Source of the DNA: a virus
Lineage: Duplodnaviria; Caudoviricetes
IMG/VR virus record: IMGVR_UViG_3300012894_000014
Location: 1-38,152 of that record
DNA length: 38,152 nt
Direction: 5' to 3' (one strand)
Each line of letters starts with the position of its first letter. The stretch's first letter is position 1. The notes under the pieces were generated by a model. The model was not told where the DNA came from. It did not search any database and saw only the letters and a program-made list of their open reading frames with translations. Below are positions 1 through 38,152 of this stretch, piece by piece. The position numbers and the translations under genes were made by a program.

Positions 1-64
1 GCCGCACGCTTACGCAAGTACTTCGGGGCTAGCGGCTACTGACTAGCCGGCCGGCGCGGGCATG

Positions 65-93
65 AAAAAGCCCGCCGGGGCTACCAGCGGGCT
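65..93 (-). terminator. Intrinsic terminator downstream of the displaced tRNA 3' end
   Basis: AAAAAGCCCGCCGG-GGCTA-CCAGCGGGCT hairpin with an A-tract on the left (U-tract on the minus strand). Confidence 0.7.
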
Positions 94-109
94 ACTGCCA
101 AAATAGTTA

Positions 110-123
110 GCAGAGAAGGAGGG
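110..123. repeat. Attachment core, left copy (GCAGAGAAGGAGGG)
   Basis: Identical to 38030..38043, the 3' end of tRNA-Ser. Confidence 0.93.
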
Positions 124-234
124 TCAGGGAACCCGTCCCGTAAACGATTAATAATTAGCAGCTTGCTCGCCTTGCTGTTGGGTTTGTAACTGATTACGAC
201 ACCCGCTATGGTGCCAGACGGGCAACTGAGTAGC

Positions 235-696
235 CTAGCCCGCGGCGATTAACCGACCGGCCCGCGGGCCGGTCGGTACTAAGCCATGCAGGGCTGCTTC
301 CAGGCTACCCCCGAACTTTCCCAGTTCAGCGTTTAGGTAGGCAACCAACGCCTTGTATTTGGCTAGCTGCTGCGCCTGGGTATTTATCTTCTCGTTTTGC
401 TCCTCGATTTGCTCGCGCAGCACCACGTTTTCAAATTGAGCCAGGTTCTCAGCTTCTGGGGCATCGGCCGGGGCTACCCGGCGGGCGGGGCTTGCTGGGC
501 TCAGGAACACAGAAGCATCCGTGCCTAGTGCTTCGGCTAGTTTGCTCAGCGTAGCGCGCCGGGGGGCATCAATTTCATCGTTCTCTATGCGCGAAATCTG
601 TGGGCGGCTTACGCCCGACTTTTCGGCTAGCTCGTCCTGCGTCATACTTTTCGCCTCTCGCATGGCAGTAAGTTGCTGACCTAGTGTCTTTTCCAT
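235..696 (-). CDS. XRE-family HTH repressor (CI-like) with C-terminal coiled coil
   Basis: LTAMREAKSMTQDELAEKSGVSRPQISRIEN is a classic HTH_3 pattern; divergent from the early lytic genes. Confidence 0.9.
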   Translation of the reverse strand: MEKTLGQQLTAMREAKSMTQDELAEKSGVSRPQISRIENDEIDAPRRATLSKLAEALGTDASVFLSPASPARRVAPADAPEAENLAQFENVVLREQIEEQNEKINTQAQQLAKYKALVAYLNAELGKFGGSLEAALHGLVPTGPRAGRLIAAG

Positions 697-724
697 AACA
701 GTGAAAAAATAGTGAGCAATTAAG

Positions 725-755
725 TTTGTAAAGCTTGTACGCCTTTGTATCTTTG
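725..755 (+). promoter_or_regulatory. Bacteroidota housekeeping-type rightward promoter, overlapped by TTGTA repeats
   Basis: TTTG (725-728), 19 nt, then TATCTTTG (748-755); matches the -33/-7 consensus. Confidence 0.75.
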
Positions 756-846
756 GTGAATCTTTTAGCGTTCTAAGGCCGTGCGCCTTTGCCTTTTTAA
801 CTACAAGGCACTACAAAGGTTGCAAAGAAATATTTATTCTACCACT

Positions 847-1140
847 ATGCCTCACACAAAAAAAATAGCGCCAGCTACGCCGCAGCCCTCTTACGAGGCT
901 GAAATGAGCGCTTTGCGAGAAAGGCTAGCCGGCCGGCCGTACGCAAAAGATATTCACAATTTGCTCCCAGAGTGCTCAAAAAGCCACATTCGTAACGTTA
1001 TGAATGGCCGTTGTAGCAATCCGCTCGTGCTGGCAGCGCTCAAAATAGTTGTGCGAAAACTGGACTCCAGTGCTGAGCAGGCAAAAAATCGGTTATCAGA
1101 ATTAGAGATGCAGCTCGAAGATTTAGGGCTCGCAGTGTAG
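847..1140 (+). CDS. Cro-like small DNA-binding protein
   Basis: Divergent from the repressor; HTH-like segment YAKDIHNLLPECSKSHIRNVMNG; ATG 847 preferred to the upstream GTG. Confidence 0.65.
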   Translation: MPHTKKIAPATPQPSYEAEMSALRERLAGRPYAKDIHNLLPECSKSHIRNVMNGRCSNPLVLAALKIVVRKLDSSAEQAKNRLSELEMQLEDLGLAV

Positions 1141-1162
1141 GGCTGAAAAAATTTTGCCCGCC

Positions 1163-1200
1163 TTTGCATCATTTGTACGCTTTTGTAGTATAGATTTGCA
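1163..1200 (+). promoter_or_regulatory. Second early promoter/operator
   Basis: TAGATTTG (-7 box, 1191-1198); TTGTACGCTTTTGTA is 14/15 identical to 735-749. Confidence 0.6.
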
Positions 1201-1234
1201 AAAGATTCAAAACGCACAAAACGCACCCACTTCC

Positions 1235-1726
1235 ATGCACCTCGACGACTTCACCACCGCCGCCCTGGCCCTGCTGGCTGCCGCTGGCAAAACTGATTTT
1301 GAAGTAGAAGCCCAGACTTCGCGCAAGCGCAGCGGCGCCTACCAGTTCTGGCTCACCACCTGGGACCCATCCGCCGAGCGCAACCCGCTCGACTGCCACT
1401 TCAGCCTCGACTACGGCGACACGGCTGATGAGGTGCTGGGGTTGCTAGCCGCCCGGCTGCACGTGGCTTATCCGCTTTTGCCTGTGGTATTCGCCACGCA
1501 GCAGCAGAAAGAGGATTTGCAGCGCCTCTACAACAGCTTCTATTGCAAGCGCTGGGAAAAGACCAAGATGCTGCTCAACCTCGACCGCTACACCCAGGCC
1601 CAGGCCGCCGAGATGCTAGCCGATGGGTCGCTTTCCTTCCGGCAGGAGCTGCGGCGGCGCGAAGCTGCCAGCCGAGGCATGGCCGTGGTGGGCTCGGCCG
1701 AGATGGTCCAACCCCCTGCCGCCTAG
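1235..1726 (+). CDS. Hypothetical early protein
   Basis: ORF with host-like GC3 bias from ATG 1235. Confidence 0.75.
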   Translation: MHLDDFTTAALALLAAAGKTDFEVEAQTSRKRSGAYQFWLTTWDPSAERNPLDCHFSLDYGDTADEVLGLLAARLHVAYPLLPVVFATQQQKEDLQRLYNSFYCKRWEKTKMLLNLDRYTQAQAAEMLADGSLSFRQELRRREAASRGMAVVGSAEMVQPPAA

Positions 1727-1758
1727 TCTTCCCCTCTCACGTCTTCGCTGCCCGCCCC

Positions 1759-2034
1759 ATGCTGTCTTTCGCCTCAATTCCGGCCCCTGTCGTGGGCTTA
1801 GCCGCCGAACAGCTGCTAGCCAGCGGCCGGGAGTGCGCTATGCACCGCGCCGCCGCCCGCCTTATTCTCAAAAGCCTCTGCCAAGAACGCTTGGCGTGGG
1901 CGTGGCGATGGGCACTCAAACGAGCGAATGTCTTGAATGACTATATGCCGGCCGGCTTCGCCCTGCCGCTTGATGCCTGCGACGAACTAAGCGACCGGCA
2001 CCATAAGGCCAGCCCAGTCTACCACTTCCACTAG
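1759..2034 (+). CDS. Hypothetical protein
   Basis: ATG 1759 after a pyrimidine-rich leader; fits the operon packing. Confidence 0.6.
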   Translation: MLSFASIPAPVVGLAAEQLLASGRECAMHRAAARLILKSLCQERLAWAWRWALKRANVLNDYMPAGFALPLDACDELSDRHHKASPVYHFH

Positions 2035-2081
2035 TCTCTTTCCTCCCACCTCTCTACTGGCCTGCGTAGCCGCCTAGCCCC

Positions 2082-2174
2082 ATGAATAACCTCTTACTGC
2101 GGGGCGTGCGCAATGCCTTGCTCATCGAAGCCGCTGCGGTGGTGCTCATCATCGGCTACCGCTACTTCCACTAA
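2082..2174 (+). CDS. 30-aa single-pass membrane peptide (MNNLLLRGVRNALLIEAAAVVLIIGYRYFH)
   Basis: Read directly; below the ORF track cutoff; hydrophobic core. Confidence 0.5.
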   Translation: MNNLLLRGVRNALLIEAAAVVLIIGYRYFH

Positions 2175-2272
2175 CCCACTCACTTCCTGGATTATGCAAC
2201 CGCCTTAAGCCGTGGCTCGCCGCCGCATTGCCAATTCCACCTCAACCGCCTACGGGCAAACTCACAAAAATC

Positions 2273-2869
2273 ATGACAGCTTCTTTCGTTCCTGCAAACT
2301 ACGTAGCGCCCACCTCAACCGGCGGCGGCAATTTCACCAAGCTCGCCGATGGCGATAACAGCTTGCGCATCCTCAGCGAGCAGCCACTTATTGGCTTCGT
2401 GTACTGGGGCGCCGATGGCAAGCCCAAGCGCTCGCTCCAGCACCCTGGCCAACCCGCTGACATTCGCACCGGCCAGGACGGCAAGCCCGAGAAGGTAAAA
2501 GAATTCTGGGCTATGGCCATCTACAACATCGGCACTAAGCAAGTCGAGCTGTGGGAGGTAACACAGGCCCAAATCCGTGATGCCATCATCGGCCTGTCAA
2601 ATGACTCTGAGTGGGGGCACCCTAGCCAGTACAGCCTCAAAATCAAGAAGTCGGGCAAGGGCCTCGAAACCAAATACGCCGTGATGCCGGGCAAGCCGGG
2701 GCCGCTGCCTGCTGACATTCAAGCGGTAGTCGATGCAAGCCCCGTGAACCTGATGGCCCTCATCGACGGCGGCAACCCCTTCGACACGCAGCCAAAGCCG
2801 GGCGCCGCGCCCACGCCTGAGCAGGCCAAGAACCTGGCGCCAGTAGACGATAACGACCTGCCTTTCTAA
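2273..2869 (+). CDS. Phage single-stranded DNA-binding protein (gp32-like candidate)
   Basis: Acidic C-terminal tail DDNDLPF; F.KL.DG.N..RIL start and I.KSG.GL.TKY motif; located in the replication module. Confidence 0.75.
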   Translation: MTASFVPANYVAPTSTGGGNFTKLADGDNSLRILSEQPLIGFVYWGADGKPKRSLQHPGQPADIRTGQDGKPEKVKEFWAMAIYNIGTKQVELWEVTQAQIRDAIIGLSNDSEWGHPSQYSLKIKKSGKGLETKYAVMPGKPGPLPADIQAVVDASPVNLMALIDGGNPFDTQPKPGAAPTPEQAKNLAPVDDNDLPF

Positions 2870-2872
2870 CCC

Positions 2873-3148
2873 ATGAGCGCCAGCGAGTTCGCCGCCTGGG
2901 TGCTGCTGCACTTCGACCAAGACGTGTGGCTGACCGAAGCCACGCTTCAGCGGCGGCTCGCTGGCCTCAAAAACTGCCGGCTGACCGCGCCGGCCCTGCT
3001 GACCGCCCTACTACGCGCGGGCTGGCTTACGGCCCACCCGACGCACCCAGCTACCTACTGCCTGGCTAGCGTGTGCTGGCTGTCGGAAAAACCAAAAGCC
3101 GCTAAGGATACGACCCCTAGCGGCTCTCAATCAATTGCCCATTCATAA
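2873..3148 (+). CDS. Hypothetical protein (possible winged helix)
   Basis: Tightly packed ORF; helical pattern ending LLRAGWL. Confidence 0.6.
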   Translation: MSASEFAAWVLLHFDQDVWLTEATLQRRLAGLKNCRLTAPALLTALLRAGWLTAHPTHPATYCLASVCWLSEKPKAAKDTTPSGSQSIAHS

Positions 3149-3166
3149 TTCAGAGCTCACAAAGTT

Positions 3167-3841
3167 ATGACTACTCAGGACAAAGACAAGCTTATCGCTA
3201 AGCTTCAAGAAGCTACCTCAGAAAATGAGGCCGGGCGGCACGGTGTAGCCAATATGTTAATACAGGATGCTCGCGCCATTCTTTACAGCCAGCCCGCGCC
3301 CGCCAGCGACGAGGTGCTGGCTGAGGATTACAATACCCGACCAGGTGGTGGCGGGCTGGGTGATGTTCCCACTTTTAGCGCAGTAGCCAAGGCCGTAAGT
3401 TATTTGTATATCCAACTGCCTGAACAAGTTGCTGATGATGTAAACGCAAAATTTAATGCGTTCATCGGCGCCGTGGTTACCGAGCGCACCGCCCTGCTGG
3501 CCCGCGTGTGGCAGGCCGAGGCACATAATAAGCAGCTAGTGGATGCTTGCGCCACTGTCGGCAACCATTATAGTGAGCTGATAGCAGAAGCACCGAAGTG
3601 GATAGCGGCTGAGGAAGGGTTGCCGGAGCGAGACTTGCCGGTATTATTCTGTATTGAATCAGGTGCCAAGAAGGTTGGTGCTTATACACTTGTGCGTTAC
3701 TCCGCAACATTTCACGGGCCGCCATTAGAACGCTGGGAATGGGAAGTGAATAGCGAAGAAGGGTATGAGCCTGAGAGTGTAACCCACTGGCAACCACTAC
3801 CCGCTGCCCCAACGGTGAAAGGAGGCCAGCCCAATGCTTAG
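3167..3841 (+). CDS. DUF551-like (Eaa-type) domain protein
   Basis: C-terminal WI..EE.LP ... VTHWQPLPAAP signature. Confidence 0.75.
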   Translation: MTTQDKDKLIAKLQEATSENEAGRHGVANMLIQDARAILYSQPAPASDEVLAEDYNTRPGGGGLGDVPTFSAVAKAVSYLYIQLPEQVADDVNAKFNAFIGAVVTERTALLARVWQAEAHNKQLVDACATVGNHYSELIAEAPKWIAAEEGLPERDLPVLFCIESGAKKVGAYTLVRYSATFHGPPLERWEWEVNSEEGYEPESVTHWQPLPAAPTVKGGQPNA

Positions 3842-4037
3842 CCCCGCCGTTCGCACCGCTGCCCAGCCCCAGCCTACCCGCCAACTCAGTGCCGCCGCGC
3901 GGTGGGTGCTGACCCGCCTGCTGGCCATCCTAGCCCTTGCCATCCTCGGCACGGCCCTCTGGCCCGACGGGCAGACGCGGCCCCTTTCCTACTGTCAACC
4001 GGAGCCCGCTCCTACAGCAGCTACCTATGCTTTCTGA
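3834..4037 (+). CDS. Small membrane protein
   Basis: One hydrophobic helix LLAILALAILGTALW; overlaps both neighbours. Confidence 0.6.
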   Translation: MLSPAVRTAAQPQPTRQLSAAARWVLTRLLAILALAILGTALWPDGQTRPLSYCQPEPAPTAATYAF

Positions 4038-4656
4038 TTTCACCGTCGTAGACCTCGAAACCACTGGCCTCGACCCTTTCACCGGCCGCATCACCGAGAT
4101 TGCTGCCCGCCGCTACCGCAATGGCAAGCTGGCTGGCGCGCTGGCAGTGCTGGTGAAAAGCGACGTAGCGCCCGAGCCCGATGCCGTAAAGCTGAACGGC
4201 CTGACCGCCGACACGCTGGACCGCCACGGGCTGCCTGAAGCCGAGTGCCTGAGCAAGCTCATGCTGCTGCTTGGTAGCTCGGTGTTGGTGGCCCACAATG
4301 CAGCCTTTGAAGTGAGCTGGCTGCACCAGGCTAGCCAGCGAGCGCTGGGCGTAGACTTTACCAATAGCTTCCTCTGCACCAAGACACTGGCCGTGGAGCT
4401 GACGCCTGGCCTGCGCAGCTATGCGCTGGGCAAGCTGACCGAGCACTATGGCATTCAATGGACGGGTGCCGCTCACCGGGCTATGCCCGACGTGGTGGCG
4501 ACCAAGGCGCTGCTCGACCTCTTTCTAACCCGGCCCGATGTGCCTGCCGTGTGCGAGCGCCTGCTCAACTGCTGCGGCGCTAACCGGGCCGGCCAGGGCG
4601 CGCACTACCCGCTGCCGGCGGGGCTGCCTGATTATGTGAAGGAGGTGAAGCAATGA
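4027..4656 (+). CDS. DEDDh 3'-5' exonuclease (DnaQ/epsilon-like)
   Basis: VVDLETTG, VAHNAAFE and AHRAMPD Exo I/II/III motifs. Confidence 0.92.
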   Translation: MLSDFTVVDLETTGLDPFTGRITEIAARRYRNGKLAGALAVLVKSDVAPEPDAVKLNGLTADTLDRHGLPEAECLSKLMLLLGSSVLVAHNAAFEVSWLHQASQRALGVDFTNSFLCTKTLAVELTPGLRSYALGKLTEHYGIQWTGAAHRAMPDVVATKALLDLFLTRPDVPAVCERLLNCCGANRAGQGAHYPLPAGLPDYVKEVKQ

Positions 4657-5315
4657 AGATGCACCAACTACCGCTTTTCGGGGCAGAAATCGCTTTGCCG
4701 GTACGCCGCGTAAGCATGGCCCCAAGCACCTGCACCTCGCTACAGGCGCGCGTTGCGCGTGAAGGTGGCGGACCAGCTTCTAGCCGTATGCAGGGTGCAG
4801 CCCCTGGCTACCCTATTGAGCATTACTATCAGGCGGTTCCTGGCTTGATGGTATCGGTGCTTTTCCCACATAAACTACCGCACTGGCCGGAGGGTGAGCG
4901 CGTGCTAACCCGCATTAGCCGAAGCCAAACCGATGGTACGCTGGCCTTTACTATAGGCGGGTACGAATACCGTCTAAGCGACTTGCCAGCGGTGCCGCTG
5001 GCCTACCCAAAGGGCCTGGGCTTTCGGCCCGGTGGCTGGGCGCTATTGGTGGCTGGTGACCTGGTTCGAGTGCAGCCTGATTCTGGCAAGCCTTTCGAGG
5101 GTACACTACTCGACACTCTTTGGATGCGTCCTGACCGTGATGAGCTAAAGCTGCGCGTTTGCACATGGCCAGACATCAGCCGCTTCGTTGTCAAAAGGGT
5201 AGCTATCGGCAATATCTACCGGATGCCTGGGGTGCTGGAAAACTTCGCCGATGAGCACGTGATGGCTCAAACATGGCTGGCTCGTCAAGTAGGAAAGGAG
5301 GTGGCCAGTGTCTAG
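4653..5315 (+). CDS. Hypothetical protein
   Basis: ATGA overlap with the exonuclease gene; upstream AAGGAGGTG. Confidence 0.7.
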   Translation: MKMHQLPLFGAEIALPVRRVSMAPSTCTSLQARVAREGGGPASSRMQGAAPGYPIEHYYQAVPGLMVSVLFPHKLPHWPEGERVLTRISRSQTDGTLAFTIGGYEYRLSDLPAVPLAYPKGLGFRPGGWALLVAGDLVRVQPDSGKPFEGTLLDTLWMRPDRDELKLRVCTWPDISRFVVKRVAIGNIYRMPGVLENFADEHVMAQTWLARQVGKEVASV

Positions 5316-5538
5316 CATTCAACTCCGCCCCTACCAAACCCAGGCCATCGCCGAGCTGCGCACGGCCCTCGCCCAGCCACATACTGCTGAAACTAAGGCC
5401 AAGATGAGTGCAGCGCGCAAAGGCCAGCCCTTTACCGCTGAGCATTGCGCCAACCTTAGTGCAGCCAATATGGGTAACAAGAATCGGCTCGGCACAGGCA
5501 GTAAGTCCCTAACCTTAAATCAATTGAATTTATGGTAA
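5308..5538 (+). pseudogene. Chimeric remnant: helicase Q-motif N-terminus fused to NUMOD3 repeats of a homing endonuclease
   Basis: IQLRPYQTQAIAELRTALAQ followed by HTAETKAKMSAARKG..FTAEHCANLSAANMGNKN; no nuclease domain. Confidence 0.7.
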
Positions 5539-7052
5539 AGGCCCCACCGCCCCGCGATTACCAGCTGCAAGCAGCCAATGAAATCCGCGAAGCCTTCAAA
5601 GCTGGCAGCAAATCAGTGCTAGCCGTGCTGCCGACTGGCATGGGCAAAACCACTGTTTTTGCACTCATTGCGCAACTTGCTGTAGCAGCTGGCAGCCGCG
5701 CCTACTTTGTAGCCCACCGCACTGAGCTGGTAGCTCAAGGTCGTGAGCGGGCGGAGCTTTTTGGTCTTTCGGTAGGAGAGATTAGTGCGCAGGCCTGGAA
5801 GCATCACGGCAGGCCAGTGCAAGCAGCTATGCTGCTCACGCTCATTAATCGCCTGCCTGAGCTAAAGCCGCATGAGGCTTTCGGGCCGCGTACCCTCGTC
5901 TTTATTGATGAGGCACACCGGGCAGTAAGCGCCAGTTATGCCAAGATTATTGAAGCTGCCAAAGCAGCTGGTGCACGCATTATCGGCCTTACGGCTACCC
6001 CGTGGCGGACCGATAAAAAGCCGATGGGCTTGCAATTCGACAGCATGGTGGCGCCCATTGGTATTAGCGAAGCAATTGAGCGCGGCTTTCTGCTACGGCC
6101 TAAATACTATGCTCCACAGGCCGATGTCGATAATATCAAAATGAAGGGTAATGATTACGACACGGATGATATGTTTCGGCGTTTTAATAAACGCGCGCTT
6201 TATTCTGGTGTCGTTACTAATTACCGAAACTTCGGAGAAAATCGGCCATGCGTTTGTTATTGCATTAATGTCGAGCATAGCGAAAAAACTGCACAGGCTT
6301 TCCAGGAAGAAGGTATTAGTGCCGTGCATGTGGATGGCGAAACGCCTCCCGGCTTGCGCAAGCAAATACTGCTTGATTTTAAGGCTGGTAAATACCAAGT
6401 ATTATGCAATGCCGATTTATTTACAGAAGGACTTGATGTTCCATCTATAGGTGTTTGCATTATAAATCGCAAAACCGCTAGCCTAGCGCTCTACATTCAA
6501 ATGGTAGGGCGCGGGGCCCGGCCTATCGCAGGGCAAACCGAGGCCAATGACGAGGCCCGCGTGGCAGCTATTGCGGCCAGCCACAAACCCAACTTCGTGG
6601 TGCTGGACATGGGCCAGAACCTCAAGACGCACGGCTTTTGGGAGGATGAGCGTGAGTACACGCTGGAAGCGCCTGAGAAGAAACGCAAAGGCCTGACCGT
6701 CGGCACGGTGCCCGTGAAGTCGTGCCCCAGCTGCGGCGAGATGCAGCACGCCGGCCGCCGGTCCTGCCAGGGCTGCGGCTACGAGTGGCCTGATGAGCGG
6801 GGTAAGACCGAAGAGGCGGTTTTCGTGGAAATCACGCGCGTGGGGGGCTTGAGCTTCTTGCCGCCTACGGTGAAGAAGCGCCAGCGGTTCAAGGCCTTGC
6901 CGCCCGAGCTGGAGACTGTGAGCCCCTGGCAGTGGAGCCAGGAGCAGTGGGTGCAGGTTCGCCGGCTCTGCTCTTACAAACCAGGTTGGGAGAGTCATCA
7001 ACTTGAATACAAGGTCAACTACCTAGGGCAAGGAAAGGAGGTGGCGGCGTGA
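5532..7052 (+). CDS. SF2 DEAH-box helicase (RadD/UvsW-like) with C-terminal Zn finger
   Basis: LPTGMGKT, FIDEAH, GLTATP, EGLDVP, QMVGRGARP and CPSC..CQGC motifs. Confidence 0.95.
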   Translation: MVKAPPPRDYQLQAANEIREAFKAGSKSVLAVLPTGMGKTTVFALIAQLAVAAGSRAYFVAHRTELVAQGRERAELFGLSVGEISAQAWKHHGRPVQAAMLLTLINRLPELKPHEAFGPRTLVFIDEAHRAVSASYAKIIEAAKAAGARIIGLTATPWRTDKKPMGLQFDSMVAPIGISEAIERGFLLRPKYYAPQADVDNIKMKGNDYDTDDMFRRFNKRALYSGVVTNYRNFGENRPCVCYCINVEHSEKTAQAFQEEGISAVHVDGETPPGLRKQILLDFKAGKYQVLCNADLFTEGLDVPSIGVCIINRKTASLALYIQMVGRGARPIAGQTEANDEARVAAIAASHKPNFVVLDMGQNLKTHGFWEDEREYTLEAPEKKRKGLTVGTVPVKSCPSCGEMQHAGRRSCQGCGYEWPDERGKTEEAVFVEITRVGGLSFLPPTVKKRQRFKALPPELETVSPWQWSQEQWVQVRRLCSYKPGWESHQLEYKVNYLGQGKEVAA

Positions 7053-7348
7053 GTCAGCTATCTCTTTTCGACGAAACCACGCCCCCGCTGCGCCTGACTT
7101 GGCAAAGCCTAGGTGCTGGCTGGGCCGTGGCGCTGATGGGTGCCTACAACCAGTCGCACTTCTGGGGTACGCCCAACGGCTGGTATCAGACAGCCTGTGG
7201 CATGCTCAATAGCGGCGGGCCAGTGCTGAAGCTCAACGGCCAGAACGAATTCATTTCCCAACCTACCCCACCAGCTGACGCCTGCCCTGATTGTGCAAAG
7301 CGCTGGTTAGCGGCTGTAGCTGCGCTCCCCACCCATGTCCATGGTTAG
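7049..7348 (+). CDS. Hypothetical Cys/His-containing protein
   Basis: GTGA overlap; H..TACG..CPDC pattern. Confidence 0.65.
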   Translation: MSQLSLFDETTPPLRLTWQSLGAGWAVALMGAYNQSHFWGTPNGWYQTACGMLNSGGPVLKLNGQNEFISQPTPPADACPDCAKRWLAAVAALPTHVHG

Positions 7349-9818
7349 CCTCTTCCCCAAAATCACCGCTACCACCGGCGGCCAGCACTTGGAGCTGGCG
7401 CAGGTGCTGGCCGGCATCGCCAGTGGCCAGTGGCGTGAGGCTGTTGAGGCAGTGCGCCAGCACGAAGCTGGTAGCGACGCCTACGACGCGGCCAAGCGTG
7501 CCCTGCCCTACTTCACCCCGTCCGGCACCTTTGAGCGCCGGGCGGTGGGTGGCCTCGTCGAGCACTCGGGCTTTATGAGCCTGGACCTCGACGCCAAGCC
7601 TAACCCAGACACGGATTGGACACGTGTCCGAACCGCCATCGAAGCTGACGAGCACACCTACGCCGTATTTACCAGCACCGGCGGTGTGGGGCTGTGCGTC
7701 ATCGTGCCGGTGCCGACCACCCACCACCTAGCCAGCTTTCGGGCGCTGGAGGCCTACTACGCCGAGCGCTTTAGCGTGCGCATCGACCAAAGCTGCAAGG
7801 ATGTGTCACGGGCCCGCTTCGTGAGCTACGACCCGGCCCTGCGCATCAACGAAGGTGCCGAGACCTTTGCCGAGCTGGTAGAGGATACCAAGCCTAAGAC
7901 TACCCCGCCCCGCGCCCAGCCGGTCGAGCCAGCAGCGCCCGTGCGTGACTTCGAAGCCGATAAAATTGCGGTGGCAGTCGGCATGATTCGAGATGCTGTA
8001 GATGGTGGCAAACACAAAAAGGTGGCAGATGCTGGTTACCTCTTAGGCGGCTATATCGCTAGCGGCTTCGTCGATGAGCAGCGAGCATTTGATGCACTCA
8101 TGAGTGCTGTGCTGGCAAAAGAGAACGTGACCAGTGTCAAAAATGCGGAGGAAGCCATCCGCTCCGGCTTTCGCAAGGGCGCCGAGTTTCCACTGTTGCC
8201 TACTTCTACTCGGCTCTATGTGCGTGAGCGGCGTGCCGAGGGCATGGGTGCCGATGCTATCACGGCAGGACTAGCTGCCCGCGAAGGCATTAGCTCTACT
8301 TTACTAGCCCCAGCGGTAAGTAACATCTTCTTGAATGTAACGCCTGAGTTACTCACCTTCTGGAAGAAAAAGCCTACGCCCAAGCGTGATGGCTATAAGC
8401 TCGACCTTGACCGTGATAAGCTGCTGGCCTGGTTACACGCCGAAGGGTTTCGCGCTATGCCCGATGGCAAGGATGTGCTGCTGTTGCGGGTGCTCGACAA
8501 CATCGTTTTCCCGATGGAGCGGCCAGCCATCAAGCATCATGTGCGGGCGTTCGTGCGCACGCTGCCCGATGAGTTCGACGAGGACCTGACGCCCGACCGC
8601 ATCATGGACTTGCTACTGACTCAGCTACGCGGGGCCTTCGACCAGGAACTGTTGCATTTGCTTGAGCCACTTACGGGCGAGTTCGTGCGGGACAGGGCCA
8701 CCAGCTGCTACACGTTTTTTGAAAATTGCTGGGTAGAGACCACAGCCGCCGGACGCACCCCGCGCCCCTACGCCGAACTACCTGGCCTGATTCACGCCAG
8801 CCAGCGCCGGACGCACCCCTTCGTGTGGCTCAACGATGATGCGGCAAAGCAGTGTGACTTCTTCACTTTTACCCAGCGGGTGACCGGTGACTCGGCCGAA
8901 CCGCTGAGTCAACTACAGCGCGCCTTGGGCTACCTCAGCCATTCCTATAAGGACATCACTAATGCCCGTTGCGTGATTTTTATGGATAAAATCGGCGAGG
9001 TAGGCAAGAGTAGTGGCGGCACAGGCAAAGGTTTGCTGATGCAGGCAGTGGCCCAGCTGGTAGAAGTAGCAGAGCTCAAAGGCGAAACGTTCGACCTGCG
9101 CGATGCCTTCCGCTACGAGGAAGTGAGTGACACGGCCAAGGTGGTATTCTTCGACGAGTGGCGCCCGCAGCGCAACCCACTAACGGTGCTATTCTCGGAA
9201 ATCACAGGCGGGCTGCCCATCAACCGCAAGTACCAGGCTAAGAAAACCATACCTTTCAAGGATTCACCTAAATTCTCTATTGCCACCAACGACGTGGTGA
9301 CGGGGGATGATGACAGCACGCTACGCCGGCGGGTAGATATCGCCCTGACTAAACGCTACTCTGCTGAGTTCACGCCGAAGGATGAGTTTGGCACTGGCTT
9401 CTTTGGCGAGTACTGGGACTCCGCCGAGTATAACCGTTTTTTCAACTTGGCCCTGATGTGGGTCCAGGATTACCTGGCCAATGGCCTGCTGCTTTTGCAC
9501 GATGAGAGCATCGCCGCGCGCGGCCTGGTGCAGGATGTAGGCGTGACCTTCCACGAGTTCGCCACCGACCTCTGGCAGCTGGCCCAGGCCCAGGCGGCCG
9601 AGGGCAAGGACGCTCCGCTGTGGCTCGACGAGGTGCTGGAGGCTTACCAGAAGCAGACTGCCGACAAACGCCTTACGGCCATCACGCTGGGCAAAAAGAT
9701 GACGCAGTACGGCTTCGTGAAGGTGAGGAATGCGGCCCGCCGCTACGGCGACGACAAACGCTTTAAAACCTACTTCGCACTGCCCGGACAGGAGGAAAAA
9801 CTAACCCTCGAATTGTAG
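7335..9818 (+). CDS. Primase-helicase: BT4734/VirE-N-type primase domain plus SF3-like P-loop helicase
   Basis: LPYFTPSGTF..HSGFMSLDLD, FTSTGGVGL and D.SCKDVSRARFVSYDP; then GGTGKG, VFFDE and IATN. Confidence 0.88.
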   Translation: MSMVSLFPKITATTGGQHLELAQVLAGIASGQWREAVEAVRQHEAGSDAYDAAKRALPYFTPSGTFERRAVGGLVEHSGFMSLDLDAKPNPDTDWTRVRTAIEADEHTYAVFTSTGGVGLCVIVPVPTTHHLASFRALEAYYAERFSVRIDQSCKDVSRARFVSYDPALRINEGAETFAELVEDTKPKTTPPRAQPVEPAAPVRDFEADKIAVAVGMIRDAVDGGKHKKVADAGYLLGGYIASGFVDEQRAFDALMSAVLAKENVTSVKNAEEAIRSGFRKGAEFPLLPTSTRLYVRERRAEGMGADAITAGLAAREGISSTLLAPAVSNIFLNVTPELLTFWKKKPTPKRDGYKLDLDRDKLLAWLHAEGFRAMPDGKDVLLLRVLDNIVFPMERPAIKHHVRAFVRTLPDEFDEDLTPDRIMDLLLTQLRGAFDQELLHLLEPLTGEFVRDRATSCYTFFENCWVETTAAGRTPRPYAELPGLIHASQRRTHPFVWLNDDAAKQCDFFTFTQRVTGDSAEPLSQLQRALGYLSHSYKDITNARCVIFMDKIGEVGKSSGGTGKGLLMQAVAQLVEVAELKGETFDLRDAFRYEEVSDTAKVVFFDEWRPQRNPLTVLFSEITGGLPINRKYQAKKTIPFKDSPKFSIATNDVVTGDDDSTLRRRVDIALTKRYSAEFTPKDEFGTGFFGEYWDSAEYNRFFNLALMWVQDYLANGLLLLHDESIAARGLVQDVGVTFHEFATDLWQLAQAQAAEGKDAPLWLDEVLEAYQKQTADKRLTAITLGKKMTQYGFVKVRNAARRYGDDKRFKTYFALPGQEEKLTLEL

Positions 9819-10111
9819 GCACCAAAAGTAGGCACCACCCAAAAACCGCCTTAGCGCACTAGTAAGGGCATTTTTTTAGGGGTGGTGCCTACTCTGGAGT
9901 AAGCACCAAAACTTTCTCTATAGTGAATAACACCCCTTATTATTAATTATATCCTATTTCAAACGCGAGTAACTAAGTAAAATACAAAAAATAAAATTAT
10001 AGTAAAAGGTTTTGGTGCCTACTCTAAAGTAAGCACCAAGCCCAAAAAACACCCTTTAAAATATCGCAAACGCGGTTTTTCCTGGTGCCTACTTTCTGGT
10101 GCCTACTTTTT
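9815..10111. repeat. Putative replication origin: 8 copies of TGGTGCYTAC(T) in dyad symmetry around an AT-rich core
   Basis: Copies near 9815, 9827, 9883, 9898, 10013, 10028, 10083 and 10098; directly after the primase gene. Confidence 0.75.
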
Positions 10112-10126
10112 TAACCATCTAAATCC

Positions 10127-10447
10127 ATGAAATACCAAGCCATCCCAACCCATTTTCTAGCCAATGATGAGCTAGTAGATTTTTTACTGAGCAACGGCTA
10201 CAAAGAGAGTTTCAAAGATGTGGAGGAAGGCGCCCGGCTGTTCGTGGGGCCAGCTCGTCGAGAGGTCTACTTCGTCAGCATGGGTGGTGGGCTTATGCTC
10301 TATACCCCAAAGAGTGGCTACAACTGCGGGCCAGCCATTGCCTCAGTAGCTCTGCTCTTTTGGATGCAGCAAAACCCAGAGAACGTTGGGCAGCGCGAAG
10401 TGATGGACTTGTTGACTCGGGCCGAAATATTCTACCGCGCATCATAA
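10127..10447 (+). CDS. Hypothetical protein
   Basis: Clean ORF; TAATG coupling to the next gene. Confidence 0.7.
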   Translation: MKYQAIPTHFLANDELVDFLLSNGYKESFKDVEEGARLFVGPARREVYFVSMGGGLMLYTPKSGYNCGPAIASVALLFWMQQNPENVGQREVMDLLTRAEIFYRAS

Positions 10448-10902
10448 TGGCCGCCCCCTTCACGCCCCTCACCGGCCCCGACTTTGGCCAGGCTACTACG
10501 GCCCCCGAGTCCCGCTACATCATGCCCACCCCCGAGGCGCAAGCCCTATTCTCCGAGGCCCGCCTGGGTCAGGAATGTGGGCTGTGGCTGCAGGACTATA
10601 ACCGCGCTGCCTACCGCGTTTTCTTTCACATCCCTAACGGCGGCCTACGGACTGCTGTGGAAGGCGCCAGCTTCAAGGCCCAGCACGCCAAGGCGGGGGT
10701 GCCGGATTACTTCTTGGCGTGGCAAAAAGATGATGGCGTGTGGCAGTATGCCGGCCTCTTCATCGAGCTCAAAACCCGCACTGGCCGCGTAGCACCCGCT
10801 CAGACTGCCTGGCACCAGTTGCTACGGCAGCAGGGCTACCGCTGTGAGGTGGTGCGCAGCCTGCCTGAGTTCATCAGCCTGCTAACGGAATACTTGGGAT
10901 GA
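10447..10902 (+). CDS. VRR-NUC domain nuclease
   Basis: FHIPNGG, AGVPD, FIELK..GR..P.Q..W and GY..EVVRS motifs. Confidence 0.9.
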   Translation: MAAPFTPLTGPDFGQATTAPESRYIMPTPEAQALFSEARLGQECGLWLQDYNRAAYRVFFHIPNGGLRTAVEGASFKAQHAKAGVPDYFLAWQKDDGVWQYAGLFIELKTRTGRVAPAQTAWHQLLRQQGYRCEVVRSLPEFISLLTEYLG

Positions 10903-11069
10903 ACCCCAGCGCCTACGTCACCCGCCCGGCGGCCCACGCCACGCCCAGGCTCATCGCCTACCGCAAGGCCTTGCTCGGCATGAAGTACCGCCCGCCCCGC
11001 AGCCAGCGGCTGCTAGCCGCCATCACAGCTGAACTGGAAAAGCGGCCTGACTACTTACCCACCACCTAG
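10899..11069 (+). CDS. 56-aa basic hypothetical protein
   Basis: Read directly (MNPSAYVTRP...PDYLPTT); ATGA overlap. Confidence 0.55.
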   Translation: MNPSAYVTRPAAHATPRLIAYRKALLGMKYRPPRSQRLLAAITAELEKRPDYLPTT

Positions 11070-11080
11070 TTTCTGCCCCC

Positions 11081-11470
11081 ATGCCGCCCGCCTACAACCC
11101 CACTGAGCACCTGCCCCCGCCCATTGATTTGCTGCCTACGCTACGCGTATGCTACATCGGCCGCGAGTACGACGGGCAGTACCGCGTTTACCTTAGCCGT
11201 GCCCTGGCCGATAAGCTGGGCTTAAAGCAACGGCAGCCAATCGACCTCATCCCGCCCTCTGGCCGCAGCCCTTACTGGCACCTGGACTTACGCCCGCAAG
11301 CCAAGCGCCGGGTAGCGTGGTATGTCGGCAGCCGCCCGCGCATCGCCAGCATGAAGTTACCTCGCGGCCTAGTAAAGCCCCAAAAGCCCCTGGTGCTAGA
11401 ACTGCTGCCTGGCCTGCCCGCCTACGAAGGCTACTATCCCATGCTTCCTTCCTACCGCCTATACCCCTAG
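11081..11470 (+). CDS. Hypothetical protein, possible AbrB/SpoVT-like DNA-binding fold
   Basis: YRVYLSRALADKLGLKQRQPIDL resembles the AbrB pattern; located at the early/late boundary. Confidence 0.55.
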   Translation: MPPAYNPTEHLPPPIDLLPTLRVCYIGREYDGQYRVYLSRALADKLGLKQRQPIDLIPPSGRSPYWHLDLRPQAKRRVAWYVGSRPRIASMKLPRGLVKPQKPLVLELLPGLPAYEGYYPMLPSYRLYP

Positions 11471-11472
11471 CT

Positions 11473-11793
11473 ATGCCCAGCCTGCCACCCGCTAAGCGCC
11501 GCCCCTGGCAACCTACCCCACCCAAGCGGGAGTACGCCCCCCACGCAGCCCGCAGTCCGGAGTACAGCACCGCCCGCTGGCAGGCAGCACGACTAGCCCA
11601 GCTCAAGCGCTGCCCCTGCTGTGTGGAGTGCACCAAGCAGGGCCGCACTACGCCCGCTACAGTGGCCGACCATATCACGCCCGTGCGGCTAGGCGGTGCC
11701 TTCTACGACCCTGCTAATCATCAGTCGCTGTGCCGCCCCTGCCACCAAAGCAAGAGTGCGTCAGAGCGAACCATTCAGTCAGCCCAACCATGA
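11473..11793 (+). CDS. Terminase-associated HNH endonuclease (HK97 gp74-like)
   Basis: CVEC..ATVADHITP..N.QSLCRPCHQSKS; upstream of terS. Confidence 0.92.
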   Translation: MPSLPPAKRRPWQPTPPKREYAPHAARSPEYSTARWQAARLAQLKRCPCCVECTKQGRTTPATVADHITPVRLGGAFYDPANHQSLCRPCHQSKSASERTIQSAQP

Positions 11794-12029
11794 AGCGATT
11801 TACTACCAGCGTTACGCACTGCGCACGGTGTGGAGGTGACCACCTAGCGGTTGAGTTCATCCCTTTTGCCTACCCACCAGCCGATACGACCCACTGGGGC
11901 ACCTGCCAGAAGACTGGCGACCCCATTCTAATGGTAGTGAAGCAAGTGGAGGTGTTGGTGCCCGCAGAAGAGCCGAAAACACCCCCAAGGGGGGTGTTTT
12001 CTTCAGGCGTCGTCATCGCTAGACCGTAG
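11790..12029 (+). CDS. Hypothetical Zn-ribbon-like protein
   Basis: CARCGGDH..HWGTC; ATGA overlap with the HNH gene. Confidence 0.55.
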   Translation: MKRFTTSVTHCARCGGDHLAVEFIPFAYPPADTTHWGTCQKTGDPILMVVKQVEVLVPAEEPKTPPRGVFSSGVVIARP

Positions 12030-12056
12030 CCCTGAGTCAAATTTTCACGCTGTCAG
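11981..12056. other. Candidate cos (packaging) region
   Basis: G-run ... GACCG ... TCAAATTTTCACGC layout between HNH and P27-type terS, as in related cos phages. Confidence 0.5.
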
Positions 12057-12104
12057 GTTAGAGTGTTTTTTCATAGATTGTATTTTACAAACATTTATTG
12101 CATT

Positions 12105-12584
12105 ATGCCCGGCCCACCCCCCAAACCAGCCCGTCAGAAGCTCTTAGAGGGCACGCACCGCCGGGACCGCGAGGCACCGGGCGCGTTGGACTTCGACCCT
12201 ACCAAGGACCTGCCAGCACCCCCAGATGACTTGCGGCCAGAGGCAGCGCAACAATGCTGGAAAGTGTGTGCGCAGGAGTTGCACGCCAAGGGCATGCTGG
12301 CGACAGTTGACCTCGCCCTGCTGCGCGCCTACTGCTATCAAGTGGCCCTGATGTTGGAGGCAGAGGAAGAGCTAGAGTTGAACGGCAAAACCGAAACGCG
12401 CCACACCGCCAACGGCTCGCACCAGGTGCGCTCGCCTTGGGTGGCCATCCTGTCGGATGCTACCGAGAAGGTCAATAAAATTGGCCAGCAATTCGGCTTT
12501 AGCCCGGCTAGCCGCACGCGCATCAGCGCACCGGAGAAACCCAAGGAAGATGCTAAAAGCGGCTTTGCCGCATTTCGTAAATGA
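12105..12584 (+). CDS. Terminase small subunit, P27 family
   Basis: MPGPPPKP..LEG, D.ALL.AYC, SPW and FGFSPASRTRI motifs. Confidence 0.93.
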   Translation: MPGPPPKPARQKLLEGTHRRDREAPGALDFDPTKDLPAPPDDLRPEAAQQCWKVCAQELHAKGMLATVDLALLRAYCYQVALMLEAEEELELNGKTETRHTANGSHQVRSPWVAILSDATEKVNKIGQQFGFSPASRTRISAPEKPKEDAKSGFAAFRK

Positions 12585-12772
12585 GTAACTTGTCTGAACA
12601 TTCTACGGCCCAGATAGAGGCTGAGCTGGTGCGCCGAGGCCAACGCCGCGAACAGATTTGTCCGACCTGCAACGCGTGGGCGGCCTATATGGGCTGTTCG
12701 CGTAGCTGGCGGGAAGAACTTCACTGCTGCGGCTGCCGAAAGGCTGTGGCGCTTTGCACCTGCCGTCGATGA
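12581..12772 (+). CDS. 63-aa Cys-rich protein between terS and terL
   Basis: ATGA overlaps on both sides; CPTC..CCGC..CTC. Confidence 0.65.
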   Translation: MSNLSEHSTAQIEAELVRRGQRREQICPTCNAWAAYMGCSRSWREELHCCGCRKAVALCTCRR

Positions 12773-14493
12773 GCAAGCCCCGCAACTACATTGCCATTGC
12801 CAACCAGTATATTGAAGACGTGCTCAGCGGGCGCGTGCTGGCGTGTGAGCTAGTGCAGCTGGCCTGCCAGCGGCAGCGCAACGACCTGCAGCGCGAGGGC
12901 ACCGACGAATTCCCTTACTGGTTTGATGAGGAAGAGGCGGCCAAACCCTGCGCCTTTATTGAACTGCTGCCCCACATTGAGGGTGAGTGGGCCAAGAAAA
13001 AGCTGAAGCTCATTCTAGAGCCGTGGCAAATATTTATCATTACTTGCCTATTCGGCTGGCTGAAAGAGGATGGTAACCGGCGCTTTGTAAAAGCGTACAT
13101 TGAGGTGGCCAAGAAGAACGGCAAGAGCGCCCTGGCCTCGGGCTTGGCGCTGTATATGCTGGCCGCCGACGGTGAGGAGGGCCCGCAGGTATATTCGGGC
13201 GCCACCCGGCGCGAGCAAGCGGCCATCACCTGGGAGGTCAGCCGCAAAATGGTGGAGAAATCACCCGATTTGCAGCGCGAGTTAGGGGTGAAGGTGAGCG
13301 CCAACACCATTTACTGCGAGCTGAACGGCGGTATTTACCGGGCGCTCAGCAAGGAAAAGGGCGGCAACCAGGACGGCATCAACACCCATTTCGGGCTCGC
13401 TGACGAGTTGCACGCCCACCCGAAGCCCGACTTGGTGGAGAACATGGAAACCAGCATGGCGGCCCGGGCCCAGGCTATGCTTTTTCAGATTACTACCGCC
13501 GGTTTTAACCTGGCTGGCGTGTGCTTCAACACACGGGCGCTGTGCGTGAAAATATTGAAGGAGGTAGTAGACGCCGAGCACTATTTTGCCATTGTCTTTA
13601 CCATCGACGAGGAAGATGATTGGACTGACCCGGCGGTGTGGCCAAAGTCCAATCCAAACTGGGGCGTCTCCATCGACCCCAAGAAGTTCGCTGCTGAAGC
13701 GGCTGAGGCTAAGGCCGATTCGACCAAGGAGGGATACTTTGTTACAAAGCGCCTGAATGTCTGGCGCAACGCCAAGGCCGCTTGGATGAATATGATAGCC
13801 TGGAAAACCTGCGCCAGCCCTGGCCTGAAGCTGGAAGATTACGCCGGCGAGGAGTGCTACGTTGGGCTGGATTTGGCTAATTCTACTGACATCGCGGCCC
13901 TGGTTTTTATCATCATTCGCAGCAATCAGGTGGTAGTTATTCCGCGCTTTTACTTGCCCGAGGCTGAGGCCGAAACTGGCGAGGGCGCCCACTACGCCGG
14001 CTGGGCCATCGACGGGTTTCTGACGCTCACGCCCGGTAACGTGACGGACCAGAACCTAATTCAGGATGATTTGCGGGCCGCTGCTAGCGTGGTGCACATC
14101 AAGGGCCTAGCCTATGACCCCTGGCAGGCCAAGAAGTTTGCCACCGAGATTCAGAAGGAAGGTATCGAGACTATTGAGTACCGCAACACGGTGCCCAACT
14201 TCAGTGCGCCTATGAAATCCGTTTTTGCCATGGTGAAGGACGCGCTTACGAGCGAAGAGAAGCGTAGTGCCAAGAACTACCAACTGGTGCACGACGGCAA
14301 TCCCGTAATGACGTGGATGATGAGCAACGTCGTGGCCGTACTGGACGCGAAAGACAATATTTATCCGCGCAAGGAGCAGGCTAAAAATAAGATTGACGGG
14401 CCGGTGGCTCTCATTACGGCCGTTGGGGCCTGGGGCGGCTTTGAGGGGCAGCCTGAAAGTGTTTATGAAACGCGCGGCTTACGTCAGCTATAG
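12769..14493 (+). CDS. Terminase large subunit (Terminase_1 type)
   Basis: LEPWQ, VAKKNGKS, ADELH, ITTAG, GLDLA, YDPW and KIDGPVA motifs. Confidence 0.97.
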   Translation: MSKPRNYIAIANQYIEDVLSGRVLACELVQLACQRQRNDLQREGTDEFPYWFDEEEAAKPCAFIELLPHIEGEWAKKKLKLILEPWQIFIITCLFGWLKEDGNRRFVKAYIEVAKKNGKSALASGLALYMLAADGEEGPQVYSGATRREQAAITWEVSRKMVEKSPDLQRELGVKVSANTIYCELNGGIYRALSKEKGGNQDGINTHFGLADELHAHPKPDLVENMETSMAARAQAMLFQITTAGFNLAGVCFNTRALCVKILKEVVDAEHYFAIVFTIDEEDDWTDPAVWPKSNPNWGVSIDPKKFAAEAAEAKADSTKEGYFVTKRLNVWRNAKAAWMNMIAWKTCASPGLKLEDYAGEECYVGLDLANSTDIAALVFIIIRSNQVVVIPRFYLPEAEAETGEGAHYAGWAIDGFLTLTPGNVTDQNLIQDDLRAAASVVHIKGLAYDPWQAKKFATEIQKEGIETIEYRNTVPNFSAPMKSVFAMVKDALTSEEKRSAKNYQLVHDGNPVMTWMMSNVVAVLDAKDNIYPRKEQAKNKIDGPVALITAVGAWGGFEGQPESVYETRGLRQL

Positions 14494-14496
14494 GCC

Positions 14497-14555
14497 GCTT
14501 TCCCTGCTTTTCCCCGCTCTTCGTTGCACCCCGCCTAGGGGCGGTCGGAGCTTTG
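14497..14555 (+). promoter_or_regulatory. Candidate late promoter, copy 1
   Basis: GCTTTCCCTGCTTTTCCCCGC-N28-CGGAGCTTTG upstream of the portal gene. Confidence 0.7.
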
Positions 14556-14577
14556 ACACAGTTCAAGCCCCGCTCCC

Positions 14578-15891
14578 GTGTCCTTCTGGAATAATGTATT
14601 TTCCCGGTCTGCTGCTACCCCGCTCCAAGCGGCGGTATCAGAGGCACGTGAGCAGCGCAGTGCGGGCGTAGTTGAATCGGTCAGCACCGAAAGCAATGAT
14701 ACGCGGCTGTTGAGCATTCTGGGTCTGGCCACCGGGCCGGTGCTGTCGGTACCCGTTACCCAGCAATCGGTAATGGGCATCGCCGCCGCCTACGCCTGCG
14801 TCAACAATATCAGCCAGGACGTGGCTGGGCTGCCTTGCCAGTTATTTCGCAGCACCGACGCCGGCCGCGAGCGCGTGAGCGGCCACCCAGCCGACAACCT
14901 GCTCAACCTACAGGCCAGCGGGCTGCAAAGCAGCTTCCACTTTCGGCAGTCCATGACGGCTCTGACGCTGCTACGAGGTAATGCCTACGCCCAGATTGTG
15001 CGTGGCCCCCGCCAGCGCCCGGTGCAGTTGCTGTTCAAGCATCCCGACGAAACTACCCCTTATAAATCGGGTGGGCGGCTGTGGTACCGTTTCAATGGCG
15101 ACCCCAAGATGTACGCCGACTATGACGTATTGCACCTGAAAGGGCTGAGCCTCGACGGTATGATGGGCGTCAGTGTCATTCACTATTTCCGTGAAACATT
15201 CGGTAAGGGCCTGGCCAACAGTCGGGCGCACGCCAATTTCTACCAGAACGGGGCCAAGCCGTCGGGAGCGCTGGAGATGGATAAGACGCTTAGCGATGCC
15301 GCTGCCAACCGGCTTTCGGCCTCGTTTGCGGCCAAGTACTCGGGGGTGGATAATGCTGGCAAGCCGCTGTTGCTGGAAGAAGGGTTGAAGTACAAGGCTA
15401 TCAGCCTGACGCCTGAGGATGCCGAGTTTATCAGTACCCACAAGCTCACCCGGGCCGATATCGCCAGCATTTTCCGCATGCCGCCGCACAAAATCGGCGA
15501 CTTAGAGCGCAGCACGAACAACAACATCGAGCAGCAAAGCCTCGACTACGTGGGCGATACGCTGCTGCCCATTCTGCTGGCCCAGGAACAGGAGTACCGC
15601 CTGAAGCTTCTCCTCCCTTCGGAGGTGACCGATACCTACTGGCGGCACAACGTCAGCGCCCAGCTGCGGGCCGACGCTACGGCCCGGGCCAATTACCTGC
15701 AAAAGCTGGTGCAGGCCGGCATCCTAACCATCAACGAGGCCCGCGCCCTGGAAGAGCGTAACCGCATTGACGGCGGTGACCGGGCCTTGGTACAGGTCAA
15801 TCAGATGCCGCTCGACAAGATGGACGAAACGCTAGCCGCTCGCAACGCTAAACCCGCTAACACGCCACCCCCGGCGCCCGAAAATGATTAA
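14578..15891 (+). CDS. Portal protein, HK97 family
   Basis: ACV..IS..VA.LP, LLRGNAY, VLHLK, NGAKPSG, IASIFRMPP and TINEAR motifs. Confidence 0.96.
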   Translation: MSFWNNVFSRSAATPLQAAVSEAREQRSAGVVESVSTESNDTRLLSILGLATGPVLSVPVTQQSVMGIAAAYACVNNISQDVAGLPCQLFRSTDAGRERVSGHPADNLLNLQASGLQSSFHFRQSMTALTLLRGNAYAQIVRGPRQRPVQLLFKHPDETTPYKSGGRLWYRFNGDPKMYADYDVLHLKGLSLDGMMGVSVIHYFRETFGKGLANSRAHANFYQNGAKPSGALEMDKTLSDAAANRLSASFAAKYSGVDNAGKPLLLEEGLKYKAISLTPEDAEFISTHKLTRADIASIFRMPPHKIGDLERSTNNNIEQQSLDYVGDTLLPILLAQEQEYRLKLLLPSEVTDTYWRHNVSAQLRADATARANYLQKLVQAGILTINEARALEERNRIDGGDRALVQVNQMPLDKMDETLAARNAKPANTPPPAPEND

Positions 15892-16789
15892 GCTGCCCCA
15901 ACTGCCGGAAGGCCGCGAGATGCGGCTGCTCGGCACCGCCCCCACGATTGAGTACCGCGCTGCCGATGGCGGCGCCCAGGAGCCTGAGGCTTTTGTAGGA
16001 CAAGCTATTGTGTGCGGCGTGCGCTCTAATGTGCTCGGCGGCCCTGGCTTTCGGTTTGTGGAAACCATCGACCCGCACGCGCTGGATGAGGCTGATTACA
16101 GCAATGTCGAGGGTGTGTTCAACCACAACTCCGATGTGCTGCTGGGCCACACCCGCAGCGGCACGCTAGTACTCACGCGCACCCAGGACGGCGGCCTGAG
16201 CTATCGCATCCCCTACGATCCGCTTGACCCCGACCACGTGCGGGTGATGCGCAAAATCACGCGCGGCGACGTGGTGGGCTCCTCGTTCATGTTCACCTGC
16301 GCTTCGGGGGGCAGCGAGTGGGACAATGAGCAGACGCCCGACGGCGGCGACCTCTACGTGCGCACCGTCAGCAAAATCGCCACCGTCTACGATGTGTGCC
16401 CCGTCACCTCGCCCGCCTACTCCGATGCGACGGCCGCTAAGCGCAGCCTTGACTCCTATCAGCAGGAGCACGAAGCCGATGCGCGCATGAAAGGCATGGG
16501 GAAGGGTAAGAAAAAGGCGAAGCGCGCCCTCACGGATGCCGAAAAAGCGGAGCGTAAGCTTTTAGAAGACATGATTCCGCACCATGAAATGGCCGTCGAA
16601 ATGGCTACTACAGCCCTTGAAAAAGTAGAAAACGAAGATATCCGCACCTTTTGTCAAGCTATTATTGATAATCAAGGGGCCGAAATCGAGAAAATGAAGG
16701 AGTGGCTCGCTGCCTTAGATGGCGAGCGGGCTGCACCCACACCTCACGACGACATGCTAGCCCGCGAACTGGAGCTAGCTGCCTACTAA
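15884..16789 (+). CDS. HK97-family prohead protease with inserted DUF305-like module
   Basis: FVETI, FNHN, GSSFMF and DVCPVTSPAY protease motifs; then MIPHHEMAVEMA..II.NQ.AEI..MKEWL. Confidence 0.9.
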   Translation: MIKLPQLPEGREMRLLGTAPTIEYRAADGGAQEPEAFVGQAIVCGVRSNVLGGPGFRFVETIDPHALDEADYSNVEGVFNHNSDVLLGHTRSGTLVLTRTQDGGLSYRIPYDPLDPDHVRVMRKITRGDVVGSSFMFTCASGGSEWDNEQTPDGGDLYVRTVSKIATVYDVCPVTSPAYSDATAAKRSLDSYQQEHEADARMKGMGKGKKKAKRALTDAEKAERKLLEDMIPHHEMAVEMATTALEKVENEDIRTFCQAIIDNQGAEIEKMKEWLAALDGERAAPTPHDDMLARELELAAY

Positions 16790-16795
16790 GCTTTT

Positions 16796-16819
16796 CACCC
16801 TCTCACCTTTTTTCTGCAA
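16796..16819 (+). repeat. 24-bp leader CACCCTCTCACCTTTTTTCTGCAA upstream of the major capsid gene
   Basis: Identical copy at 20214..20237. Confidence 0.85.
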
Positions 16820-16827
16820 AAACCATT

Positions 16828-18129
16828 ATGAATTACTTGCAACAGCTGCGTGAGCGGCGTGATGCGGCCCTAGCCCGGGCTAAAACCCCTTTCAATGCTG
16901 CCAAGGGCGAAAGCCGCAGCATGACAGCTGAGGAAACGACTGCCTACGACGCAGCCATGGCCGAGGTGCGTAGCCTGGCTACGCAGATTCTCCAAGCTGA
17001 AGAGCAGGAGCGGTTGGACGCGGAAGCTGCTGGCAACACGCAGCCCATCAACAACCACAACACCCAGGAGGCCCGCGACCTGTCGAACTACTCGCTGCTG
17101 AAGGTGGTGCGCTCTATGTCGGGTGGTGCGCCGCTCGATGGTATCGAGCGCGAGATGCACCAGCAAGCAGTTGCTGAAGCTCGCTCCCTCGGGCAGGACG
17201 TGAACGGGGTAGGCATCCCGCAGATGCTACTCAGCCGCCGCGACAACTCGATTACCCAGCCCACCCAGCCCGAGGATGGCTCGGCTGTGAGGGCCGTAGA
17301 CACCGTGCGTCCCATTATCGACTTAGCTCGCCCAAAGTCGGTGCTACGCGCCCTTGGTGCCACGTTCCTCACGGGCCTAGTGGGTGATATTGGCGTGCCC
17401 TCGCTCTCGCAGGGTGCCAAATCGACCTTCAAAGGCGAAATCGAGACCCTCGACAAGTCGAACCAGAAGTTCAAGGACGCCAAGATGACTCCGCACCGCA
17501 TGGGTACGTGGGTGCGTCGCAGCAAGCAGTTCTTAGCTCAAACGTCACCCGGCATTGAGCTACTGCTGCGCTCTGACCTGGAAAAGAGCGTGGTGCAGGA
17601 GCTGGAGCGCGTGGCCATCAACGGCGACGGGCAGGATAACGAGCCGCTTGGCATCCTCAACTACAGCGACATTCTTCAACTGGTGCTAGGTGCCAACGGC
17701 GCGGCGCCCGACCGTGACACGCTGGTACTACTAGAAGCGCTGGTGGAAGGCCAGAACCTGGCCCTCGACTCGTCGGGTTACCTCATCAACGTGGCCACTA
17801 AGGCCAAGCTCAAGCGCACCAAGGTAGACGAAGGTTCGGGCCTGTTTTTGATGAACAGCAACACGGAGCTCAATGGCTATCCCGTACAGGTGACGACCAA
17901 CGTGCCGCGTGACCTGAGCAAGGGCACTAGCAACAGCAAGCTGTCGTCCGCCATTTTCGGCGACTGGAGTCAGCTGCTGATTGGGCAGTGGGGTGGGCTC
18001 GACATCACGGTGGATAACATCACGCTGGCCAAGCAGGGCCAGGTGGAAATCATCATCCAGACCTTCCACGACGTGCTGGCGGCCCAGCCCAAGGCGTTTG
18101 CGGCCGTGAAGGACCTGCTCACCGAGTAG
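16828..18129 (+). CDS. Major capsid protein, HK97 fold, with N-terminal delta (scaffold) domain
   Basis: Coiled-coil N-terminus; GDG..EPLGILN, LNGYPV and FGDWSQL motifs; follows the protease gene. Confidence 0.96.
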   Translation: MNYLQQLRERRDAALARAKTPFNAAKGESRSMTAEETTAYDAAMAEVRSLATQILQAEEQERLDAEAAGNTQPINNHNTQEARDLSNYSLLKVVRSMSGGAPLDGIEREMHQQAVAEARSLGQDVNGVGIPQMLLSRRDNSITQPTQPEDGSAVRAVDTVRPIIDLARPKSVLRALGATFLTGLVGDIGVPSLSQGAKSTFKGEIETLDKSNQKFKDAKMTPHRMGTWVRRSKQFLAQTSPGIELLLRSDLEKSVVQELERVAINGDGQDNEPLGILNYSDILQLVLGANGAAPDRDTLVLLEALVEGQNLALDSSGYLINVATKAKLKRTKVDEGSGLFLMNSNTELNGYPVQVTTNVPRDLSKGTSNSKLSSAIFGDWSQLLIGQWGGLDITVDNITLAKQGQVEIIIQTFHDVLAAQPKAFAAVKDLLTE

Positions 18130-18196
18130 GCCAGCCCGAAAAGCCCGGCTGGCACTAGTCAGTCGGGCGATGGTATCACCCCAACCACTCCATATT

Positions 18197-18466
18197 ATGT
18201 CCCAAACTGCTGAACAAAAGGCTGCTAAAGCTCAAAAAGCAGCCGAAAAAGCTGCGCAAGAGGCTGCGAATGAGCAAAGTCAGCCTGAAACGGGTGAAAA
18301 ATCTACTGAAACGCAGCAAGTCAAGTTTTTGCGCTCGCATCCCCGCTACGCCTACTGGCCCGGTGACACGACCGACCTCACGGCCGGACACGTGGAACTG
18401 CTGACTACCGGCGGATTCGCCGAGTTGGTAGGTGCGCCCGAAACTGAGTCTGAAAACGAAGAATAA
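18197..18466 (+). CDS. Small head-associated protein
   Basis: After the capsid gene; VKFL..Y.PGD....L..GFAE pattern. Confidence 0.7.
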   Translation: MSQTAEQKAAKAQKAAEKAAQEAANEQSQPETGEKSTETQQVKFLRSHPRYAYWPGDTTDLTAGHVELLTTGGFAELVGAPETESENEE

Positions 18467-18474
18467 CTGATAAC

Positions 18475-18837
18475 ATGCTTACCCTAGCTCAGGTAAAAGC
18501 CCATCTCAAACTCGACCTAGCCGACAGCCAGGAAGATGACCTGCTGGGCATTTACCTGAGCACGGCGGTGGCCACGTTTGAGCACACTAGCAAGAAGCGG
18601 TTCCCAGCTGAAGATGAACCTACTGAGCCGCTGCCGGTAGGCGTGACAACGGTGCCCGTTTTTGTAGACCCCACAGTGCTGAGCCCACGCGAGCAGCTCA
18701 TGGGTGTGCAGTGGGTGCTGCTCACGCTGGGCCACTGGTATGAGAACCGGGCCACGGTGGCCGTGGGGCTGAACGTGACGGAAGTGCCACACACAGCCAA
18801 GATGCTGATGAACCTGCTTCGCGAACCTACGCTATGA
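18475..18837 (+). CDS. Head-tail connector (gp6-like)
   Basis: TLAQVKAHL..D..EDDLL and HWYENR motifs. Confidence 0.92.
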   Translation: MLTLAQVKAHLKLDLADSQEDDLLGIYLSTAVATFEHTSKKRFPAEDEPTEPLPVGVTTVPVFVDPTVLSPREQLMGVQWVLLTLGHWYENRATVAVGLNVTEVPHTAKMLMNLLREPTL

Positions 18838-19157
18838 ACTTCGGCAAGTGCGACCGCCTCGTTACGCTGCAAGCGCCCCAGCCCGCGCCCGCCGACCAGT
18901 TCGGTGGCGCAGGCCAGGAGCAGCTATTTAGCGACGTGGCGCAGGTCTGGGCTGAGCAAAAGCCGGGTACTGGCAGCGAGGCTTTGCAAGCAGACCAGCT
19001 CACAGCCGTGCAGCAAAGCACTTGGCAGCTGCGCTACCGGGCCGACGTGGTGCCTACCTGGCAACTAGTCTACAACGGGGCCACCTACGCTATTACAGGC
19101 GTGCAAGAAATTGGCCGCAAGGCAGGGCTCATCTTAACAACGTATCGCCGTGGGTAG
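18834..19157 (+). CDS. Head closure protein (SPP1 gp16-like)
   Basis: G...R.VTLQ, VWA, RYRADV and YNG.TY.I patterns. Confidence 0.9.
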   Translation: MNFGKCDRLVTLQAPQPAPADQFGGAGQEQLFSDVAQVWAEQKPGTGSEALQADQLTAVQQSTWQLRYRADVVPTWQLVYNGATYAITGVQEIGRKAGLILTTYRRG

Positions 19158-19647
19158 GAATCTCTCTTTTATTGGTATTTCGGAGCTAACCGAGGTGCTC
19201 GACGCGCTTGCTGGCGATAAGAAGCTCAGTAACAAAGTGGTGCGGGGCATCCTTAATAAGGCCGCTAAGCCCATCGTTCAGAAAGCCAAGGAGCTAGCCC
19301 CGAAAGAGGATGGCGACTTACAGAAAGCTATCGGCACGGTGCCCGGTCGGGGCCAGGGCAAGGGCGAGCAGGTCTACATCGGCCCCCGGCGCGGCGGGCG
19401 CTTCAAGGGCTACGCGGGCCACTTGGTAGAGTACGGCACGGCGCCGCACATCATTCGGGCCAAGGTAGCCGGCGGGCAGCTGCACCTGCGCGGCAACGTG
19501 TTTGTCGAGGAAGTGCAGCACCCCGGCGCTACTGCGAAGCCCTTCATGCGCCCAGCCTTTGACAGCAAAAAAGACGAGGCCATTGGCATCATCAAGGACG
19601 AGTGCAAAGCAATCATTCTGGACGAGTTTAAATCAGTTTTCAAGTAA
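19150..19647 (+). CDS. HK97 gp10-like tail completion protein
   Basis: AP..DG.L, HLVEYGT and KPFMRPAFD motifs. Confidence 0.9.
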   Translation: MGRNLSFIGISELTEVLDALAGDKKLSNKVVRGILNKAAKPIVQKAKELAPKEDGDLQKAIGTVPGRGQGKGEQVYIGPRRGGRFKGYAGHLVEYGTAPHIIRAKVAGGQLHLRGNVFVEEVQHPGATAKPFMRPAFDSKKDEAIGIIKDECKAIILDEFKSVFK

Positions 19648-19832
19648 TGGAACCCATCATCACCACCACGCCCAGCAAGCTAGCTGCTGCCTTTACTGAA
19701 TGGGAACGTCGCTACCGTGAAGAGCCTGAGCGCTTCCAGTCAGAAACCGAACGGCTTGCCACCGAGGTGCAAACCCAAGGGCAATTGCAGGCCGCCTGCC
19801 TCATTCAATTTCTAGAAGAGCAAAAAGCTTAA
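19647..19832 (+). CDS. 61-aa hypothetical protein inserted in the neck operon
   Basis: TAATG coupling; fills the gap exactly. Confidence 0.6.
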   Translation: MEPIITTTPSKLAAAFTEWERRYREEPERFQSETERLATEVQTQGQLQAACLIQFLEEQKA

Positions 19833-19836
19833 GTAA

Positions 19837-20211
19837 GTGGAGCCTGGCGCAATTATCAACACCTTACTGCAAGCCGACGCCGACGTGGTGGCGCTGCTGG
19901 GTGAGCGCGTCTACCCGCTGCGCGCCCCGCAAAACACGCCCTACCCCTACGCCACCTACCAGGTGGTGAGTGGCCAAGGCAACAGCACCATGGCCTGCGA
20001 CCTTGACGACGACGCCCGGGTGCAGGTAAGCCTCTTCGCCAAAACCTATGCCCAGATAGGGCAGCTCCACGCCGCCTGCCGCACGGCCTTGCACAGGCAG
20101 CAGGTGGGCGCGGTGTACATCGCTTTCGATGCCTACCAGGAAAGCTTTCAGGATAACGCGCTCTGCTTTCTGCGCACTCAGGATTACCTACTCGATGGGC
20201 TAGCGGCCTAA
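19837..20211 (+). CDS. Tail terminator (DUF3168-like)
   Basis: G.RVYP..AP..PY.TY and RVQV patterns; precedes the tail tube gene. Confidence 0.85.
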   Translation: MEPGAIINTLLQADADVVALLGERVYPLRAPQNTPYPYATYQVVSGQGNSTMACDLDDDARVQVSLFAKTYAQIGQLHAACRTALHRQQVGAVYIAFDAYQESFQDNALCFLRTQDYLLDGLAA

Positions 20212-20213
20212 CC

Positions 20214-20237
20214 CACCCTCTCACCTTTTTTCTGCAA
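20214..20237 (+). repeat. 24-bp leader upstream of the major tail gene
   Basis: Identical to 16796..16819. Confidence 0.85.
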
Positions 20238-20245
20238 TCAGTACA

Positions 20246-20680
20246 ATGGCTAAAACTCCAATCAAGGGCCGCGACGTGGCCTTTTATGTCAAAAAGCCCG
20301 GCGCCACTGGCACGGCCATGGTCCGAGTGGGCTGCGTGGGCGACGTCGGCCTCAAAATCAACACGGAGGCTGACGAGGCCACCTGCTCCGACTCGGCGGG
20401 GTGGAAAGAGTTTGTGCCAGGCCAGAACGACTGGGCCGCTACGGCCAACCTCACGGCCCGCGAAATCACGGAGGCCGATATCGATACCAATGTGTCGGTG
20501 GCGGAATTTGTGCAGTATCAGGTCGACCAGGAAATTATGACCATGCGCTTCAGCCTCGGCGATACGCGCTACGAAGGCCAGTGCTTCATCACGGGCAATG
20601 ACCTGAAGGGCCAGCTCAAAGGCGCCGCCACCGGTGCGCTTTCGCTGCAAGGCACCGGCCCGTTGGCAGTAGTAGTCTAA
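20246..20680 (+). CDS. Major tail tube protein (TP901-1-like)
   Basis: IKG.D, T..DS.GWKEF.PG..DW, YEG..FIT and LQGTGPL motifs. Confidence 0.9.
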   Translation: MAKTPIKGRDVAFYVKKPGATGTAMVRVGCVGDVGLKINTEADEATCSDSAGWKEFVPGQNDWAATANLTAREITEADIDTNVSVAEFVQYQVDQEIMTMRFSLGDTRYEGQCFITGNDLKGQLKGAATGALSLQGTGPLAVVV

Positions 20681-20701
20681 TTTTTCTTGCTACCCATGTC
20701 C

Positions 20702-20734
20702 AAAAAACCCGCTCAGTTTCTGGGCGGGCTTTTT
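20702..20734 (+). terminator. Intrinsic terminator after the tail tube gene
   Basis: AAAAAACCCGCTCAG-TTT-CTGGGCGGGCTTTTT. Confidence 0.75.
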
Positions 20735-20770
20735 GGGCGAAAGTCATTTCTACCTCTTTTCTGCTCAAAC

Positions 20771-21202
20771 ATGGAAGTCAACACCACCCCCAACGCGGCC
20801 CGCGGCGAGGCCACGATTACAATTGCTGGCGCCCCGCATCGCCTGCGCTTCGGCATGAACGTGATGCGCGATGTAACCAAGCTTACAGGCCTGGGTACCG
20901 GAGAGTTCGCCCAGCTGCTCAGCACTGATTTCAACGAAGCTGCTACGGCCCTGGTCGCGTGCGCCGTGAAGCGCTACGTGTCCGGCCAGGAGAGTTTCAC
21001 GCAGGACGATGCCGGCGAGTTGATTGACGAGTTGAATCCGAGCGATACTGATGCCCTGGCCGATGCCATTAAGGAGAGCCTGAGCGTGGGCCCTTTGATG
21101 GCGTCGCTCATGGCGAAAGTGACGCCGCAGGCAGCCCCCAGCCCCGCCTCAGTGCCGAGCGAGAATGGCACCAGCACCTCGATTTCGCTTTCGGAGAATT
21201 AG
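20771..21202 (+). CDS. Tail assembly chaperone (G-like)
   Basis: N.ARGE..I.I.G...LRFG; between tube and tape measure genes. Confidence 0.85.
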   Translation: MEVNTTPNAARGEATITIAGAPHRLRFGMNVMRDVTKLTGLGTGEFAQLLSTDFNEAATALVACAVKRYVSGQESFTQDDAGELIDELNPSDTDALADAIKESLSVGPLMASLMAKVTPQAAPSPASVPSENGTSTSISLSEN

Positions 21203-21480
21203 CCCTCTCGGCGGTCGAATTCTGGGAGATGCCTCTTTCAGAATTCGACCGTCGATGCCGCGGCTATCACCGCCGAGTGGCCGACCATAAGCGCCCGCTG
21301 CGCTGGCTGGGCACCATCCTGCTCAACGTCAACCGGGCAGAGGGCGAGCCCGCCCTTACCGAGGAAGAAACCATGTGGGTCTACGGGGACCCCGTACCCG
21401 AGGCGCCAATCATGCTTACGCCCGCAGAAGTAGAAGCCGAGTGGGCACGCGTGGCAGCGCTTGACAAAGATTTGATTTAG
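21091..21480 (+). CDS. Tail assembly chaperone T segment reached by -1 frameshift
   Basis: Slippery C-CCT-TTG at 21091-21097; -1 frame open to 21480 and includes AFGELALSAVEFWEM. Confidence 0.75.
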   Translation, partial: PFDGVAHGESDAAGSPQPRLSAEREWHQHLDFAFGELALSAVEFWEMPLSEFDRRCRGYHRRVADHKRPLRWLGTILLNVNRAEGEPALTEEETMWVYGDPVPEAPIMLTPAEVEAEWARVAALDKDLI

Positions 21481-21486
21481 AAGATA

Positions 21487-24312
21487 ATGGCCGACATACT
21501 TGCAAGCGTCTCCGTTGTACTAGGGGCTGAAACCTCGGGCTTTCGCGCTGCGATGGCCGAGGCTCGGCGCGAGCTTTCTGGCCTTGTCAAGTTCAGCGAG
21601 GGGCTAAAGGATGTCGGCACCAGCCTTACGCAGTATGTCACAGCCCCGCTGGCCTTGTTCAGCGGGGCTGCTGTGGCGGCTAGCGGCAAGATTGAGAGCC
21701 TGAAAAAAGGCTTGGAAGCCATCACGCTGCAAGAACTTGGTAAGCAGGGTGTAACAGGCCTAGGCGCCATACGGGCGGCCGCCGAGCAGACCACGGCCCG
21801 CATGGCCCAGCTGCAGGAAATCGCCAAGCTACCCGGCCTGGGCTTCGAAGGCGCCGTGCAGGGCGATGTGCGCCTGCGCGCGGTGGGTATTTCGGCCGAG
21901 CAGTCGGCTAAATCCATCGCGGCTTTTGCCAACGCCATCGCTACTACTGGCGGGGGCAAAAGCGAGTTCGACCGTGTGACCGTGCAGCTGGCCCAGCTCA
22001 GCGCCAAAGGCAAGGTACTGGCTCAGGACCTGCGCCCCATCATCGAAGCTGCACCAGCGGTTTCGGGCGCCTTGCAACGCCTCTACGGCACGGTAGATTC
22101 GGAAACCATTTCGGCTAGCCTGGCAAAACAGGGCAAGAGCAGCACCGACTTTATTGCCGTGCTGACCGACGAGCTGGCCAAGCTGCCCCAGGTAACGGGC
22201 GGGCTGAAAAACAGCCTGGAAAACTTCGTAGATACTAGCACGCTGGCACTGGCCAAGTTCGGCGACGGCATCAGCAAGGCGCTCAATCTACCCGGTATTC
22301 TGGCTGGGTTGAGCAGTTTTGTAGAGCGGGCGGCCAATGCGTTTGCCGGCCTCTCGCCGGGCACGCAGGGGCTCATCGTGGCGCTAGGCGGCATCGTGGC
22401 CGCCGTTGGGCCGGTGCTGGTGGCCGTGGGCACGCTGGGCGCGGCGCTGCCCGCCATCACGGCGGGTTTCAGTGTGCTGGGCGTAACCTCGCTGGCTGCT
22501 TTTGCTCCCATTGTGCCGGCGGCCCTGGGCGTGGCGGCTGTGGCCTACGTGATTTACGAGAACTGGCAGGACGTTGCCGCCTACTTCAGTGGCGAGGGTG
22601 CGGGGCTCTTCAGCGACCTAGCCACCGCCGCCAGGTCGGCGGCCAGCGCCATCGGCGATGCCTTTGCTACCATTCGGGCCAACGTTGGCAGTAACCTGGG
22701 CGACATGGTATCCGCAGCTACCATCTTCCGCACCATTTTTCGGGAGGCAGCCGTGGGCGTGGCGGCTGCGCTTAACACCGTGGCCGGCGCTGTTGCGGCC
22801 ATCAATGGCCTGCTGACCGGCGACTTTCGGCAGGCTGTCGATGGGGCTAGTCAGGCGTTCTACGGGCTCATTGACCCCATCGCCAATTTGCTGGGCTTCA
22901 CCGTGCGCGTGCAGGAAGCCAACCCCATTCTGGCCCTGCGCAAGTCGGCCACCGAGTTCAACGCAGTATTCCCGCAGCTGCGGGCCAATCTTGACGCGCT
23001 CAACAACGTGCAATTGGGCCCACTTGGTGCAGGAAGCACCGACGGCATAAAAGCGCAGATTGGCTTGCTGGCTGCGCTCAAGGCTCGGCTAAAAGAGGTG
23101 CAGGACCAGCGCGATAAAGAAACGAATGTCAGTGCTATTTCAGCTGACAATGCGCTTATTATCAGCCTGCAAAAGCAGATTGCTGCGCTCGAAGGCACCG
23201 ATAAAGCTAGCAAAAAAGCCGCCGACGCGCTAGCCAAGCTGCGGCTTGAGCTTGCCCGGCTCTCGGCCCTCGACAACTTTCTAGGTGACGCACCCACGCA
23301 ATTGCAGGTGCTGGAGCGCCGAGCTGGCGCCCTGCAAACCGGCCTGAAAAGCTTGGTAGATGCCGGTGTGAGTACCAGTTCGCGCGCATTTCGGGAATTC
23401 GCCACGCAGCTGGTAAGTGTTAGCCAGGCCTTCGACAAACTCCAAGCTAGCAGTGAACTCGGCCTGAAGCCAGTAAACGTAAAATCGCTGATACCGCAAA
23501 CTATTGGCGACACGCTACCGCAAGATGTGGCGCGACTGCTGGGAGACTATGCCAAGCAACAGAAGCCCTTCGAGTTGCCTGTAGCAGTGAAGCTGAACAT
23601 GCAGGCCATTTTGAGTGCGCCAGATTTTCAGCAGAAAATCAACGGCGCCCTGCTTGATATTGGTAGTGGCTTCAAACTAGCAGATGACTCGCTCACGCTC
23701 TTCGGCAACGGCTTTGATGCGGCCGGGGCCAAGGTAAACGCAATGGGTAGCGCACTCCAGAACTTACTGGCTCAGGGTGTAAGCCCACTGAGCCCGATGG
23801 TCGCAGAGCTAGGCAAGCAGTTTCGGACCATGTCAGACTTAGCCAACATCAACACGGCTGCTACCGGCGCGTTAACCAGCGGGTTGAGTGGCCTAGCTAC
23901 CGGCTTATTAGAAGGCCTTGGGCAGTTAGCAAGCGGCGCGACCACATTGAGCAATTTTGGCGCTACTATTCTGGGCCTGGTAGGAAAATTGGCCACGCAG
24001 TTGGGGGAAGCAATTGTGGCCGTAGGTGTGGGTATGCTGGGCTTAAAAACCGCTTTCACAAATCCCTTCTCAGCTATTGCGGCTGGTGCAGCGCTTATCG
24101 TGGTAGGCGCGGCGCTCGGCGGTATTGCCAGTAGCCTAAGTAGTGTCGGGAGCGGGGGGAGCGGTGCTAGCGGGGGCTCCCCCGTGCCTAGCAACTACGG
24201 CCAAAGTAGCAGCCAGCAAACTGTGAAGGTTGTTGTTGAAAGCCGACTGCGCGGTCCCGACCTAGTGGCAGTTGGCCAGGCTGAGGCTTACCGCGTGAAG
24301 CGCACAGGCTAA
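21487..24312 (+). CDS. Tape measure protein
   Basis: 941 aa, Ala/Gly-rich and helical; QLAQL.AKGKV.AQDLR.I tape-measure motif; hydrophobic segments. Confidence 0.95.
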   Translation: MADILASVSVVLGAETSGFRAAMAEARRELSGLVKFSEGLKDVGTSLTQYVTAPLALFSGAAVAASGKIESLKKGLEAITLQELGKQGVTGLGAIRAAAEQTTARMAQLQEIAKLPGLGFEGAVQGDVRLRAVGISAEQSAKSIAAFANAIATTGGGKSEFDRVTVQLAQLSAKGKVLAQDLRPIIEAAPAVSGALQRLYGTVDSETISASLAKQGKSSTDFIAVLTDELAKLPQVTGGLKNSLENFVDTSTLALAKFGDGISKALNLPGILAGLSSFVERAANAFAGLSPGTQGLIVALGGIVAAVGPVLVAVGTLGAALPAITAGFSVLGVTSLAAFAPIVPAALGVAAVAYVIYENWQDVAAYFSGEGAGLFSDLATAARSAASAIGDAFATIRANVGSNLGDMVSAATIFRTIFREAAVGVAAALNTVAGAVAAINGLLTGDFRQAVDGASQAFYGLIDPIANLLGFTVRVQEANPILALRKSATEFNAVFPQLRANLDALNNVQLGPLGAGSTDGIKAQIGLLAALKARLKEVQDQRDKETNVSAISADNALIISLQKQIAALEGTDKASKKAADALAKLRLELARLSALDNFLGDAPTQLQVLERRAGALQTGLKSLVDAGVSTSSRAFREFATQLVSVSQAFDKLQASSELGLKPVNVKSLIPQTIGDTLPQDVARLLGDYAKQQKPFELPVAVKLNMQAILSAPDFQQKINGALLDIGSGFKLADDSLTLFGNGFDAAGAKVNAMGSALQNLLAQGVSPLSPMVAELGKQFRTMSDLANINTAATGALTSGLSGLATGLLEGLGQLASGATTLSNFGATILGLVGKLATQLGEAIVAVGVGMLGLKTAFTNPFSAIAAGAALIVVGAALGGIASSLSSVGSGGSGASGGSPVPSNYGQSSSQQTVKVVVESRLRGPDLVAVGQAEAYRVKRTG

Positions 24313-24863
24313 AGTCCATCGCTAGGCGTCTCCAACTTCTCTTTCTCCCGAATTTTACGGCGGGCTAGCGCCTCGTTGGTGTCGATGGTAACTAGGGCAG
24401 CCTTTACTGGCACTCCTAGGTAACCAGAGTTCGCCACCAACATGCGTTGCGTAAAGGTGACGGTCACCTTCTGCCCTGCCCACACCCACTTGCTGTCGTT
24501 GAGCGTTTGTGGTGGGCCATAGAGTGCTACGAAGCTGTTAAATAGGCGAGTGGGCTCATTTACCCCTGAGGTGGCCATTTCTACACTGCACAATTTATCT
24601 TCAAAGAAGATGAACTGAAGCTTGCTAAGGGGAACGTCGTTTACTACCTGTCGCTCCATCGGATCCATGTAAAATCCGCGCCGTTTTTGCATGGTTGGCA
24701 ACTCAGCCAGCGGGGTACCAAACTTGAGTTTGCGAAAGCCATTTTTAGCATCTAACGCCTCAATGCTACCTGCTGCTTCAGGTGTAGCAATGTTGGAAGC
24801 CGTCTGGGCCAAGGTAGGGACAGCACTCAGCAGAAAGGCGGCAAGTAGTAAGTCCTTTTTCAT
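24309..24863 (-). CDS. Antisense moron encoding an exported (Sec/SPI) protein
   Basis: MKKDLLLAAFLLSAVPTLA|Q signal peptide; visibly lower GC; TAGCTTCG box 4 nt before the ATG. Confidence 0.8.
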   Translation of the reverse strand: MKKDLLLAAFLLSAVPTLAQTASNIATPEAAGSIEALDAKNGFRKLKFGTPLAELPTMQKRRGFYMDPMERQVVNDVPLSKLQFIFFEDKLCSVEMATSGVNEPTRLFNSFVALYGPPQTLNDSKWVWAGQKVTVTFTQRMLVANSGYLGVPVKAALVTIDTNEALARRKIREKEKLETPSDGL

Positions 24864-24878
24864 GCCCCGAAGCTAACT

Positions 24879-24941
24879 GCTTTCCCCGCTTTTCCCCGCC
24901 ATCAGCCCATGCCCATCTAGGGCTAGCCGGAACTTCGGGGC
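24879..24941 (+). promoter_or_regulatory. Candidate late promoter, copy 2
   Basis: GCTTTCCCCGCTTTTCCCCGC-N28-CGGAACTTCGGGGC-ATG. Confidence 0.75.
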
Positions 24942-27900
24942 ATGTACGTACTCCTTCGCCGCCAGCTGCTACCCAACCCCGACACCACGGGCCAGCCACT
25001 TCTATGCCTGGAGCAGTACTGGGACACGGTGGCACGCACCTACCACTTTACCCAGGAGCCGGTTGACAGTGGCACCCCATTCGAGCTGGCCCTTGGTGCT
25101 GAGGTTGACCGTTGGGTAGTGCGCGCCGGTAAGGTGCGGGTGGTAGCGTATGCAGGGGACGGCCGCGTAAACACCCGTGGCGCTCGTGGGGCCCAGATTT
25201 GCACCATCCGGCCGGCGCTGCTTACGCCCGCCCGAGGCCTGCGCACCGTTGATACCGGTAGCAACCCAATTGGGCCACCCGACGGCTATGTGAAAGTTTT
25301 CGGTCAAAACGGCGTGCCCCCTTACCAGTTTACGGTACTAGATAAAAACGGGGCTATTGTGGCTAGTGCTACGCGCAAAACGGGGCAGTTACCGCTGGAG
25401 GTGTTCAACCTCGACACGGCCATTTCCCCCTACGTAGTCCACACCAAGGATGCAGCCGGCTGCGAGAGCACCCGCTTGCTGGAGGTGGTGCTAGGCGCGC
25501 CCACTGGCGTGCCGTACGGTGAATTATTGCAGGATGTGCACCGCGGCGATGGCATGAGCAGCGGGCGGGGCACCCGGGCCATTTGGAACTACGTGACCAA
25601 AGCCGTCGAATACTACGATTACGAAGACAGCGACCCAGGCGACAGCGATTACAATATGCCGGCTGACTCCCTTGTCGATGGCTACCTGTTGGCCGATGGG
25701 GTTACGTTTCGCATTGTGCGCACCCGAGTAGGGGTAGACATCTATTTTGAAGATACGACGCCCAAGGCCGGCGGCTCAGCTAGCCTTGATAACCTCATCC
25801 TCTTTCACCCCGACACAAAAGCCGAGCAAAACGGTGGGGCGCTGGTTGAAGTAAATAGCACGGATGCCACCACCTTCACGCTCACCGGCACAGCCGGCGG
25901 GGCGGCCATTGCCCCGCAAACCAATGATACGGGCAGTTTTGACGGCCTGGCTGCCGGCGATTACGAAGTGGACTGTAACGGGCTGAAAGTGCCGTTCAGC
26001 CTGAAACTGCGCTACGGCCTGCGCTGGCAGCGCGACTTTGCCGACCCTAAAGGCGTGCCGCAGCGGGTGGAGCTCTGGCTGCGCGATTACGCAGGGGTAG
26101 TCGAGGAAATCAAGGGTGATGGCAACGAGCCGGTGCTCATCGAAACCGATGCGCTCACCGGAACGCTCGGTGGGCAAGGTGATGTGCCGCCGGTCGTAGG
26201 CACCAGCTGCAAGATGCGTTTTCGGGTGCTGGCCAGCTCGCTTGAGGAAATTGTGGTCAACGATGACCGGGCGTGCCGGTGCGACGTCTACAGCGCCGGC
26301 AAGCTCGCCTTTCGGGGCTACGTGCAGCCCGATATTTACAACGCCCCGCTGCTCAGCGGGCTGGTGCCCATTCCACTCACCGCCACCGACGGCCTGGCCG
26401 GCCTCAAAGAGGTTGACTTCCTGGGCCACATCAGCCAGCGCCTGCAGGGCCGCCGGCCGCTACTCAATACGGTGCTGCACGTGCTTTCGCGTTGCGATAT
26501 TTCCTTGCCCGTGCAGCTTTTCGTCAACCGGCGCAGCACCGAGATGAGTGACGCCGATGCGCCTGAGCGGGCCGCCACCACCGAGCGCAACGGCTACTGG
26601 CAGGACAGCAAGCAGGAGGCGCAGGACATGCGCACGGGGCTTGATGCGCTGAGCCAGGCACTGGGCGGCACGCTCTGCCAGCGCGAAGGCACCTGGCAGG
26701 TGCGCAGTTTGCTAGAAGCGCTTGACGACGCCCCCGGCCGGGCGTATCGACCCGCTGGCACGCCCGTCGGCACCCTGAAAGCCACCGCGCCGACCGGTAC
26801 CATCAAGCCGCTGGCCCGCCCGGGTACCGTGTGGGGCTGGCGCACGGCCAATCAACAGCAGCAGGTGCGGCCGGGGTGGAAATCACTCACTGGCAAGACG
26901 GACGTGGGCTGGCTGAAAAATGCGTTTCCGGCTGGCGAGGTGTTTTCAGACAAGAACAGCTGGTTAGCCGACGGCAGCCGCCTGCGCCCCATTGCGGGCT
27001 GGCGGGCTGGCACATCGGATAGCTTCCCGCTGGTACTGGTGCAGGGGGGCGAAAAAGGTACTGACTACCAAAGCAAATGGCCGCGGCTAGCTGGTATCAG
27101 CGATGAGCGTTATCTGGTTAGCCCCGCGCTGCCCCTGGTGGCCATGCCCGAGGGCTGCCCGGCCTACCTGAACGTGACGGCGCAGCTGCTAGCCACTACC
27201 TACCTGCCCAACGGGGCCGCCGCCGCCGACTCGGCTGCCATGGCCAGCCTGCGGCTGGTGCTGGTGCTCGACGGCCAGCCGCTCGCGGCCCCGTTGCTGG
27301 TGCAGGTGCCGCTCGCTGCCAAGCAGGCCGCTAAAGCTGCTACTATTACGCTACCCCTCCCCCCCTTGCCCGCCGGCACGCAAACGGCCGTGCTGTGGGC
27401 CTATCCCTGGCAGCCGCTAGCCAAAGATGGGGAAGTGGCTATTATTCAGTACGACCCGATGCGCGCTTATAAGACGGGGGAAATTATCCGTTACCAAGCA
27501 ACGGCGGGCTACGTGAGCCTTTATCAGGCCAAACAGGACCTGTTCGCTCCCGTGAGCCCAGGCGCGGCCATCCCACCCGGCCAGCTGCCGTTGGGCACCC
27601 GGCAGTATGATGCGGCCTACACCACGTATGCTGGCACCTATATCACCTACAATGGCGAATACTACCTGGCTAAGCGCGACCTTTATATTCCTTCGCCCCC
27701 GCCGCCGCTGGCCCCCACCAGCAACGATGATTATGCTTATGTGCTACGTGCGGATATTGCCGATGAGTACTGGCAGCCTATTGACATAATGGCTCTGCGC
27801 GGCACCTTCCTGGTTTCGGAAATCGGGATTGAGTTGCGCCCACAGCAAGCCACATGGGACAGCGAGGATAATTTTCGCGCCGATGGCTCAGCCGGCACCA

Positions 27901-28415
27901 TACGCCCTACTGAGGTGCTCGACGTCTATCATCCCGACGTGCCGATTCAGGCCGGCCTCTTTGAAGGCAACCGCCATGCCTTCAGTCGGGCCGTAGCATT
28001 AGCTGATGGCAGCCTGACGACCGCCTGGGCCCGGGCTATCGACCTGAGGCCCGCGCCATTATTTGAGAGCAACGTCTACGATGCGCTGGCCCTGCGCACG
28101 GGGCCGAGCCGACTTCTTACGGGCATCATCAGCCACCATGGCCACGCTGGCCCGTTACTGCTCGACAGTGTAGATACGCCGTTCGATGTACCCGGCCACC
28201 GCTTCGGTGTAGGTGCCACCAGCTGGAACCTGCGCCTGGCAACCACGGAGGTAAGTCTCATTGAAATTGGCGCTGGTGCCGATGCCCCCGACCCATTGAT
28301 AGAACTGCCGGAAGGTGCCCGCGTAATTCACCAAGTTTACGAGTACAAGCGGGGCTTCTTTACGCCCGTGGTGCGCACAACCCAGGACGGACAGGTGCGC
28401 GTGCGGCACATCTAG
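24942..28415 (+). CDS. Large tail/baseplate protein with SprB-like repeats and CBM5/12-like inserts
   Basis: Follows the tape measure gene; G.PPY.F..Y.V..KDAAGC repeat; YD...Y..G..I.Y...Y.AK repeats. Confidence 0.8.
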   Translation: MYVLLRRQLLPNPDTTGQPLLCLEQYWDTVARTYHFTQEPVDSGTPFELALGAEVDRWVVRAGKVRVVAYAGDGRVNTRGARGAQICTIRPALLTPARGLRTVDTGSNPIGPPDGYVKVFGQNGVPPYQFTVLDKNGAIVASATRKTGQLPLEVFNLDTAISPYVVHTKDAAGCESTRLLEVVLGAPTGVPYGELLQDVHRGDGMSSGRGTRAIWNYVTKAVEYYDYEDSDPGDSDYNMPADSLVDGYLLADGVTFRIVRTRVGVDIYFEDTTPKAGGSASLDNLILFHPDTKAEQNGGALVEVNSTDATTFTLTGTAGGAAIAPQTNDTGSFDGLAAGDYEVDCNGLKVPFSLKLRYGLRWQRDFADPKGVPQRVELWLRDYAGVVEEIKGDGNEPVLIETDALTGTLGGQGDVPPVVGTSCKMRFRVLASSLEEIVVNDDRACRCDVYSAGKLAFRGYVQPDIYNAPLLSGLVPIPLTATDGLAGLKEVDFLGHISQRLQGRRPLLNTVLHVLSRCDISLPVQLFVNRRSTEMSDADAPERAATTERNGYWQDSKQEAQDMRTGLDALSQALGGTLCQREGTWQVRSLLEALDDAPGRAYRPAGTPVGTLKATAPTGTIKPLARPGTVWGWRTANQQQQVRPGWKSLTGKTDVGWLKNAFPAGEVFSDKNSWLADGSRLRPIAGWRAGTSDSFPLVLVQGGEKGTDYQSKWPRLAGISDERYLVSPALPLVAMPEGCPAYLNVTAQLLATTYLPNGAAAADSAAMASLRLVLVLDGQPLAAPLLVQVPLAAKQAAKAATITLPLPPLPAGTQTAVLWAYPWQPLAKDGEVAIIQYDPMRAYKTGEIIRYQATAGYVSLYQAKQDLFAPVSPGAAIPPGQLPLGTRQYDAAYTTYAGTYITYNGEYYLAKRDLYIPSPPPPLAPTSNDDYAYVLRADIADEYWQPIDIMALRGTFLVSEIGIELRPQQATWDSEDNFRADGSAGTIRPTEVLDVYHPDVPIQAGLFEGNRHAFSRAVALADGSLTTAWARAIDLRPAPLFESNVYDALALRTGPSRLLTGIISHHGHAGPLLLDSVDTPFDVPGHRFGVGATSWNLRLATTEVSLIEIGAGADAPDPLIELPEGARVIHQVYEYKRGFFTPVVRTTQDGQVRVRHI

Positions 28416-28477
28416 CTTTCCCCGCTTTTCCCCGCCAACGTTCCCGGCTGGCCTGTATCTGGCCGGAACTTCGGGGC
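28415..28477 (+). promoter_or_regulatory. Candidate late promoter, copy 3
   Basis: GCTTTCCCCGCTTTTCCCCGC-N28-CGGAACTTCGGGGC-ATG. Confidence 0.75.
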
Positions 28478-29776
28478 ATGGCTGTCAAAGGAGTTACTAT
28501 ATCTGACCTAAACCAGATTGCCAGCCCGGTGGTCCAACTGCCAGGTGGCCTATTTGAGGTGGAGGTGCTGGCGGGGCCAGTGGCGAATGCCTACGTTACG
28601 CGCCGACTGACCACGGAGCAGCTTGCCGCCTACCTGGGCGCCGGCGCGGGGCCAAACGCCAGCAAAAGCCTGCTCAAGGAGTTCCGCTTCTTCCGCAAAG
28701 CTGACCGCGATGCCGACGCGTCCGGCGGGGCCTGCTTTGAAACCGACCTCGACTGGCGCACCTGCTGCGCGTTCACGGTGGTGAAGATAGAGTTCTACCG
28801 CGCTAGCGCCGCCGAGTCATTTCGCTACCAGGAATTGGTATGCGTGTACGACCCGGCGCCGATCGACCCGACTCACCTGGCGTATGTAGATGCCAGCTTC
28901 ACCGGCCTGCGCAATCCGTGCAAGTTTGTGCCGGCGGCCGACCCGCTCAGGCTCAGCTACACCAACGCGCCGGCTTTCGTGTGCCGCCGCGCTGATGGCA
29001 GCGAAAAGTTCGACGCAACCACCATTACCGAGGCCACCGATTGGACGAACGGCGGTGGCCCAGGCTCCCTCACGTTTCTGAACCGGCCCGCCGAGCTCAC
29101 TAGCTTCGTGACCTTGGCGGCCGGCACTATTCTGGATGTGCAAGGCTGGCCGGTGGACCTGAGCGACTGGCCGCTGCGGGCCGGGCCGGGTGCGGAAATT
29201 CGGAATAATCGGCTACTCTACAACGGCCGCATCGCGCCGTTCTCGCCAGACGCTGATGCCAGCAAGAATTTTTTCACCGTCTTCGGCGGCAAGGTGGCGG
29301 CGCGTATCAATTTTCAGAGCAGCGAACAGGCAACGGTTATCCTGTCTGATGTGCAGATGGTGGATTTTGGGCAGTCGCAATTTCCGACCCTGACCGGCGG
29401 CCCGGCCACGACCGGCGAGCCTGGCGGCAAGGTGGTGCTGCGCAACGGCAGCGCCTTCGACATCGGCTACCAGCCCCACCCCGCCACCACGATTATTGTG
29501 GAGAGCACGGGAGTGGAGGTCGGCACTGGCCGGGCTGTAAAATTCGACAAGGAGCGCCACTGGCCACTTATCACCAACGGTACCTACACGCTGGACGCCA
29601 CCGGGGCGCAGGTGGACGTCTGCTTTCAGCTGATTCTAGCCGTTGGTGCTACCGAAATCAATGTGCCAGCTGGGTTCAAGCTGACCGGTGGCGGCCAGTT
29701 TGACGCAACGCTCGAAAACACTTACTCCTTCTGCGTGCGGGTGGATGGCATCATTCAGTATTGTATCACGCAGTAA
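28478..29776 (+). CDS. Putative tail fibre / receptor-binding protein
   Basis: Position in the tail module; V.ISDL..-type N-terminus; beta-rich C-terminus. Confidence 0.65.
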   Translation: MAVKGVTISDLNQIASPVVQLPGGLFEVEVLAGPVANAYVTRRLTTEQLAAYLGAGAGPNASKSLLKEFRFFRKADRDADASGGACFETDLDWRTCCAFTVVKIEFYRASAAESFRYQELVCVYDPAPIDPTHLAYVDASFTGLRNPCKFVPAADPLRLSYTNAPAFVCRRADGSEKFDATTITEATDWTNGGGPGSLTFLNRPAELTSFVTLAAGTILDVQGWPVDLSDWPLRAGPGAEIRNNRLLYNGRIAPFSPDADASKNFFTVFGGKVAARINFQSSEQATVILSDVQMVDFGQSQFPTLTGGPATTGEPGGKVVLRNGSAFDIGYQPHPATTIIVESTGVEVGTGRAVKFDKERHWPLITNGTYTLDATGAQVDVCFQLILAVGATEINVPAGFKLTGGGQFDATLENTYSFCVRVDGIIQYCITQ

Positions 29777-30438
29777 TGGATAAGCGCTATTTCTATGCGC
29801 TGCTAGCCAGCGCCCGCCGTGTCAACCGCGCGTTGCACCTCGACAATACGACCGGGGTAGTGGCGCACGGCGACCTCTCAACCGACGACAGCCAGGGCTT
29901 CGGGCCGGATGACTTGTATTTGCCCAGCGCGTGGGAAATCGAGCTTCGCGTGTGTATCAATGCCCCGAGCCCAGACGACTACCAGGCAATTTTTGCGCGG
30001 CTGGCCGGCTCTTCAGCTGAGTATTCGATTTTCTACCAAGGCAGCTCCGGCCGGTTCGCGTTCGACAGCTTTCAGTACAATGCCAGCGGCGGCCTGATTT
30101 ACAAGGAGTTGCCAGTGAGTGCCCCGATGGGCGCTTTCCACATAGTGAGATACGCTTATGATGGCACCACGCTGCGCGGCTATCTCAATGGCGCCCTGGC
30201 CTATAGCGAGAATATTGTGCTGGGCCTTGTCAACACGCGCGGCGGCATCCTCTCGATTGGCTTCGGCAATACGTCCACCTACCAGCCAAACATGGATTTG
30301 GACTACCTGAAAATCACCCGGGCCGGCCAGCTGATTGTGCACCTCGACTTCAACGAATCCACTGGCCCGGCGCGCAACCGCGGCACGCTCGGCGGGCGCG
30401 CGACCTGGGCGAATGACAGCGCCAGAGTACTCCTCTAA
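29776..30438 (+). CDS. LamG/concanavalin-A-like domain protein
   Basis: FHIVRYAYDGTTLRGYLNG..LSIG..D.DYLKI..DFNE.TG pattern. Confidence 0.8.
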   Translation: MDKRYFYALLASARRVNRALHLDNTTGVVAHGDLSTDDSQGFGPDDLYLPSAWEIELRVCINAPSPDDYQAIFARLAGSSAEYSIFYQGSSGRFAFDSFQYNASGGLIYKELPVSAPMGAFHIVRYAYDGTTLRGYLNGALAYSENIVLGLVNTRGGILSIGFGNTSTYQPNMDLDYLKITRAGQLIVHLDFNESTGPARNRGTLGGRATWANDSARVLL

Positions 30439-30448
30439 TTCCATTGCT

Positions 30449-30997
30449 ATGCCTGAGCTTCCTTTCCTTCGCCAGCCTATCGCGCAGCGTGTGACTGACC
30501 GTGTTTTCGGCGACCAAAAACTCGGTCAGGTGGCCGAGCTCGCCGGCTTCGCGGTCGAGTGGCATGAGTTGACGCACGAACTGAGCCTGCTTGTGAAAAC
30601 CCGCGTGCGCTGGTACAGCCTGGTGGAGGGTGAGCTAGCTGAGCCGGTTCCTGCCAACGCCCGTGGCCTCAAGCCCGAGCCGGTGTACCTGCACGCCAAC
30701 AACAACTGCGCCGTGTACGTCAACCCCGCCGACCCGACCGACCCGCGCCACGGCGAAGTGCTGTATTACAAGGAGATACTGCCGCCTACCATCGGCCAGC
30801 CGCTCACCGTGTGGCGGCCGCTGCTGGCCGATGGCGCGCTAGGTGAGCCGCTGGCCTCGCTTGCCGACGCACCCGAAACCCTGCTACGGCAAGGCGACGC
30901 CTTCGCCGCGCAACTGGAGCAGCCGCTGGTGCTAGCTCAGATGCTGCGCTACCACATGGCCGCCGCCGACCGGCCGCCTTTCAATCGCTATGCCTGA
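30449..30997 (+). CDS. Hypothetical protein (possible fibre chaperone)
   Basis: ATG 30449; strong GC3 bias; flanked by a 14-bp direct repeat. Confidence 0.7.
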   Translation: MPELPFLRQPIAQRVTDRVFGDQKLGQVAELAGFAVEWHELTHELSLLVKTRVRWYSLVEGELAEPVPANARGLKPEPVYLHANNNCAVYVNPADPTDPRHGEVLYYKEILPPTIGQPLTVWRPLLADGALGEPLASLADAPETLLRQGDAFAAQLEQPLVLAQMLRYHMAAADRPPFNRYA

Positions 30998-31082
30998 GCT
31001 GCGCCGCTACGTGCTCTGCCTGCTGGCGATAGCGCTCACCTACTGGATTTTCTCGCAGTTGCCCGCCTCTTTTCGCCCCTGA
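30990..31082 (+). CDS. 30-aa membrane peptide (MPELRRYVLCLLAIALTYWIFSQLPASFRP)
   Basis: Read directly; overlaps the upstream stop; hydrophobic core. Confidence 0.4.
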   Translation: MPELRRYVLCLLAIALTYWIFSQLPASFRP

Positions 31083-31111
31083 TTATGGCCCTTGGCTGAC
31101 TAACCCACCTC

Positions 31112-31678
31112 ATGCCCTTGCCCCTTCTTTTTTTTCTGCAAATGCCTAATGCGGCGCTCTCGGCCACTCAGGTGGCAACGGCGCTTGCGGTGCTGGTCTT
31201 CGTGCTGCTCTGGATTGTGAGCAGCGCCAGCAACTTGGAAAAGGTCATCGCTTGGTTCACCGCCGGCCGCCGCCAACGCGAGGCGGCGCTCTCGGAGCGC
31301 CTTAGCGCGCTAGAAGCGGCTAGTGCGCAAATCATGGATATTGAGGCGCTACGCGAGCGCTTTGAGGCGGCAGAAAGCAAGCATAAACTCCTCGCGGCGG
31401 AAGTCATGAACCAGCATAACACTCTGCATGAATACGAGCGCACGCGGGTCGAGCTCAAAGGCGAGTTCCGTGCTAGTATCGAGACGCTTCGCGAGAAAGT
31501 GCACGGCCTCGAAACCATGCCCGGGCGGGTGGACAAGATGGAAAGTAAGCTGGATAACCTGACCCTGCAAATTAATGATATCAAGCAGGGGCAGCGAGAC
31601 CTGAAGGCAGAAATACGCGAAGACATGCGCAGCAACAAGAGCGAGATACTACAGGCCATCAAGAATATCAAGGAATGA
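31112..31678 (+). CDS. Membrane-anchored coiled-coil protein (lysis module, holin/antiholin candidate)
   Basis: N-terminal TM helix plus long heptad region; alternative start at 31142. Confidence 0.7.
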   Translation: MPLPLLFFLQMPNAALSATQVATALAVLVFVLLWIVSSASNLEKVIAWFTAGRRQREAALSERLSALEAASAQIMDIEALRERFEAAESKHKLLAAEVMNQHNTLHEYERTRVELKGEFRASIETLREKVHGLETMPGRVDKMESKLDNLTLQINDIKQGQRDLKAEIREDMRSNKSEILQAIKNIKE

Positions 31679-32022
31679 GCATCTGGGCTGACATCACCAA
31701 AGACCCCAAGACCGGGCATACGGTAGCGCGGGACTTCTTCAAGGCCATGGCCTTTGCCGGGGCGCTGGCCTGGGGTACCGTGATGGCTTACCTCAAGTTC
31801 CGAGGCGACAAGGATTTAACCGCCGAGCCCATGTACGCGCTGCTGGCCTACTCGGGCGGCTTGCAATACATCAAGGCCCGCCAGACTTCCGGCACCGGCT
31901 TGCCCGTCATGGGGGCCAGCGAGCCTCCGGCCGGCCCACCTCCGCCCCCACCACCCGATGCAGAAGAAACCGGAATCCCGCCAAGCAAACAAGAAACGGG
32001 CGCAAGCTCAGCCACTACCTAA
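31675..32022 (+). CDS. Holin candidate with Pro-rich tail
   Basis: Two hydrophobic segments; located in the lysis cassette. Confidence 0.55.
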   Translation: MSIWADITKDPKTGHTVARDFFKAMAFAGALAWGTVMAYLKFRGDKDLTAEPMYALLAYSGGLQYIKARQTSGTGLPVMGASEPPAGPPPPPPPDAEETGIPPSKQETGASSATT

Positions 32023-32028
32023 GAAGCC

Positions 32029-32400
32029 ATGAAGCTACTCCTAGCCCTTTTCTTCTGTCACTTCTTAGCCGATTACACGCCACTCTCCGACCGAAAGATA
32101 TTAGCTGCCAAGCGCTTTGGCCGCCCGTTCACACCCATCCTAGCACATGGGGTTATGCACGGGGCACTAATGGGAGTAGCCATGATTTGCTTGGGAGTGG
32201 ACCATATACTAGCCATTATGCTGGCGCTCTGCCAGACGTGGTCACACGCTGGAATTGATGTGCTAAAAGGCCGCCTAAATGCTAGGTATGCTAGCCTTCA
32301 AAGCCCTGCAAATGTGGTTCACTGGATGGTATTTGGCCTCGACCAATATGCGCATACTATCGTGATTCTCCTAATGTGGTACGCCACCCTTCCCAAATGA
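32029..32400 (+). CDS. DUF3307-family membrane protein
   Basis: HFLADY, H...H, H..ID..K and GLDQ..H motifs. Confidence 0.8.
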   Translation: MKLLLALFFCHFLADYTPLSDRKILAAKRFGRPFTPILAHGVMHGALMGVAMICLGVDHILAIMLALCQTWSHAGIDVLKGRLNARYASLQSPANVVHWMVFGLDQYAHTIVILLMWYATLPK

Positions 32401-32960
32401 AACGACTCCTATTATATGTACTGGTGGGCTGGGTCATTGCCGCCGCCCTCACTGGCTGCCGCGCCACCCGCCCCGCCGCCACCGAGCCGCAACGCGACTA
32501 CAGCCGCAACGAGGGCACGCCCTGCGCGCCGGGCCAGCTCACGCAGCGCACCCCCGACAGCGTGGTGGTGCAGCCGCACCGCTCGCTGCTGGATAAGGCA
32601 CTAGGCCGCAAAGCAAAGCGGGAATTTCACGCTTTGCCCACCAGCATCGGCAAAAAGTCCACAGTATCAGTCTACTACGGCCCCACCACCGTCACCACCA
32701 ACACGGCAGGCAAGAAAGCCGCGGCCGGTGCGGGCGCCACCACTCTCACCAAGCCCGACGCGCCGGTGGCTACGGCGGCCGGGGATGCGGTCGATAACAC
32801 CAAGGCAGGGCAGCGGGGTGGGGCGGCTGCTACCGGGGCGGGGGCTACGGCTACGGCGACGACTCAAAAGGCCGGGTGGCCCTGGTGGCTCTACGTGCTG
32901 CTGGCGGGCCTGGTGGGCTACGCGTGCGTGCGAGGATATAAACGCTTTACTGCTGTCTAG
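32397..32960 (+). CDS. Unimolecular spanin candidate (lipoprotein with C-terminal TM)
   Basis: Lipobox LTGC at residue 21; C-terminal WPWWLYVLLAGLVGYACV followed by basic residues. Confidence 0.75.
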   Translation: MKRLLLYVLVGWVIAAALTGCRATRPAATEPQRDYSRNEGTPCAPGQLTQRTPDSVVVQPHRSLLDKALGRKAKREFHALPTSIGKKSTVSVYYGPTTVTTNTAGKKAAAGAGATTLTKPDAPVATAAGDAVDNTKAGQRGGAAATGAGATATATTQKAGWPWWLYVLLAGLVGYACVRGYKRFTAV

Positions 32961-32962
32961 TT

Positions 32963-33445
32963 ATGCCAACCTCTAACCGCATTGAAGACCTGCACCCCGA
33001 CCTAGCGCGGGTGTACACCGAAGCGAAGGCCGCCTACATTGCGGACCACCCGGGCGGGCTGCGGCCGCGGCTTGGGGAAACCAGCCGCCCGGGCAACGTG
33101 CAGGCCGCGTATTTCGCGCAAGGCCGCCAGCCGATAGCTGAAATCAACCGGCTCCGTCACATTGCGGGGCTTAATCCAATCGGCCCAGTCGAGGCGGGGA
33201 AAAAAATCACGAACGCGAAGCCGGGGCAGTCCCCACATGGGTTCCTGCCAGCGCGTGCATTCGACGTGCAGATGATGAAGCCCGATGGGTCCATTGATTG
33301 GAGCAATCCGCCCTACGCTGCCTTCGCCGCCTATGTAAAGCGAGCGGCTGCTAAGCTCGCCGTGGCCATAAGCCAAGGGCAGTACTGGACCAAATTTCCC
33401 GATCCACCCCATACCGAACTTTTGGCTTGGCGCACCATGAAGTAG
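32963..33445 (+). CDS. Endolysin, M15-family Zn peptidase
   Basis: L.PDL, E..R....Q...FAQGR, ITNAKPGQSPH..AFD and D.PH.E motifs. Confidence 0.9.
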   Translation: MPTSNRIEDLHPDLARVYTEAKAAYIADHPGGLRPRLGETSRPGNVQAAYFAQGRQPIAEINRLRHIAGLNPIGPVEAGKKITNAKPGQSPHGFLPARAFDVQMMKPDGSIDWSNPPYAAFAAYVKRAAAKLAVAISQGQYWTKFPDPPHTELLAWRTMK

Positions 33446-33485
33446 TGCTAAAACGAGTGCCTTGTCTCTAAAAAAACATAACCCC

Positions 33486-33650
33486 ATGAAAAAAATCTCA
33501 CTAGGCCTAGTGGCCGCCCTGCTCATCATCGGCTTTGCCATCAACCTCATCTGGCCCCGCTACGCCGCCTACGGATACGCCCCGCTCGGCCTCTACCTGC
33601 TGCTGTGGGTTATCGGCATCATCCGCGCCGCGCTGGCCCGCCCGAAGTAG
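33486..33650 (+). CDS. Small two-TM membrane protein
   Basis: Two hydrophobic helices; follows the endolysin gene. Confidence 0.65.
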   Translation: MKKISLGLVAALLIIGFAINLIWPRYAAYGYAPLGLYLLLWVIGIIRAALARPK

Positions 33651-33652
33651 CC

Positions 33653-33690
33653 CCCGCCCCGCCCGCTGCTGAGGCTACGGGCGGGGCGGG
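33653..33690. terminator. GC-rich hairpin between convergent genes
   Basis: CCCGCCCCGCCCG / CGGGCGGGGCGGG 13-bp stem; no U-tract. Confidence 0.5.
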
Positions 33691-33708
33691 CTAGAACGAA
33701 TAAGCATA

Positions 33709-33900
33709 CTAGTTAGCTGATTGAAGGTGAAGGCAGCACAACCACGCGTTGCTGCCATTGATGCGAGAAGCCCACAGGCGGCGAAGCGCTTTTTTAGTGC
33801 CAGGGATGTCACGCTTCCCATCGAAAATAGGCGGCATCCACTTACGCTTGCCCATGTCGATTATATAGGTAAGCGGTGGGTGTTCAGTGAGGGTTTTCAT
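33709..33900 (-). CDS. 63-aa antisense moron (MKTLTEHPP...)
   Basis: TATCTTAG-GGGC-ATG has the same geometry as the 24863 moron; lower GC. Confidence 0.5.
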   Translation of the reverse strand: MKTLTEHPPLTYIIDMGKRKWMPPIFDGKRDIPGTKKALRRLWASRINGSNAWLCCLHLQSAN

Positions 33901-33934
33901 GCCCCTAAGATACAACACAAACGCTTAAATAACA

Positions 33935-34336
33935 ATGCTTTACGCAACAATATTTCCCACCCCCGCCACCCCGCTACTGCTGGCGCTCAGTGGCTGCCTG
34001 CTGGCGCTGGCGGGCCTTGCGCGGGCCGTGCGGGACGCCGTGGCGCACGGCTCCTCGCGGCTTGCGCAGCGCGGCGCCTGGTGGCGCCTGGATAGCTGGC
34101 AGCTCAAGTACAAGAACAGCGACCCCGCGCAGGGCGCCCGCTTTCCCGGCGCCACCACGGTGCTGGTGTTTCTCACCGATAGCTGGCACTTTTTCGGCTT
34201 TGCGACATGGGCCTGCGCCGATGCGGCCTTTCTGCTGGCCGGCTGGCCAGCAATGGGCTGGTGGGCGCTGCTGCCGGTGGCGCTGCGCCGGGTGGCATTC
34301 GAACCGTTCTATTCCTTCTTACGCAAGCCGTTATGA
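33935..34336 (+). CDS. Membrane protein of unknown function
   Basis: Hydrophobic helices; SW..KYK..G.RFPG.TT..VF.TD.WH motif. Confidence 0.7.
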   Translation: MLYATIFPTPATPLLLALSGCLLALAGLARAVRDAVAHGSSRLAQRGAWWRLDSWQLKYKNSDPAQGARFPGATTVLVFLTDSWHFFGFATWACADAAFLLAGWPAMGWWALLPVALRRVAFEPFYSFLRKPL

Positions 34337-34773
34337 CTCACGACCCGCACCTCGCCGCCCTGCTCACCACCCACGCCGACCAGCTACAAGCGCTGCTACC
34401 GCCGCACCTGTGGCCCCTGGCGCCGGTAGAAATACGCCAGTACGGCCCGCTCACCAAGTACACGCTCGGCCCGGATGGCGACGAGTGGCTGCACCTGCAC
34501 CACCTTACTGAGGCCGATAGCGGCGCCCCGCACGACCACCCGACTCGCATGGATTGCCGCCTGTTGAAAGGAAGCTACACTGAGCGCATCTGGCATTTGA
34601 GGCAAGGTGAATACAAGCTGGAAAATGCCTTGCGCGAAGCCGGTGACCGCAACGTGATAGAGGCTGACCGCATTCACCTGCTAACTAGCCTGCCCGAAGG
34701 CGAGGTGTGGACGCTCGCCCGCACCGGGCCCGTCGTGCGGGAGTGGCGACATTATCCGGAGCTGCTGACCTAG
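34333..34773 (+). CDS. Cupin-like His-rich protein
   Basis: LHLHH....D...PHDHP...LLKGSY.E..H....WTL..TGP..REW pattern. Confidence 0.75.
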   Translation: MTHDPHLAALLTTHADQLQALLPPHLWPLAPVEIRQYGPLTKYTLGPDGDEWLHLHHLTEADSGAPHDHPTRMDCRLLKGSYTERIWHLRQGEYKLENALREAGDRNVIEADRIHLLTSLPEGEVWTLARTGPVVREWRHYPELLT

Positions 34774-34778
34774 CTCTC

Positions 34779-34810
34779 AAAAGCCCCGACCACACGGCCG
34801 GGGCTTTTTT
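34779..34810. terminator. Intrinsic terminator (bidirectional)
   Basis: AAAAGCCCCGACC-ACAC-GGCCGGGGCTTTTTT. Confidence 0.8.
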
Positions 34811-34852
34811 GTGCGCCGCTACTTGCGCACCAAAATATTTATTGAAAATTAT

Positions 34853-34906
34853 TATGCAAAACGCATACAACTTCAACTAACGTTCGTATATTTGTCATGT
34901 CGAACG
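34853..34906 (+). promoter_or_regulatory. Host-type promoter with palindromic operator candidates
   Basis: TATATTTG (34887-34894) flanked by CGTTCG/CGAACG; upstream TATGC-N5-GCATA. Confidence 0.65.
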
Positions 34907-34963
34907 CACTATCGCACTCGACTCACCCCAAGACCCCGCGCTGGCGGCTACCAGCGAGATGTC

Positions 34964-35158
34964 ATGTTTACCCTAACCGGAACCCCAAAGCACGCTTACA
35001 TTATTGTGGCAAAGGATATTGCCGAACAATACAATATTAAGAAAAACCCCTGGGCTAAATTAATTTGGGAAGGCGAGTATTTGGTTGGTGCTGAAATTCA
35101 AGTGAATGGCTCAACGACTTACCTAGTACGTGGCACCAACGAGTTTGAAGTAGCCTAA
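34964..35158 (+). CDS. 64-aa AT-rich hypothetical protein (cassette 1)
   Basis: ATG 6 nt after the repeated hairpin CGCTGGCGGCTACCAGCGA. Confidence 0.7.
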   Translation: MFTLTGTPKHAYIIVAKDIAEQYNIKKNPWAKLIWEGEYLVGAEIQVNGSTTYLVRGTNEFEVA

Positions 35159-35248
35159 AACCAGAAACCGCCACCAGCGGCCTTAATCGAACCAGTCGGA
35201 ATACCTTTCACAATCCCCGGCTCGCTGGCGGCTACCAGCGAAGCAAGT

Positions 35249-36070
35249 ATGAAAATAATGCTGCAACCCGCCTTCCAAGGCCAATTCGATGTTTACGCCT
35301 TTAACGAGCCGAATGCCAGCCTCGCTACGCATTCGCCAACGCTGGAAAACGTAACCTATCCGCAATTTTACGCATGGTTTCATAATCAGCCCGGCAGCTC
35401 GGTTGCCTTGCCGGATGGCGGCTGGAAAGTAGTTCGAGAATGGCAGGCTGGCAGTAACGCTAGCGTGGAAGCGCTACCGACTGGCAGCAGCGACTTAATT
35501 TGGTTGTGCGAAGCGGGTCAGCGCGTATCCCATCCGGCGCACAGCAAGAGCTATTGCAAGGCAACCTTTGCCTCGCCGAGGCACTACCGCTATTGCCAGG
35601 AGCGCGAAATAGTTGAAAATCCTGCTAGCCAGCAGGACTTGCTCACGCTGAACATTGACGGACTCAGTAAGCTGGATACTGAGTGCGGCTATCGTAATCA
35701 CGCCGCTGGCTTGGCGGCCGACTGGAAGCAACTGCGCGTTGCTGTTCCGTACAGCAACGCGTTCGGTGAACGTATTGTGGCGGCGTTTACAGCCCGGCTC
35801 TATGCCGACGAGCAGCGGGCTATCTTGGATTTGTCTTTTGTTGATGGTTCAACCTGCCTGCAATTTGAGGCCCCGGCCGCCTGGGCTAATGCAGCGAACG
35901 TACCATTTGCCGGTTATCGAGGCGAATATGATTCCTTGCCCGCCGCTGGCTTAGGTGGCAATTTTGGCGAGGTTCGCCAGCATGGCAATGGCGCAGTAGT
36001 GCTGACGCCGGAACTGGCAAAGTTGGCGGCCGCCTATCACGACGAGCAATCGAAAGCTATTGAATATTAA
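35249..36070 (+). CDS. 273-aa hypothetical protein (cassette 2)
   Basis: ATG 7 nt after the same hairpin; no family recognised. Confidence 0.75.
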   Translation: MKIMLQPAFQGQFDVYAFNEPNASLATHSPTLENVTYPQFYAWFHNQPGSSVALPDGGWKVVREWQAGSNASVEALPTGSSDLIWLCEAGQRVSHPAHSKSYCKATFASPRHYRYCQEREIVENPASQQDLLTLNIDGLSKLDTECGYRNHAAGLAADWKQLRVAVPYSNAFGERIVAAFTARLYADEQRAILDLSFVDGSTCLQFEAPAAWANAANVPFAGYRGEYDSLPAAGLGGNFGEVRQHGNGAVVLTPELAKLAAAYHDEQSKAIEY

Positions 36071-36076
36071 ACCAAA

Positions 36077-36106
36077 AACCGCCACCAGCGGCTACTGGTG
36101 GCGGTT
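36077..36106. repeat. Perfect 12-bp-stem hairpin with CGGCTA loop
   Basis: AACCGCCACCAG-CGGCTA-CTGGTGGCGGTT; its left arm is repeated at 35166-35181. Confidence 0.8.
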
Positions 36107-36162
36107 CTAGTTCCAACTGGTTCGATTGAATCCTAACCGGGCCGATTGAGGCCACAAGTATA

Positions 36163-36402
36163 ATGGAAAATCCGCAACCCCGCGACCTCGCCACCGAAGT
36201 CGCGCACCTCAAAGCTTGGTGGGCTACCCGCCCCAGCCTCAAGGCCCCGGCCGTGAGCCTGGAGGCTGGCCGCCACCGCAACACGCTGCCGCAGGTGCTC
36301 AGTGGCCAGACCGCCGCTACGGCCAGCCTGCTCGACAGCTTCTACCCAACGCTTGGCAAATACGGCTACATGCCACTTACGAACGACTACCAGTTTCTGT
36401 AA
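36163..36402 (+). CDS. Small HTH-like regulator
   Basis: LKAPAVSLEAGRHRNTLPQVLSG fits a helix-turn-helix pattern. Confidence 0.6.
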   Translation: MENPQPRDLATEVAHLKAWWATRPSLKAPAVSLEAGRHRNTLPQVLSGQTAATASLLDSFYPTLGKYGYMPLTNDYQFL

Positions 36403-36485
36403 TGCGCCCCGCCCGCCGTCCGCTCGCGGCGCTGGAAGCGTTGCTAACCTAGGGTTTATTCCGCAGAAACAGCGGACTGCCAACA

Positions 36486-36519
36486 AACCGCCCCCGCGCC
36501 AGCAGGCACGGGGGCGGTT
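36486..36519. terminator. Hairpin between the convergent HTH-like gene and integrase
   Basis: AACCGCCCCCGCGCC-AGCA-GGCACGGGGGCGGTT. Confidence 0.65.
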
Positions 36520-36542
36520 AGCATTTGGGGCTCTGGGCGAAA

Positions 36543-37802
36543 TTACGCAGCCAGCAGGCGCTCGGTAAATTCTCGCAGAAAGGGCTTGCGCTGCTGACTC
36601 ATACCCAGCACTTCCAGCCCATACACCTTACTCAGTTCTGAGTGCACCGTGTCGGGCAGCACGCTGGCGTAGGTGCTTTGCGTAATGGAAACCGAGCGAT
36701 GCCCGAGCACGGCGCTTACTATCGTCATAGGCACCCCGTCTTGCAGCAGCACCATGCCCGCCGTTTTTCGCCCCACGTGGGTAGTGAGGTGCTGCGAGAA
36801 ACCGCAGAGGTAACCGATTTGCTTCAGGGCCCGGTTTTGGTATTCATTGCTGGGCATCGGCAACCGCTCGCCGCCGTAACGAGCCAGTAGCTCAATAGCC
36901 GGCGCAAAGAAGGGTATCATAGTGACAGTGCCCGTTTTCTGGCGGGCAATGCGAATGAGTAGCCCACCAGATGGTTGGGGCACGACGTGCTCCGAGGCGC
37001 GAAAATTGGTAGCGTCCTGCCAGGACAGGCCTGTAAAACATTGGAAAAGAAACATGTCAGCAGCTTTTCTCAGCCCCGCTGCTTCAAAGTCGTAGTACCA
37101 TAGCTTTACTAAGTCGGCAGGTGTAAGGAAGACGGCGGGCTTAGGCGGTTCTTTCTTAGCTGAAAAGCCCTCCATCGGATTGCGGTCGAGTAGCTCATGC
37201 CTGACTGCCCATTTTAGCACCGCTCCCACCGCGTCGAGCACCTTAAGGGCATAGTTCTGGCTTTTGCCGTCTGAGCGTAGATGCTCCAGCAACTGCTCTG
37301 CGCGGCGAATGCTCATTTCGGCCGGCCGCATCTGCAAGTTATTCGTGTCTGTTAGCCAAGCCTCAAGCCGGGCCAGGCGCACGCCGTCTGCCTCGCGGGT
37401 GGCCTTGGTAATCTGGCTGCTCTCAGCCTGGGCGGTGCGAGCAGCGAGGTAGCGGCCAGCCACTTCAAGTAGCGAGGCAGTACGGCGCTGCGGGGCCTGA
37501 AAACGCACTACTACCTTTTCGGGCGTGATGTAGGAGCCTTCGCGCTCCAGAATATTGAAGGCTTCGCGCAGGCCCGTGGCCAGCTGGGTGAGGCGCTGAT
37601 TGGCCACCTTGACTTCATCCGTTCGGCCCCGTACTAATTGGCGCGGCGCATCCCAATCATTTTTCTGCGCATACACGCCCGTGCTGAAATTATACTCGGC
37701 CTTATCGACTGTTACCCGGCACTGAATGGTGCCGGGGCGTTCGAGGGCGCGGGTGTTTTTGCGAAACCAAAAGAGCAGGGTCATGTAGTGGCGAAGTAGC
37801 AT
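36543..37802 (-). CDS. int: Tyrosine integrase (arm-binding, SAM-like and catalytic domains)
   Basis: FQCFTGLS..D, RQKT, TTHVGRKT and LGH..T..TY motifs; adjacent to att/tRNA; start uncertain (37784-37823). Confidence 0.95.
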   Translation of the reverse strand: MLLRHYMTLLFWFRKNTRALERPGTIQCRVTVDKAEYNFSTGVYAQKNDWDAPRQLVRGRTDEVKVANQRLTQLATGLREAFNILEREGSYITPEKVVVRFQAPQRRTASLLEVAGRYLAARTAQAESSQITKATREADGVRLARLEAWLTDTNNLQMRPAEMSIRRAEQLLEHLRSDGKSQNYALKVLDAVGAVLKWAVRHELLDRNPMEGFSAKKEPPKPAVFLTPADLVKLWYYDFEAAGLRKAADMFLFQCFTGLSWQDATNFRASEHVVPQPSGGLLIRIARQKTGTVTMIPFFAPAIELLARYGGERLPMPSNEYQNRALKQIGYLCGFSQHLTTHVGRKTAGMVLLQDGVPMTIVSAVLGHRSVSITQSTYASVLPDTVHSELSKVYGLEVLGMSQQRKPFLREFTERLLAA

Positions 37803-37982
37803 AGAGCGGCCTGGCTGCCTCATAACGTTGGCAAGCTCAGGTCTCAGTGATACTAATAGTATTAGTAGCAGTTGCAGCAAAACAGGGCGTGTAACCCCAA
37901 TTTGTGAAGTGCGAGTGAACGTGCGAGTTCAATAGAATGCGCTCCCTAGCGCGCTAAAGGCTTTTAGGTGGGCGTAGGGCAC

Positions 37983-38011
37983 AAAAAAGCCCGCCGGTGT
38001 TCCCGGCGGGC
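37983..38011 (-). terminator. Phage-supplied terminator for the restored tRNA
   Basis: AAAAAAGCCCGCCGG-TGTTC-CCGGCGGGC. Confidence 0.8.
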
Positions 38012-38029
38012 AATCTGCTAATCTTATTC

Positions 38030-38043
38030 GCAGAGAAGGAGGG
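38030..38043. repeat. Attachment core, right copy
   Basis: Identical to 110..123. Confidence 0.93.
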
Positions 38044-38115
38044 ATTCGAACCCCCGGACCTGTTACAGTCAGCGGTTTTCAAGACCGCCGCAATCGACCA
38101 CTCTGCCACTTCTCT
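38031..38115 (-). tRNA. tRNA-Ser(TGA)
   Basis: Reverse complement has an AGAGAAG/CTTCTCT acceptor stem, CTTGAAA anticodon loop, long variable arm and GGTTCGAATCC T-arm. Confidence 0.96.
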
Positions 38116-38152
38116 AGAAAAATAAAATGGTAAAACGGCAACTACGTGAAGA

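What the first reader, a model, noticed from the sequence alone, without database searches (positions are those of the whole stretch)
34840..36402. Repeat-punctuated cassette operon ending in an HTH-like gene: candidate anti-defence (acr-aca-like) array
Seen: an insulated unit between two terminators, with a host-type promoter carrying palindromes. Two unknown ORFs are each preceded by an identical 19-nt hairpin CGCTGGCGGCTACCAGCGA (34939-34957, 35223-35241) and each followed by AAACCARAAACCGCCACCAGCGGC (35158-35181, 36069-36092; 23/24 identical). Both hairpin types share the loop CGGCTA. A small HTH-like gene closes the unit. Known: acr-aca operons have a promoter with inverted repeats, variable small genes and a terminal HTH autorepressor. 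Inference: an expandable array in which genes are swapped by recombination between the repeats and the CGGCTA hairpins are protein-binding or processing signals.
Basis: partly seen in the sequence, partly recalled or inferred. Interest (0 to 1): 0.8.

Follow-up and report, generated by a model that had tools for sequence, protein, structure and literature searches.

The report
Phage operon carrying CRISPR-repeat mimics
A bacterial virus carries a small swappable gene unit, ending in a predicted repressor gene, that holds partial copies of a CRISPR repeat used by bacteria that target this virus, so it likely helps the virus blunt CRISPR immunity.

Summary
The repeats are real. The window is a whole temperate phage, likely of Hymenobacter. 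The unit is promoter, ORF1, ORF2, then an XRE-fold HTH gene. Five loci with this HTH carry four different cargo genes behind a conserved CGGC(T)A leader hairpin. A sister phage lacks exactly the 911-bp ORF2 unit.

They are the three best profile hits in 38 kb (14.9, 19.8 and 10.0 bits; best in 400 kb of host DNA 10.3). Spacers from that repeat family match this phage with CCN PAMs.

Best reading: an acr-aca-like operon with Racr-like RNA decoys against type I-B (0.5). No function is shown. The cargo has no known homologue, the mimics lack the 3' handle, and three of five loci lack them. The gene-flanking repeats look like duplicated leader and terminator parts, not integron sites. The scan had not noted this locus on other DNA; one note describes a similar layout elsewhere.

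The parts
34779..34808 (.). Upstream terminator-like hairpin; left edge of the block shared with L001
34853..34867 (.). Operator-like palindrome TATGC-AAAAC-GCATA; relatives have TGCA-N3-TGCA upstream of the promoter box
   Evidence: binding by the HTH is inferred
34887..34894 (+). Bacteroidota-type -7 promoter box TATATTTG (consensus recalled); a TAnnTTTG box lies in the same place in L001, L002, L007, L011
34939..34957 (+). Leader hairpin 1, loop CGGCTA, ending 6 nt before the ORF1 start
34964..35158 (+). ORF1, 64 aa, small beta-rich protein of unknown function; homologues in L001 (97%) and L002 (52%); candidate Acr
35158..35181 (+). 24-nt repeat copy 1: bare left arm of the terminator hairpin, broken off in the loop
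35181..35200 (+). Partial type I-B CRISPR repeat on the operon's sense strand, 23 nt after the ORF1 stop; 16/20 to the nearest array repeat, 3' handle absent; Racr-like candidate
35202..35209 (+). TACCTTTC, one mismatch from a -7 box; doubtful internal promoter
   Evidence: not enriched in host DNA
35223..35241 (+). Leader hairpin 2, identical to hairpin 1, ending 7 nt before the ORF2 start
35249..36070 (+). ORF2, 273 aa, acidic (pI 5.3), no homologue found; absent from L001
36069..36106 (.). 24-nt repeat copy 2 and complete 12-bp hairpin with loop CGGCTA; terminator-like on the minus strand, weak U tail on plus; one compensatory pair change in L001
36112..36131 (-). Partial type I-B repeat (U2), 17/20 and 21/28 to the nearest array repeat; kept in L001
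36132..36151 (-). More degenerate type I-B repeat (U1), 15/20; its handle-like end overlaps U2; identical in L001
36163..36402 (+). 79-aa four-helix XRE/Cro-type HTH protein; candidate Aca-like autorepressor
36486..36519 (.). Downstream hairpin between the HTH gene and the convergent integrase gene
36874..36910 (+). Protospacer in the integrase gene: exact match to a repeat-flanked spacer record in run X1, 5' flank CCG
32972..33034 (.). Two protospacers (4 and 5 mismatches, both with 5' flank CCC) for spacers of the array in L098

Best explanation
This is a swappable accessory operon of a temperate phage that likely works as an acr-aca-type anti-CRISPR unit against type I-B CRISPR-Cas, with a predicted HTH autorepressor and partial CRISPR repeats that would act as RNA decoys. 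Shown: the anatomy; cargo exchange between relatives; presence or absence of the 911-bp ORF2 unit; the XRE fold of the model; the likeness of three intergenic stretches to a type I-B repeat family; and spacers of that family matching this phage. Inferred steps: (1) The promoter at 34887 fires on entry or induction and makes one RNA through ORF1, the repeat mimic and ORF2, with partial read-through of the 36077 hairpin into the HTH gene. (2) Host Cas6b binds and cuts the mimic after position 35200. The upstream piece, which has no 5' handle, ties up Cas6 and Cas7 as RacrIF1 does. (3) ORF1 and/or ORF2 are protein inhibitors. (4) The HTH dimer binds the TGCA-N3-TGCA-type palindrome to shut the promoter, and may bind the CGGC(U)A hairpins beside each start codon as Aca1 and Aca2 bind theirs. 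(5) The ORF2 module entered by a crossover in the terminator loop. This left the 24-nt duplication, which would let it drop out again by ordinary recombination, as with T4 PeSL cassettes.
For: Cargo swap: (4 cargo types in 5 loci; HTH 75/76 identical between L002 and L007). L001 equals the window minus the ORF2 unit, with 96% identity over 34779-35181. Operator-like palindrome in 5 of 5 loci, perfect in L002, L007 and L011 and one mismatch in the window and L001; 8 strand-counted TGCA-N3-TGCA hits in 400 kb of host DNA. Leader hairpin with loop CGGCTA or CGGCA 6-11 nt before the cargo start in 5 of 5 loci. HTH model pLDDT 85, best Z 6.9 (rmsd 4.7, 71 aligned) to an XRE protein. A profile of the first 20 nt of 17 distinct repeats from 22 arrays ranks the three unit elements first in the window (19.8, 14.9, 10.0; next 4.5), with 0 sites of 12 bits or more in 400 kb of host DNA. 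The repeat family occurs in 39 of 165 genomes of the genus searched and follows a full I-B operon in G261. Spacer matches: 1 exact from run X1, and 2 of 457 array spacers at 4-5 mismatches against 0 of 457 reversed controls, all with CCN flanks. Another phage (L120) has a complete solitary repeat with the same core directly behind a TAnnTTTG box. [quoted passage not shown] Aca1 and Aca2 bind promoter repeats and 5' UTR hairpins, with motifs also predicted between genes (PMC13551039).
Against: No cargo protein matches a known Acr or anti-defence family, and the HTH matches no known Aca by sequence. The mimics are partial: with the full 28-nt profile the sense-strand copy scores only 0.7 bits, and its predicted stem is weak (-0.9 kcal/mol). 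L002, L007 and L011 have no mimic in the unit. The two copies shared with L001 lie on the minus strand, and no minus-strand promoter box next to them is conserved in L001. The 19-nt mimic pattern also hit 3 coding-sequence records of one unrelated virus among 5 hits, and a coding site in L085 scored 11.7. The leader hairpin in L002, L007 and L011 is only 4 bp and not more stable than shuffles (z +0.4 to +0.8); two stem types cannot show covariation. A 12-bp hairpin separates cargo from the HTH gene in the window and L001. Distant HTH relatives often stand first, ahead of a promoter and unrelated genes such as antirepressors. The array search pattern was written after seeing the window elements.
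Confidence: 0.5

Rival explanations
1. An autoregulated accessory (moron) operon with a non-CRISPR job, such as anti-restriction, superinfection exclusion or lysogenic conversion. The repeat-like stretches are relics picked up from a host CRISPR locus and do nothing.
For: It lies in the lysis-integrase slot where accessory genes vary. 3 of 5 close loci lack mimics. No cargo has an Acr match.
Against: U1 is identical and U2 nearly so in L001. A further copy sits in sense orientation just after ORF1. The phage is targeted by the same repeat family.
Confidence: 0.27
2. The repeat-like stretches are DNA sites: imperfect palindromes serving as operators or as inverted recombination sites flanking ORF2. 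Their likeness to CRISPR repeats is incidental.
For: The two best copies form a 17-nt inverted repeat around ORF2. Each reads as an imperfect palindrome with a 6-nt centre. The whole unit is inverted between L001 and L002/L007 relative to the lysis-side flank.
Against: 16-18 of 20 positions match real repeats, ending at the expected cut site. L001 has only the right-hand copies. No inverted ORF2 allele was seen.
Confidence: 0.09
3. A dedicated integron-like cassette array, in which a recombinase recognises the CGGCTA hairpins and adds or removes genes.
For: The ORF2 unit's edge falls inside the hairpin loop and duplicates its left arm. The loop is the same in leader and terminator hairpins although the arms are exchanged. 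L001 has a compensatory pair change.
Against: There is only one insertion event. No close relative has paired repeats or more than one cargo gene. No second recombinase was noticed among the window's ORFs. L025 expands by duplicating promoter and operator instead.
Confidence: 0.08
4. A type II toxin-antitoxin pair: ORF1 is the toxin and the HTH the antitoxin, with ORF2 as a passenger.
For: Cargo and HTH are coupled by TAATG in L002, L007 and L011. The XRE fold also resembles HipB and HigA.
Against: A near-identical HTH sits behind unrelated cargo in L002 and L007. The HTH is a lone four-helix domain. A hairpin separates the two genes in the window and L001.
Confidence: 0.06

Closest known systems
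acr-aca operons with dual DNA/RNA control (Aca2 of phage ZF40, Aca1 of JBD30; PMC13551039)
   Same: Promoter with inverted repeat, hairpin in the 5' leader and between genes, small variable genes, terminal HTH gene in a prophage.
   Different: The HTH family has no sequence match to solved Aca proteins (fold likeness to Aca10 only Z 4.9). No known acr is in the operon. The host is Bacteroidota, and the paper's main text has 0 hits for 'bacteroid' or 'hymenobacter'. The hairpin ends 6-11 nt from the start codon, against about 20 nt for Aca1.
RNA anti-CRISPRs from solitary repeat units (RacrIF1, RacrIC1 with acrIC5; PMC10651486)
   Same: An intergenic repeat mimic just downstream of a small gene on the same strand, matching a CRISPR type present in the host genus.
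   Different: Type I-B; the tested Racrs in that paper are I-C, I-E, I-F and V-A. The copies are partial (first 20 of 28 nt), three per locus, and two lie on the opposite strand in tandem.
PeSL regulatory cassettes of T4-type phages RB49/phi1 (PMC2839356)
   Same: An orphan gene flanked by repeated regulatory elements is present in one phage and replaced by a single element in its sister; crossover can fall in a stem-loop's loop.
   Different: Temperate phage, one locus and two copies rather than many; regulator gene and CRISPR-repeat mimics included; no mini-circle shown.
Viral crlRNA/Cracr and CreA/CreR mini-arrays (bioRxiv 10.1101/2024.10.29.618823)
   Same: Degenerate repeat(s) followed by a terminator on the minus strand.
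   Different: There is no spacer-like stretch between U1 and U2. No target in a cas promoter was sought beyond inspection.

Membership tests
acr-aca operon | Terminal small HTH regulator gene | tested here: met
acr-aca operon | Variable small upstream genes with a constant regulator | tested here: met
   4 cargo types in 5 loci
acr-aca operon | Conserved inverted repeat at the promoter | tested here: met
   5 of 5 loci, imperfect in the window and L001, position differs in L011
acr-aca operon | Homology of the HTH to a named Aca family | tested here: inconclusive
   No sequence match in Pfam, NCBIfam or PDB sequences; no dedicated Aca profile library was available
acr-aca operon | A known or validated acr gene in the operon | tested here: inconclusive
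   No match; these libraries miss most Acrs
acr-aca operon | HTH binds and represses the promoter | not testable with these tools
   needs EMSA or a reporter
Aca1/Aca2-type RNA operator | Conserved 5' UTR hairpin with significant covariation | tested here: inconclusive
   Position and loop conserved, but only two stem types; the 4-bp form is not stable beyond shuffles
Racr / solitary repeat unit | Similarity to a repeat of a CRISPR type found in the host group | tested here: met
Racr / solitary repeat unit | Full-length, truly solitary repeat match (SRUFinder criteria, passage) | tested here: not met
   19-21 of 28 identical, handle lost; U1 and U2 are adjacent
Racr / solitary repeat unit | Intergenic, downstream of a promoter, on the transcribed strand | tested here: inconclusive
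   Met in sequence for 35181-35200; no conserved promoter found for U1/U2; no RNA data
Racr / solitary repeat unit | Cas6 processing and CRISPR inhibition | not testable with these tools
   needs a biochemical or phage assay
Integron-like cassette array | Recombination site repeated with each cassette across relatives, plus a dedicated recombinase | tested here: not met
   Paired repeats only in the window; single-cargo relatives
Type II toxin-antitoxin | Fixed cognate toxin partner | tested here: not met
   HTH 75/76 identical with unrelated cargo in L002 and L007

The most novel reading that the evidence does not exclude
A Bacteroidota anti-CRISPR operon with a new Aca family that reads both a DNA palindrome and CGGC(U)A RNA loops. 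Its mobile cargo module brings its own type I-B repeat mimic. Host Cas6 cutting at the mimic would both create a decoy RNA and release a separate ORF2 message, so the phage would use the host's CRISPR enzyme as a sensor to tune its counter-defence.
Probability: 0.12. Interest if true: 0.9.

Novelty: new variant of a known kind. Interest (0 to 1): 0.68.

Why it matters
If right, it gives a candidate type I-B RNA anti-CRISPR, a candidate Aca family with a defined DNA palindrome and RNA loop in Bacteroidota, and at least four unannotated cargo proteins to test as type I-B inhibitors. It would also show that handle-less partial repeats, which a full-length SRU search would drop, can be functional, widening the search space for Racrs. 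It also captures a cargo module in both present and absent states.

Tried and rejected
Chance hits dropped: L003, L008, L013 and L014, L118, L119 and L121, L028 and L029, and LacI-size HTH hits (judged by frame length, not inspected). Duplicate loci were counted once: L004, L005, L010, L026, L084, L091 and L122 = L001; L006, L012, L027 and L085 = L002; L015 and L087 = L007; L009 = the window.

Run X1's ORF2-less contig is identical to L001 over the stretch laid, so it is not a second event. No RNA holder was listed. Two short ORF2 fragments at 100% identity in X2 and X3 (214 and 151 nt, depth about 2) give no context.

ORF2: no homologue; Atlas model pTM 0.23. ORF1: 0 of 165 genus genomes; no clear fold match (best Z 4.0; no E<=0.001; Atlas TM<=0.61). 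Leader motif with promoter: 0 of 165 genomes. Rfam gave one chance hit.

An internal promoter at 35202 is not supported by host enrichment, although the canonical TAnnTTTG box showed none either. The repeat-like motif is not the phage immunity operator: it is absent from 696-850. One search had a scripting error in the profile cut and was redone. No ORF1-HTH complex prediction was obtained. The Aca2 RNA paper (Nature 2024) is not held, so whether Aca2 loops resemble CGGC(U)A was not checked.

Full report
Setting. The window is a complete temperate tailed phage. A 14-nt repeat at 110 and 38030 overlaps a tRNA-Ser gene, and a tyrosine integrase lies at 36543-37787 on the minus strand. Repressor, replication, head, tail and lysis genes were read from the ORF lists by eye. 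The host is likely Hymenobacter. The only plasmid match to the HTH is from H. tibetensis, and the promoters are of the Bacteroidota TAnnTTTG type (consensus recalled). The 165-genome set used below is the genus of G106, picked by 85% identity to a host-flank protein of L011; its name is inferred, not given. The unit lies between the lysis region and the integrase.

Observation. All stated repeats are present and exceed chance. Only the second 24-mer is part of a hairpin. The first is its left arm, broken off in the loop.

Relatives. The HTH has 10 protein clusters at E<=0.01 in a word-seeded search and 34 representatives at E<=0.001 in an exhaustive one. DNA was obtained for 4 distinct close loci besides the window. 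L001 shares promoter, leader and ORF1 (178/185 and 190/195 nt) and the HTH gene (225/240). It runs from the ORF1 stop straight into a complete hairpin with one compensatory pair change, so the 911-bp ORF2 unit is absent. L002 has an ORF1 homologue (52%) coupled by TAATG to the HTH. L007 has the promoter and leader of L002 and an HTH 75/76 identical, but a different, acidic 121-aa cargo. L011 has a third cargo. The cargo types were judged unrelated by inspection and by the ORF1 profile retrieving only L001 and L002. All five loci have a TGCA-N3-TGCA-type palindrome upstream of the -7 box and a hairpin with loop CGGCTA or CGGCA just before the cargo start. In L002 and L007 the unit is inverted relative to the lysis-side terminator shared with L001; L011 has the same gene order as L002 and L007.

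More distant loci. 8 of 165 genus genomes have a distant HTH. L025 carries two cargo genes, each behind its own near-copy of a promoter, the second 57% identical to the L007 cargo, followed by the HTH. L051 has that cargo domain fused to what looks like another HTH in the same lysis-integrase slot. Other distant loci put the HTH first or beside an antirepressor, so the layout is not fixed across the wider family.

The HTH. An AlphaFold model from 17 sequences has four helices and mean pLDDT 85. It matches XRE/Cro proteins at middling scores (best Z 6.9; Aca10 4.9), and relatives hit HTH_3 and HTH_31. This gives the fold, not the function.

The CRISPR link. Laying run X1 on L001 showed a 37-nt record matching the integrase gene, flanked on both sides by a 27-28-nt repeat. 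That spacer also matches the window exactly at 36874-36910. A pattern for the repeat found matches in 39 of 165 genomes, most as arrays, with 0 in the reversed control. In G261 the array follows cas6b-cas5b-cas3b-cas8b-cas7b-cas4-cas1-cas2, which is type I-B. The array lies on the same strand as the operon, which I take as the transcribed direction. I built a profile from 17 distinct repeats of 22 arrays, taken from the 25 loci returned out of 39 genomes. Its first 20 positions, up to the expected Cas6 cut before the 8-nt handle (position recalled), rank 36131-36112 (-, 19.8 bits), 35181-35200 (+, 14.9) and 36151-36132 (-, 10.0) first in the window; the next site scores 4.5. In 400 kb of G344 the best is 10.3 and none reaches 12. 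With the full 28 positions the scores are 12.0, 0.7 and 8.6 against a host best of 4.3, so the handle is lost, wholly so in the sense copy. Of 457 spacers, 2 match the window at 4-5 mismatches (0 of 457 reversed). All three protospacers have CCN on the 5' side. A scan of viral contigs for the 19-nt core gave 5 records: L001, three coding hits in one unrelated virus, and L120, where a complete solitary repeat follows a TAnnTTTG box. The window copies match L120's repeat at 17/20 and 18/20. L002, L007 and L011 have no such element in the unit.

Mechanism. See Best explanation. The sense-strand mimic lies 23 nt after ORF1, much as RacrIC1 lies 11 nt after acrIC5. Loss of the handle is compatible with function, because the RacrIF1 part upstream of the cut carries the inhibition (PMC10651486). 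The minus-strand pair would need its own transcript ending at the 36106-36070 terminator. A one-mismatch box at 36160 exists in the window but not in L001, so integrase read-through is a guess. The 19- and 24-nt repeats are most simply the duplicated leader and terminator arm left when a second module joined by a crossover in the loop. They would then allow loss of ORF2 or ORF1 by ordinary recombination, as shown for PeSLs (PMC2839356). The direction of the event (gain in the window or loss in L001) is not shown.

Against this reading. No cargo or HTH match to known anti-defence families. The mimics are partial and present in only 2 of 5 loci. There are no expression data. The leader hairpin is weak in three loci. 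GCTA apices are not rare in host hairpins. One presence/absence event only.

Literature seen. PMC13551039: abstract, passages, and Results parts 1-2 of 3. PMC2839356: abstract and passages. [quoted passage not shown] PMC10732046 (AcrIB2): search listing only. Searches for a description of this locus or family gave nothing relevant; most subscription papers are not covered. Earlier scan notes: none by sequence or place, and one similar layout with a Fis-type regulator, not tested here.

Verdict. Real, and richer than first read. It likely works like an acr-aca operon with Racr-like decoys against type I-B CRISPR-Cas. It is not filed as a member of either family, because no known acr is present and the repeats fail the full-length criterion. 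New variant of a known kind; interest 0.68.

Noticed in passing
L120:1466-1526: A complete solitary type I-B-like repeat directly behind a TAnnTTTG promoter box, among small unknown genes in a 37% GC phage: a cleaner Racr candidate than the window's.
   Followed up: partly
L117:2290-2600 (G261): Several degenerate repeats with short spacers upstream of the type I-B cas operon; looks like a CreA/CreR-type regulatory mini-array.
   Followed up: no
L025:1384-2420: Two near-identical promoter blocks, each ahead of one small gene, then a distant HTH, beside a tRNA gene.
   Followed up: partly
L051:1037-1836; L052:1429-1707; L053:1468-1683: The acidic L007 cargo domain recurs fused to an HTH-like tail, in a small-gene operon of another element, and alone; 4 of 165 genomes.
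   Followed up: partly
window 14497, 24879, 28415; 24926, 28462; 16796, 20214: Other exact or near-exact repeats (19-24 nt) ahead of or between structural genes, likely late-gene regulatory motifs.
   Followed up: no
window 9841-9915 and 10006-10080: 75-nt inverted repeat, 75% complementary, downstream of the primase-like gene.
   Followed up: no
window 34333-34773: Gene just upstream of the unit matches a phage cysteine-dioxygenase-like family (phrog_4786, E 2.9e-13); this slot holds other genes in L001.
   Followed up: no
L011:1967-2616: A second accessory unit: a ribbon-helix-helix-like gene (by inspection) divergent from a TAnnTTTG promoter and an unknown 113-aa gene, followed by an HNH-like gene.
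   Followed up: no
L018:1830-1855; L019; L020: Distant HTH loci share a different leader hairpin (GTCGCCGCA..GAAGCGGC type) right after a promoter that follows the HTH gene.
   Followed up: partly
L055:1082-2418: Tandem duplication of an HTH plus small-gene module in a Cytophagales genome.
   Followed up: no
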